From Cetorhinus maximus (lineage: Eukaryota): a DNA stretch of 64,000 nucleotides. The DNA is taken from assembly GCF_964194155.1 (NCBI RefSeq), contig NC_135888.1, positions 37,200,001 through 37,264,000 of the forward strand. Direction: 5' to 3'. Below the pieces are notes generated by a model. That model was not told the origin of the DNA and did not search any database. It was given only the letters and a program-made list of their open reading frames with translations. Shown piece by piece: positions 1 through 64,000 of this stretch. Position 1 is the stretch's first letter. Every line of letters begins with the position of its first letter. Both the position numbers and the translations under genes were made by a program.

Positions 1-202
1 TGCTAAGACAACATTCATGTTTACTCATTAGCACTTCAAGCACATTTCCACAGCTAGCTTCTTTTGATAGTTCCAAGCTTGCAGTCTACCTGATTCCAAA
101 TGTAATTAAATCACACAGACAGACCCAACTATACTCACACCCATAAACCTACCTTACAATAAACCAGAAAAACATTCTGAAAATTATCATACTTTCATAA
201 CA
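1..202 (-). mobile_element. 5' part of an LTR (same family as solo LTR 18120-19011), inserted into a Harbinger remnant
   Basis: Reverse complement starts TGTTATGAAAGTATGATAA and aligns along its length with 18120-18310 (TGTCATGAAAGTATAATAG...AAAAGAAGCTAG...GTAAACATG...CTTAGCA). It runs off the window edge. Confidence 0.75.
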
Positions 203-366
203 ATATCATGGAGGCGCAGCCATGAAACTTTAAAAGCATCTGACCCTTATCTGCCTTCATCACCTGAGGCCTTCAGGAGCAGAGCATCAGTAGTCACAGA
301 TGCTGAAGAGATGGGGGCCAGCCCCACCTTAAAGGTGCTGAGAGCACATATAGAGAATGAAGGAAC

Positions 367-1166
367 AAAAATAAAAACACCTAGAAAAACTCAGCAGGTC
401 TGACAGCATCTGTGGAGAGGAATACAGTTAACGTTTCGAGTCCATATGACTCTTCACCAGAACTAAGGAAAAATAGAAAAAGGGTGAAATATAAGCTGAT
501 TTAAGTGGGGTGGGTGGTACAGGTAGAGCTGGATAGAGGGCCAGTGATAGGTGTTTCCTCAATGCAAACTGGAGGAACAGCACCTCATCTCCCAACCAGG
601 CATTTTACAGCCTTCCGGACTGAATATTGAGTTCAACAACTTCAGATCATGAACACACTCCTCCATCCCCACCCCCTTTCTGATCCCCTTTTTCCAATAA
701 TTTATATATATTTTTCTTTTCCCACCTATTTCCTTAATTTTTAAATGTATTTCCATCCATTGTTTTATCTCTACCTTTTAGCCTATTTCGATCCCTTCCC
801 CCCACCCCACCCCCACTAAGGCTATCTGTCCCTTGCTCGTCCTGCTTTCTACCCTTAATGTCACCATTAGCATATTTCTTAGCTAATATCACCACCATTA
901 ACACCTCTTTGTCCTTTTGTCTATGACATCTTTTGACAATCTCCACCTATCACAGGCCCTCTATCCAGCTCTACCTGTCCCACTCCCCTTAAACCAGCTT
1001 ATATTTCACCTCTTTTCTATTTTTCCTTCGTTCTGTTGAAGAGTCATACGGACTCGAAACGTTAACTGTGTTCCTCTCCACAGATGCTGTCAGACCTGCT
1101 GAGTTTTTCCAGGTATTTTTGTTTTTGTTTTGGATTTCCAGCATCCGCAGTTTTTTGCTTCTATCT
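367..1166 (+). mobile_element. Penelope-like element (PLE): GIY-YIG C-terminus plus pseudo-LTR, with an inverted 5' pseudo-LTR copy and 16-bp TSD
   Basis: TAGAGAATGAAGGAAC at 351-366 and 1167-1182. ~364-553 is the reverse complement of ~944-1130. 560-652 translates to QCKLEEQHLISQPGILQPSGLNIEFNNFRS*, a typical PLE endonuclease end. Confidence 0.85.
1029..1067 (+). ncRNA. Minimal hammerhead-ribozyme-like motif in the PLE pseudo-LTR (variant core CUGUUGA)
   Basis: GTT-CTGTTGA-A-GAGTC-atacg-GACTC-GAAAC-GTT-AAC, with palindromic AACGTT at stem III. Related copies at 427-463 (-) and 28547-28585 (+). Confidence 0.6.
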
Positions 1167-2184
1167 TAGAGAATGAAGGAACTCTGTGATACCTGCCCAC
1201 GACATTCTCGCAGCAATGACAAGAACCGTCAAGGTGCAGGCATCAATAATGTGTCTAGGGAGTGTGAGATCCTGGACTAAGAGACCTGCCTTTATCTTGC
1301 ACAGAGAGCTTTCACATCTGAGTGACACAAACACTGTTCATCAGAACAAGGAGCCATAGGCAGTAAAACATTCTTGGGAGTTTATTTTAATTCTCCACGG
1401 CAAATGGGCATGAGCAGATCAAAATATATAATGAACGTGTGATTTGCTATCGCCCTATTTCTGCTGCAGGATACGTGAAAATCAGCCCTAGGACTACTTA
1501 CAGAAATTGGTGCCAACACTGCACTTCAGAATTACTTCATTGGCTAAAAAGCAATTTGGGACATCCAGAGTTTTTGAAAGGCACAATATAAATGCTAGTA
1601 TTTTTCTGACTCTGCACCAGCCTCAAAATGACATAAGTTGTTTCATAAAACTTTTATGGGCAAGTTATGTGATGCCAGTATTTGTACATCTGCCATTTTT
1701 ATGGAGGCTTCAAGTCATTCAAAACAAATATCTATATAAATATAAATACTTGCCTTTGCAAATCAATCAAGATAAGAGCCGAACTGTGTTGTATGAGCAA
1801 CCATTCACATCCCTGCGCCAGGTAATACTTAATGGTTGGAAGAACAGGCAACAAGTGTAAAGTTGTGTCCACAACTTTCCAATACTGCCTATTTAGACCA
1901 CCCCCTCACCCCCAACATTGCACCACCTCTCACTGACCTTCCCCCTCCTCCACTCAAGTGAGAATATTCTTATGGTGGTCAAAGGCATTTCGTGGAAATT
2001 TTAACATTTTATCATAAAATGGCGCCCTCTGATTACTTTGAGATTCTCTTCTTTAATAGTTGGTAGATCTTTATGTTATGTTGAAGAAAGCCAGATGGTG
2101 AAGGATAAAACCAGAACCAATCTTTACTCAGTTTAAAATTTATTTACAGAGTGAAACATTACAAGCACACATTGCCTATCTCAT

Positions 2185-5100
2185 CTGCAGCACAATTTCT
2201 AGTGAAAGACCATTTCCAACCGAAACCCTCGGTAACAATGCAGCATTTTAAATTCAATTTGAGATGCCATGCCCCTGGAAAGACAGTCGCTTGCTATGTA
2301 GCATCCTTAAAACAACTGGCAGAGCACTGTGAGTTTGGGACATCGATTAATGACATGTTAAGATGGCGATCAGTGTGTGGGATTAATGAAGATACCATTC
2401 AAAAAAGGCTGCTGCCTGAGACAAATTTGGATTTCAGCAAGGTGCTGGAGTTGACGCTCACAATGAAAAATACAGCCAGGGGTTCAGAAGAAATCAAGGG
2501 AGCACAAAATGGAGCCAGCTGGAAATGGTGCAAAAATGCAGGGCTTCATGGAAAGGTGGGAAACAGACCAGCAAAAAGCAATGGCTTAAAGTATAAAAAC
2601 CACATTCATAATAGCAGAAGTAGAACCAGACAGCTTACAAACGAATGACAATTTAAAAGAACTAAGTGCTTCCATTGTCATCGCAATGGGCACGTTATGC
2701 AATATTGCAGAGAAGGACTGAGGCCAAAGTTCAAACAAAAAGGCAAAAGCCGTGACATTTATATAATGGGTGAGCCAGAAGAACCAGTCAGATTTTTGCT
2801 CCCTGCACAATTTAAAAATGGGTCATACAGAGCCAATCTACTTGACAGTAAAAGTCAACAGGAAAACCTTTCAAATGGAGGTGGAGACAGGCACATCCAC
2901 AGCGGTCATAGGAGAACACACAATTAAGTATCTGAATGGAGGGGACCACTCACTAAAGCTGGAAAACTCAGGTGCCAGACTAAAGATGTATACTGGTGAA
3001 AACATGCAAATAAAAAGTATATGCAAGTTTCCAGTACAATATGGAAGCCAATCTACTAACCTAACCATGATAGTGGTAGTAGGGGAGGGTCCAATTCTAC
3101 TTGGTTGGAACTGGTTTAAGGAAATAAATTGGAGTGGACTGAGATTTTCCAACTCAGAATGAAAGATCTACAGGAATTATTACAGAAATATGCCCCTGTG
3201 TTCAGGGAAGAGCTCAGGAAGATTCAGGGGCTGCAAGCTAATATCCACGTGTACGCTGGAACAACCCCCAGATATTTGAAGGTGAGGCCGGTCCCCTGTG
3301 CATTATGAGAAAAAGTGGATATTGAATTGGACAGGCTGGAAAGGTTGGGAGTCTTACAACCTGTACAATTTCCCAAATGAGCAGTGCCCATAGTTCCAGT
3401 ACTAAAGCCTGACCAGAATGTGCGAATATGCGGGGACTGCAAGTTGACTGTTAACAAAGTGGACAGACTTGATAGGCATCCTATACCAAAAATTGATGAA
3501 TTGTACTCCAAGCTGGCAGGGGGGAATCGCATATATGAAACTCAACATGAGCCAGGCTTACCAGCAATGCGAGCTAGAAAAGGCCTCTCGGGATTTTGTG
3601 ACTATCAACACACATAGGGGCTTATACCAGGTTACCCTTCAGAGTCTCATTGGCTTGAGCCATTTTCCGATGGGCTATGGAAAATTTACTCCAAGGTCTA
3701 CCTCATGTGATGGTTTATCTCGATGATGCCCTAGTAACAGGACTAACTGATAAAGAACACCTGGCTAACATGGAAGAGGTATTGAAGCATTTCTCACAAG
3801 CCGGAGTACGCTTGAAAAGGAATAAATGTATCTTCCAGGCAAAAGAGTTGATTTACCTTGGTCATAGGGTCGACTCACTTCATCCGTAGAAGACAAGGTG
3901 AGAGCTATTCGTGAGGCGCCAGCCCCGAAAAATGCCACAGAACTCAAATCCTTCTTGGGAATGATTAACTACAATGGTCATTTTCTCCCAAATTTGTCGA
4001 CAGTACTGGCTCCTTTATACGGTTTACTCAAGAAAAACCACAGGTGGACTTGGCAACCCCACAACTGCTGCAAGACTTGCTCCCAGATGTGAGACAAAAC
4101 TGGATCATAGTTTGTCCATTCTCTGATGTGTTTGCATTCACTGGTGATGAGTCCAGAAAATTTAAAACAAGACAAGTTCTTGCGGGGTGGGGACATTCAC
4201 ATTGCTGTCCTTCAGGGGTAATTGGCTCAGCACGTCTGCATTAGCAATCTAGCTTCCTGGCTGTAGGGGCAGTACTCTCCCACCAGGTGGCGGATGGCTC
4301 CGAACAGCCCATTGGCTATGTTTTAAGAACACTCAGTGAGGCAGAACGAAGATACTCACAAATAGAAAAAGAAGGCTTATCATTCGTATATGGCCACGTT
4401 CACCACTTCACCATCATTTCCGATCATATCACTAGGCTTGTTTGGGGAAAGTAAGGCAATACCTCCAATCGCCTTGGCATGTAACCAAAGGTGGACACTG
4501 ATTCTAGCTGCTTACAAATATACTTTTATTCACTGGCCAGGAAGCCAGATTGCCAATGCTGATGCGCTGAACCAATTACCTCTAAAGGGCAGCAATGTGA
4601 ATGTCCCCATCCCTCAAGAACTTGTCTTGTTAGTAAATTTTCTGGGTTCATTACCAGTGAATTCCAAACACATCAGAGAATGGACAGACTGTGATCCAGT
4701 TTTGTCTCACATCAGGGAACAAATATTGTAGGGATGGTCTAACGAGCCAAAGTAGGACAAAACGAAGCCCTATTTTAACAGGAGATACAAGCTCACCTGC
4801 CAGGACGGCATCTTGCCGTGGAGAGCGAGAGTCATTGTGCCTCCCACAGGAGGACAACCATTATTCATAGCGCTGACTCCGGCATTTCCGGAATGAAAAT
4901 ATTGGCGTGTAGCTACTTATGGTGGCCAGGGATGGACAGTGAAATCATAACATGGTCAAGAGCTGCATGCAGTGCCAACAGGTGCCGAAATTGCCTCCTT
5001 CTCCTCCACTGCATCCTTGGGAATGGCAAGGAAGGGCATGAGCCCCATCCATGTTTACTATGTGGGGCCTTTTTTGGGCACAATGTTCCCCTTACTTATC

Positions 5101-6227
5101 GACACTCACTCCAAATGGATAGATGTATCCGAGGTGCGATCACCCACATCTGCCACCACCATAGACAGATTGTGGCACTACATGGTTTACCAGAGGTAAT
5201 CGTGTCTGATAATGGAACAGCATTCACCAGCGGGGAATTCCAAAAATTTACAACTCTCAATGGCATCACACATGTCGAGACCTCGCCATACCACCGTCCA
5301 TCCAATGGGTTAGCCAAGAGGGTGGTTCAGATCTTCAAGGCTGGAATGAAAAAACTAGATGTGGACTGTATAACAAGTTATCACATTTCCTGCTCAGCCA
5401 GAGAACTACGCCACATACGACCACTGGTATTGCCCACACAGAGTTATTAATGAAGAGATACTTCAGGACACGGTTAAGCCTCATAAGGCTAAATTTAAAG
5501 GGGAGGGTAGAGAAAAGTCAGGAGGCCCAGAAGAATGAACACGATTACCATAGTCGTGAAAGAAACTTCACTGTGCAGGAAGATTTTCTCGTGAAGAACT
5601 TTGGAGATGGGCCCAAATGGCTATCAGGTGAAGTCAGTGCAGTGACAGGACCCCTGTCTACCATGCATTGGCTGAAGGTCAGATAATCAGGAGACATATA
5701 GATCACCTCAGGTAACGGGAAACAGATCCACAAGAAAAGGTGCGCCAAGCATTCCTATTAGAGTCTACACCATAGACTGAAGGAACTCCTCTTGCTTTGG
5801 AAGCACCTGTAGAACACATTGAGCCTGAGAGAGTCGAAGAGGCAAACTTACAGGTTCCTACCGGGGAGCCCAATGGACAGATATCTCCTGAGACAAAGGC
5901 CTCAGAAAAACCATCAAGAGTTGTAGAACCACAACAGTCGACACATTTGAAAAAGCCTTTTGAGAGACTAAATTTGCATATAATTCATTTTTGTAAATAA
6001 CTAATATATTGTCAAATGTACTTTCAAGCAAAGGGGGAGGGATGTGGTAATCTGAGGTGTAATACACCTTTAGGAGACTGTGAGCAGATTGACCACATGA
6101 CTGTAAGACCCAATAGCTGTGTAGCGAGGGCTACCATGTTAATGTTAGCCAAGAGTAGGGTCTGGTTGGAGAAGCACACATCATGTTAATGCTCTGTTGT
6201 TGGTGTAAATAAATAGTATGTGCTTCA
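2185..6227 (+). mobile_element. Decayed Gypsy (Mag/K02A2.6-like) LTR retrotransposon: partial gag, PR, RT, RNase H, IN, PPT and 3' LTR; 5' LTR missing
   Basis: Gag with CCHC knuckle (CFHCHRNGHVMQYC ~2667-2708); protease MEVETG..ILLGWNW; RT PIVPVLKPD..RICGDCK and VYLDD (~3712); RNase H; integrase IVSDNGTAFTS..PYHRPSNGLA; PPT AAAGGGGGAGGGA 6030-6042, then TG-starting LTR at 6043 with AATAAA. Many stops and frameshifts. Confidence 0.92.
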
Positions 6228-6774
6228 TTTCCTATTGGTTTCTGCACCTGCAGTATATTGTAATCGACTCGCCTGCCAACAGATAAGCATGCAACCGGTT
6301 CTTGAGCAAAGTGACCCATAAAACATAAGACACATTGACCCAAGGAGTCAAATCAATAGACATCGATATCATCAAGGTTCCATAGACATTTTCACTCTCA
6401 CTAAGGATCCACCTTTTTGTGGATAGAAAGCACGACTGCATGGCTGAACACCAAGCCTGCATGCCTGAAACAGAATCTTAATACTCAATCTTAAGACTGT
6501 TCAAGTTAAGTGAGCGGATCTCGCCTCTGAGACCTTAACCAGCGATGCTGGTCTCTCATCTGTAGCCGCTTTCAGAAATTCAGCATGAAAACTGTCCATG
6601 CCTTTTCCTTTATCTGGGCAATTCAATTGAGAGTGTACTCCCTCCTCATGAGCCGGTTCGCTAAGTAGTTCTAGCTGTGCTGCACACCCTACTGGATGAA
6701 CCACTTCAAATCCGATCCAATTTAAACATTGTGAAAGCAGCATCTCAAGAAGGAAGTGTAATTAGAGTGCATCA

Positions 6775-6935
6775 GTTCATAGAGTCATAAGGCTATTTCA
6801 GCACAGAAGGAGGTCATTTGGTCCATCAAGTCTGTACCGGCTTTTTGTTAAGCAATCCAGTCAGTCCCATTCCCCCTTCTTGTCCCAGAGCCGTGCAAAT
6901 GTATTTCTCTCAAGTGCATATTTAGTTTCCTTTTA
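6775..6935 (-). mobile_element. CR1 LINE 3' end fragment
   Basis: CATAGAGTCATAAG..CAGAAGGAGGTCATTTGGTCC tail, similar to 43320 and 63560. Confidence 0.55.
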
Positions 6936-7019
6936 AAATTCAAATTTTTAATTTTCATTTTTAATTCAATGTAAAATCAGTACGGAATGGCAAATAAAAA
7001 AGGGGAAAAAAGATTGTAT

Positions 7020-7185
7020 TTCCTCCTCTAAGACATTCCTTAAAAACTACCTCTTTCACCAAGCTTTTAATCAACTGGTCTAATCTCTCCTTATGTGGCT
7101 CGGTGTCACACTTTATTTTATAACGTTCCTGTGAGTGGCCCTCACATCATATCTAAGGTGTCATATAAATATAAGCTTTTATTGT
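7020..7185 (+). mobile_element. L2-type LINE 3' end fragment
   Basis: CCTTAAAAACTACCTCTTTCACCAAGCTTTT..TATAAATATAAG; reverse-complement similar to 34285-34440. Confidence 0.5.
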
Positions 7186-8664
7186 TTGAGAGAGCAAAAA
7201 AGTGATACAAGAAAAACAAAAATCAAAGTTCACATTTTTAAAAAGTCAACAATAATTAAAATCTGAAGGTATGAAACTCCATGCATGGACTAATTAATTT
7301 TTGGTGCCATAGAAGTTTATTGGCAGTAATCAACAGTAATCATCATGAAAAGAATCTCTGACACCTAACCCAGGCTTAATTAAATATGCCAGATTTTAAA
7401 TGGCTCCAAAACAGGCTGCGTGTGTCACTTTAGGCCAGCAAGTTTATTTGGTATCTATACTACACAAGCACAGCAACTTCACATCACTCAATACAATTCA
7501 ATAGTGAGCCAGGCAGCAAGACATCATTTGCGCAAAGCTAATGGCAGAGAGGTGCACCTTGTACAACAATTTTTGCATTTCTGTCTGCAATCCCCACTGT
7601 CATCATCTGACGTTGATGTAGCATTTGTGCATTATTAGTCACAATTGCTATTTAGCCTTTGCGTCATTTTGGCAGCAAATTATGGACCATCATGTCTTGG
7701 ACTTTTTAAAAAGAGGAATTATTTTATGCAAAAACCCCTCACAAATTTGTTCCCCTGTAATCTGAGCACCACCAAACGAGAACAAGAAAACTCTACATGA
7801 AGCAGTTAGAACAGGTTTAATCTACAATGTCAGCAGTTTTTGTCAGCTTCTTTCAAAATGCTGTTGCATTATATTTAGCACTGATGCGGTATGTGTCTTG
7901 TTGTAAATGAACATGTTATGATCATCGGAATAGCATTTTTATAGCATAAATAATTAAGTGAAATACAGGTTCAAATGGGTGGCAAAGTTACTAGCAGAAT
8001 AGTGATGGAGATAATCAATAAGTTCTCACTTATAAATTTCATCTCCATGTCAAGTCAATTTCATTCCCTGCCTGGCTACAAATTCATTTTATGACTTTCA
8101 ATAAAGAATCCCATGGTTTTAATCTTATTTTATTCATGGGAAGATGTAATGTGTCGTTTAAAATTCATAGAAAGGCAATTTTTATAACCCAATTTGCTAA
8201 CAAAGTTCTTGAGGCATCCAATTACTTTCTCGATGATGGTGCTTCAGTGAGAAACTTGCAATAAATACCAGAAGTGTATCTATTTTATAACAGGAGTAAG
8301 GTTAATCGGAGTCATATTGATCTTCTAATAATATTTCTCTATCTACCCCCCACCATTTTATTTTGTCATAGATATCAGTGTTATTGCATATGGCAGGTAG
8401 AAAGCAAATTCAATTTATTTGATCAGCAGGACTGCAGCTCTCCAGTTTGCACCAGTAAAACCCTAGACTGATCTTCAAACAACCATAGAGCTGTAAAGCA
8501 AAGGTATCTTTGTTGCACATTTGGCTGTTTAGTAATTCAAATTATAGCAATTATGCTTGCCAATTTGTAGTGAGTCATCACAATCTGTCATGATGTGGTT
8601 GGCAGATCACATATCCAAATACTGTGCCTGAACTTGAAACTGCAGAAAGAGGCATGCTACTAAA

Positions 8665-11365
8665 CATAGGTATGAGAGTAAGCTATTCAGCCTCTCAAAC
8701 CTATCCTGCCATTCAATAAGAGCATGACTGCTCTGTATCGTATCTCCATTTACTGCCTTGGTTCACATCTCTAACACCCTTACATAACTAAAAACTCTCA
8801 ATCTAAGTTTTGAGATTTTCAATTGACCTAGCCTCCTGGCCTTGTAGAGGGGTGTGTTCCAGATTTCTACTACCTCTGCATATAGTCATGATCACAGCAT
8901 CTCTGAGAGCCCCCAGCATGCACTTATCTTTCTAGGTGAGGGATATGAGGTGGTGCAGCTATTCCAGGAGTGTATCTCTGCCGTGTTTCAGAATTTTGGC
9001 AGCGATTCCATCTGCTCCAGAGGTATTGTTGTTTTTCAGCTGTCAAATATGGCTTTTTCAACTTCATTCCAGACCAGGGAAGCAGCAAGATCGAGTTGGA
9101 CAGGGTATTGAGGGATGGATTTGAGGGTGTTCAAGTCGAAGACAGAATCTTGATTCAGGAGTTCTTCAAAATGTTCCCTCCAGTGAACACTGACTGCCTA
9201 AAGCTTTGTGTCCTTGTTGAGCTCCTCTCCATACTTGACTCTCAGCAGGGGCGGGTGGGGCCCCTTGAGTGCTTAGGACATGGATCATCTTGACAGCGCT
9301 GAAGAAACTGTACATGTTGTTGGTGTCTGTGAGTTGTTGGGTCTCTCGCATCTTTCCACCCCCCATAAATTCTTTATGCCACAGATTTTATGTTATACCA
9401 CTGCCTTCAGATATCTGTAGGGCTGTTGCTTTTCTCTTGAGTTGTGGTGAAGTTTCCAGTTTGTGAAAGCTTTGCGCTTGTGCTTAATTAGGTCCTGTAT
9501 CTCTTAGTCATTTTCATCAAACCATTCTTGACATTTCCTGATAGACCAAGGACATTTTCATTGGTGCTTGTTATGGTGTACTTTAAAGTCAACCAGGCAC
9601 TATCGGCATACTGTAACTCCTGGTGACTCAAGGTTGAGCAGTTTCAGTGACTATATTCAAGAAGGGGGACAAGTCCAATTGCAGTAACTACAGAGGAGTG
9701 TCCCTTTTGTCTGCCAGAGGGAAGGTCATTGCAAGGATCCTCTTCAATCACCTCCTCCCAGTGGCCAAAGAGTTGCAGTGCATTTCTTTCCCATCAAGAG
9801 GAACCACAGACACGATCTTCACTGAGTGACAAATCCAAGAAAAATGCAAAAAACAGCACCAACCTCTGTACATGGCCTTTCTTGACTTCAAAAAAGCCTT
9901 TAACTCTGTTAACCGTGAAGGCTTATGGAGTATCCTCCTCAAATTTGGCTGTTTCAAAAGTTTGTCACCATCCTCTGCCTACTCCACGATGACATGCAAG
10001 CTGTGATTCTCACCAATGGAACCAACACAGACCCTGGTCAAATAAGGCTGTGACAAGCTACTAACGCTCTTCTCTATTCCCCTAGCTGCCCACAGATGTG
10101 GAGATAATTTACAGGACAGACACAAAACTGTTCAACCTATGCCACCTTCAATCCAAAACTAATATCACTCCAACTTCAGTCACCGAGCTTCAGCATGCAG
10201 ATGATGCTTGTTTGTGCGCTCACTCAGAAACTGAGCTCCAGGTCATTGTTGACTCCTTCTACAAAGCATATGAGAAAATGGGCCCTTCACAAAACACCCG
10301 GAACACTCAGGTATTCTTCTAATCAGCTCCCACAGCACCATACCTCCCCCCACTGATTAGGGTCAAGGGTGAGTTCCTGGAGTATGTGGACCATTTTCCA
10401 TATCTTGGGAGCCTCCTCTCTCTGAAATCAGACATAGATGACAAAATTCATCATCACCTCCAATGCACCAGGTCAGCCTTCCTCTGACTGAAGAAATGAA
10501 TATGTGAGGATCAGGATCTCAAACCCAAGATTAAGGTCATGGTTTACTGGGCAGCAGTGATGCCCACACTCCTTTTTGCTTCAGGGGCTTGGCAACCTAC
10601 AGCAGGCACCTCAAAGTGGTGGCAGAGTACCACCAACAATGCCTTTGCAGGATCCTCCAGATCTAGTGGCAAGGAAGACAGTCCAACAGCAGTGTCCTCT
10701 CCCAAGCCAAAACTGCATTTTATTTCTTCAAAATATATTGTTTTGATGCCCAGCATTGTGGCTTTAATCAATCAAAACCAGCTTCGCTGTGTGGGAAAAG
10801 TCATGCGTATGCCTGATACCAGACTCCCAAAGCAACTGTTCTACTTGGAACTTGGTCATGGCAGCACAGCCCCTGGAGCACAGCAGAAATCTTTAGGGAT
10901 GTCCTCAAATTATTTTTGAAGATGTCAAACAACCCTGCCAACTCACAGGAGTCCCTGGCCTGAGGCCAACTAAAATGGAGAAGGTTCATTCGGGACAGCC
11001 CCGAACATGTCGTCGCGAACACACAGAGGCGAAGTTGAGGCTTTGGAGGGAGCGCACAAGCCTCCAAACACCTCATCTATCCAACCCTTCAAACACCACC
11101 TGCCCTGCATGTGGCAGAGTCTGCAGATCGCACATTGGATTTATCTGCCATCTTAGAACCCACTGAACCGTGGGAGAAGCAAGTCATCCTCGATCCCAAG
11201 GGATTGTCTTAGAAGTCGAAGATCTTTAGCATAAAGAAGTGCTTCCTGATGTCAGCCCTAAACAACCTAGCTCTAATTTTAACATTAAGCCCTCTTGTTC
11301 TGGACTGTCCCACCAGAGGAAATAGCTTCTCTCCATCTATCCTATCAAAACCTTTCATCATCAAT
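8665..11365 (-). mobile_element. CR1 LINE 3' fragment split by the RTE insertion (halves ~8665-8880 and ~11224-11365)
   Basis: The right half encodes MKGFDRIDGEKLFPLVGQSRTRGLNVKIRARLFRADIRKHFF (CR1 ORF2 C-terminus). The left half carries its continuation and 3' tail. Confidence 0.75.
8881..11223 (+). mobile_element. RTE-clade LINE, 5'-truncated with a 5' inversion (8881-~9645 on minus; 9647-11223 on plus)
   Basis: Plus part: TIFKKGDKSNCSNYRGVSLLS..LYMAFLDFKKAF..QHADD..CPACGRVCRSHIGFICHLRTH*. The minus part encodes the upstream linker (RKCQEWFDEND*EIQDLI) and ends in ..RDAVIMTI. Confidence 0.9.
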
Positions 11366-12449
11366 TTAATGAGAGTCCCAGGATCCAGCATTACTAACAT
11401 GATGCAGAGTTTTACAGCAGCTAGAGTTTAGTTATGGTGCTGGAATCAGCTTCAGCACCTCTGCTCTAGAGAGGGGGGGATAATAAGAGCCAAGGTTTGT
11501 GCTTCTGATCATTATCTGGTGACCTGTGCTGGGAAATGCAACTTTGATAAAAGATCAAGTCAGGACTGGGCTCAGATGTGGTGCCTGTTGCACCATGATG
11601 CTCACTGGTTAACCTTACATGTGAATAGCCACCATGTTACTGGGAAGTTGCTAATAGCCATGGAAACATATCCCAGTTCAAAATAACGCATTCAGAAGAG
11701 AAAAAGTTAGAAATGTGGGAAATGAAGTTGTAATTTGTGCTTTGAGGTAAACTGAATTTTATTTCTTCAAAAAATATTGTTTTGTTGCTCAGGACAAAAC
11801 TGTTCACTTCTGGTCCTTATGATTTTTGATCAACATTTGTGTCAACTTTTCCCATGCAGTTTTTCTATGCCAACTCTCACCTGCACAGTACTGTCCTTTA
11901 CCATCAGTTGGCGCTATATTATCTTTGACTCACAAATCTCCCATGTTTCCTGGGGAAAAAAAAAATGTCTGTCCTATCCTTTTTTTAAAATGTCTGCTTT
12001 CATCCCATCATAACCTCTGTCTAGAAATTAATTGCAGCGTTGTTGGATATGACACTAGAATTCATCAATTAACCTCAGCAATAGGAAGTTCTAAACTATT
12101 CGTTCCTACAGTAACTTCCACAAATATAAACCTCTTCTTCACAAATTGCAACCCATTCCTTTTACCTATTTAACAGATTATGACATGAGAGATCAAAAAT
12201 GATTGTAAGCAGATGCTTCTACTGTTACAATCACAGGCATACACAAAACAAGGGATAAATGTAATTGTTCAAACATCTGCGTCCAGATAGTGAAATCCTT
12301 TATATGCAAATGCTTCCAGTCTTAAAAGAAATCTAGTTAGCTACATTTACAAAAGAAGCTAAACCATCAGAGCCTATATAAAGAAAACTTGAGATTATCC
12401 TTACAAAATTTGACACCATCAGATGATTCAAGGACTAACTTTTTAAAAA

Positions 12450-13605
12450 ATTAATTCATGGGACGTGGGCTTCGCTGGCTGGGTCAAGATTTATTGCCTA
12501 TCCCTAGTTGCCCTTTAGAAGGTGGCGGTGAGCTGTTTTCTTGAGCCACCGCAGTCCGTGTAGTGTAGGCACACCCACAGTGCTGTTAGGGAGGGTGTTC
12601 CAGGATTTTGACCCAGAGACAGTGAAAGAACGGCGATATATTTCCAAGCCAGGGTGGTGAGTGACTTAGAGGGGAAATTCCAGGTGGTGTTCCTATCTAT
12701 CTGCTGCCCTTGTCTTTCTAGATGGTAATGATCGTGGGTTTGGAAGGTGCTGTCTAAGGAGCCTTGGTGAATTCCTGCAATGCATCTTGTAGATGGTACA
12801 CACTGCTGCTACTGTGCGTCAGTGGTAAAGGGAGTGAATGTTTGTGGATGTGATGTCAACCAACTGGGCTGCTTTGTCCTGGGTGAAGTCAAGTTTCTTG
12901 AGTGTTTTGGGAGCTGCACTCATCCAGGCAATTGGGGAGTATTCCATCACACTCCTGACTTGTGCATCGTAGATGGTGGACAGGCTTTGGGAAGTCAGGA
13001 GCTAAGTTACTCATCGCAGGATCCCTAGCCTCTGACCTGTACTTGTAGCTACAGTATTTATATGGCTAGTCCAGTTCAGTTTTTGGTCAATGGTAACCCC
13101 CAGGATGTTGATGGTGGGGGATTCAGTGATGGTAATGTAATTGAACATCAAGGGACGATGGTTAGATTCTCCCTTGTTGGAGATGGTCATTGCCTGGCAC
13201 TTGTGTGGCATGAATGTTACTTGCTACCTGTCAGCCCCGGCCTGGGTATTGTCCATTTGGACATGGACTGCTTCAGTATCTGAGGAGTCACGAATGCCGC
13301 TGAACATTATGCAATCATCAGCGAACATCCCCACTTCTGATCTTATGATGGAAGGAAGGTCATTGAAGAAGCAGCTGAAGATGGTTGGGCCAAGGACACT
13401 ACCCTGAAGAACTCCTGCAGTGATGTCCTGGAGCTGAGATGTCTGACCTCCAACAACTGCAACCATCTTCCTTTATGCTAGATATGATTCCAACCAGTGG
13501 AGAGTTTTCCCCTGATTCCCATTGACTCCAGTTTTGTTAGGGCTCCTTGATGCCATACTCAGTCAAATGCGGCCTTGATGTCAAGGGCAGTCACTCTCAC
13601 CTCAT
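12450..13605 (-). mobile_element. APE-RT LINE (CR1/Jockey group; same family as 30857-33575), 5'-truncated
   Basis: GVLQGSVLGPTIFSCFFNDLPSIIRSEVGMFADDC; 3' tail matches 33400-33570. Confidence 0.9.
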
Positions 13606-14794
13606 TGAACTATGCTGACATGTAGTTCAGGTACTTATAATGTGCCTCCTTACATTCAAATTGCTCTCCTGTAAAGGTCAAAGCTCAATATTGAAAAGTT
13701 TCTTTTTTCTCCTAACGTACTGACTCATGCTGTTGCTCAGTTCCACTGATACCTCTGTTTGTGTGTCAACATTGGGTGTTGGGTTCATTATCCGACTAGG
13801 GCAGTGCATGAACCAGTTGTCGCCCAACATCTGACACAAAGACACTTTTCACTGCTGCAGATGACTTGCCTTCCATTTCCCTAGTACTGTAGCCAATTAG
13901 AGCACCATTGCTGGGACCCGCTATCTCTTCTAAAAGCAGGGAACAAAGCTAAGATCCTTCTATGTGGTGGACTTTTAATCATAAAACGAGATGCCTCAAT
14001 GTATTTTTCATATGTTGAGAGACATGCTTTGTCCTTCCAACTTCTGGATTTTTATTTTCAGATTTCCAGTATGAATACTTGTATTTGCTTCCCACCGATA
14101 CTGTATGGATCATAATAGGCCAATAGTATTTAAGCTAAATTGGATGATGTGATCTAAATGCTAATTGCAGCCCGTGTTTAGATTTCTCACTGGCACCATC
14201 CAACAATGAAAGGCATTTTGAAAACACTCCTGCAGGGATTGCTGGTTCCGTCAGTCACAACTGTTGCTTTATATTTGTTATGGCATTACAAATTACAATG
14301 TACTCACCATAAAAGGCATAAAAATGAGTTAAATGATGTACAATGATGTGGCTCACTATGCACTGATATCCCTGCATGATGGTGTGTTTCTTTCTGATCC
14401 ATTCCGTTCAAATTTGACTTCATTATGTCTGTATGCGCTAAAGATGCGTCTGCAGGTTGATTAAAAAAGAAATGCCTGTAACCTTTTGGGTTTTATATTC
14501 AGGTGCACAGAATGTAAGATCAATGAAGTCAGGACAGACTTGAATAGGACAATGGCCAGATAACTGTTAGGAGCACTGGAAGACATTTTGGCTTCTGTTG
14601 ATAGGTTTCAGTACTCAGAAGAAAATTAAAGGGAGAGGAAAGAACAGAGTCAAGAATGTGGGGAGGAGTTCCATTTTGAATTTCAAATTTTTCACTGTTA
14701 ACTCTATCTGGTAACTTGGTAAGGAAAGATGACAGATAAATTATTTATTTTTATAAAATCAAAGGACTGAGTTGAGGGACAAAACTCATTTAGA

Positions 14795-14890
14795 TAAAAA
14801 CAAATGAATAACGGAAAATGCTGCAAGTGCTTAGCAGATCAGGCAGCAATCTGAGGAGACAGAAACAGAACTAATGTTTCACTTTGATAG
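14795..14890 (-). mobile_element. Penelope pseudo-LTR fragment
   Basis: GAAAATGCTGCAAGTGCTTAGCAGATCAGGCAGC..GAGACAGAAACAG resembles 380-430. Confidence 0.45.
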
Positions 14891-14894
14891 ATCA

Positions 14895-16030
14895 GTGCTG
14901 CTGGGGCCTCAAGTATTTACAATATATATCAATGACTTAGATAAAGGGACCAACTGCATGGTTGCTAAATTTGCTGATGACACAAAGATAGGTAGGAGAG
15001 TAATTTGAGAAGAGGACATAAGGAGTCTGCAGAGGGAAATAGTTAAGTTCAGTGAGTGGACAGAAATTTGGAAGACGGAGTATAATGTGGAAAATGTGAA
15101 GGTGTCCACTTCAGCAGGAATATTAGAAGAGCAGCATATTATTTAAATGGAGAGCGATTTTTGAATTCTGCGGTACAAAGGGATCTGGGCATCCTGGTGC
15201 ATGAATCACAAAAAAATAGTGTGCAGGTACAAGTAATTAGGAAAGCAAATGGAATGTTGTCATTTATTGCAAGGGGAATGGAATATAAAAGTAGGAAAGT
15301 TCTGCTACAGTTGTACAGGGCATTGGTGAGACCACATCTGGAGTACTGTGCACAGCTTTGGTCTCCTTATTTAATAAAGGATATAAATGCATGGGAAGCA
15401 GTACATAGAAGGTTCATTCAACTGATTCCTGGGATGAAAGGTTGTCTTAAAGGGAAAGACTGGACAGGTTGAGTGTGTATCCATTAGAGTTTAGTAGAAT
15501 ACAAACTTATCACATTGAAATATATAAGATCCTGAGGGGACTTGACAGGGTGGATGCTGAAAGGACATTTCCCCTAGTGGGACAGAATAGAACAAGGGGA
15601 CACAATTTAAAAATAAGGGGTCTCCTATTTAAGACAAAGATGAGAAGGATTCATTTCTCTCAGAGCATTATTAGTCTGTGGAATTCTCTTCCCCAGAGAG
15701 CAGTGGAGGCAGGGTCATTGAATATTTTTAAGACTGAGCTAGATAGATTCTTGACTGCCAAGGGAGTCTAAGCGTGGGATTTTCTGCACCCGCCCGCCTC
15801 CGCGATCTTCCGGCCCCGCTGCAAGTTAATGGACTTCTGGCTGGGGCACCACCTCGCCCGTGGCGGGTCCCGCCCGTAATGGTGCTAGAAAATACCAGCC
15901 TAAGGGTATAGGGGGTAGACAGAAAAATAGAAGCCACAATCAGGTCAGCCATGATCTTATCAAATGACAGAGCAGGCGCAAGGGGCCAAATGCCTACTCC
16001 TGCTCTTAATTTGAAAGTTCCTATATTCAT
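14895..16030 (+). mobile_element. CR1 LINE, 5'-truncated (RT C-terminal half plus 3' UTR)
   Basis: GSVLLGPQVFTIYINDLD..KFADDTK; RDLGILVH..LYRALVRPHLEYCAQLWSP; TRGHNLKI..SLWNSLP. Confidence 0.92.
15772..15900. mobile_element. Short Harbinger-type MITE inside the CR1
   Basis: TAA on both sides (15769-71, 15901-03); imperfect TIRs GCGTGGGATTTTCT / AGAAAATACCAGCC; CR1 sequence resumes on both flanks. Confidence 0.75.
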
Positions 16031-18119
16031 ATTAGAATTAAAGCACGGTCAAAAAAAGATTGAAGCAGGTCACGTGGCAATGATTAGGTGACACTACATG
16101 TAGATTTTAAATGCCAGCAAGGGGAAACTTAATTCACAATTAAATAGTTGTGAGGCCCATTCTGCACACCATGATAAATCTTGACCAGTGAGCATGATGA
16201 ATATGTTAAGTGGCAAATTTGGAGATCCGACAGCAAAGGAGAGGCAAATTTAGGGGAGCAATGGACCTAGCAGTATTAAAGTAAAAAAAAAATTCACATT
16301 TATATAACTGCCTTGCACAATTCCACAATGTCCAAATGCTCTCTCAATGCTACACTGGAGTATTAGCCTAGCTTTTGTACTTAAATTTCCGAGCAGAACT
16401 TATACCCATAACCTCCTGACTCAGGGGCGAGAGTGCTAACACTGAGCTGCAGCTGACACCTGGTAATAAAGAATTCATAAAATGTACAAATTTTATCAAT
16501 ATAAAAAGATTTACACTAAGTACTGTTCACACAAGAGTAGATTTCATGCTGCATTATTTACAACAAAATCAGGTTGCTAATTGCGAAGTCAAATGAATTT
16601 CATGGAAAATGGATACTAGTAAACAACACAGCATGAACCTTGTATTCATTTCTCCAGCACTCCAGACAGATTACCTTCTTCATTCACAAAATATGACACA
16701 TTTAGCTGCCAATTTATCAGTGTTACACCCAAGGATACAACATTCAGTTCACTGATTCCATCTCAATTCAATGTAGCAATTCTCAATACCCAACAATACT
16801 TTGAATTATTTTTCCATGACAAGATGACTACATTTCAAAAGACACAAATTCCTTATCATGAAAGCTGTATGGTTTGCTTCAAATGTGCAATGCACCCCAG
16901 ACAAGAATGCATCAACTGTACAGTGCAATCCACAACAAAATAACTGCATCCCACCAGGAGTCTGTTGTTACAGAGACTGACAAACTGTTACTCGTACAGC
17001 TGCTAGTTGTTTCCTTTTCTCTTTAACTGAAATCAGAAGTGCTTGTGAAGTCCAAATGTACAAACTCTCAAGTGATGAATGACCCCTTTTGTACCGATGT
17101 CAATGTATTTAAGGCCTCTGTGGTAGACTTTGAATGAACAGGTTTGCAAAGTTGTCTACATTCTGTCTTCCACTGCAACATCCCACGGTCATCAATGTAA
17201 CTTAGAGGGGAACTGGAACAAGAGTTATATTCCACTCTGAGATGATTGCCTTTCCATCATTCGGGGCTAGTTTGTTGTTGGAACTCGATCATCATCACAG
17301 GCACAAACCAGTAATGGGATTGCATCGCGAGAGTTGCACATAAGATCAGCTTTCATAGAAGGAGGAAAGGAAGATTTGTGTTTATACAGAGTGGAATCCG
17401 CTCCCAGCCGTGGTTGAGTTGTATACGCGATTTCATGCTGGACGGCCAATTAAGGTCCAGCCTGCGTGAAACGTGCCCTTGTAATGATCGAGCAAGGGCG
17501 GGAGCTTGTCAGGTGCCGGGTCTAATGGTGACCTGGCGGGCACTTTAAAACCAGTAGAGGCAGCACCATGAAGGCTGCCAGGGGAGAATCTTCGGGGTCT
17601 GTCCATGAGACTGGAACAATGGCCTTACCAGTGGCTGGAAACATCAGCTGATCTTCTCTGCATAACTAATCCAGTAACATACCAAAATGCTACTGTACCC
17701 TCGGCGAATCCCAAAGATCAAGAATTTTCTCAGTGCGGATCTCACTCTGCTGCCATGCCTCTGGCTGGAAGTGTGGCAGAAATTCTATTTCTTCTCTTTG
17801 AATAATTCCTCCTCCATGTCTTTTCTTTAGTTGCCATATTGTCCATTTTACCACCAAAACCTTACAAATCATTTTTGTACAGGCTTGCTTCTATTTGTTA
17901 GAACAGAAAATTTGAATAATTTCTCAGTTAACTTATAGTAGTAAGTTAAACTCTGGTGAAATTAAATTGTTGGTCTAATCATTCAGCCATTGCTTAAGCA
18001 AAGCTAACTAAAGTGCCCTTACTCTCCAGATATTTTCCCCATGAAGTTTAAGGATGAATACAATGTTGAGTTTGGTTCCACCTGTTTATGTTAGGCATGA
18101 AGGCCTTCTGTTCTGCCGT

Positions 18120-19011
18120 TGTCATGAAAGTATAATAGTTGTCATAATATTTTTCTGGTTCATTGTGCAGTAGGTTTATGGGGGTATAGTTCTGTCTGTC
18201 TGTGTGTGATTTAATTATATGTGGAGTCAAGTCAACTGCAAGCTTTAACTAATCAAAAGAAGCTAGGTGCTTGGCATGCTAATAAGTAAACATGGATGCT
18301 GACTTAGCATGTAAGATGTGAAGTGAATTTGCATTTTTAGATAGATGAAGGGAGATTTGGATTTTAAAGGGATTTTAATCTGTTTACAACTAGCCAGATA
18401 AGTTTGTTTTTTCTCAAAGATTACTGACAATAAATAATAGCAACATGAAGCTTTTATATTGTGAGGATGGTATATTGCAAAGACATATGAAAATAGGATT
18501 TAAATATTAAAAGAGAGAAACATATATAAAGGAGAATGAGGTTATGTGTCAGGAGAAGGCCCCATGAGATCCAACAGATGTGTGTCAAATAGCCTTAATG
18601 AAGCCTCCAGCATTTGTGCATAAGCCTGCTGTCTACTGAAACTGAAGCTGGGGAAAGCCATTTGGAAATTCCACTGTCCAGGGTAGTATATTATTTGCTG
18701 GATCTGTTTAAAATCTAAAATCTATTTTTGGATAGTTGCCTTAAAGAAGTTGTACTAGGAGTAAGGTTAATTAGGAATTTTAGGAATGACTATAGTATAA
18801 TTGTAGTCTTAAACGTGCTTGACATTTCTTATTTTGTTAATAAATATTTAAATTTTTTTAAATCTCTAGAAGTCTTGGTGAATGTATTACTTCTGAACTC
18901 AGTGCATGCATCTCAAAATAAATACACATTGCAAAACGATTGTGAAAGCGCGACCAAGTTTCCCTCATGGATTTGGTCCGCCTGGCACACATCATCTGCC
19001 GCATCACAACA
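18120..19011 (+). mobile_element. Solo LTR (~890 bp)
   Basis: TGTCATG...CACAACA termini, internal AATAAA signals, second family member at 1-202. Flanks CCGT/ATGT are only an imperfect TSD. Confidence 0.65.
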
Positions 19012-19053
19012 ATGTTTTGTTAATCTGTTTATTGGTGTGACCATTAACACCAT

Positions 19054-19682
19054 GGGCAGAATTTTACATCCTGCAGGCAACTGCGTGCCCGACCCAGTCG
19101 ACTGTGAAATAGTAAGCGATGACGTCTGGTGAGCGTCCCGATGTTATCAAGCACTTGCGCGATATCAATTAAGAGGCCAACTAAGATCATTAAAGCATCA
19201 ATTAACAGGGATTTTTTGCAGCCTGTCCTACCTTACGGTTGGCAGATGGCCTTTGCATTTTTCAAGGAACCTCATCCAAGGGCGGGATGAGGCTTCCGTA
19301 ATTAAATAAGAAAAAATTCTATGCACAGAATTTTTATAATGTCCACGCATAGGTGACTCATTCTGATGCATGGACATTTTTCCCAGATTTTAAATTCTGC
19401 CTTTATTCATTTTAAATTTGTCAGCTCCCTAAGGCAGCTCTCTGCCTTCAGGGCCCTTTCTTTCCCCACTGCCCTGTGCCTGCACTGACTTCAGCCCTCG
19501 CCCTCTTCCCACCCCCACCCCAGCAGCGCTGAGTTTCTCAGTACGTGTTTCACACTGCCTGGCTGTTAATTGGCCAGCCAGTGTGAAATCGCGCTCAGGG
19601 GCCGATAGCGGGCAGCAGCCTGTTTCCTGGCCGTTCCCAGGCCCGCCAATCATGGCCATCCATCGACCCGAAAATTCTACTC
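19054..19682. mobile_element. Harbinger-type MITE
   Basis: TIR GGGCAGAATTTT...AAAATTCTACTC; CAT on both sides; similar in opposite orientation to 39056-39761. Confidence 0.8.
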
Positions 19683-19759
19683 CATATATTGTTATGTTTA
19701 TTTGATGTGAGTGCCAACGTGATATAAGTTTTGCTTTTGTCTTAATGGCCTGAGTATGC

Positions 19760-21560
19760 TTCACTTGTTTTGTAGGTGCAGGGCACGGCACTATCTAATG
19801 CTGGATGTGAGTGGATCTTAACCTCATTGCACAGGCACTGAGTGGACTTTGGGTTAAAGGGAAAGGGTCATTTCAAACACCTGGGCTGGAGGCGGTACCC
19901 CAGCATGAGGTGGAGTCAGATCTTTGGCAGCCAAGCTTAAGGAGCTTTGGATCAAGGTGACCCTGGTATCCCTGCCTCCCTGAATGATCCAGAGGTCTGC
20001 CTCCACGCCTTCACTGTGCTCCTCACCAAGCTCGTCTTCTGACTCACCACTGAATTCATCCTCTGTGGCCTGCGGAGCTTCCTCAAGATCCTCTTCCTTC
20101 AGTGAGTCCCCACTTGCCAGAGCCAGATTGTGGAGAGCACAGCGTGCAACCACTATCAGTAACACACACTCTGGAGGGTATGGTAGCACTCCCACTGAAT
20201 GACCCAGGCATCAGAAGCGCATCTTCGGAAAACCAAATGGTCCTCCTTATCACCGCCCTTGTAGAGGCTTGACTCCTTTTACAACACTGCTCTGCCTCTG
20301 TTCTTGGGTGGCAGAGAGCCGTCATAACCTACTTTTCAAGTGATAGCCCTTGTCACCCAACAGCCATCCATCCAGTCGAGCTGGGGCAGTGAGCAGCCTT
20401 GTCTGAGCAAGTGTCTGAGGATGTAAGCGTCATGGGGGCTGCCAGGGTACCTTGCACAGACTTGCAGAATCTGCGTCTTGTGGTCACACACTATCTGCAT
20501 GTTTATCGAGTGGACGCCCTTCCTGTTGATGAAGGCACCCGGCTGACCCGCTGGCACCTTGATGGCCACATGTGTGCAGTCGATTGCACCCTGGATGCAA
20601 GTCGATTGCACCTCTGGCTCGCTCAGCCTGGCTGGCCTCATTTGTACGGAAATGAATAAATGTCATTTCCCGCCTGAACAGAGCTTCTGTCACCAGCTTG
20701 ACACAACTGTAGACAGCTGATTGGGAGACTCCACAACGATCCCCCACTGACCCCTGGAAACCTTCTGGGCATAGAAGTTGAGGGCCACTGTGACATTCAG
20801 AGCCACTGGCAGAGGGTGTCCACCCAGTTAGAGGTGATCCCAGACCCAATAATCTGACAAATGGAGGTCACAGTGTCCCTGAAGAGGCTGAGTCTCCTTC
20901 GCCATTGCACCTCAGACATGTTGAGGTGGCTGCATCACTGCCTGTAAACCCTGGCAGCAGGATAGTGGCATCTTCTGTGGCCCCTTCCACCTTGGACTTC
21001 CTGCTACGTCCTACGTCCCTTGTGCCTGCGCCTCTCCTCCCACAGGTCACATCCCTGGAAGTTATATAAGGACAACTGGCCTCCTTTCCCTTCTGCCCCT
21101 CTCTTCCTCCTCAGAGGAGGTGAGGTGCCACCAGCGGGGAGCACAATCCCCATTTCCAGGGTAACAGAAGTCTGTCTGGTGCCTGGAAGGATCCACATGA
21201 TCAAAATGCTCCAGGGGCCTTGGAGACACCAATGAGTCCTGAAATGAAGCCTAGAAATGCTCAGACTGAAGCTCAGAATGTAGATGAAGCTGTCAAGTTC
21301 AAATAAGCAACCAGCAGCAAACAACATCCTAAACTCCTCACTACTCACAATGGCAATGCTCCAGACCCGTTTTATCCTGCCCTTGGAAGAGGTTTCGTTA
21401 AAAGTGGGCTGCCCGTCTGCCCATTTTTCCTATGCCATGAGCACGAAATCATGTGGGCAACATAAAATCAAGAACAATTGGCTTTTTGATGGCCTTTAGT
21501 GGCACTTTAATTGTTGGTGGGTGCAGCTCCGACACCCGCGCGTGTCGTCGACCTGAAGAA
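19760..21560 (-). mobile_element. Harbinger transposon remnant with decayed HARBI1-type DDE transposase (~19920-21150)
   Basis: QGAIDCTHVAIK..FINRKGVHSINMQIVCDH..ARYPGSPHDAYIL; IVVARCALHNL followed by an acidic tail; frameshifted. Confidence 0.9.
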
Positions 21561-21579
21561 ATGGTTCTGGGAGTGGTAG

Positions 21580-22037
21580 CACCTGGAATTGTTCCTGCTT
21601 CTGTGCTGCTGCTTTCTGCTTTGGGCCTGTGCTCATTGCTGTCCGGTTTCTGGGCCTGTGTCTCAGCTGGTACCTTCTTGTCCCATGATGTTCCAACGTC
21701 TTGGTAAAATCATTTGAGAATCTCTTTTCTTGCCAGTCCTGTATCTTTTTTATAAGGTCTGCTGGGTCTTTCACTCGCTGCCACCATGTTTTGTTGGGTG
21801 GTAGGGGTCTAGCCGGGGGTTTTAGGGGTTGTCTATACTCCCAAAGTACGCTGCTTGAGTCTGTAATTTCTTAAAACCATTATTCTTTATTTACAGCAAG
21901 TATTTACGTGTTTGGGCCTCTACACAAGGTTGGAACTTCTGCTCCTTCCAGGTCTCTCTTACTTCTTAGTGATGAGTTCTGACATCATGATTACATCAGC
22001 ATCATATATATTTCCGATGTTAACCCTTCACTCTACA
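21580..22037 (-). mobile_element. Gypsy 5' LTR (21787-22037) with tRNA-Leu-type PBS and a short internal remnant
   Basis: Minus strand: TGTAGAGTG...AATAAA...CAAAACA, directly followed by TGGTGGCAGCG (complement of the tRNA-Leu 3' end). Confidence 0.75.
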
Positions 22038-22954
22038 CTTGCATGGATGGTATCAGGGTCAAACCCAGTTTCAATCAGATCCAATCTCCCCACAGAGGTC
22101 ACTGGTCAGGAGTGGCAATTGTGGCCCCTCTTTAACTCTGAAGGAGTGTCAAGGTCATTGTTGTGCTCTCACTCTCACCAGCTAGGATCTGCTAATTCAG
22201 AGAAAACCAGGGGAGCCTTTTGTTGATAGCTGAATAACATTCAAATTTTATCAGTTGATAGGTGTGACTTTTATCCTTTGCATTCTTTGAATCCTTTGCT
22301 CTAATTACACAAATCGTATCCTAAAGAAAATATTTCTAATCCTGTAAATGACACTAATCAGCCATTGCATGAAACTTTAGGAAGTAAATCAGGTAGCACC
22401 CATGATACGAAGAAGACATTACCTCACATGCAAAGATAAAATGTCGTAACAATACCCAATGCAGCGCCATAAATTATAAAAGTTTCAGTACCCACAAGTA
22501 AAACAATGAAAACAGTTAACGGTTGAATATCTTTTATCCAGAGTTTTGCGCCCCCCCGCCTCCCCCCTCCCGAAGCTGTCAGCATTTGCTGGTGTTGGGC
22601 TTGAGTTGGACAGTGTCAAAAACCTATTTGGACTCAACCCTGGCCGCCCTTCAGCAGACTATCAACCAAGGGGAGGGCACAGAGTAATACCAAAAAAAAA
22701 TATGAAGGCTGATTTACCTTTGGGCCTGAAGGATCACGAGGGCCCACTGCATTGAGGAAATTCAGGTAGAGAGGAGCCTAAGTGATTTTTCATCTGTTCA
22801 TTTAAACAGAAGGATAATCATCTATGATCATGCAATCCCCTCTTCTACTACCCATTGCACCCCAGCAATCCTTTACGTCAAACACAAGATGACCAAAATC
22901 AGCTGATACATCAGCCTTTTTAAAATGAATATCTATCCTGTTGCTGAAGTGCCA

Positions 22955-23272
22955 TTAACTCTCTTTCAGATGAGATGTTAAACTGAGGCCCTGCCTGCTA
23001 GCTCAATTGGATGTAAGAGCATGGCACTATTCAAAAAACAAGGGAGTTCACCCCAGTGTCTTGGCTAATATTCATCCCTCAACCAAGGTCATTAACACAG
23101 ATTATCTGGTCATTATCACATTGTTGGTTGTAGTAACTTGCTGCACACATGTCAGCTTCGACATTTCCTACATTACAACAATGACTGTACTTCAAAATTC
23201 ATTCATTAGTTGTAAAACACTGCAATGTATTGAAGTCATGAAAGGTGCTTTATAAATGCAAACCTTTCTTTC
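22955..23272 (+). mobile_element. Deu-domain SINE (SacSINE1/AmnSINE1-like) fragment
   Basis: CTTTCAGATGAGATGTTAAACTGAGGCCC..CATGGCACTATT..GGAGTT..TGTCTTGGCTAATATT core and an L2-like tail ending TATAAATGCAA. Other copies at ~16290-16460(-), 23810-24070(-), 36075-36330(-), 59225-59460(-). Confidence 0.75.
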
Positions 23273-24272
23273 TACCTTCTCTTGGCAAGCTGATTAAGAG
23301 TATTCATTTATTTCTTTCTCTCTCAGGAATGTTTTCAGTGTGACCAAATGATGCAAAGTTTCCCTTGCCTCTCGAAAACATACAATCCAAAGGCAGTATT
23401 TTGAGAACTGAGTTTGACAAGCTGCATTTGCAGAATTAATGGTCAGTCAAAACTGGGGTGTTGTCATGGTTATAATTCATTCTGCCTCTGTAAGCATCAT
23501 AAAACACCAGGAAAAAAGTGCTGAGCAGGCGCATTCAGTAAATTAGCAAGCTGCTGGAATTCCGAGTAGATGGATTAGTTTAGAGTAATGCTTTCGTAAT
23601 AGGATTCACTGATGTGTAACTAAGAGATGCTATTTTTGTAGCTTAGTGTATTCTTTTTACCCATGTTGCTATAAAAAGTAATCATGGTAAACTACAAATT
23701 AAGACATGGGTTCATCAAAGGTTACTGCTGGCTTTGTGCTACTTCTCTCGATTGTGTCTGTGGTACATTGAGTCAAGCTGATGAGGAATTTGTTTCAGGT
23801 AATGTGAAAGAAAGACTTGAACACAGCAAGGTTCCATAAAACAGCATTGTGATAATGACCAGATAATCAATTTCTTAACCAATATTGTGAATTTCAGCTA
23901 CACCACTAGGGAGAACTTTCTGTACCTCTTCAAAATAGTACCAAAGGATCTGCATGGCATGTCCATATGAAATGGCAGGCAGGCCTCCTTTTGATGTACA
24001 ATTTGAAAGGCAGCACCTCTGACAGTACAGTGCTCCCTCAGTACTGCAGTGGAGTGTCAACCTTGATCGGCCAGCTGTGGAAGACTTTTCAATGGGGAGG
24101 ACACTTCCCGAATTACAATAGCAATCAGTCTGGATTCAAACTGCAAGCTCATTGTCAAGGGAAACAGCTGAATTTAACTTTGCAGAAATGTTACATTTAA
24201 AAAAATGTACCTCAGGAACATTACATAAGGACAGGATTAGAGAGCTTTCATACAAATACCTTTCCAGATCTA

Positions 24273-24738
24273 CCATATATACTCGACAAATGGTCGGCCT
24301 CATGTATAACTTGACCCCTGACTTTGACCAAAAAAACATTCATTTTTCATATATCTCGTGTATAAGCCAGCCTCTGACTTTTAGCCAAAAGATCCAAATA
24401 CTTCACACTTATCATCCACTAGCCACCGCTGAAATCAAACATGTCCGGGTGCCTATCTACTCATTGAGAGAATTGTTGAATAACACACTATCAAAAGTGG
24501 CTGTTCAGTTCCTTGTGTCTGCACATGTCAACACTTGATTAAAAATACTTGCTGGCTTCTTTTGTATTACTTTTGGGGGCGGTGTTGGCAGGAAGATTTT
24601 CCGACCTGGCAATGCTGCAATAGCAAGATGGTGAGAGAGGGTGGATTTCAACCCCTGGAAAATATTATTCCTGGAAAAGTCGCCCCCCCTACTTTTTGCC
24701 TAAAAATTTAGTCTTAGAAGCTAGACAAGTATATACAG
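24273..24738. mobile_element. Tc1/mariner (Tc2/pogo-like) non-autonomous element
   Basis: TA|CCATATATACTCG...CAAGTATATACAG|TA; both TIRs are CpG-decayed forms of CCGTATATACTCG; TA TSD. Confidence 0.7.
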
Positions 24739-26087
24739 TAAAAATATTTTATGAGTTGAATTAACTTTTAGATAAGTGTCTTGGTATTTATTTCTTCTAA
24801 TATTCGAGCGTCTAATGTAATGCTTTTGTAGGAAATTAGCTGTTTTAAGAGGTTTGGATCAGTTTGCTTTAAGTAGGTTAATGGCCCCACTAAAGTAGCA
24901 CACAGAAGAATTTCATATGAGTTAGTGGCCCATATTGGATGAGTCTAATTTCAAGACAAAAGCCCATAAGTACCTAATCCCTTTTTTGTAGGTTGTGGTG
25001 TGAAACAATCATTAGCCCATAATTCACTGTGCAGGAACAGCAGGGAGTCCACTGTTTACTGCAGTTTTGGCACTTTGAAAAAATATACAATTCGTTTTTT
25101 TTTATAAGTCATAACAGGTCCGTGTGTGTTAGTAACACTGCATCTGAGCATTCTACATTTGCTGATGAAATGGTTTTATAATAGCACCAAGAGTGGATTT
25201 TGTTTTAATTTGTAAGTGCTGATTACAAATAGATACCTGACCAGATTCTGAACACCAGTGAGTAAGTTGCATGGGTCATTTTATCCCTTATGCAAAAATA
25301 CCTAAAATTAAACCATTATGTAATGGTGAGAAAGGAATTTTCTTTTTGCAGCTGCATTTATTCAGTCTTGTTTTGAAAGGTTTCTAATGCACTCTGTATT
25401 CAAATATCCACTCCAACTCTGTGATTGTTGCAAATAAATTAACTATATAATTTCGCAGGTGCAATATGAAAATACTATCCTATTTTACAATGAGACTGCT
25501 AACTCAGCCATTGATTTAAAAGATGGAATAAATCTGTTTGCTAGTGTGGTATTTCAGCGGTAATGGATGGTTTAGCAAGAACTATTTTGCGATGGTTTGA
25601 GTTGCTTATTAAATTGTGATTTGATTGGTAGGTGTTTGTTTAGGAATGGAGCCCGGGCTGAGTCCCACTTTGAAAGAATTCGATCAGGAACACCCAGCTA
25701 TGTTTGCAGTCAAGAAGACCTTTATTCATTTTATTACAGGTCTCTTCTTTCCGACCTCCCAACTTAAGGAAGATATTCTGAGGGGAAGCCTCAAGCCACT
25801 GGTGCAAGGGTAAGGCGCAGCTTAGTTTGCTGGGAATTGACAGCTATTTTATATTCGTGGAAGCTTTAGCTTGTCAGAAACCTTCACATGTACAGAGTAT
25901 ATGCCACTGCAGTGAGGTAAATTGGGAGGGTGTAATTCAATTTGCCCCAGGCTTTGAATTCTCAAACATGGATATGTTTTACTTTGTGGGGTGTAATTTA
26001 TAGCATGAAAATATAGATTAGGTAAAATAAACACTTATTCTGCAGATGCTGGGATGGCATCTTTTTCCAAGCTGACACTTGTGGTGT

Positions 26088-26515
26088 TGGCTGTGGCTCA
26101 ATGGTTAGCACTCTACCCCTGAGTCAGAAGTTTTTGGTTCATCGTACCACTAAGGAGACTTGAGTACATCATCCAGGCTGACTCCCACAAGAGCTATACT
26201 GTCAGAGGTGTTGTCTTTGGGATGAGTTGTTAAATCAAGGCCTTGACATCCTCACAGGTGATCACAAAAGATCCCATGATACTATTTCAAAGAAGAGCAG
26301 GTGAGTTCTCCCTAGTGGCCTGGCCAGCATTTACCCATGAACCATTTTCACTCAAACAGGTTATTTGGCTATTGTTGCTTGTGGATCTTTGCTGTACCAC
26401 ATTTCTGATATTACAACAGTGACTACACTTCATCAAAGTACTTAATTAACAGTAAAGCATTGGGACATCCTGAGGGTGTGAAAGACACTATATAAATGCG
26501 CGTTCTTTCTTTTCT
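26088..26515 (+). mobile_element. Near full-length Deu-domain SINE with tRNA-derived head
   Basis: A box TGGCTCAATGG, degenerate B box GGTTCATCG, Deu core, tail TATAAATGCG..TCTTTCTTT. Confidence 0.8.
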
Positions 26516-27911
26516 GCCCATGGAAGGAGAGAAGGATGCAACAGCTTTGAATCCCAGATCTGTTGACGTTTTATGGTTTTTTGAGCTGTGATCAGAGGCT
26601 GAAAGAAGAATGAAGCAACACATCTGCCCTGGATCACAGATGAAGGAGGAGTTTGAACACAAGTTACCAACGGCTGAATTGTAAGTGTCGCTTCCCTACA
26701 ATTTTGACCTATTTTACTTCACCATTAGGTTAAAAATGCTATATGCTCCTTGTGTTTGTTAAGTACTTTATTCACTAAACTTCAGTTCCAGTGAGACATC
26801 AGTAGGTGCATAAAATTAACTGCTAAATAATGCAATTTTTTTGCGAGAACATGGTAATACTGTCCTGTTAGTGAGGCCAGACAACTAATGCTCACACCAT
26901 ATAAAGTGGATATGGTGCTTTCAGGTCACAAGAGAAATTATTTCAGTAGAATTGAACACTTAAACTGGAAACATATGTTAGGAAAAATGCAAAAGTCAAT
27001 TTTAATAGGTTATTTGGAAAAGCTTAAGTGAGTGCACTATAATTTAAAATATTTAGGTGATTCAGCCAGAGGTGAGACAGTTCAGCTGAAAAAGAAACAT
27101 TACATTATGAATGAGAATACTTGTTAATGTGCAATGTTTTTGCTGGGGAGCTTAAGATACAAAAGATGCACATTTGTCACATTTATAATACTGGCTTTTT
27201 GCCCTCAACTCTCACCCTGTCCCAATTCATCAAGGATTAGGCTGCAAAATATGGGGCGATGTCTTTCTTTTTGAGAAAGCTGGTTGAGGGGTCAAAGCCC
27301 CATAATTCGTGATAGTGCCAAGGTTAACAAGAGGAAAGCTAAATCAATAGGTGGTGATATGATGTTAAGCTTAAGTGCTTAAAGTTTGTGGACGATAGCT
27401 AGAAGGAATTCCACAGTTTTGACATTCTGGGAACCCATGCATTAACGTTTAAGGCCGCACAATTTCAATTCAGCGAAGTTGCAGGGGAGAGGAAGAGCAT
27501 ATAAAAGAGAGTTTCAAGCTTTGTGGGAATAGGAAAGGCAAGTTTAAAGGAAATGATGATGATAGGGCATGTTAAAAAAAATGGAGAAAGATTAGGGATA
27601 TTGCAGACTAGAGATAATAAAAGAATCATCAATCAGACAAGATTTTTCTTGCTTCTGCCTAGTTCTCCATGCCTCATGCCTACAATCTCAGAAATAAAAT
27701 ATTCAAAAAAATGGGATCAGGTCTGTGATTTTCCTCACCACTAGATCCCCGCACCCACCCCCACCTCGCCTGCCTCCCCCACCCGTCACCTTTGCTCAAC
27801 AAAAAGATAACAGAGCAAATATTTTCTCCAAATCATTTGCAATCCAGAGCTGATTCAGTAATTTCGGCATTCACTTAAATTGAATACACCCACTGAGGCC
27901 ACCTGTTCTGG

Positions 27912-28087
27912 TGGGTTGCTAGGTAGCACCTTCACTTCTGAGTAAGAAGGTTGTGAATTCAATTCCTACTCCAACAACTTGAGTGCATAATATTGGTTCA
28001 CACTCTAGTTTAGTACTGATGGAATACTATTGTCAGAGGTGCCATCCTTTGGGTGAGATTTTAAACTAAGGCTACATCTGACCTCTC
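27912..28087 (+). mobile_element. 5' half of a Deu-SINE, truncated by an LTR
   Basis: GGTAGCAC..TCTGAGT..GAAGGTTGTGAATTCAATTCC..GTCAGAGGTGCCATCCTTTGGGTGAGA aligns with 26100-26250. Confidence 0.7.
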
Positions 28088-28375
28088 TGTTGTAATATGC
28101 CTTTAAGGGATAACAGCATGACATCCCTAGAAGTGAAGCAAGTCATGTGGCCCAGTATTAGTTTCATTTTTGCTTTGGGCAGAGATACAGTTCTGATCCC
28201 TTCAATCTTTATACCTACGTATTACTGTTCTCATGGTTCAGTCTTAATAAATGAACCCACAACATGATTACTCAATCCCTTATGAGCAATTGGTGCCTTG
28301 TGTCTTGTACAGTAAATAAGCTGAAGGTATTTATAGCATTATAATAAGATGACATGGTGGCAGCAGTGGAATGAC
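28088..28375 (+). mobile_element. Gypsy 5' LTR (28088-28354) with tRNA-Leu-type PBS
   Basis: TGTTGTAA...AATAAA...GATGACA followed by TGGTGGCAGCAGTGGAAT. Confidence 0.7.
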
Positions 28376-28484
28376 AAGTGGCAGCAAGGCTAAGTGCAGG
28401 TATGACATGGTGAACAGCCTTAGATCATGCTACATGGCATGAGATGACCGTTGACATTTTGATCAGACCGCAATGAAGTCATAG

Positions 28485-28652
28485 CACCCCCCATCCCCCC
28501 GGCCCCTTAAACCAGCTTATATTTCACCCCTTTCCTATTTTTACTTAGTTCTGTTGAAGGGTCATGAGGACTTGAAATGTCAACTGTGCTCTTCTCCGCC
28601 GATGCTGCCAGACCTGCTGAGTTTTTCCAGGTATTTCTGTCTGTTTTTGTTA
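28485..28652 (+). mobile_element. Penelope pseudo-LTR fragment with hammerhead-like motif
   Basis: Aligns to 985-1130 (CCCCTTAAACCAGCTTATATTTCACC..CTGTTGAAGGGTC..GAAATGTCAAC..GACCTGCTGAGTTTTTCCAGGTATT). Confidence 0.85.
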
Positions 28653-28914
28653 TGCTCTTTTACAAGTCCATTCCTTATCCACTTCATGGTCCACAGGTGA
28701 GTATTGCTCTGACAGTTCCATAGACCTTAACTAGCCTTGTTAAACAGGGTTACAAGTCCATTTTTTCAGTCTTGCTTTAAAACAGGGATTTCAAAGTCTT
28801 TGCTGAAAGTACGGATCCTTCAACGTATCTATATATAATCAGCAACAGTACTGATATAGAGCATAAATCATCAGTAACATGGATGGATTGTAAAGACGAT
28901 TGGTCCTTTAGAAA

Positions 28915-29152
28915 CCCTACCATCTGGAAGTTCCCCTCCAAGCCTCTTGGAAATATATCGCCGTTCCTTTACTGTCGCTGGCTCAAAATCCTGGAACTCC
29001 CTCCCTAACAGCACTGTGGGTGTACCTACATGACATGAAGTATAGCGGTTTAATAAGGCAGCTCACCACCACCTTCTCAAGGGGAATTAGGGATGGGCAA
29101 TAAATGCTGGCCCAGCCAGCGATGCTCACATCCCATGAATGAATAAAAAAAG
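28915..29152 (+). mobile_element. 3' end fragment of the APE-RT LINE family
   Basis: Aligns with 33330-33575 and ends CCCATGAATGAATAAAAAAA. Confidence 0.85.
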
Positions 29153-30856
29153 CCAGTCTTGTTCGGCATTAGTAATAATGCCAAAACGCTCTGGAATTGT
29201 TTTAAATCTTTCTTTCCACTTACCGAATTGAAAATAAACGTGCCGCAGGCAAATTCTTCTCATTATAAAGCAATTGCATCATGCTCACATTATCCTTACA
29301 CGCCCAGCTCACCTGGTTCCTGTGTTAAAATCGGGATCAATAGTTGACCACCCTCACAGTAATCTGCAGTGAGCAAAGAAAACAACAGAGTTACGACAAT
29401 TTTTACAGCAATAACAGCAACAAAAAGGGACAGCCTAGCAGAGTCGTTTGGTTTGAGTTTATATTAATGAAAGGAAAGCCTCCTCCAGTTTAAATTACTA
29501 CAAATGGGCTTGAAAAGTAAGTCAAGAGCTTCCTTACATTTTTGTGACTCCAAATTATTTCAAAACATACCATTGTTTTAAGGATATGTACTTAAAGCAA
29601 CACTGGTTTCACTTTAATGGCTATTTAAGAATTATGGCATTACTTTTCTCAACAAGTTAAGACTGATGAGATCTATTTTATTTTCGTTGCATTTACCACA
29701 GTTATAATTTAAGCCTTGCAACAGCAGCTTAGACAATCATTGTAGATTTTACATTCCTCATCTGAAGTGATCAACATTTGGGTTAATTTGCTTTAACACT
29801 GATGTTCTTGACATACCTAGATATGTAGCTTTCAGAATCTAAGAGCAATTAACACAAAGCTATTATAGCTATAGAGATTAAAGGAATTGAGCAAAATTGA
29901 GGAAATAAATGCCATGAAGAAAAGGACATTGGGAGTGAGGTCAGGACTTCAGGAAACACTAAATCAAAAATGTATTGTATCTCTAACTAACATTCAGGCA
30001 GGCAGCATTTATAAATAGTTGCAGTGTAAATATTTCAACTGTGCATTCTGTCAGGTACATACGTTCGCTCATGGGTGAGCCTCCATTGTGAATGCTTAAT
30101 GACCCTCTACATCATTATACAGGCGGTAGCAAAACAGCCTGATTTATTTTAATATCACCCTCCGTTAACTCCTGCCGCAATACATAAAGAATACATGAAG
30201 GCCGTGATTACCTAAGCAGAGAAATCTGGAAAAAAAACATTGGCGCAGTCCTCAGCTATGACTCATTACCAAGGCTTCCTTCAAGTCCCTTGTTAGCTCG
30301 CTTTCAGTAAATTACAAATGCTTCAGCTATTAATTGTCACTGTTTAACGCAGCTGCTATATTAGAACAAGAAGTGACAACAACAAGAAGACAGGCCCTGA
30401 AGGGTCAGAGACATTGAAACCGATTACACATTACCACAGCTTTAAGAATTTGGTAATTGTATTCTGGACCAGTTCAAATTCCCAGATGGCTCTTTGATAG
30501 GACGGGCTCAGTGCAAAGTGATCATTTGCCATTATAATGTTTCAAGAATGGTGCTGGTAGAATAAGCGGCAATGCTTTATTTAAAGAGTACATGAGCAGA
30601 CAGTGAAAGAGAATGCAATTACAGTGCAGCAAGCAATCAAACATACAGCCATTGGAATGGAAGCAAAGCCCAGCAGCAGAATATTTTTCATATTACTTAC
30701 TTTAGTCTCCTCTTGCATTCAGTCCCCTGCAGGGAGCCAAGTGTCACATCAACACAGATGAGGTAAATGAGCCCCCGTGGTGACCAGATGAGTGAGGCAA
30801 AGCTAAGGAGCAATCACAGTGAGTCAACAAAAATAACCAAAACAAATTAAAGACGA

Positions 30857-30948
30857 TGGCATAGTGGTATTGTTGCTGGACTAGTAATCCAGAGACTAGT
30901 AATCCAGTAGACCCAGGGTAATGCTCTGGGGACCTGAGTTTGAATCCC
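30857..30948 (+). promoter_or_regulatory. Pol III type-2 internal promoter (A box and B box) at the LINE 5' end
   Basis: A box TGGCATAGTGG 30857-67; B box GAGTTTGAATCCC 30936-48; a ~15-bp tandem duplication GACTAGTAATCCAG lies between them. Confidence 0.6.
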
Positions 30949-33575
30949 GCCATGGTAGATGGTGGAATTTGAATTCAATAAAAATCTGGAATTAAAAGTC
31001 TAATGATGGCCATGGGACCACTGTTGTAAAAATCCATCTGGTTCACTAATGTCCCTTTAGGGAAGGAAATCTGCCATCCTTAAATGGTCTGGCCTACAAT
31101 GTGGTTGACTCTTAAATGGCCCCAATTGTAACAAACTGCTACAAAGTCATAAAAAAGGAATGAAACCGGATGGACCACCCGGCATCGACCTAGGCACCGG
31201 AAACAACAACGGCAATTTCAGCCCTGTCGACCCTGCAAAGTCCTCCTTACTAACATCTGAGGGTTCATGTCAAAATTGGGAGAGCTGTTTCACAGACTAG
31301 TCAAGCAACAGCCTGACATAGTCATAGTCACAGCATCATACCTTACAGATAATATCCCAGACACCACCATCACCATCCCAGGGTATGCCCTGTCCCACTG
31401 GCATGACAGATCCAGCAGAGGTGGTTGGTATACAGTCAGGAGGGAGTTGCCCTTGGAGTCCTCAGCATCGACTCTGGAGCTCATGAAGTCTCATGGCATT
31501 AGGTCAAACATGGGCAAGGAAACCTCCTGCTGATTACCATGTACTGCCCTCCCTCAGCTGAGGAATCAGTGCTCCTCCATGCTGAACATCACTTGGAGGA
31601 AGCACTGAGGATGGAAAGCGTGCAGAATGTACTCTAGGTGGGAGGCTTCAATGTCCATCAGCAAGAGTGGCTCGGTAGCACCACCACTAACCGATCTGGC
31701 TGAGTCCTAAAGGACATGTCTGCTAGACTGGGTCTTCAGCAGGTGGTGAGGGAACCAACAAGAGGGAAAAACATACTTGACCTCACCCTCATCAACCTGC
31801 CTGCCGTAGATGCATCTGTCCATGACAGTATCGGTGGAAGTAACCACCGCGTAGTCGTTGTGGAGGCGAAATCCCGCCTTCACATTGAGGATATCCTCCA
31901 TTGTGTTGTGTGGCACAACCACCGTACTAAATGGGATAGATTTTGAACAGATCTAGCAACTCAAGACTGGGCATCCATGAGGCGCTGTGGGCCATCAGCA
32001 GCAGCAGAATTGTACTCGAACACAATCTGTAACCTCATGGCCCAGCATATCCCCAACTCGACCATTACCATCTAGCCAGGGGATCACCCCTGGTTCAATG
32101 GAGAATGCAGGAGGGCATGCCAGGAGCAGCACAGGGCATACCTAAAAATGAATTGTCAACTTGGTGAAGCTATAACACAGGACTACTTATGTGCCAAATA
32201 TCATAAGCAGTAAGTGATAAACAGAGCTAAACAATCCCACAACCAATGGATCAGATCTAAGCTCTGCAGCCCTGCCACATCCAGTCATGAATGATGGTGG
32301 ACAATTAAACATCTCACTAGAGGAGGAGGGTCCACAAATATCCCCACCCTCAATGATGGGGGAGCCCATTACATCAGGGCAAAAGATAAGGCTGAAGCAT
32401 TTGTGACAACCTCCGGCCAGAAGTGCCAGATGGATGATCCATCTCGGCCTCCTCTGGAGGTCTCCAGCATCACAGATGGCAGTCTTCAGCCAATTCGATT
32501 CAATCTACATGATATCAAGAAACAACTGAAGGCACTGGATAGTGGTTGTTGGAGGTCAGTCATCTCAGCTCCAGGACATCACTGCAGGAGTTCCTCAGGG
32601 TAGTGCCCTCACCACAACCATCTTCAGCTGCTTCAACAATGACCTTCCCTCCATCATAAGGTCAGAAGTGGGGATGTTCGCTGATGATTGCACAATGTTC
32701 AGCACCATTCGCGACTCCACAGATACTGAAGCAGTCAATGTCCAAATGCAGCAAGACCTGGACAATATCCAGGCTTGGGCTAGCAAGTGGCAAGTAACAT
32801 TCACGCCACACAAGTGTCAGGCAATGACCATCTCCAACAAGAAAGAATCCAACCATCGCCCCTTGATGTTCAATGGCATTACCATCACTGAATCCCCCAC
32901 TGTCAACATCCTGGAGGTTGCCATTGACCAAAAACTGAACTGAACGATCCATATAAATATTATGGCTACATGAGCAGGTCAGAGGCCAGGAATCGTGCAA
33001 TGAGTAACTCACCTCCTGACTCCTCAAAGCCTGTCCACCATCTACAAGGCACAAGTCAGGAGCGTGATGGAGTACTCCCTACTTGCCTGGATGAGTGCAG
33101 CTCCCAAAACACTCAAGAAGCTTGACACCATACAGGACAATGCAGCCCGCTTGATTGGTGCCACATCCACAAATATTCACTCCCTCCACCACCGACGCAC
33201 AATAGCAGCAGTGTGTACCACCTACAAGGTGCACTGCAGGAATTCATCAAGGCTCCTTCAACAGCAACTTCCAAACCCACGACCATTACCATCTAGAAGG
33301 ACAAGGGCAGCAGATAGATGGGAACACCACCACCTGGAAGTTCCCCTCCAAGTCACTCACCATCCTGACTTGGAAATATATCGTCGTTCCTTCACTGTCG
33401 CTGGGTCAAAATCCTGGAACTCCCTTCCTAAAAGCATTATGTGTGTACCTACACCACATGGACTGCAGCGGTTCAAGAAGGCAGCTCACCACTACCTCCT
33501 CAAGGGCAACTAGGGATGGGCAATAAATGTAGGCCCAGCCAGTGAAGCTCACATCCCATGAATGAATTAAAAAAA
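30857..33575 (+). mobile_element. Single-ORF APE-RT LINE with tRNA/SINE-like 5' head and an internal deletion of the N-terminal RT
   Basis: Head with A and B boxes; APE motifs (LTNI*G..QPDIVIVT, FNVH, PTRGKNILDL..SNH); PW motif; junction ..LKALD|VVVGGQSS at ~32540; GVPQGS..MFADD; tail ATGAATGAATTAAAAAAA. Confidence 0.9.
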
Positions 33576-34284
33576 CACTTCATTTTCTGTGGCATAGTTC
33601 AATATTAGCATGTTTCAAATATAGTTAACTACGTATCACAGAATAGTAAAGTACATATCTCTAGGGATGACGCTAAAGCTTCAGGATAATAACAGTGAGA
33701 ATATCAGTGCTTGCCATTATAATGGAATAAATTGGACAGCAACTTCAGCCATCAGCCCACGGGTGGTGAAACATGGAGTTCAGGAAGTTTCTGTCCAATT
33801 TGCGCTGCTCTTCTGCAAGTTTCACCAAAGCCGTGCCTCACCAAGAGACTCAGCATTAAAATGCATGATGGGCATGAGGTTGCTGTATTTTTTTACCTAC
33901 TAAACAAGCCAAAACTATTTAGGACTTGTCAACTCAACTGCATTGAAAATTAACTTTTACAAGTGTTCAATTTCATTCCTTCTGATTTTGGTACATAATC
34001 TGACATTGAATTAAATATTCTGTCGCATCCTGGATTAGGATCTTTGTGTCTCAGTGAGAATTCTTCAGTTTGATTGGTTTGTCTCACACAGGTCCCTGAT
34101 CCTCCCTGGAGTAGCTATGCAATGTTGGACTCACAGTGACTGTAAGTGGTTGCTCAAAAGCCCAAAGAAACTCTGTTGGCAGCTGTAAGTATTGTTAATG
34201 GCAAGCACCAGTCTTTCACCACTGACTGCAAAATCTGGCTAGTGTGTTGATCAGCTTCTCCGCATATTGTGGTGTTCAATTCTA

Positions 34285-34600
34285 CAACAACTGCTAACAT
34301 TTATATATTACATTTTATGTTGTAAAATGTCACAAGTTGCTTCACAGGACCATCATCAAACAGAACCACAGATGCAATATTAGAGCAGACACCCAAACAA
34401 TTGGTTAAACAGATACGTTTTAAGGAGCATCTTAAAGAAAAAGAGAAGTAGAGAGGCCAAGAGGTTTAGAGAGGGAATTCCTGAGCTTGGGACCTTGCCT
34501 GCTGAAGGCATGATCTCCAATGTTGAAGTGATTAAAATCGGAAGAGGAGAACAGGCCAGAATTGGAGCAGTACAGATATCTTGTAAGGCTGGAGGACGTT
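34285..34600 (-). mobile_element. L2 LINE 3' end
   Basis: NIGDHAFSRQGPKLRNSL matches the L2 ORF2 C-terminal motif; tail ends in (GTT)n. Confidence 0.75.
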
Positions 34601-35214
34601 ACAAAGATAGAATCACCCAGCCAAAAAAGATAGCACACATATGTACTGGACAGGGTGTGAAGAAGAACATTATGATCAATTCCAATTGCAAAGGAGACAA
34701 GCTATGAGTAAAGACTAGAGAAATGTACTCACGTGGTATATAAAACAATAATGATAAACCTAGCATGATAAACCTGGAATATTATTTTAAAACAATCAAG
34801 GACAATTGAGCACAGGTGTAAATTTGGATTTCTGAATAGAAATAGGGATGATCCTGTCTGATGTGTGGTCAGTGGCTTTTTGGACCCAACAGTCTACCTA
34901 CCCTGCCAACCCAATTTTCTTTCCTTTCCCTTTGAGTAATTTTAACATTGCTAGGAAATGCAAGTACTACAAATCCTTTCAGATACAGGAATTTGCCGAG
35001 TTCCCTCGAGCTTCATCTTTAAGCTTTTGCACTAAGCATTTCCCCCTAATGTCAATCAGTCTTCTGTCTGAATTTCCTATTTATTTTAACTCCTCTTGTC
35101 TCGAAAATATATTTTCTAATTCTGGAACCCTGTAGGTAGCAGAAAAAGTGCGTATTTTTCTATTTGTTGCACCTCTTCAAAATTAAAAACCTCTATCAGG
35201 TCATTCCTCCCTCC

Positions 35215-35590
35215 TCATTCTCTGTAATATGGGCATCACTGCAAAGGCTGGCACTTATTGCCCAAGCTGATCTTGTGATATGATGGTGAATCTTTTTCTT
35301 GAACTGCTGCAGCCCATTTAGTGAGGTTGTTCCACCCACAATGCTGATAGGTTGGGAATTGTTCTTCTTTGCAGTGGTTTGATATAACTGAGTGCCTTGC
35401 TGGGGCACTTTAGAGGGCAGGTAATAGTCAACCACTTTGGTGTGGAACTGGAGTCAGATATCAAATAGACTGAATAAGTACGGCAGGTTTCCTTCCCTGA
35501 AATGGACGTTAGTTGGGATTTATGATAATCCAGCAGATTCATCATTACTTTTTAATGATACCCGGCTTCCTATCCAGATTTTTGAACCAA
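35215..35590 (-). mobile_element. SINE-like internally deleted derivative of the 30857-33575 LINE family
   Basis: Minus strand joins sequence like 30980-31140 (CAGGGAAGGAAACCTGCCGT..GTGGTTGACT) directly to sequence like 33420-33565 (CTGCAGCAGTTCAAGAA..GGGCAATAAG). Confidence 0.7.
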
Positions 35591-37132
35591 ATTCACATTT
35601 ATCTATTCATAATTAATAAAACTTACAGTGGTGCTCATATCATTAGGTGAAGTCCTAATCTCTGTCTGTTCTTGATTCCGTTATATAACCCTCTTCAATG
35701 ACACCTTTTCCATGATAGCCTTCAGGATGACAATATTGCAATCAACATTGAACAAGCTCTTTGAGGCTGCGATGACATTAACATTTCTCCAGGCATTTGC
35801 CTTTCATATTTCATCTTCATAAATGAATCTGTTTCTGATTTCTAATGCGGAACATCATAACCTTGGAATTAAAGAGGCAGTTGGAACTGTAGAATACTTA
35901 CTTTTTCAATCAACTAATAAAAATGTAATCTTGGCATTTTAATTTTATCACAGATTTACTACAGTATTCATCAGACGGTTAAAGGCAGTTGAAAATCCTT
36001 TAAGAACAAATTCAAAGGATAAGATATCCACAATAATGTAATTATATGGTTTCATGTTCTGTAAACAAAACAACAAATACTTGCTTTAATATAGAGCCTT
36101 TCAGGACCTCAGCATGTCCCAAGGCACTTTATAGCTTATGAAATACTTTTGGAGTCACTGTTGTAATGTAGAGAAATGGAACTGCCAACTTTCACACAGT
36201 CACACAAAGAACAATTAAATAAATTAACAGGTCACCAGTTTTAGGCACTGGTTGAAGGATACATTTTGTCCAGGACAGTGGGGAGAACCCCCTTCTCTTC
36301 ATCGAATAGTGTCATAGGATCTGTATGTCAAAAACTTGCATTTACATAGTATCACTAATATAGCCGGAAAGGCAAGTATTACTCCTAATAGAGTTCTAAA
36401 CATTATGAGAAATACTTCAAAGCCAACCATTTCCATGTTCTAATGAGGGGAACTGCTATAATGAATATTCCACAAAGTAGCATTAAATCTGATATAAAAA
36501 GGGATTCTTAGACCTGTAGTCTTTTTAACTGGGTGTAGTTAAGTTAATGGCCCTATTATTCTGCAAGTGCTGGTTTGATACCAATACTAGCTCTAGAATG
36601 GTGTAAGGAGACAACATTAGGTTATATTATGCCAAGCAGGCAAAGTGGATTTGTGTGTGCACATTTAAACCCTTGTGTACAGTCCTCTGCTAACAGCAGG
36701 ATGTCAAGGAAATTTTTAAGGTCACCCAAGACTCAACTATACTGTAGCTGATAGAAATTAGGTAACCTCCTTATGGTGAAGGGAGATATACATTTTTTGC
36801 AGAGTTATCTGTGAAGTATACTCCTGTACCATAAAGTTGCAATGGGCCAGATTGCTATACTGCTGTGACATGATTTCTGTGCAGCCTAGATGCACATTGC
36901 CCAAAGTTATATGGTGTGAAGTCTCCCATTTAAGGTCAATTTGAATTTCAGCAAGTGCCATAAAATTACTTACTTCATACCAGAGATATACTATGGCTGG
37001 CTGTGTAAGTGCAACAAATATCCAGAACGTATGGTAATAGTTGTTTATCAATGATCTACAAGGCTGGGTCAATCAAGCTATGATCCAGGAGAACCTGAAA
37101 ACTGAATTGAACCATGAAGCCATTGACACTTA

Positions 37133-37324
37133 GGGCAGAATTTTGCTGTCAGTGTGCGGGGGCGGGCCCGACACGCTGACGTGTAAAATGATGCGCAATG
37201 ACATCGGGCGTGCATCCCAACGTCATTGCACGTCATTTCGATATTCCGTTCAATGGGCGCGTGCCAGAGTCAACTCCACCACCCGTCCCCACCCAGCCCG
37301 CCCGCCATAGGAAAAATTCTCCCC
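37133..37324. mobile_element. Harbinger-type MITE
   Basis: TTA|GGGCAGAATTTT...AAAATTCTCCCC|TTA. Confidence 0.8.
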
Positions 37325-39055
37325 TTAGTTTTAGTCGAAAATGTGGCAGAAACAGATTCAACAATAGCTTTCAAAAGATAATTGGACATAGCTTTGGATG
37401 ATTTGTTAATTTAAAGACACTATATATATATGCAAGTTGTTGGTATTGCAAGACTACGGAGAAAGAGCAGGGGAATGGGACTAGCACGGGCATAATGTGC
37501 CAAAATGGCCTCGTTCATGCTGTATAATTCTAAGATTTCATATGTGAATATTGTAGGATAGTTTCTGCTTTAGGTGCAATTGTCAATTTTGGCTCAAATT
37601 GTGTCAGACATTGCGCTCATTTTGAAAAGTCTTCTCTCCCCCCACGTTTCCACTCAAAGTCATTTGCAAATCATTCAAAGCTAAATCTGCTATGAACCAG
37701 TGCAGTCAGGTAGCATTTTAGAACATATTTTTTCTGATTTGCTTTTTTAAAAAAATCCCTATTATTTTTAAGAGTGGTAACTTGGTAAAGTTTGGCTAAT
37801 AGAACTGAAAATGGGTTCTCAAAATACCAGCACGTTAACTCACAGGGTCACAGGTACCACCTGTGTGCAACTGATTTTAATTGGCTGAAAATGGCTTGTA
37901 AAATTCTGCAATCTTTTGTACCTAACACAGCAATATCAGGAGAATTGTGTTGAAAGAAAGCGTGTTTGAATAGAAACTCCAGGCCTGTATTTTTATCGAC
38001 TTCTTACCGCTACAAAGTAAATATGCCAAGCAGAGTTGTGGAACAGCACAGAGTATCACAGTGACAGAGTTACAAGGGTAAGAAAGCTTGTAAAGTAGGA
38101 CCTGAAGGTATGCAACTTTATGTATCTAGTGTTATTTCTTTGACAGCTAGTTGCTGGAAAATGAACTGCTCTGTATATGTTGTTACGCAGAAATGGATAG
38201 CAATGAGCGGATTATCAGACAGATACACCAATCTTGCGTTGGTGATTGCAGGTCCTTGTGACTTTACCGGTCCACGGGGCCCTACAATTTATGTAACCAT
38301 TTCAAATTTGCTGAGTGCCACATTTCACGAATTAGAAATTGATTTTTGTCATTGGAAAGGTTGCTTTTGCTTACCTCTCTCGCCTCCAGTTCCTCAGCTT
38401 TGTGATCTTACTTTAGCAGTTGAATGTGACATGACATTCTCTGAAGTCAACGAGTTGCCATTTGTTTCAAATTGAGTTTCTGCTGCTTTGTTTCATTGAT
38501 TTTGACACTGTCTTCCAAAAAAAAACATCGAATTGTGATAAAGGACAAAAATCATTGAGAGCACTTGCTATGTTTAACATGGAATTGCTCTCTCCACATG
38601 ACATGCTTCTCAAATGAGTAAACACTGGAAAAATGTACATGGGTGGAACTGAAAACATATTCTGTTTTCAGAACAGAAGGCAGCAGACGCTCTGAAAAAA
38701 GAAATGGCAAGAAAAATGAAAATGGACCTTTGACCACTCAAAATCACTGACTAGTCACAGATGTGGCTACAGTGATAAGTTGCCCATGTGCACCAATAAT
38801 ATTCAAAAAAGAATTGCACACAATGCAGGTAAATGTACTCATGTGTATATTAAGTTAAATATCTATAACCGTTCCATGTGAAGGGTTGGAACTCATCTTG
38901 GGAAATTCAGAGCAGCTGATTGCGAATCAGAAGCCTGTTTTACTGATTGCTTTCTACATTAAATCATTGATATCATTTCATATCCAGCGATGCTGTTAGC
39001 TCCAAGCAGGCAACCTATCTGGCACATAATAACATACACGAAACTAAAACTTATG

Positions 39056-39761
39056 GGGCAGAATGTTCTGTCTGTTGGGCGGGCGGGCCCGACCCAATCT
39101 CCGGTGGGCGGGGAGCCGATCCCCGCCGGAGAAGTGGGCCCCGCCGCTATTTTACGTGGGCAGGCCAATTAAGGCCCGCCCAGCGTGACGTCCAGTGGGA
39201 AGCTCTATAGGCTTCCTGTGCAGGCGGGGGGCATTCCCCAAAAGCGAGAGTGCCCTCTTTCGCACATGCGCACAAAAGAGCGCACATCTCCCTGAGGCAA
39301 AGTGCAGCCTCAGGGAGATCGCTTTCACTTTGAAAAAGATTAAAAATAGAATAAAAAAAGCCCTAACATGTCCCCCTCATGTGACAATGTCACATTAGAT
39401 GGGACATGTTCATAAGTTACTCTATAACTTTATTAAACTTTTAAAAACCCTGCATGAAACCTCATCCCATCGGTGGATTAGGTTTCATGTTTTTTCTCTT
39501 TGCCACCGGGGCTCCTGGTCTGCCTACCAACCTTAAGGTTGGATCGTCAGGTCCTTTAATTGTTTAAATGATCCTGTCAATGCCCTCAATTGGCCATTGA
39601 CAGGTCGGCGGGCCCGCAGCTGATTTTGCTGCGCCCCCGCCTTACTGAAAATTTAAATGGGGCAGGATGATGTCGGGGGTTCCGCCCAACGTCATCCTAC
39701 ATCATTTTACATATCGGCGAGTGGGCCCCGCCCCCTGCTCGCCGACGGAAAAATCCTGCCC
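39056..39761. mobile_element. Harbinger-type MITE (CpG-rich, relatively young)
   Basis: ATG|GGGCAGAATGTT...AAAATCCTGCCC|ATG. Confidence 0.85.
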
Positions 39762-40039
39762 ATGGTGACTGATATTCATGTACAAATGAAGAATGTATTT
39801 GTGTCAGATTACTTCAAGGGTAAATTTAAATCTTATTGTTGGTTTCAAAATGGGCAGCAGAAAATCAACCACCCATTTTATATCACATCAGAATTCCTTT
39901 TCTAGTGAAGTAAATGGGAAAGAAAATTAGTTTGTGGGATGCACATTGGGAATTTGATTCGCCATTAGCTGTATTTTCACCCTGTCATAAGAATTAAAAT
40001 TTACTTGCTTTGCTTTCTATTTTTATGGTGGTATTCTTC

Positions 40040-40225
40040 TTATCCAGGACACGTCCTCAGTTATTCGAGGGTCACCGAACCACCGTTCATGCCACGATTT
40101 TACTACAGGGGAGGGGAGGAGGCAGGGCCCAAGTCTTCCTCAGCAGGAATGGGGATCAAGCCCCACCCTGTGGCGTTGCTCCATACCACATGCAAACTGT
40201 CTGGCCAACTTAGCTAACCAGCCCC
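40040..40225 (-). mobile_element. tRNA-derived SINE of a different family
   Basis: Minus strand GGGGCTGGTTAGCTAAGTTGG (A box) ... GGCTTGATCCCC (B-box-like). Confidence 0.45.
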
Positions 40226-40662
40226 TCAATGATGGTATGAACCGATTTCAAAATGAATGAGTTTGAAGGTTCAGTTCCCATTCCAGGGACTTGAGTAAAA
40301 AATCTAGGCTGACAATCCACGAGTGCTGCACTGTCGGAGGTGCCATCTTTCTGGTGAGATGTTAAGTCAAGGCCTTGTCTATCCCTTCGGGTCGACATTC
40401 GAGGTCCCACGGCACAATTCAAAGAAGAACCGAGAAGCTGTGCCCGGTGTTCTTGCCAGTATTAATTCCTCAACCATTGCCTAAAAACAGATTATCTGGT
40501 AATTATCAGATTGCTTCTTGTGGTCCTTGCTGTGTGCAAATTGACTTCTGCATTTTCTACATTACACATGTGTCTATAGTTCACAGAGTACATCACTGGC
40601 TGTAAAGGACTTTGAGATGTCCTGTGCTCATGAAAGGTCAAATGCATGTCTTTCTTTTCTTT
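40225..40662 (+). mobile_element. Deu-domain SINE
   Basis: Aligns with 26095-26515. Confidence 0.75.
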
Positions 40663-41045
40663 CATTCAATGAGTTAGTTGTGTTAAAGTAAAGGACAATG
40701 TAATGTCATATAAAGAACTTCATTGTTCATTTGCTCATATTGTACACAGCAATCTCTAAAGTAGACTTTAATTGGCGCAGATACTATTTAGCTTTTGATT
40801 GGCATTTTCAATGATGAAATCTCTATTAAAGGATAGAAGTACTTTTGTAACCCAAGAAAATCGGTTGATAGTTTGCTCTGTCACTGTTGCTTCATCTAAT
40901 TCTTTTATCCACCTGCATTTTGATAAAAGATGATTTCAGTTTCCATTGATGAGCTGGTCTTCACTCAAAAATGTGGGTTTGAACACAGTAGAGATCGGTA
41001 ATAAAAAACCCTTGTCAAATTATTACATTGAAAGGCAGATCGTAA

Positions 41046-42530
41046 ACATAGGAACATAAGACTTAGAAGCCAGAGTAGGCCATTCAGCCCTTTGAGTCTG
41101 TTCCATCGTTCAATAAGATCATGGCTGATCTGGTTGTGGGTCAAAACTCCACTATGCCGTCTGCCACCATAACCCTTGACTCTCTTGTCTATCAAAAATC
41201 TAACTCTGCCTTGGATAAATTCAATGACCCAGCCTCCACTGCTTTCTGGGGAAGAGAATTCCACATATTAATGGCTCTTTGAGAGAAAAAAAAATCCTCA
41301 TCTCCATCTTAAACTGTAGACATCATTCTTAAACTGTATCCTTTGGTTCTAGTCTCTCCCACAAGTGGAAACATCCTCGTGATATCTACCCAATCAAATC
41401 CTCTCAGGATCTTATGTTTCAATAAGATCACCTCTCTTTCTTCTAAACTCCAATGGATATAGGCCCAAGCTGTTCAACTTTTCTTCATAAGATAAGCCCT
41501 CATCCCAGGAATGAGTTGAGTGAACCTTCTCTGTACTGCTTCTAACACTATTATATTTTTTTCAAATAAAGAGACTAAAACTGTACACAATATTCCAGAT
41601 GTGGTCTTGCCAAGGCCCTGTACAGCTGCAGTAAAACTTCCCTATTTTTATATTTCATTCCCCTTGTAATAAATGTCACATTCCATTTGCCTTTCTAATC
41701 ACTTGCTGTACCTCCATACTAACTTTTTGTGATTCATGTATCAGGACACCCAGATCCCTCTGAACCACCAAGTTTTGCTATCTCTTTCAATGTACTGCTT
41801 TTCTATTCTTCCTTCCAAAGTGGACAAGTTCACATTTACCCACATTATACTCCATCTGCCAATTTTTTGCCCATTCACTTAACTTATCAATTTCCCTTTC
41901 CAGGCTCTCTACCTCCTCTGACAGCTTACTTTCCTACTTATCTTGGTGTCATCAGTAAATTTAGCTACCGTACATTTAGTCCCTTCATCCAAATCATTGA
42001 CGTAGATTGTAAATAGTTGAAGCCCCAGATACTGGTCCCTGTGGCACTCCTGTAGTTACAGTTTGCCAAACCAAAATGTGTCTCATTTATCCCTATTCTC
42101 TGCTTCCTGTTGGCTAACCAATCCTTTGTTCATGCTAATATGTTACTTCCTGCACCATCTACTCTTACTTTGCATAGTAACCTTTGATGTGGCACCTTAT
42201 CAAATGCCTTCTGGTAATCCAAGAACACCACATCTACAAGTTCCCCTTTATCCATCTTGCTTGTTACTTCCTCAAAAAAACTCTACTAAATTAGCTAACC
42301 ATGATTTCCCTTTCACAAAGCCATGCCTTATCAGATTCTAAGTATCCTGCTGTAACCTCCTTAATAATGCATTCTAGCAGTTTCTCTGTGACAGATGTTA
42401 GGCTAATTGGCCTGCAGTTTCTGGCTTTCTGTCTCCCTCCTTTCTTGAATAAAGGTGTTAAATGAATTATTTTCCAATCCGTTGGGACCCTTCCAGAATC
42501 TAAGGAATTTCAGAAGATTATAACCAATGC
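41046..42530 (-). mobile_element. CR1 LINE, 5'-truncated
   Basis: Reverse complement aligns with 14895-16030 and extends further upstream (GVPQGPV, KFTDDTK). Confidence 0.9.
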
Positions 42531-43319
42531 ATCATAAAGTCAGACAATTGACAGGCAATTGTTCATTTTTTCCAAAATGTATATGTATATCCACCAAGAA
42601 CAAACATCATGGTGCAAGATTCAAGTCTGGATTGATGAAGAACACTTCGGGCCAAAATAAAAATCAATGCTGTCTCAAAGAGGATAACATAGCAATATTA
42701 CTAATTTGTCTTCTTTTGATGATCATTCATCCAAGGATTCAACTGTTGCCATGGGAACTGATGAAGAGATATGCAAACTACCTCCTGCCAAGACAGCTGC
42801 TTTTGTAGCAGATTGACTGCCATTAATTTCTGTAACAGTGAGAGATGGAGGCTCTTTTTTGTATTAATTATGTTCTAAGTGAATTTCTGTAATATTTAGT
42901 TCAGTTCAATTAGAAACACAGATATCAGGGTGTGAAATATCCCTTATTTCATTATTCACAGCATCTGTCATGCTAACTGGAGTCATTAATTTAATTAAGT
43001 TGTTGTTCCTGGTTTTCACTAGCATGAACAGTTGTTCATCTTCGAAGCATTTCACTTAGGTACTGTAGACTGTATTATCTGAAAAATTATAGATGGGTCC
43101 AACGTAATGGGGGTCACTGTGAAGTGAATGTCAATCTTTGATACCACAGAAATGACTAGTGGCTGCAGATGATGCCGTGTGCGTTTGTCGTCAATGGATA
43201 AAACGATGATTTCAATGTGCAGTTACATCATTTCTGATTGATTGTTGGAGAGATCCATCCAAGCCTGTGACCAGTTTAAAATGTCAAAAGTTAGCTTGAA
43301 AACATGAAATGGACTCTTA

Positions 43320-43640
43320 CAGAATCATAGAATTAAAGACACTTACAGCAAAGAATGGGGCCATTCAGCCCACAGTGCCCTTGTCAGCTCTTTGAAATTT
43401 GTCCAATTTAATCTCACTGCCTAGCTTTTTCCTCATAACCCCGCAAATTAGTCCTCTTCAAGTATATGTCCACTTGCCTTTTGAACGTTCCTATGGAAGC
43501 TGGTTCCATCGCTCTTTCAGGTAGTGCATTCCAGATCATAACAGCCATCTGAGGAAAACAATGAGGAATTCCTCATCTCCTTTTGGTCCTTTTACCAATT
43601 AATTTAAACCTCAGACCTCTGGTTACTGACTCCTATCTCT
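43320..43640 (-). mobile_element. CR1 3' end fragment
   Basis: CAGAATCATAGAA tail; similar to 63560-63850. Confidence 0.65.
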
Positions 43641-44570
43641 TTAGAATTGTCTGCCTCTCCTAGGGCTGTGGGAGTGCGTGACAGATGGGATACAGCGTGG
43701 TGAGATGTGTATCATGATGCTCTGGCCCTCATGGTGTGGGGCAGGCTTGATACATAATTCATCTTTTACGTCCCATCAGTTTTGTATGTTCAGTGATGCA
43801 GCTGAGCATGTTCAGCATGTCATGATTCGAACTGGGATCTTTGCTGCATTCTGAGCTCCCTCAATCTGGCTCCAAGCCTTTCCTCTATGACCCTCAGCGC
43901 ATTATGTGCCTCGCTCTCTGGTTACATCATTACATCATTCTACTTCACCATCCCTTCTCTCTAATTCACCTGTTATTATGACTTAATTCGCTGTGCAGAT
44001 ATACATCTTCAGGCTTGGTTGCTAACAGTGGAGTGTATCTGACCTAGAAGTGCTGGATGCCAATAACGTTGTATAAAAAGCTAAGTCTTCCACTTGGCTT
44101 CTGCTCCCCAACGCTAACAACCTTGGCCTCTTTACAAGAAGCATCAAGTTCCAGCTGCCATTAATAGAGTTGGTGAGTAATGAGGTGTTGCAGTCATCTA
44201 TAGAGATGAACAATTGCCCGATCAGCAGTTACAGAGCTAAGAATGGGCCGAAGTATCAATTAATGTATTTCTAAAATGCCATATTACTGTTCCTTTAAAT
44301 GACAATACCGTTCTTATTCATGAAACAAAATAGGTTCATACATCATTAAATCAGAGAGGCAATCAATACCAGGAAACAAGGTTTGTTCTTAACAGGGATA
44401 GATTTGCCCAAGGCTGAGTTTGGAGGTGCCACAGCTAGAGAGAATGCAATTCTCATACATGTATTTGTACTGACATCAAATCCAGATCATGCAACCCCCA
44501 AATCTTGTCCAAAGCAAGGTCGAAGATTTTGGGCAGAATTGTCTGGGCCGGCTGGCATTGTGCGTGATCA

Positions 44571-44868
44571 ATGGTGAGAGCAGACAATGTGGCGAGAGCG
44601 GACAATGTGGCGAGAGCAGACAATATGGCGGGAGCAGACAATATGGCGAGGGGGACAATATGGCGAGAGCAGACATGGCGAGAGCAGACAATGTGGCGAG
44701 AGAAACAATGTGGCGAGAGCAGACAATATGGCGAGAGCAGACAATATGGCAAGAGCAGACAATATGACAAGGGGTACAATATGGCGAGAGCAGACAATAT
44801 GCCGAGGGGGACAATATGGCGAGAGCAGATAATATGGCAAGAGTGGACAATATGGCGAGAAGGACAAC
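44571..44868 (+). repeat. 18-bp tandem repeat (GGCGAGAGCAGACAATAT, ~16-17 copies) in the Harbinger subterminal region
   Basis: Direct reading; gives the ARADNM / WREQTI / GESRQY periodic ORFs. Confidence 0.95.
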
Positions 44869-45918
44869 AATTGGTTTCATGATGTTGTGAAACCAGGTTG
44901 AGATCGTCCGCTCAGCCTGTCGATCGTGGGCCGTATTTCCTGCCATCGGACATGGGGAACCTCATTCTAATACATCAGCATATCATTATAAGGCTAGCCC
45001 ACTGGACTCACCCCCATCCCCGCTCCCCCCTCGACTGGATCGTCCACCCATATCAGCGTGCAATTGCACCGACGTGGTTCACAACGGCATATATAAGGTG
45101 TGCACTTGACAGGCAGCACATTGAGGGAAACTCAGAGGTGAGTGCACAATAACGTTGCAGAGCGCTCATGGGGAGCACCTATTGGACTTCATGGTTGAGG
45201 CGCATTGCGGGGGGTCGGGGGGAAGGCTGCCCTGTGACTGAAGGTGGTGCACATGCACGTGCCAGGGTGGGGAGGGGGGGGCAGGATGTTTCAGGGGAGC
45301 ATCCACGCATTAGGGACACCTTGTATAATGTGACCATTCCTCTGCAGCTGAGACAGGTCAGGTGCAGTCACATTGATATTACTGGAGTCGGAACTCTAGG
45401 TTATCTGCCCACTCAAGCAACGCAGATGCATGAAAGTGCCACCAAATGCTCCAGAGCTTTTTACCCCTCGGGCACAGACTGCAAAGTAATGAGCATTTTA
45501 GTGGACTGCAGAACAGTTGGACCACTGGGCACATTGTACAATCTCCTTGCTAAAGCTGGCTGTGCAGCTGTCACTGCTGGAGGTGCTCACAGCCCCTTGC
45601 AATGTCATCATTCCGGTTTGGACCAGACTCCCTCATGGTTCAAGCTAATAGTGCAGCCTTGCAGTTCAGGATGGGAGAATGCCTGTGCCTGAACTGAGAG
45701 CACAGCATGCAGTCCATTGGGCAAAGCTGCCACCAATCGGTCAGGTGGACTGGGGCGGAAGTGGGTGGGGTTTCGAACAGCCATGCAGCACACTAATCTC
45801 TGGCCATCCAAGTGGTGGCCAGCACTCTCCGGGATGCGTTAAGGGGCCTTCAGACTTAAACAAGAGAGGTTCTGACTACACTCATGCTAACCTCTCTTTC
45901 ATCCTGCAGGAGGAGTAC

Positions 45919-47126
45919 ATGAGGGTCATGGAGCCTGGTGACCTAGCTGTATGCCTCATGGTGTACAGAGAGTGAAGACGACAGAGAAGAGAGAGACTGA
46001 AGCTGACTGTGCAGAGGGAGGAGCAACATCCTCAGGAAGAAGGGGTGGCTGAGGCTCTGGCACATGCTGCTGAAGAGTCATAGCGAGCTATCGCTGGTTG
46101 GTGCCTAGCAAGATTCAGGGTCTATGGATTCCTGCAGATGACCAAGAACCAGTGTCGCCAAAGACGTGACTAGGGAACTAGTCAGGTCACATCTGCCAGC
46201 TACTGCAGATTTGGCGCCACGGGGACATGGAGGGCATCTACTGCCAGTGGCTGTGAAAGTGACTGTGGAGCTCAATTTCTACATCAGTGGCTCCTTTCAG
46301 GGCTCCACAAGTGACCTCTGTGGGATATCAAAAGCATCCACACACAAATGCATCCATGATGTCACGGATGCCATCTTTGTGAGGGCACACAACTTTGTGC
46401 ATTTCGCCTGGGGCCAGGAGAGCCAGGAAGCAAAAACGATTGGATTTTCCCAGATCTTGGGTTTCCCATAGCTGCAGGGTGCCATCGACTGCACTCATGT
46501 GACACTCAGATCTCTGAGGCAACAACCGGTCAACTATGTCAACTGCGAGGGATTCCATTGGCAGAATGTGCGTCCACCACAAATGAATCCTGCAGGTGCG
46601 TGCATGGTTTCCAGGGAGTGTGCACGACTCCTACATTCTCAGTCGGTCTCAGATCCCTGACATCTTCGAGGGTCCACAGAAGCTGCAGGGACGATTCCTT
46701 GGGCACAAGGGCTACCCGCAGAGGGCGTGGCTGATGACACCGTGTAGCGGCCTCAGAACGAGGCTCGTGCTGCAACTTGCAGCTTGCTGGAGCAGACCAT
46801 CGGGATGCTGAAGATGAGGTTCCGGTGCCTGGACTGGTCTGGTGGAGCTCTGCAATACAGTCCGCAGAGTGTGTCACGCATCGTTGTTGCCTGCTACGCC
46901 CTTTACAACCTCGTGTGCAATGGGAAGAGGAGCTGGCTAAGGAATAGATGAAGGAGCTGCACATCTCCTCCAATGAGGAGGACATCGGCAGTGATGAAGG
47001 TGAGGAGGTCCTCGAAGGTGATGATGAGATGAAGATGAGGCCCTCGCACTGGCCAGACGAGGCAGGCATGCTCAGGAGTTCCTCATAGCTGCTAGATTTG
47101 TGAAGGATGATTATGACATGCAGTGA
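45919..47126 (+). pseudogene. Harbinger DDE transposase (HARBI1-like), disrupted
   Basis: LPVAVKVTVELNFYISGSFQ..GFP*LQGAIDCTHV..FPGSVHDSYIL..GHKGYP..EQTIGMLKMRFRCLD; splice acceptor CTTTCATCCTGCAG at 45909. Confidence 0.9.
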
Positions 47127-47847
47127 GGAGACACCATAAGATCCTCACATTGCATTTATGAACGTTTGACTCCGGTCTGGCTTATGGAAGTGCACATACC
47201 CTCTGTGATAATGCTCCTGTCATGGAGGCACAGTGAAGCATAGTAGTCGCTCCATTGCAGGAGAATGATGATGACATGCAGTGAGGACACTCCATCGATC
47301 TTCACATTGTCTTTGAGAATGTCTGACTCCTGTCTGACCAAGGGCAGCTCACTTGTGCTCTGTGGTAAGGGTCATATCATAGAGACACAACCATGAAACT
47401 TTAGAAACATCTGATCCTTTGTCCATCTTCAGCTCCTGATCCCGAATATTTATTTGGGACTCTGCGAGCATTTGGATTTGGGACATATTCTGTTGCCCGG
47501 ATCTGACTTTAGTATGCTGCCACAGGCTGAAGAGATGGGGACAAGCCCCACCTTAAAGGTGCTGAGAGCGCACCAAGAGAGAATGAGGGAACTCTGTGAT
47601 GCCTGCCCACCACATTCTGACAGCAATGACAAGAACCGTTGAGGTGCAGGCATCAGTAACGTGTCCAGGGAGTATGAGGCCCTGGACTGAGACACCTGCC
47701 TTTATCTTGTGCAGAAAATTTTCACATCTGAGTGACAAGAACACTGCTCATCAGAACAAGGAGCCATAGGCAGGGAGACATTATTGGAAGTTTATTGACA
47801 ATAGTGAACATTATGTACAAGTGATTAACGCCCTTGGCCAGACTGTG

Positions 47848-50800
47848 CTTCTGTGCGGCAGGTGCCATGCACGGACCACCGTCTGATGTGGGCGGAGCTC
47901 GCTGCGTCCTGCGCTTGGATGGGGTCCACATACTGGTACTTTAACAAGCTGCTGCTGGAGGACAAGTGGTTCCTGGACTCGTTCCGTCGTTTCTGGGCCA
48001 GCTGGAGAAGGAAGCGGGGAGGCTTCCCCTCCTTGAGGCTATGGTGGGATGGGGGCAAGGTTCACATCCGCATCTTCTGTCAGGAGTACGTGAGGGGGTC
48101 GACAAAGAGTCGGAAATCTAGGGTCAAGGAATTGGGGAAGGAGGTGCTCAACCTGGAGGCACTTCTCCGTCACCCCAATGTGGACCCGGCCCCGTGGCCG
48201 GCGTACGATGAGAAGAAGGGCGCGCTGCGGGACCTGCAACTCGTCGAGTCCTGCGGTGCGTACGTGAGGTCACGGATCCGGTTCCTCAGAGACCTGGACC
48301 GTTGCTCCTCCTTCTTCTACTCGCTGGAAAAAAGGCACTGGGTCCGTCAGCAGCTCCTTATGCTGCTGGATCCCTCGTCTCGGATCTGGAGGGCATCAAG
48401 GCCATTGTCCGAGACTATTACTCTACCCTGTTCTCTCTGGATCCGTCCAGCGAGGATGCTTGCAGAGTTTTGTGGGAGGACCTGCCGCAGGTCGGCCCGG
48501 AGAGCACCGGAAAGCTTGACTCCCCTGTAAGTCTGGGGGAGCTGACCGGCGCCCTCGACAGTCTCTCCAGGGCAAATCCTGGGGGCTGGACGGGCTGACC
48601 GCAGAGTTCTTCAGGGAGTTACAGGACGTCCTGGGGGACGATTGCATGGGGGTCCTGGGGGAGAGTATCGTGACCGGGGAGATGCCCCTCTTGTGGCACA
48701 AGGCTGTGATTGCCCTGCTGCCAAAGTAGGGGGATATCCGCCTGTTTAAAAACTGGCGCCGGTCTCCCTCCTCAGCATGGGTAATAAAATCTTTGCCAGG
48801 GAAATGTCTTCTTGCCTTGGCACCGTGCTGGACCACATGGTCCACCCTGACCAGTCCTACGCCAACCCGAACCGCACCATCTACGACAACATCCATCTGG
48901 TCCGGGACGTGATCCACTTTTCCCAGAGGACTGATCTATCGAGCGCTTTCCTGTCTCTTGACCACAGGGTAGATCACGAATATTTATTTGGGACTCTGCG
49001 AGCATTTGGGTTTGGGACATATTCTGTTGACCGGATCTGACTTTAGTATGCTGCCGCAGAGTGCCTAGTTAAGGTTAATGGCTCTCTGATGGCACCTCTT
49101 CGCTTTGGGAGAGGAGTGCGTCAGGGCTGTCCCCTGTCTGGCCAATTGTATTCTATCTGCGTGGAGCCTTTCCTGCGCCTCTTGTGGAGGAGCTTGTTGG
49201 GATTGGTTCTGCGTGGGCCGGGCATCGGGGGATCTTCTCGACTTACACCAGATGACGTGCTCCTCATGTTCACCTGGAGAGGATGCGCGAGTGCCAGGAA
49301 GTCTATTCTGCCGCGCCCTCTGGCAGGATCAACTGGAACAGGTGCTCTGGACTCCTGGTCGGTCAGTGGCAGATGGATCCCCTACCTGAGGAACTCAGGC
49401 CTTTCAGCTGGAGCAGGACCAGCCTCCTCTACCTAGGGGTCCACCTCTGCCCTGCTGAGGAATCCTGGCTGGCGAACTGGCAGGAACTGAAGGCCAGAGT
49501 CACCACTCACCTGCAGCACTGGATGGGACTGCTCCGAGCGCTGTCTTACTGGGGTCGAGTGCTGGTCATAAACCAGCTAACTGCTGCCATGTTGTGGTAC
49601 CAGCTGGTCACTTTTTTGTCTCAAAAATCCAGAGAATGCTTGTCGATTTTGTCTGGGACAAAAGGCTGCACTGGGTCGCTGCTGAGGTTCAGAGTCTCCC
49701 GCTTAGGGAGGGCAGCCAGGCGCTGCTCTGTCTACGCACCCAGGTGGCGATATTCCACCTTCGGGCCCTGCAGCAATACCTTTACCTTGAGCCCCCACCG
49801 AGATGGTGTGCCCTGGCAACGTATTTCTTCCGCCAGGTGCACGGCCTGTATTGTGACGTGTAGCTCCTGTTTATAGACCTGAGGGGCCTTTGTGGCTCCT
49901 TGCAGGTGTTGCCCGTCTTTTACCAGGACCTGATCAAAGTATGGAAATGGTCACCTCATGATGTAGCTCTTGGCCGTCAGGAGTAGTGGATATCGTCAGA
50001 GAGCCGCTGCTCAGGAATCTGCCCCTCCTCCTTTTCAGTGGCTGGCAGAGAAGAGGGCTGACGGGGTGACCAGGATCAGGGATGTGCTGGGTGGCGGAGG
50101 AGTGGACTGGGTGATTCCACAAGAGTTGGCGCATCGCGCGTCCGTGGATTTCTGGCTCATGGCCAATGCCGTTTAAGATCTTAGGACAGTCATGCTCGGC
50201 CCTGACGCCATTCTGGGCCTCAAGGTGGCTCAGGTGCGTGGTGATCTTCCGTACGAGCATACGCCTGTTTGGAGGAAATTCCACATTGGCCCCAAGCCCC
50301 AAACCCTCCCTCAGGAGCCGGAACCCTGCAACCTGCGTCGCCTCGTAGAAAAGCCCTCTGTGCCCTTTAGCGCGGCGCAGGGGGGGTTTCCTGCATGGGC
50401 TGCTGCACATCCTTCACTTCCTTGCCCGACGCCCGCCACCTGGACATGCCCTGGTGTGCTGCCTTGTTGTCTTCCGGCGGCAGAGGTCTACACCCACCCC
50501 TCTACCGAGGCGTCCTCCTATTTTCCATCGGGGACCTGAGGTGGAAGGTGTTGCACGCAGCAGTCCCAGACAATCGTAGGATGTGTCAGTTCATGGACTC
50601 CCAAGGTGCCTGCGTTTTTTGCGGTCTTGTGGAGTTGGTGGACTATGCGCGTTGTAAGTTGTTGGCTGCACTCCCTTTTTAATTTCTTGAAAAACACCTT
50701 ACTGTTGTTTTGTTTGCACTTCAGCTCCACGCTCCTGATCTACAGGCACCCGTTGCGGAGGGGGGCCGGGAGGGAGGAGGACCTCCTCGTGAACCTGCTC

Positions 50801-51139
50801 CTGGGCCTGGCCCAGTTGGCTATTAACAAGTCCAGGCAGCGGGCGATAGAAGGGTCGTTCGAGCCGACTGTCTGCCCCTCTCCCGCAGCTCCGTTCGCGG
50901 CCGGGTGTCCCTGGAGAGGGAGCACGCGGTGTCTGCTGGCACCGTCAAGGCCTCCCATGCCCGGTGGGCGCCATGGGGACTGGGGGGGCTTTATAGACCC
51001 TTTTGACCACATTTTGGTCTGATGTTTGTAAATTTCCTTTGAATTTTGTCTTTTCTTTTTGCAGTTTCCCGATAAGGGACTGCCTTTTACCTTGTCCCTG
51101 ATTTTGTTAATTTAGTTTAATTGTTTTGACTCAAAAGAG
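47848..51139 (+). mobile_element. Tx1-clade (L1 group) LINE, 5'-truncated ORF2 plus T-rich 3' UTR
   Basis: Starts in the EN C-terminus (CTDH..W.FN..LL.D); W..GK..IR; PGG*DGLTAEFF; VHPDQSY..RTIYDN; GVRQGCPLSGQLY; YLGV; GRVLVINQL; C-terminal CVFCG; ends TCAAAAGAG. Confidence 0.92.
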
Positions 51140-52838
51140 TTACACCTTCTTAACTTCCCTAACCCTGCTGCTACATCTTGCTGCTCCCCTTACATCCACA
51201 GTGGAGGTGGAAGCAGCCTGTTGACGGCTGTGTCCTGTCTGTAATGACCTGAGCGAGCGACCTCTGGAGGGCCGAAACCTGTAGGGCCCCGGCCTGCTTT
51301 TGGGCTCCTGCTATGTGGCAGTGGCACATTCCTTGGCCTATGGAGCTGGAGCTGCTAGGATCACAGAAAGAGGAGATTCAAATGGGCCGGGCACTCCTCG
51401 AGTCACCTGGATGGATGGCCCCGAGGGATACACCTGCTGATCCTCCTCCCTATGAGTATCCGAGGGCCCCAGGCTGACTCCTTGAGGAGAAGGGGTAGCT
51501 GGAGTGAGATCAGGCTGCCCTGTACCCCTCTCGCATACACACAGGTGGAGGCCAATATGGTGTCAGCTATGGAGTTCAGCCCGCGCAGCAGTGCAAGACC
51601 AATGTCCTGAACCAAGGACTCCATGGCATCTGCCATCCTACCAGTGTTGACCTCGATGCATTGGCATGCCAGTGCTGTTACTTCAGACTGAAGGCGGACA
51701 GGCTCCTCCATCGTGCCTGGCAATCTGAGGAGTGCAGTGGACATCCCTTCCTGATGTTCCCAAGCTTGCCTTTGCAGCTCCAGCAACTGTGACATGATCG
51801 AGTCCAGAGGCTCATCATCTGACTCGGACTCAGCAAATTCCTGGCCTCCAGCAGTCCTCCGAGTGCCAGACACCTGGGAAGTCCCTGCCAATGCTTGCTG
51901 TGGGTCTGTAAGTGTGATGTGATCACCACATTGTGATCTCGAGGCTACTTTAAAGCTAGGTCCCCTGAGATGTGTGTGTCTCTGCTCTGGTAGAGGGTGT
52001 GGGTGAGCGCTGTGATGGGACTTCAAGGAAGGTGCCTTCAGATTCCGCTTTGGAGGTTTCTTCGGTGCTTGATTGGAGGCCCTGAGTTGTGGACTCTGTC
52101 GGCTGTTTGGCAGCTGTGCCTGTGAAAGCAAGGGGAGATAATTAGTGCATGGCAGTGACCTGTGAAACAGGACACATCACTCACAGCATGGTTGGTGATG
52201 GGTGTTAAACTGCTGGATCCTCAATTGGTAGAGCACCACCGACCTCACCGTCAGCACAGGACTGGTCCAGATTCTCACCGCCCAGCTGGATGGCTCTGTT
52301 TTCAAAGTTCTTGAGAACATTGATTTCAGGCATCCTTCCACCAGTCTGCGACCTCTCCCTTTTGTTGTGTGCCAGCTTGTCCTGCATAAATAGACATGGA
52401 GAGAATGTAAGCAGGATGCCTGCCAGGCCAGATGATAAGTGTGCCAGGCATATGCGGGTGCTGAATGGTCCAATGGACAGGATGAGGACAATGAGGGTGT
52501 GTGTGAGAGAATGAATGGTGATGTCCCTGGGACCGGCAGTGAGTGAGGGTCCTGTGTACGTGTGATGGGTTTGTGAGTGTGTGAGTTGAGAATGATAAGA
52601 AGAGTGAATTACCCTGGCAGAATGGAGATCATTCATCTTCTTGTGGCACTGGGTGGCTGTCCTCTTTTGCTGGGCATTGGCACTGACCACCACTGCCACT
52701 GCCTCCCAAGTTGGATTAGTGACGTTGCTGCCCAGCCTGCAGCCAAAGCGAGGGTAGAGGACATCACGGCGAGCCTCCACAGCTTTCAAAAGGCTCTCAA
52801 GGACTGGGGGTTGTAGCCTTTTTGCCTTTCAGGGCCAT
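51140..52838 (-). pseudogene. Harbinger Myb/SANT DNA-binding protein gene, three exons (52838-52613, 52381-52185, 52119-~51140), disrupted
   Basis: AVEARRDVLYP..WEAVAVVVSANAQQKRTATQCHKKMNDL (Myb/SANT-like); canonical GT/AG at 52612, 52382, 52184 and 52120; exon 2 DKLAHNKRERSQTGG. Confidence 0.85.
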
Positions 52839-53469
52839 GTCTTCTTTGCACCAGTCATGGGCGGGATGCACTGAGAGGCGTCTGCACGCCTGCACTTTAA
52901 ATATGGTGCCCGGTGTGATGAAGCACTGAGGTGATGGTGTGGAGGGTGAATGAGGGTCTGCCATCAAAAGGGCATGTTTCCTGGGATTGCATGATAAATG
53001 CGGCGGGTTTGGGATGATAGAGTGTGAAAAGCTGCCATTGCGGCTGATGGGTAAAATGCCATTTTACCCGCCTGCCACCGCACTTAGTGCAAATCTGGGA
53101 TGTTTCCACCCGTTGTAACTGGTACCCAGTGAATGAAATCTGAACACCATTTCGACTAATACAAATAAAATCACAATCTTACAGCATCTATCACAATAAA
53201 CTTTATATTTTGCTGGGACACATTATTCATTTTGCTTTGTTCTCGCATCCCATTTCTAAGATGAATGATTTCAGGTTTCACTGAGCCTCTAGGTAGCCAG
53301 TCTAACTGAACCCAGTGTGGAAAGCAGCATTAATAACTCTGCCTTTGCATTGCATTAACTGGGCTGCTGTCCAAACTCTTCAGAGTATTTTCATATTCAG
53401 CATGGTGTGACGGTGCTTTGGAGTGTGGCATTCTGCTGTGAGGTGGATAAATGTCCATTTCCCAGTGGC

Positions 53470-53905
53470 GATTCAGGAGAGAGCTCGGGGGATTCAGGAG
53501 AGGGAAGGTGGGATTCGGGGGGGATGGTGGGGGGGGTGGGGTGGTGGGGGGCTACTCAGACCAGACTGCGAGGATGACTCAGAGGAGGGCTGGGGTGAGG
53601 GGGAGTGGATCATTAGAGGGCCGGTGAGGGTCTTGGGAGAGGGCCAGGGATGGGGGCTCAGAAGAGGGGCGAGGGGGGTGTGGCTGCGAGACTCAGGAGA
53701 GGGCCTGGGCAATTCAGGAGAGGGTCGGGGGTTTCAGGAGAGGGCCAGAGAGGGGAGCAGACTCAGGAGATGGCCGCAGTGAGGGTTTCAGGAGAGGGCC
53801 AGGGGGTTTCAGGAGAGGGCCCGGGGATTCAGGAGAGGGCCAGGAAGGGGGGTGGACTCAGGAGAAGGCTGCGGAGAGGGTTTCAGGAGAGGGCTCGGGG
53901 TGTGA
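53470..53905 (+). repeat. G-rich degenerate minisatellite (core TCAGGAGAGGGC, ~10 copies) with G-runs
   Basis: The core recurs with spacing of about 19-22 bp; G-tract cluster at 53516-53551. Confidence 0.8.
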
Positions 53906-54559
53906 GGTAGTAGAACCTGGGAGAGGGCTTGGTTGGGAGCTGTTGCGGGGTGCGCTCCTGAGAGGGTCGGGGGAATTTGGGTGCTTGGTGGCGAGGAGGT
54001 TCAAGAAAGGGCTGATGGGGCGGGGGGATGCTCTGGAGGCTGACGGGTGCACACCAATGATATCAGCGGTGGAAGGAAGTGCACATGCGGTGACAGACAC
54101 AGTGCGAGCCGAGTGCACATGCGAAATGGTTCCTGGCGCCTGGCTGATTGGCATCAAGAGTTACAGAGTCTGCCCAAGTTAAATATCTATGCAAAACACT
54201 ATCATTGTTATTCAAGTATATTTTTTGCTGACTCCAACTACCTTCATTGCAGAACACATCATAATATAGACACCACCCCCACCTCTTATAGTGGACATAT
54301 TCAGGCAAATTTAATTTGCCCATTAAAAGCAATGGCTGGTGAATTGTAGTGGTCTTAATAAAATTAAAAATCACTTCAGTTGCCATGATGTATGTTTTTT
54401 GGAAGATTCCAGTGGCACAGCAGATTTCATATAATCATATACGAAGCCATGGAGTGGATCTTTTTGTCAAGAGACCGTCACCCAGAGCATGCATGCTGGT
54501 TTGCTCTCTATAGATGTGCACAGTGATTGAGATTGAATACCTGCAGTGAGAGGGACAGT

Positions 54560-54790
54560 TACAATTCACACTGCAGCAGGTGCTAAAGATACCTGTAGCT
54601 GGGATAGCAATAAAAACAAGAGAGAAATGTAACAAAAAAGCTGGTTTGTGAGGTGTGAATACGTATTTAAATGCAACTGTTCCTGCCCAAATTAAATGGA
54701 GCGCCTATAATGTCATAACTGGCAACTTTGAAATACTCATCAACACAAATGGCTGCTGGTTATAGCATTTAGGCTGATATAAGTGACTGC
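54560..54790 (-). mobile_element. Possible very old hAT transposase C-terminal (dimerisation domain) remnant
   Basis: Across frameshifts the minus strand reads VDEYFKV..YSHLTNQL..FIAIPATG.IFST, resembling the hATC pattern ELD.Y..YP.L..LA..L.IPATS...ER.FS. Weak. Confidence 0.25.
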
Positions 54791-55050
54791 CTGTTTTAAA
54801 CATGGATGTTATACGTGGTGGGCACAGTATTCAAAATGTATTCATTTAACACTGGTTACAGGAGATGCTTGTATCACTGGTCTCCTGTACCACTAGCAAC
54901 ATAAATATAAACTGGATGGATGTGCTAACATCGACTGCCAAAAAGGCCTAATTTTAAAAAATCGGATCTCAGCGTGTCTGGTAAGCTTACATTAAGGTTG
55001 CTACAAGCTGTACAAAGACTCAAGTGTCAGAAGCCAGCAGTGTAAGTAGC

Positions 55051-58000
55051 TGTAATAATTGTAAATTAAACCTTTCCTTACTGTTATGGGGATCATATGA
55101 TTGTACAGACAAGCCAGCCCCAAGTGTGGGGAATCCTAAGGACAGAGTATTTTAGCCTTGGTTTTGGAACAAGGATGCAGCCTCACCAGGAGTCTGTAAA
55201 TAAAGTTTACTGTTCCTCACAAGTAACCAACCCTGCATTCCAAGTTTATTATAATTGGCGACGAAGATGAGTAAAGCCGACGCAGCACTTCACCTCGCAA
55301 CTGTGAGTGTTTTGATTATTAATGGAAGAAGGAAAAGAAGTATACTCACCACCAATGCCTCTCTTTGGCAGAACTGACCCGTATGACTCATCTGTCGAGG
55401 ACTGGAGTCAGCACACAGAGTGACTAGGTTTCTACTTTGTGGTTAACAAAATTAAATTAAGGCAGAGCAGAAACAGAAGGCAATTCTCCGAAGTGTCAGC
55501 AAGAGCAAAACGTAGAACCTAATTCATAGTTTGATGGCTTCAAAATTGCAAAATTCCAGATCCTTCCTCAAGCTAGTAGACCTCATGAATGGACAGTTTC
55601 AGCATAAAACCTCGGTGATCTTGCAAAGGTTCAAGTGTTTATTCTCAAGTATGGGCCTCCGGTGAGCTGATCGCAACGTATGTCGCAAAGTTAAAACAGT
55701 CAACAGAGCACTGTGACTTCAGTGATACTCTAAACGACATGTTATGAGATCGTTTGGTTTGCAGCATAAACGCTGACACCATTCAGCGCCATTTGCTTGC
55801 ACAAGTTGAGGGAGACCTGAAGCCCGCAATGGAGTTAGCGCTAGCAATGAAGAGTGCTGGGAGGGACTCTCAAGCTTTGTAGAGTGTGCAACATGGCGCC
55901 GTTCTGCAGTTAGGGTGGGGACCTGCCACTGGGCATGGCGCAAAGACCAAGGAGGCTATCGTGAAGCGGGACACGGTCCCTACTGCTAGATAAACAAAAA
56001 AGAAATACTGGAAGCAGCTCACCAGTAATCCAGAAGTTAAAGTGCTAGCATTGTGGTGGAAACCATGAACCTGAAGTCTGCAGATTTAAAGAGGCAGAAT
56101 GCCACTACTGTCACAAAAAAGTGCATGTTGGTAAACAGCGCAAGACTAGATCAAGACAGCCATCAGACAGCAGGTCAAATTGAATAAAGTGCACAATATA
56201 GAAGAACTAGAAGCTGCTGATACTAATGCCTATTCCCTATAAAATCTCAAGGCCAGGAAAACTAACCCAATCACTGTTACTCTTCAAGTAAATAGAAAAC
56301 CTCTGGTCATGGAGGTTGACACAGAAGCATTGACCACAGTGGTGGGAGAATACATCTGTAAGTACCTCAGAGAAGGTGCTCAGCCATTGAGTTTGGAGAA
56401 AACCGCTGCTCAGTTAAAAATATACAGGAGAAGCAATACAGGTGAAAGGCATCACCTCTGTACCTGTATCATACAGACAACAGACAGTCCAGCTGCCAAT
56501 AATTGTTGTAACAGGAGAAGGACCTAGCCTTCTGGGCCGTGATTGGCCAAAAAAAATCAAACTAAACTGGTCAGAAATTTTTCAGGTCAGGACGAGAAGA
56601 AATCCGAAGTTGACAAGAGAATATGATGGTGTCTTGTGGAATGAGATAGAAGAACCAAAGGACCTTCACAGGAAACAAGGATTCCTCAGGTCAGAGTTGG
56701 TTCCACAGGAAAATCATGAAAAGAACCTAAATGAATGCAGTGCCACTCTGAAGCAACTGAAGAAAGAGTTGGGAGAAAAAAGCCAACAATGTTCAATGTT
56801 CCAAAAGGAAGCCAAAAGATACAAAAAAAGAGACAGAAGAACTGAAGAATGAGTTGATGGAGACAAAAGATGCATTAGAAGGAAAAGTCATGGAACTTTC
56901 CAAGATGCAAATGGGTAACTCAACCCCTGAACTGATCCAAGTTAAGATTTCACCAGAGAGAAATTTGTCCGGCTGTGAAATCAGAATGAAGGATGAGACA
57001 AAACTCTGTGGCAAACATAACAAGGAAAAAACAGAAATCAAAGCTGAAAGGCCAGTAGGATATGCATCCAGAACCCTTACTGTAGCTGAGAAAGGATACT
57101 CATAAATTGAAAAAGAGGGCTTATCTATTGGATTTGGAGTAAAGAAGTTCCATCAATATTTACACTGTTGACACTTAGCCATAGCATCAGATCGCAAACC
57201 ACTGTTAGGATGGCTTAGTGAAGAAAAGGCAACTCCAACAATAGCCTCTGCTAGAATTCAAAGATAGGCTTTAATTTTGTTGGCATACAAGTACACTTAT
57301 ATGCATCATTCAGGTGTGCAAATTGCAAATGCAGATGCCCTCACTTGTCCCCCTTTGCCCGATAGTATTACACATGTTCCAGTACCTCAAGAGGTAGTAC
57401 TAGTGTTGAATTTCCTGGATTCCTCACCAGTCTGTGTGACACAGGTAAAGAATTGGACAAATCGGGATCTGATTTTAGCAAGAGTCTGTGATCAGGTATT
57501 GCAAGGATGGTCAAATGCACAAGTCTCTGGAAAAGTAAAGCCATTCTTTGCCCGTGGATCTGAACTGAGCTGGTAAGATGGTATCTTGTTATGGGCAGCA
57601 AGAGTCGTTATCCCCTTGCAAGGAAGAGAACCAATATTGGAAGAACTTCATAGTGCACATCCTGGTATTTTGAAAATGAAGATGCTCGCACAAAGTTATA
57701 TCTCGTGCCCAGGTATAGATAGTGATATAGAAAAAATGGTGAAGCACTGTCTCCAGTGCCACCAACAACAGAAGTTGCATGTTTCAGCTCCACTGCATCT
57801 GTGGGAGTGGCCTGGTCGACCCTGGGTTCGACTACATGTGGACTATGTAGGTCCATTTCGAGGTACCACTTTTCTTGTGATCATCATCGCACATTCAAAG
57901 TGGATGGATGTGGTTGAAGTGAGATCACCTACATTGTGTGCAGCCATTGAAAAACTGTGTGAGAGTTTCAATGTTCATGGTCTACCTGACATTATTGTGT

Positions 58001-59038
58001 CAGATAATGGTACTGCTATCACTAGTACTGAATTCCAAAGACTTGTGAATTTAAATGGGATTAAACACGTCAGAACAGCACCATATCATCCCCCGTCCAA
58101 TGGGTTAGCAGAAAGAGCAGTACAAACCTTTAAAACAGGCATGAACAAATTATCAGAAGGAACGTTAGAAACACAAATTTCAAGGTTTCTGTGCAGCTAT
58201 CACACAACTCCTCATGTGACCACTGGTTCAACACCTTCTGAATTGCTAATGAAGCACTGATTTCGTACAAGATTGAGTTTAGTATTCCCTAATTTAGAGG
58301 GGAAGGTAGAAAAAAACCAGATTAGTCAGAAAGTGAATCATGACGTTCACAGTAGAGGTTGAGATTTTGCTGTGGGAGAGTCAGTTTTTGCATGAAATCT
58401 TGCAACTGGACTGAAAGGGGTCCCTGGTACAGTCATCTCTGAAACAGGACCTTTATCTTATCAGGTCGAAGTGGAAAACAGGATTGTTTGGAAACACGTG
58501 GATCATCTCAGAAGTCAAGAAACCCTCCAACAACCAGTTAATCCACCTGAATTTGAAGTCAAACCTTCGACCCCTGAGGTGCTAAATCGACAAAGAATAG
58601 ACATACCTGTTGTCTCTGTTGAAGTAAATAATTCTGAACTGCCATTGTTTAAGGACGTCCCTGATGCTGCAGTTCCTGGTCAAGTCGATCCAATGGAAGA
58701 ACCTCCAGTTGTAGAGCTGCATCGCTCTACCCGAATCCAAAAACCTCCTCAAAGACTAAATTTATAATTGCATGAACTGTATATAATATGGGTTAAGATA
58801 TTTTTGTAAATAAGAGGGTAAAATAAAGTTAAAGGGGGGGAATGTAGTAATTGTAAGTTAAAACTTTTCTTACTGTTATGAGGATCATGTGACTGTACAG
58901 ACGAATCAGCCCTAAGTGCGGGGAATCTTAGCAGTGGAGTTTTTTAGTCTTGGTACAATCATGTAGCTTCACCAGGAGTCTGTAAATAAAGTTTACTGTT
59001 TCTCCAGTAAACCAGCCCTGCATTCCAAATTTATTAGA
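55051..59038 (+). mobile_element. Complete Gypsy (Mag-like) provirus lacking RT: LTR-PBS-gag-PR-[coiled-coil insert]-RNase H C-half-IN-PPT-LTR
   Basis: TSD GTAGC (55046-50, 59039-43); LTRs 55051-55253 and 58843-59038; PBS TGGCGACGAAGATG (tRNA-Ser(GCU)-type); PPT AAAGGGGGGGAA; gag with CHYCHKKVHVGKQR knuckle; PR MEVDT..SLLGRDW; IN with HHCC and D..D..E (VDY, VSDNG, NGLAERAVQT). Confidence 0.95.
56660..57040 (+). other. Non-pol insert replacing RT; encodes a coiled-coil resembling UACA/ankycorbin-family proteins
   Basis: LRSELVPQENHEKNLNECSATLKQLKKELGEKSQQCSMFQKEAKRYKK(fs)ETEELKNELMETKDALEGKVMELSKMQ; heptad-rich, no RT motifs. The family assignment is from recollection, not a search. Confidence 0.6.
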
Positions 59039-61756
59039 GTAGCCTTCGAAGGCTAATGTAGAAGCAGTTACTGAAGTGTTCAAGTACAAAGAAAAGATCA
59101 TTTGAGTAAACAAATAATCTTTGCACAGGTCTTAAATAATTTAATTGGTCACTCTCAGGTCCAGTTCATCTTGTGAGGAAAGGATCTATGAAAAAAAATC
59201 TGCTCAATCTCAGGAAAATGAAAAAAAAGCTTGCATTTATAAAGTACTTTTTACAATTTCAAAAACTTGATCCCTACGTATTTTTGAAATGTACTCACTG
59301 TTGTAGAGAATGCGACAACCAATTTATGGGCCCCATCAACCGCAATGTGATGATGACCGGATAACCTTTTTCAATAGTGATATTGGTTGATGGATAAATA
59401 TTGGCATAGTCAAAATATAATAGAAAACAACAGGAAATATAGCAAAGTTCTGCAATATTCATCAATCTTACAGGATACATGGCTCAGCCTTGACTAACTA
59501 TCATATCTGACATATAACTTGCATGGTACTGCCCACAAAGATATTTGAAGACTTGCACTGAGGGTAAACCAATCCCAACAATTTTTTTTTGTCAGAAAAA
59601 GACGGTTCATATGTCTGTAGGGATCTTTGCCCCAGTTGGTGAGCAATAAGTTTTCAGACCTTTTTGGTTGTATAGCAAGGCTCATAAAAATCTTTTGCGA
59701 CAGGGTCAACGATGGTGTTGTAATATGGGTTCCTTAGATGTCTCAATGATGAGATCTTGAGACTCGTATATTTAAACATGATCTGTTTATTGCTAATCTT
59801 TAATTATTTACAGATCCTGGGTTACTGTCATGCATGGTGCTGTTTCTACATGCAGACTGGTTCCAGAGTGTTCTCTCGAGACTGTACTCTTGAGTGTATT
59901 ACCATATGACTCTATGCATCATGCCATGGGCAGTGCTATTCTCCAGTCCCACATTAACCCTTGCTCTGCCGAGCACTTATACATTACAATGGCATGTAGC
60001 CGCATCATACGACAGGTGGCACCAATTATTTTTTAAAGAATGATGAGAGTAGCACTTTCTCTAGCACACAGTTGCATCATAAAATCATGTTTACACTTAT
60101 TTTGACATCAGAGCATGATTAGATTTTTGGAAACAAGACAACATTTATGTACTTGCCACTGGCTTTCCAAAAAAAGCAAGTAAATACATTCTTGAAACAA
60201 ATGATGCCCACAAGGAATGAAAATGGCAAGAGTATCTCACCCCTTGTTAGACAGTAGCTTCATTTATTTACTTTTTGCATTGCTTCTTCCTGCAATCTTG
60301 CTGAAAGTTTGATCAAATCACCCGCTCAGGCAAAGCTTAAGCATTTGCATCCGACAAACCAAATTAAAAATAAAATAAATGTGGCCACAATTGTTTGCTT
60401 AAAAAAAAGCACAATAAGTAAAAAATTACAATATGAATGTAATATTAGACTAAATGCTAATGGAAATTTATTGAAAAGAACTGCTCCTTCTGATAAAGCA
60501 ACAATGGAAAATGGCAAGAGTGGAATGATTGACAAATGCAACAGCAAAATGTTGCATTTAAAGAGTTTCAATTTGCTGAGAACCGACCTTTCTTGATTTT
60601 TCCCCCTGAATAAAGTGGCCTTGCTCTGAAAAGCTCAACATATCTAATAACCTCTCTTTCCTTAGCTGATTGGTTATCTCTATTACAGTCTACATGAAGA
60701 ACAATTCACAAATTTTATTTTCATACCACATCAGCTCTCTAACCCTGATCACTGGCAGGTAAGTAACATTGGTTAATGTACCTATATCTGTGTATGTGCA
60801 TTCTCAGACCAAGGGAGTCAGTCAAGACCAACAATTCTTTTAGTATGTTGTATGAAATTGAAAACAAATAAACTTGTCTTTATTTCAGATTTTCCACATT
60901 ATCCTTTTTTCCATTGTTTATTACATATCATCAACAATACCATTATGTTTTCTAATTTTCTCATTTTCTAATAATTTTGTTTGTTTTCACAATTTGCAAG
61001 AACTAATAACTTTGCCTAAATAATGGCATCTTCTATGCTCTTGATTTCATGGATCATTAAAATTTGGCATTAATACAATGTAGCCTCAGTCCCAAACCAC
61101 AATGGGCATTCCTCATTGCACCGGATCGCACATTAAATCTTCTAATGTTGACCTTGGTCTGACACAGCTGAGCAGAAACATTCCAACCGGAATGCAGATT
61201 ATTCCTTCAAGTCAAGAGTGAAGGAATATTATACTCCATGATTTTGTTTGCTATTCAGATTTATATATTCAGGTTCAGATTAATCAGTGTGATTCTGACT
61301 TAATTTTAATTTTGCAACTTGTCTAAATGAGTGCAATTTTGACTATTTGCTTGGTGAATCATACCCCATGAATTTTGTCTACCGCAAGGTTATCGCCTAT
61401 CACTGAGGGTCCTCTTCGACACCTAGCAAAACCAATGCCCAAAGATAGGCTATGCTAAATTTGTGCATCCCAGTGCACCACAGTGCTGACGCTTTGGATG
61501 TATGTGGCTCTGAGCATGACCACCTCACCCCTCATTGCACGTTATTTAATATATGTAAAATTCAATTAAATTTTTAATAGTTTGGCATTCTTTATGTATG
61601 AGTATTGTCAATGACAGTTGGTTCATCTTTCCAAAACCAATTGTTCACCAAAATTGATGAATGCTTCAAACAAAGGCCAATGTGGGAAGACAAAATAGGA
61701 AAGATTAATCATTCCAAGCAATTAATTTTGGACAAAGTGTTACAGAATTTGAGTAT

Positions 61757-62690
61757 TGCTGAAAAAGACATTTCTGCGAAGCTTTTTGTCTTGCGTTCAT
61801 CAGGACAATCACAAGAACACCAATGTCAGGGGATGCAATAACTTCATGTTGTATGAGAAGAGAGAGTGCTGATTGGTTAGCAAGTGGACTCTGATTGGTT
61901 GAGGTATTGCTGTGGAAAATGCACCAGTTAATGAAGACTGACAGTTAACTGCCAAACATTGTTTGAAATCTAAACCAGGCAGCTTAACTCTGATTGGTCA
62001 AGGCATTGCCTGAGGAATGAACCAGTGAATGGCTATCACTTATTTTGTTTAGCTGAACCAGGCGCAATATGTGTACATGTTCTTTCTGTCTGCAAAGATC
62101 AGGGCCCTCTGTATTAATATATGTAGCTTCCAGTACATGCAAATGTGCCACACCACCAGCCCTAGTGACAATCTTAAATTGAGTGTCAGCGTAATTTTTA
62201 GCACACCGAGGATTATTTAGCAAATATTATCCAATCACAGAGTGACATCTAATGTTGGACACTGTGTTTAGAGTTTTGGAAACACAGGCTGGTTAGGTAC
62301 CTGTACCTTGTCTGTACATTGCCTGTTGTAAACAGTGGAAGGGACATGCTGTTTGATAAGACCTGCCAGTCTTTAGGACATACAGTCAACACACCTAGCA
62401 TCACACTGGCACTGAAATTCATATGCCACATTACTCTTTTGTGAGATAGGCAGAATATCTTTTTGGCTTTTCAGCAACATCCTGTTAGTGGCAACACCAC
62501 CCATGTTACTACTGCATAGTAGCAGCATGAAGTAGCTAGCTTCACCTGTTGCTCAATTTTTTGAGATATGTTGCCCTTCCAGGGTAATCTGAGGTAGACT
62601 GGGCACTTTTCAAGGCTGAAAGTCACAGCCTTAGGCTTGTTCATGAGTTTTGGCGTGATATACAACGTGAAATGATTTGATCAGTGTCCT
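61757..62690 (-). mobile_element. Penelope-like element 3' part (RT end, GIY-YIG endonuclease, pseudo-LTR with hammerhead-like motif)
   Basis: EKCPVYLRLPWKG..; LNNPRCAKNY..FKIVTRA..LHVLEATYI..PDLCRQKE; CTGATGA..AAAAGCTT motif at ~61775-61803 (-). Confidence 0.85.
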
Positions 62691-63559
62691 TTAGTTGATG
62701 GGTTGATCACATTTAACTCACAGCCTCGGGTACCAAAATGTTTTAATCAATTAATAATGCTGCATTTTCTAGGACTGACCTTGAACGGAGTTTATTTTAG
62801 TTATAAAATTTTGCAAACTTGCTGACAGGCTCGAGGGGCTGAATGGCCTACTTCTGCTCCTATTTTGTATGACTTCAAGTTGTAGCTGTGCAGTTTTCTT
62901 CCACAGAGACAAATCAATGCTAATAAATAAAGTGGATGCTGCCTTGCCTGAGAAATGATATGCCCTGTGAAGGAAATTATAGTATTGCTTTTCATGCTCC
63001 ATCTGATGTGTCACTCTTTGCATTGAGAATATGAAAGTCTCAAACGCTGCCATCAATAATCCTTCGTAGGGAGATCCAGCCCTCATATGATCAGATAATC
63101 ATTGAAAATACGACTTGGAGAGACTAATGGAAATTCTGGGAATTAACACTAGATTAATATGTGCTGGTTGCACTAATAGAGCCTCTGTTGACATAGTTGG
63201 AGGAATTGTTTTAATGCACACTTGTGGAAGATCAAAGAGAAATGATATCTATCTGAGCAACTGGTAAGGAGGCTGTAAATGTTCTCATAGGTTTAAAACC
63301 TGTGCTAGTCGGATTGAAGCAAATTTGCATCTGTTTGACACCATTCTCGTGTCATTTGGTCATGTCTGAATGCTTTATTTAAAGAGTTCAAATATTGCAG
63401 CAATAAATCCATTAAATATTAGTTTACCATATGTGTAGAATACAATTCAAGTTTAAAAAAAAACAAATCCCGTTGATTGAACCAGTACAGAAAAGATTAA
63501 ATGAATCTGATTTTGAATGTACATCAGAAATATGGTTCAAATTTTGAATTGCTGAACAC

Positions 63560-64000
63560 ATAGAATCATAGAATGACAGAGCGGAGGAATAGGCCCACTG
63601 TGCCAGTGTCGGCTCTTAGAAAGAGCAATCTATCTCAGTCCTCTACTCTTTCCCTGTGGCTCTGCAAATTTTTCCCCTTCAATTATTTATCCAATTCCCT
63701 TTTGAAAGTTACCATTAAATCTGCTTCCATCTTCTTTCAGGCAATGCATTTCAGATCATAACAACCCTCTGAGCTAAAAAAAAACTCACCTCATCTCTGG
63801 TTCCTTTGCTAATTACCGTTGCCCTTTGATTAATAATCCTTCTGCTAGTAGAAACGATTTATCCTTCTATATGTTAGAAGAACCCCTCATAATTTTGAAC
63901 ACCTCCATTAAATCTTCCCTTTGCTTTTTTTGCCCTAAAGGGAACAAGCCCAGATTCTCTAGTTTCTTCATGTAATCGAAGTCCCATATCCTTGGTATAA
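63560..64000 (-). mobile_element. CR1 LINE 3' end, continuing past the window
   Basis: CATAGAATCATAGAA tail and CR1 3' region similar to 43320-43640. Confidence 0.75.

Follow-up and report, generated by a model that had tools for sequence, protein, structure and literature searches.

The 64,000-nt stretch of the Cetorhinus maximus genome analysed here (the window) carries at 30855-33575, on the plus strand, a LINE that opens with a tRNA-derived head, raising the question of whether RNA polymerase III (Pol III) might transcribe a protein-coding retroposon. A sequence-only reading of the window had proposed such an element from A and B boxes and a SINE-like body that pass into an AP endonuclease (APE) frame without an intervening tail or target-site duplication (TSD), an arrangement that we confirmed, and from a near absence of T4 runs on the sense strand.

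The copy in the window consists of head, body, APE-reverse transcriptase (RT) coding part, 3′ UTR and a terminal A7, all on the plus strand. The tRNA-derived head (Thr, anticodon AGT; 30855-30955) starts 8 nt short of the family 5′ end and contains an A box (30857-30867), an anticodon-type arm with a perfect 5-bp stem and AGT in the loop (30876-30892), and a B box (30937-30947) that has decayed by two changes relative to the GGTTCGAATCC of the family; a short duplication peculiar to this copy and an extra hairpin are also present. The conserved non-coding body, or 5′ UTR (30956-31131), contains an AATAAA, is common to the partner SINE described below, and ends in this copy with the stop codon that opens the main frame. 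Downstream are an Arg/Lys-rich N-terminal ORF extension (31132-31250) that has no AUG in its own frame and is overlapped by a uORF whose AUG lies in another frame, and a broken AP endonuclease domain (31251-31860), identified by its motifs and by Pfam Exo_endo_phos_2 / Exo_endo_phos matches on the sister copy L034. A deletion junction at 32544-32545 precedes the remaining RT (GVPQG, FADD) and the C-terminal region to the stop codon (32545-33513; Pfam RVT_1 on sister copies). The 3′ UTR (33514-33575), also common to the partner SINE, contains AATAAA at 33522-33527, a stem-loop, ATGAATGAAT and a short A tail.

This copy is dead and defective. The deletion removed 518 nt (consensus nt 1728-2245), the N-terminal half of the RT, and the remainder contains 12 in-frame stops and frameshifts and diverges by 6.9% from the consensus, so that the single APE-RT ORF earlier ascribed to it does not exist; a single ORF is found only at the level of the family consensus. 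No clear TSD was seen at this copy. Its sense strand has 13 A4+ runs and, as had been reported, exactly one T4 (31941-31944), attributed to CpG decay of TTTCGA after insertion; 97 of 141 copies have C at that site, in agreement with this origin.

Two further copies of the family, both 5′-truncated, are present in the window, one at 12449-13605 on the minus strand with T6A5 at its 3′ end, and a short one at 28913-29152 on the plus strand. The claim that these partial copies are free of T4 is correct for the interior of both, but a T6 lies at the 3′ terminus of the minus-strand copy, just beyond the range quoted for it. The CR1 element at 14895-16030 has the two T5 runs noted previously and one T4 besides. 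It is one of two 5′-truncated canonical CR1 copies in the window (the other at 41045-42028; 76% alike), whose family served as our Pol II control. Self-comparison of the window revealed tandem arrays at 44571-44867 and 53615-53900, with periods of ~53 and ~104 nt.

The family numbers thousands of copies: an exact 27-nt match to the body-ORF junction occurs 2159 times in the 4-Gb host genome (control, 0). A consensus built from 22 long copies and the window copy is 3281 nt long and comprises a tRNA-Thr-like head, a 200-nt body, one APE-RT frame and an A-tail. The frame has 969 codons, interrupted only at one CpG site, and is preceded by a 307-nt leader; Pfam found Exo_endo_phos and RVT_1 on family copies. 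All 30 loci selected with an endonuclease-protein query, which carried 8 residues from the body end, extend into the head or body, and 17 of them start no more than 16 nt from the terminus. Among the pooled non-redundant copies with an ORF start, 124 of 128 reach the head or body (72 within 12 nt), with no alternative 5′ end in this set, and the flanks upstream of family copies are mutually unrelated. The suggested check of whether the head is the consensus 5′ end was thus run, and the head holds that position in the host genome and in five shark and ray species.

The subfamilies form an age gradient, and copies of young and of intermediate type carry the head. Among old-type copies it is reached by only 4 of 35, and the oldest that were recovered are 5′-truncated; because old-type copies are mostly truncated in this way, the age of the head in the host genome is drawn mainly from the cross-species consensuses. 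Among 39 two-ended copies, a script found direct repeats of 4-9 nt or none, indistinguishable from chance. Fragments of the family are present in predicted proteins of several sharks and one ray; five predicted shark proteins (P0055, P0059, P0077, P0083, P0099) are host-gene isoforms with LINE RT fragments, reflecting either exonisation or an annotation artefact. Among 4 + 4 runs compared, the family also occurs in assembled contigs from three organisms and from RNA-type runs, contigs that carry no information on transcript start, strand or level. One run labelled as a coral metatranscriptome (X19) contained thousands of family contigs, probably from contamination or environmental shark or ray material.

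The A and B boxes are near-invariant across copies, CpG decay aside. ARAGORN called a tRNA-Thr(AGT) in the head of sister copy L094, one of the ten family loci submitted to it; that head also had the tRNA model as its top Rfam match, at 18.1 bits, which is under the gathering threshold. The same head begins a 360-nt partner SINE in which LINE head and body are fused to the last codons and 3′ UTR (L094:1499-1860); the SINE junction has 2633 exact genome matches (control, 0), and the distribution of starts at the 5′ G-run is alike in LINE and SINE heads. Selection by the head yielded 29 other loci, of which 14 continue into the LINE (3 of them internally deleted), 14 are the short SINE and 1 is a longer variant; a longer form of the SINE junction was seen in L015 and L073. 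The SINE is likely an internal-deletion derivative of the LINE that is mobilised by it. We compared the head and body with known SINE modules. The published SacSINE1 head (nt 2-78, supplement of PMC5786205) differs from the family head, and its motif occurred in 5 of 389 loci, in other repeats and not in the Zenon element; a SacSINE1-type head constitutes a separate repeat of the host genome (L239, L252, L259, L286, L296). By eye the body has no likeness to the Deu domain of EbuSINE2, the one example compared from PMC5786205.

The family is a match to Zenon-1, an elasmobranch LINE described in 2026 (Stuart et al., PMC13343379). As presented in that paper, elasmobranch Zenon LINEs lack ORF1 and are A-tailed, the poly-A tail being unique to Zenon within the CR1 group, and the published set consists of CarCar_Zenon-1, ScyCan_Zenon-1, RhiTyp_Zenon-1, HypSab_Zenon-1 and SquAca_Zenon-1, -2 and -3. 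Our family likewise has a single APE+RT ORF by Pfam, with no ORF1, and a tail of A6-9, often T(n)A(n). Over the first 400 nt, the 5′ end of CarCar_Zenon-1 is by eye nearly identical to our consensus (total lengths 3288 and 3281 nt), and the same tRNA-like head begins 7 of 7 published elasmobranch consensuses, which span 5 species including a ray and a squalomorph. It begins none of the three coelacanth and hagfish Zenon consensuses, which have T4+ runs within their first 400 nt. The absence of ORF1 noted earlier loses its value as evidence, since all Zenon LINEs described in PMC13343379 lack ORF1. The terms "tRNA" and "polymerase III" do not occur in the main text of that paper, nor "tRNA" in its searchable supplement, and to that extent the head, the purge of T-runs and the loss of the AUG go unremarked there.

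In a FastTree phylogeny of 106 rows that included no labelled Zenon, the RT fell, with weak support, outside the shark-CR1 group and among single-ORF invertebrate and crustacean elements. Its identity is 43.5% to a crab protein versus 35.7% to shark CR1, and the closest full-length relatives of the family are invertebrate (36-39% identical). A search for homologues of the APE part among 4750 longer-protein candidates, a weak search, returned no match. Two Zenon-like invertebrate relatives (L152:400-530 and L154:180-215) share a 40-nt 5′ UTR motif, present twice in L152, which is superficially hammerhead-like; it had no match in Rfam. The motif is also visible in the published 5′ end of EptBur_Zenon-2.

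Substitutions shared by many copies (changes of the source lineage, CpG sites excluded) were compared with private ones in 117 head-bearing copies with the body end and at least 800 nt of ORF. Shared substitutions (45 synonymous, 35 non-synonymous) gave a dN/dS of 0.23 and private ones 1.18 (p = 5e-12), and between the old and young subfamilies 33 synonymous and 12 non-synonymous differences gave 0.11. A shared-substitution dN/dS of ~0.2 implies that head-bearing sources encoded functional protein. The proposed autonomy is thereby supported for these sources, the window copy itself being defective.

Pol III terminates at T4 or longer. The consensus contains no T4 and six TTT. As the sequence-only reading had cautioned, few T4 runs are expected by chance, about 2 in the consensus under three codon controls, and their absence alone is not significant (P 0.09-0.14); the avoidance becomes clear beyond chance in the TTT runs. 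The ORF has 4 TTT runs versus 12.5 ± 2.5 in codon-preserving controls, and words with T at four of five positions occur once versus 6.5 expected (P = 0.013). Of the synonymous T/C third positions, 35 are such that T would give rise to TTT, and only 1 of these has T, versus 84 of the 253 without an adjacent T (odds ratio 0.09, p = 4.7e-5). A shark CR1 control consensus (24 copies, left from 29 loci once 5 tandem duplicates were removed; 494 codons of the C-terminal half) contains 8 T4, and 22 of its 38 sites of the same synonymous class have T. All 67 metagenome relatives with an open frame of 400+ codons (from a set of 80) contain T4, with odds ratios of 0.38-4.31 versus 0.09 in the family, these two controls being one shark CR1 consensus and mostly T-richer invertebrate ORFs.

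Post-insertion changes to T show a similar frequency whether or not they create TTT (0.0227 and 0.0208), so that a mutation bias of the DNA is not the explanation; shared changes create TTT in 0 of 230 cases versus 27 of 2284, in the expected direction but without significance of their own. There is no avoidance of A- or G-runs and a mild one of C-runs (odds ratio 0.39, p = 0.002). Polyadenylation signals, 5′ splice sites and pyrimidine tracts occur at expected levels, with an AATAAA retained at +115, and their lack of depletion speaks against Pol II processing being responsible. T-runs are thus selectively avoided in this family, and the suggested comparison with codon-based controls also came out in favour of the proposal. 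The avoidance reaches TTT, which is under the textbook terminator length, so that another process sensitive to U-rich RNA could be the cause.

The AUG of the ORF has been lost as well. The first 284 codons of the consensus frame contain no Met. Nine codons upstream there is an AUG in the same frame, but stops block it, TAG and/or TAA in 95 of 117 copies and TAG in 6 of the 7 published elasmobranch consensuses. In all 10 relatives with an intact N-terminus, the endonuclease motif is preceded by a Met. A uORF of 35 codons (in the consensus) begins at a conserved out-of-frame AUG and overlaps the basic N-terminal extension; frameshifting from this uORF was considered and rejected, as no canonical slippery heptamer is conserved. 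Folding of the leader gave nothing significant for an IRES-like structure (z −0.3 to −1.5), and Rfam returned no relevant ribozyme or IRES match in family heads or in 9 relatives. AUG-less ORF2s are known in Pol II LINEs too.

At the 3′ end, AATAAA sits 40-45 nt before the A tail. About one third of the tails are T(4-9)A(3-7) rather than TA(7-9), with a total of ~10, for example at 12440-12455 of the window on the minus strand. Exact tail matches continue in TTTT in 3584 cases versus AAA in 7934, T expansion is seen at 8 of 18 3′ ends versus 2 of 183 internal T-A sites, and T substitutes for A at constant total length. The 3′ T-run could be a remnant of a terminator or the product of quasi-palindrome mutation; T(n)A(n) is favoured genome-wide (117 versus 8 of 2271 A-runs), and this bias together with the constant length is compatible with a mutational origin.

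Gain of the head, purge of T-runs and loss of the AUG thus fall together, in the elasmobranch lineage, on a Zenon that is in other respects ordinary and whose ORF is under selection. We consider it probable, from these sequence features, that elasmobranch Zenon is an autonomous single-ORF LINE with a tRNA-derived 5′ head whose 3.2-kb RNA is a Pol III product, its translation needing neither cap nor AUG. The fuller reading, which we hold slightly better than even, is that of an "autonomous SINE": 3.2 kb read end to end by Pol III from a captured tRNA promoter, an ORF recoded against terminators, cap- and AUG-free translation, and persistence in sharks and rays. An ancestral Zenon would have acquired the tRNA head in an elasmobranch ancestor. 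TFIIIC would bind the A and B boxes and Pol III would initiate at the 5′ G-run, which lies ~10 nt ahead of the A box; source lineages would have been selected to drop terminator-like T tracts, allowing Pol III to cross 3.2 kb. The RNA would then be adenylated at its 3′ end, its translation would dispense with AUG or cap, and target-primed reverse transcription would insert it; the 360-nt SINE would arise by internal deletion of the LINE. Retrotransposition of Pol III transcripts without ORF1, as described in PMC2666806, fits this scheme and is no evidence for it, since Zenons all lack ORF1. A statement in PMC10886601 that Pol III is held to be too poorly processive for autonomous elements counts against it.

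Alternatively, the head may be, or lie beside, a Pol II promoter, and U-runs may be avoided via U-rich RNA-binding, decay or nuclear retention factors. LINEs recruit new 5′ ends, the AATAAA 40-45 nt before the A tail suits Pol II 3′ processing, and the extension of the avoidance to TTT, shorter than a terminator, is as this explanation would have it. It also accords with the normal dependence of LINEs on Pol II, as stated in PMC10886601. The same-genome Pol II CR1 and the 67 relatives, however, show no such avoidance, the A and B boxes hardly vary other than by CpG decay, the AATAAA at +115 is retained, and the in-frame AUG has been lost rather than kept; we regard a Pol II head as unlikely. 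A divided life cycle would keep Pol III for the template RNA, hence the purge, and would draw the protein, partly in trans, from capped host transcripts, Pol II read-through or spliced ones, that bring an AUG. The missing AUG would then call for no new translation mechanism, many copies do lie within host transcripts, with fragments apparently exonised in predicted shark and ray proteins, and the abundance of internally deleted copies and of the SINE shows efficient trans mobilisation. Strong purifying selection in head-bearing source lineages is, however, easier to explain by action in cis, and no conserved splice acceptor is evident, which makes such a division improbable in our estimate.

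It is more improbable still that the head is a passive passenger on an element whose sense strand is poor in T through a replication bias, either of the RT or of transcription-coupled mutation. The sense strand has 20% T, and TT, TTA and TAT are all somewhat low, as such a bias would predict, but the effect is context-specific once composition and codon usage are fixed, third-position T is freely used without an adjacent T, and the head is intact in five species.

The sequence of Zenon is already published; its mode of expression is possibly of a categorically new kind, and a search of the open-access literature found no description of a Pol III-transcribed autonomous LINE. If the Pol III reading is correct, it would break the division between Pol II LINEs and Pol III SINEs as well as the restriction of Pol III to short non-coding RNA. 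Elasmobranch Zenon would be a natural, long-evolved Pol III protein-coding unit that reveals which T-words Pol III cannot cross over kilobases, and it would imply a cap- and AUG-independent route of translation in a vertebrate. It would also provide a direct path to the birth of a SINE, by deletion of a Pol III LINE.

Among known systems, R2 is likewise a non-LTR element with a single ORF; its RNA is made by an enzyme other than Pol II and is translated without a cap, in many cases also without an AUG. It is, however, a Pol I co-transcript freed by a ribozyme, with no promoter of its own, and belongs to another clade with another endonuclease. Elasmobranch Zenon as published has the same single APE-RT ORF, no ORF1 and an A tail, and CarCar_Zenon-1 is by eye nearly identical to our family over the first 400 nt. 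The family resembles tRNA-derived SINEs (SINE2; shark SacSINE1, HE1) in its tRNA-derived head with A and B boxes, its body, its LINE-type tail and its freedom from T4. SINE2 elements are, however, short, non-coding and non-autonomous, a description that suits only the 360-nt derivative and not the 3.28-kb LINE, which carries a 2.9-kb ORF under purifying selection. The partner SINE, composed of LINE 5′ and 3′ ends, is like the bipartite non-autonomous LINEs and the SINEs with bodies from LINE 5′ UTRs in Kojima 2018 (PMC5786205). In the model given there, a tRNA head joins a deleted, non-coding derivative, whereas here the autonomous element itself bears the head.

Follow-up and report, generated by a model that had tools for sequence, protein, structure and literature searches.

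The element at positions 55051-59038 of the analysed window, a 64,000-nucleotide stretch of the Cetorhinus maximus genome, belongs to a non-autonomous Gypsy family, which we call B, and has decayed. In this family a UACA-derived cassette has taken the place of the reverse transcriptase (RT) and half of the RNase H (RH). We consider it highly probable that the cassette came from an older LTR family (U) and that B spread through co-packaging with an RT-bearing parent family (P); the cassette also occurs in a third family (V). The window copy has the Ty3/Gypsy features that were originally predicted, namely LTRs, a primer binding site (PBS), a polypurine tract and a short target site duplication (TSD), with all features between the TSDs on the plus strand. 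Its 5′ LTR (55051-55253) and 3′ LTR (58843-59038) differ at 32 of 196 aligned columns (16.3%), and the 5-bp TSD has the same letters on the left (55046-55050) and right (59039-59043). The PBS (55256-55273) is of the tRNA-Ser(GCT) type judging by its fit to the 3′ end of tRNA genes from the same genome, with 13 of its first 14 bases matching when the mature CCA is counted, and the polypurine tract (58826-58842), recognizable in the sequence, is found in 9 of 9 full-length copies too. We presume that this Gypsy element belongs to the Mag clade. As far as the published description of that clade extends (PMC5408684), it fits the single gag-pol frame seen here.

Gag (55355-56230, boundaries approximate) and protease (PR; 56230-56597) share a frame in family B, and gag is open in the family frame while decayed in the window copy; the one related window ORF that was searched had no Pfam gag match. 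Past the cassette lie the C-terminal half of RNase H with a spacer (57044-57576; traces of PF17917/PF17919), which uses a separate frame in family B, and an integrase (IN; 57577-58767) that is decayed here and scores above the cut-offs for PF17921 and PF00665. When the family frames are applied, the window copy has seven stops in gag-PR and seven in RH/IN, and five indels that shift the frame lie between the beginning of gag and the cassette. The earlier claim that one extra A is the only break is correct at most for the insert.

Relative to parent P, homology is lost at ~56655 and regained at ~57040-57044, and a cassette of ~385 nt stands in for ~1,030 nt spanning RT and RNase H, as expected from the prediction that an unrelated, coding-like insert replaces RT and the start of RNase H. 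The RNase H and spacer that follow (57044-57576) are colinear with P at 80-84%. P has RT-region matches at 28 of 29 loci and the cassette at none of the 29, its RVT_1 match scores 73.8 bits, and it has the pol order PR-RT-RH-IN, of which B retains PR, an RH remnant and IN in the same order. P also has the LTR, PBS and backbone in common with B, as would an autonomous partner, and one parent copy (L139) matches PF13975 at a score under that profile's cut-off. At the outer junctions of the cassette in B we saw by eye only 2-4 nt of microhomology, blurred by age. A further element (L013/L042) differs at the 3′ junction and has more RNase H; it served solely to find the parent family.

The junctions are not unique to the window locus. 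Among 39 other B copies, 38 and 37 keep the two junctions, and nine full-length copies have flanks that are all different, with TSDs matching at five of five positions in five copies and at four of five in three. Because the TSDs differ, these copies were made by integration, so that B is, as proposed, a replicated non-autonomous LTR lineage, inserted independently many times despite the absence of RT, and the cargo founded large families. Copies were scored among the best 40 of 2,552, 150 of 11,856 and 150 of 3,910 first-look candidates, and every scored one matched.

The source of two-thirds of the cassette is host UACA, specifically its big exon (74% nucleotide identity, E = 6e-28), confirming the UACA-like origin proposed for the coiled coil. 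Part 1 (56656-56849) is identical at 137 of 185 nt to a stretch of the same genome at approximately C27:11441536-11441353 on the minus strand, and part 2 (56842-56920; 48 of 67 nt identical) corresponds to sequence 450 nt farther along that exon, the two parts being joined at a 9-nt microhomology across a 450-nt internal deletion. The UACA part of family B additionally lacks 15 nt, in frame. UACA was the sole host gene among the 3 matches found in 1.84 billion proteins. In a control, the TPR locus gave no match better than E = 0.15. Pfam profiles returned nothing beyond generic coiled-coil scores for the insert, and word-indexed homolog searches with the insert and the U linker segment as queries found no match, both searches being weak as negatives. 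UACA is a multi-exon gene in this genome and the captured stretch sits within a single exon, so this piece cannot alone prove mRNA capture.

The remaining part of the cassette (56920-57040) is a tail that matches U and V copies. In families B and V this tail is read in a shifted frame and forms a basic terminus rich in Lys. It had no match in the UACA gene region or in TPR, its atlas matches were all below 0.9, and when it was aligned locally with the UACA exon downstream, the score exceeded all 200 shuffles in only 1 of 8 copies. A search of its own genome returned at least 150 dispersed, copy-like matches.

The cassette is likely second-hand, passed on from family U, as its sequence features suggest. 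In copies of U, ~1.55 kb from the big exon of UACA precedes intron-free TPR exons (about aa 90-440 of the protein). In 9 of 20 extended copies, adjacent TPR exons are joined directly where the host gene has introns of 0.7-7.5 kb, which indicates an RNA route for U. The TPR part was not found in B, V or the window cassette. The 450-nt UACA deletion is present in 18 of 29 U copies, the non-UACA tail is common to U and B, and a 1-nt deletion in the tail occurs in 27 of 27 B and V rows. In a tree of these sequences U is paraphyletic around the host sequence and B and V each form one clade; with 195 nt the tree gives little resolution to the order in which the three families branch, so naming a direct donor for B's cassette would be tentative. 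V has the cassette behind its protease and keeps it open even with most of its integrase deleted, and the V and B frames both end a few codons past the basic tail. The backbones bearing the cassette are merely 62-65% alike and differ in LTRs and primer sites. U and V copies were chosen by protein similarity, which biases them towards open frames.

The original prediction envisaged direct capture of a UACA mRNA by the B lineage and a single Gag-PR-coiled-coil-IN polyprotein. We regard this as very improbable and already largely refuted. The presence in the cassette of U's deletion and tail and of V's 1-nt deletion speaks against direct capture. Across family B the protease frame continues through the 5′ join, as had been claimed, and in the window copy the insert tail does read in frame into RNase H; at this junction the U-type tail frame also aligns with that of RNase H, so B may have had an ancestor that was in frame early on. 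However, the in-frame 3′ join of the window copy depends on an extra base at ~57021-57024 that is shared with 1 of 39 other copies, and of 38 other copies 32 are out of frame at this join, 5 are in frame and 1 is in the third phase. A stop at 57056-57058 is the commonest codon there (29 of 39 copies) and closes the family Gag-PR-coiled-coil frame, so no single frame runs from gag through the insert to IN across the family. The extra base near 56823, a frameshift, is private to the window copy (0 of 39 others). The frame-shifting 1-nt tail deletion is shared with V and hence predates the spread of B. The polyprotein could also draw on the IN ratio of nonsynonymous to synonymous changes (N/S) of 0.43 among shared variants, but the same signal is seen in P.

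B might translate its own RH/IN frame, which is open except at three sites and shows N/S of 0.43-0.54. We read this signal as inherited from P because the backbone is common to both, and for the same reason a purifying signal in gag, PR and IN of B was rejected as proof of its own translation. The gag-PR-cassette and RH/IN frames of B overlap at ~56997-57056, an A-rich stretch of ~60 nt, in a -1 arrangement. It is therefore conceivable that B makes integrase by -1 ribosomal frameshifting here, with the cassette as an open spacer that ribosomes cross, which would account for an insert that is open yet unconstrained. Against this, a canonical in-phase slippery heptamer was present in merely 2 of the 38 copies in which it was sought, V retains an open cassette despite its mostly deleted integrase, and the integrase of B has no changes of its own relative to P; we consider frameshifting improbable.

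The relationship between B and P points to trans-complementation. Only 17 of 1,912 compared columns are diagnostic of B versus P, all within ~60 nt of the cassette, with 16 in 56598-56652 and none in 56000-56597. In agreement with the diagnostic columns and the junction rows, the linker between protease and RT (56598-56655), which comes from the parent lineage, diverged along with the cassette. In RH/IN, a single B clade is rejected (p-AU = 5e-8). Since the backbone of B beyond this short flank is indistinguishable from that of P, co-packaging with RT in trans is suggested, and the predicted borrowing of RT is likely, on these sequence comparisons, with P as the donor. Backbones could also mix by ectopic gene conversion between genomic copies. 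Repeated in-frame deletions shortened the UACA part, and a short form sits behind the protease in V and B. Under the favoured explanation, RT template switches inside mixed particles would have produced the captures and transfers. B would be co-packaged with P and copied by its RT, and ongoing switching would have traded the backbone of B with P subfamilies as the cassette persisted. The product of B would be a Gag-PR-coiled-coil protein that ends before integrase, so IN too would come in trans. The captured frame likely stayed open because stops arising early in the Gag-PR frame were selected against, with its residues little constrained.

The evidence for selection on the captured frame concerns its openness. 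Multi-copy deletions in U are multiples of three in 4 of 4 cases, compared with 3 of 7 single-copy deletions; against such selection, a stop is the commonest codon in 2 of 314 U columns. The frame has stayed open over ~0.15 substitutions per site, and no stops were fixed on the paths to B or V (~3.9 expected and P = 0.02 for each, the two tests not being independent because the paths partly overlap). The captured piece shows no significant missense constraint, with N/S odds of 0.78 when pooled (p = 0.10) and of 0.51 on the B stem (p = 0.13), and variants shared within the B insert have an N/S of 1.09. An uncorrected NG86 purifying signal on the insert was dropped because a neutral control likewise gave 0.45-0.64, so NG86 ratios were replaced by transition/transversion-stratified, non-CpG counts.

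Two further readings bear on these results. The cassette might be a neutral passenger whose open frame reflects chance and microhomology bias, with backbones mixed by genomic gene conversion; the N/S near 1 inside the B insert fits this, and coiled-coil repeats favour in-frame microhomology deletions even without selection, the A-rich repeats here having yielded the 9 nt at the 450-nt deletion. We think it unlikely, given the missing fixed stops, the in-frame length of every multi-copy deletion as well as of B's 15-nt one and the distinct TSDs that mark B copies as integrated. Alternatively, the captured coiled coils may be functional modules selected as protein, for Gag oligomerisation or, through the N-terminal TPR part in U, for nuclear-basket targeting. 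In each of two separate captures, UACA and TPR, the acquired sequence encodes a long coiled coil, lies in the sense orientation and is fused downstream of gag or gag-PR, and the in-frame multi-copy deletions, the stop-free paths to B and V and the retention of the cassette through moves between such dissimilar backbones are all consistent with this proposal. It is nonetheless doubtful, as missense constraint is not significant, the piece was reduced from 1.55 kb to ~270 nt, and B and V are without TPR. In addition, SPOCD1 binds TPR at aa 775-877 according to the mapping reported in PMC7618654, which is not the captured part. Most speculatively, and with a similarly low probability, a Gag-fused module of UACA and nuclear-basket TPR coiled coils could have been passed between unrelated families as a selected assembly or nuclear-pore device, the RT-less cassette acting as a selfish allele that hops between helper backbones and seeds thousands of host-gene fragments.

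Together, families U, V, B and P offer a datable vertebrate record of what follows mRNA capture, with nested in-frame trimming, a two-gene fusion, hand-over and backbone renewal from a helper. Sites specific to one family fall off steeply within ~60 nt of the cassette, a pattern that would be a direct fossil of recombination in which a defective element exchanged sequence with its helper. Use of the TPR and UACA coiled coils by the elements, if it occurred, would represent a new way of reaching the nucleus or assembling particles. For annotation, copies of these elements produce false 'uncharacterized' genes (P0002, P0003) and TPR-like sequence lies within an unrelated gene model (P0011); the Pfam Nucleoprot-TPR profile scores above its cut-off at no fewer than 150 places in the genome. 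Our literature search found no account of UACA- or TPR-carrying LTR elements or of Cetorhinus maximus repeats, for which a Repbase or Dfam entry may exist, nor of capture at such a scale or hand-over between families.

Acutely transforming retroviruses carry host coding sequence in frame behind gag in place of pol and depend on a helper, and the N-terminal coiled coil of TPR is the partner in TPR-MET fusions. The shark elements resemble these viruses in the gag-host fusion that replaces pol and in the probable need for a helper, but they are germ-line retrotransposons, every examined copy of which is old and decayed, that have no env, captured no catalytic or signalling domain and give no sign of a benefit gained through the host cell. 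LTR-mediated mRNA capture is itself already known: Tan et al. (2016, PMC5131818) described retroposition by template switching in fly, mosquito, zebrafish, chicken and mouse. In those cases sequence from a host mRNA, joined at short microhomologies, takes over part of the internal ORFs. Replacement of internal ORFs by host sequence, multi-gene chimeras and non-autonomous LTR products are common to both. Those cases are young, few-copy retrocopies, whereas the shark cargo founded large families and, with its frame kept open, crossed between backbones that differ in LTRs and primer sites. Maize Bs1 is likewise a non-autonomous LTR element with pieces of several unlinked host genes, although it is a plant element for which the account in PMC5131818 gives no cargo hand-over or parent backbone exchange. 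Finally, the extra ORFs of bdelloid LTR retrotransposons, as presented in PMC5408684, are similar in that acquired ORFs are common to different retroelement types; they are additions to autonomous elements (esterase, exonuclease, env-like), whereas in the shark the cargo sits in place of RT, and the host genes it came from have been located within the same genome.

The Gypsy provirus at window 55051-59038 has a 5' LTR (55051-55253, +) and a 3' LTR (58843-59038, +) which, by LTR-LTR comparison, mismatch in 32 of 196 aligned columns. An exact 5-bp TSD flanks it, a PPT lies just 5' of the 3' LTR, and its PBS matches tRNA-Ser(GCT) genes of the basking shark genome (G000). Integrase domains pass the Pfam cut-offs and RNase H leaves traces only. 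These Gypsy elements may belong to the Mag clade. Read in the family frames, gag-PR of this copy contains 7 stops and RH/IN another 7, along with five frameshifting indels from the gag start to the cassette (the insert at ~56656-57040); the element is thus dead. Contigs from a second organism run through both junctions of the cassette as well as the one between 3' LTR and flank (25 differences, with 64 letters lying in the LTR and 362 in the flank), suggesting that the insertion is likely older than the split of these two species, whose flanks are ~5-6% apart.

Other elements lie in the same window, which spans G000:C10:37200001-37264000. A solo LTR akin to those of family U, described below (67-90%, local matches), sits 680 nt from the provirus at 59716-60014 (-), with a 5-bp TSD agreeing at 4/5 positions. 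A second decayed Gypsy at 2109-6227 (+) keeps its RT, seemingly lacks a 5' LTR and has an unrelated stretch at ~4060-4240; its integrase is ~65% alike to that of the provirus at the nucleotide level, and it is not the parent. The GC-rich block at 44400-52830 holds ORF fragments, presumably resembling non-LTR and Harbinger-type elements, and a weak Myb/SANT match was seen at 52208-52828 (-).

The insert defines a family, B. It drew 2,552 first-look candidates (for all families such counts are not copy numbers), and 40 of 40 scored match, 39 being other copies at 87-90%. The 5' cassette junction recurs in 38 of these 39 and the 3' junction in 37, and nine are full length with different flanks, TSDs agreeing at 5/5 positions in five, 4/5 in three and 3/5 in one, and LTRs that have diverged by 11-17% (median 13.4%). 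As originally predicted, the cassette is a replicated family trait carried by independent insertions, not a rearrangement at this locus. Near-identical same-contig pairs of copies (L045/L046, L053/L055, L056/L064, L037/L047 and, in family V described below, L154/L155) are probably segmental duplications.

Column counts over 36-39 other B copies gave the family frames. From gag through protease and the whole insert, a stop is nowhere the commonest codon; the earliest family-frame stop falls at ~57056 (29/39 rows). A second frame, RNase H remnant plus integrase, is open from ~56997 to 58765 except at three sites at which stops outnumber any other codon (10/24, 11/33 and 11/21 rows), probably through CpG decay. 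The window copy's extra base near 56823 is private (0/39 others), and its 3' junction looks in frame because of another near 57024, found in 1/39. Among 38 anchorable copies this junction is out of frame in 32, in frame in 5 and in the third phase in 1, and only 2 have a canonical in-phase slippery heptamer. The family frame is Gag-PR-coiled coil-stop: the predicted continuous ORF holds through the insert but ends at ~57056, and neither the in-frame join to RNase H/IN nor the Gag-PR-CC-IN polyprotein survives.

We searched one natural copy's insert (P0001, 126 aa) against 1.84 billion proteins and obtained three matches, of which one is stingray UACA (E 2e-4, 43% over 68 aa) and the others are uncharacterized shark proteins. 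The basking shark UACA gene on contig C27 is multi-exon, and one of its exons has 911 open codons; window 56665-56849 matches this exon at 137/185 nt (E 6e-28) and 56842-56908 matches it 450 nt further down (48/67). The proposed UACA-like host origin is borne out, and the UACA piece lies within a single exon. The final ~120 nt (56920-57040) found no source in the searches made, and the insert against the coiled-coil TPR locus gave nothing better than E 0.15.

A UACA search of the genome also yielded 29 fetched loci of family U, in which as much as 1.55 kb of that exon is present at 75-87% identity and mostly with common end points. U elements have LTRs of 250-310 nt unlike those of B and a different primer site, presumably of tRNA-Leu type; in three copies 5-bp TSDs were recognised by eye. 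One copy has a presumed gag-like N-terminal stretch, which had no Pfam match, in frame with the UACA part. Deletions of 282, 102, 450 and 126 nt recur in 2, 19, 18 and 3 copies and all four are multiples of three, against 3/7 single-copy deletions. The window cassette shares the 450-nt deletion, at which there are 9 nt of microhomology, and U also carries the cassette's non-UACA tail.

Long U copies continue downstream into N-terminal TPR sequence (L104:5615-6336; L103, reverse complement, 5138-5644), which was looked for in the window cassette and is absent there. A 166-aa stretch matches whale shark TPRb (44% over 99%, E 5e-22) and the piece passes the PF25481 cut-off. Host TPR gave 36 exon matches (G000:C18:68549074-68629537), and in 9 of the 20 extended U copies adjacent exons follow one another directly, lacking the introns of 0.7-7.5 kb between them; U therefore acquired spliced mRNA. 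A coiled-coil-like segment of ~90 codons between the two parts (L109:4931-5212; window 56920-57040), whose source was not found in the searches made, may be a third captured gene. The Nucleoprot-TPR cut-off is passed at at least 150 places in the genome. Five TPR-like matches of equal score (71.5 bits; C24:952713, 3491975, 6344414 and 13467281, and C1433:45463) share the same 120-aa open frame, pointing to recent duplication or to a family of younger age. The gene model of a shark 'calcium-activated chloride channel regulator 1-like' protein (P0011) includes sequence 67% identical to the TPR piece of U; an element was probably incorporated into this model.

The 'uncharacterized' protein P0002 comes from a further family, V (68-100% aa among the 150 scored out of 11,856 candidates), a Gag-PR-UACA coiled-coil element of ~3 kb (L150-L179; G000:C1:108238956-108242459 and others). 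Its gag and protease are 62-65% alike to those of B, and a longer form of the cassette follows protease, then a basic tail and stop, with integrase mostly deleted. A tree of the common 195-nt UACA piece (100 rows) made B one clade (100/100), V one clade (100/99) and U paraphyletic, with the host sequence inside U. In the contiguous-cassette tree (45 rows: 15/40 B, 12/30 V, 18/29 U), B and V group against short U forms (99/94). A 1-nt tail deletion marks 27/27 B and V rows and is absent from 16/18 U rows; a further 15-nt deletion is found in B alone. The cassette, having U's 450-nt deletion and non-UACA tail, argues against the predicted direct capture by B; its likely route leads from the host through U and a putative V/B ancestor into B.

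In one odd B copy (L013:1890-2035, the same as L042 and L120) the cassette is followed by the first half of RNase H; this different 3' junction would stem from recombination with the parent family, P, or represent an earlier condition. The RNase H stretch retained there led to P (40 scored out of 1,493 candidates), which has RT-region matches in 28/29 loci, the cassette in 0/29, and RVT_1 and RNase H above Pfam cut-offs. Its LTR, gag, PR and IN are ~77-88% alike to the window element, and B replaces ~1,030 nt of it. As predicted, B is a non-autonomous lineage, without RT yet replicated. In PR and RH/IN trees B and P interleave (13 label changes versus 14.9 shuffled), and a single B clade is rejected in RH/IN (p-AU 5e-8). 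Of 1,912 columns compared, 17 separate the families; 56598-56652 contains 16 of them and the other is at 57051. The cassette has a long stem of ~0.15-0.17 substitutions per site and the backbone none of its own. On the simplest reading, B and P RNAs packaged together would have undergone template switching repeatedly, although gene conversion, which would also mix the backbones, is a possible alternative.

For selection counts, four near-identical B pairs were reduced to a single copy apiece, one V copy was left out, CpG sites were set aside, and transitions and transversions were kept separate. Singleton variants gave N/S near 1 in all regions. Variants shared between copies gave 1.09 for the insert and 0.41-0.54 for gag, PR, RH and IN, against off-frame controls of 1.7 (gag), 1.2 (IN), and 0.62 and 1.27 (the insert's other phases). 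The low values of the B backbone can be inherited from P. The captured UACA piece gave pooled odds of 0.78 (p 0.10) and 0.51 on the B stem (p 0.13). Neither the path to B nor that to V shows a fixed stop, against 3.9 expected on each (P 0.02 each; the paths partly overlap), and a stop is the commonest codon in 2/314 U columns. The captured frame was likely kept open with its residues little constrained, and a protein function is possible.

Most notable are two results that lie outside 55051-59038: a two-gene cargo that was probably handed on in series within a group of at least three Gypsy families, and a cassette riding across helper backbones. Our search of published papers found no report of UACA- or TPR-bearing LTR families. 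In mouse piRNA silencing, TPR acts via residues 775-877 (PMC7618654), which differ from the part captured by U. Extra ORFs common to different retroelement types are noted for bdelloids in PMC5408684. PMC5131818 describes capture of mRNA pieces by template switching across animals, giving multi-gene chimeras that then cycle further as non-autonomous elements. The capture mechanism itself is thus already known.
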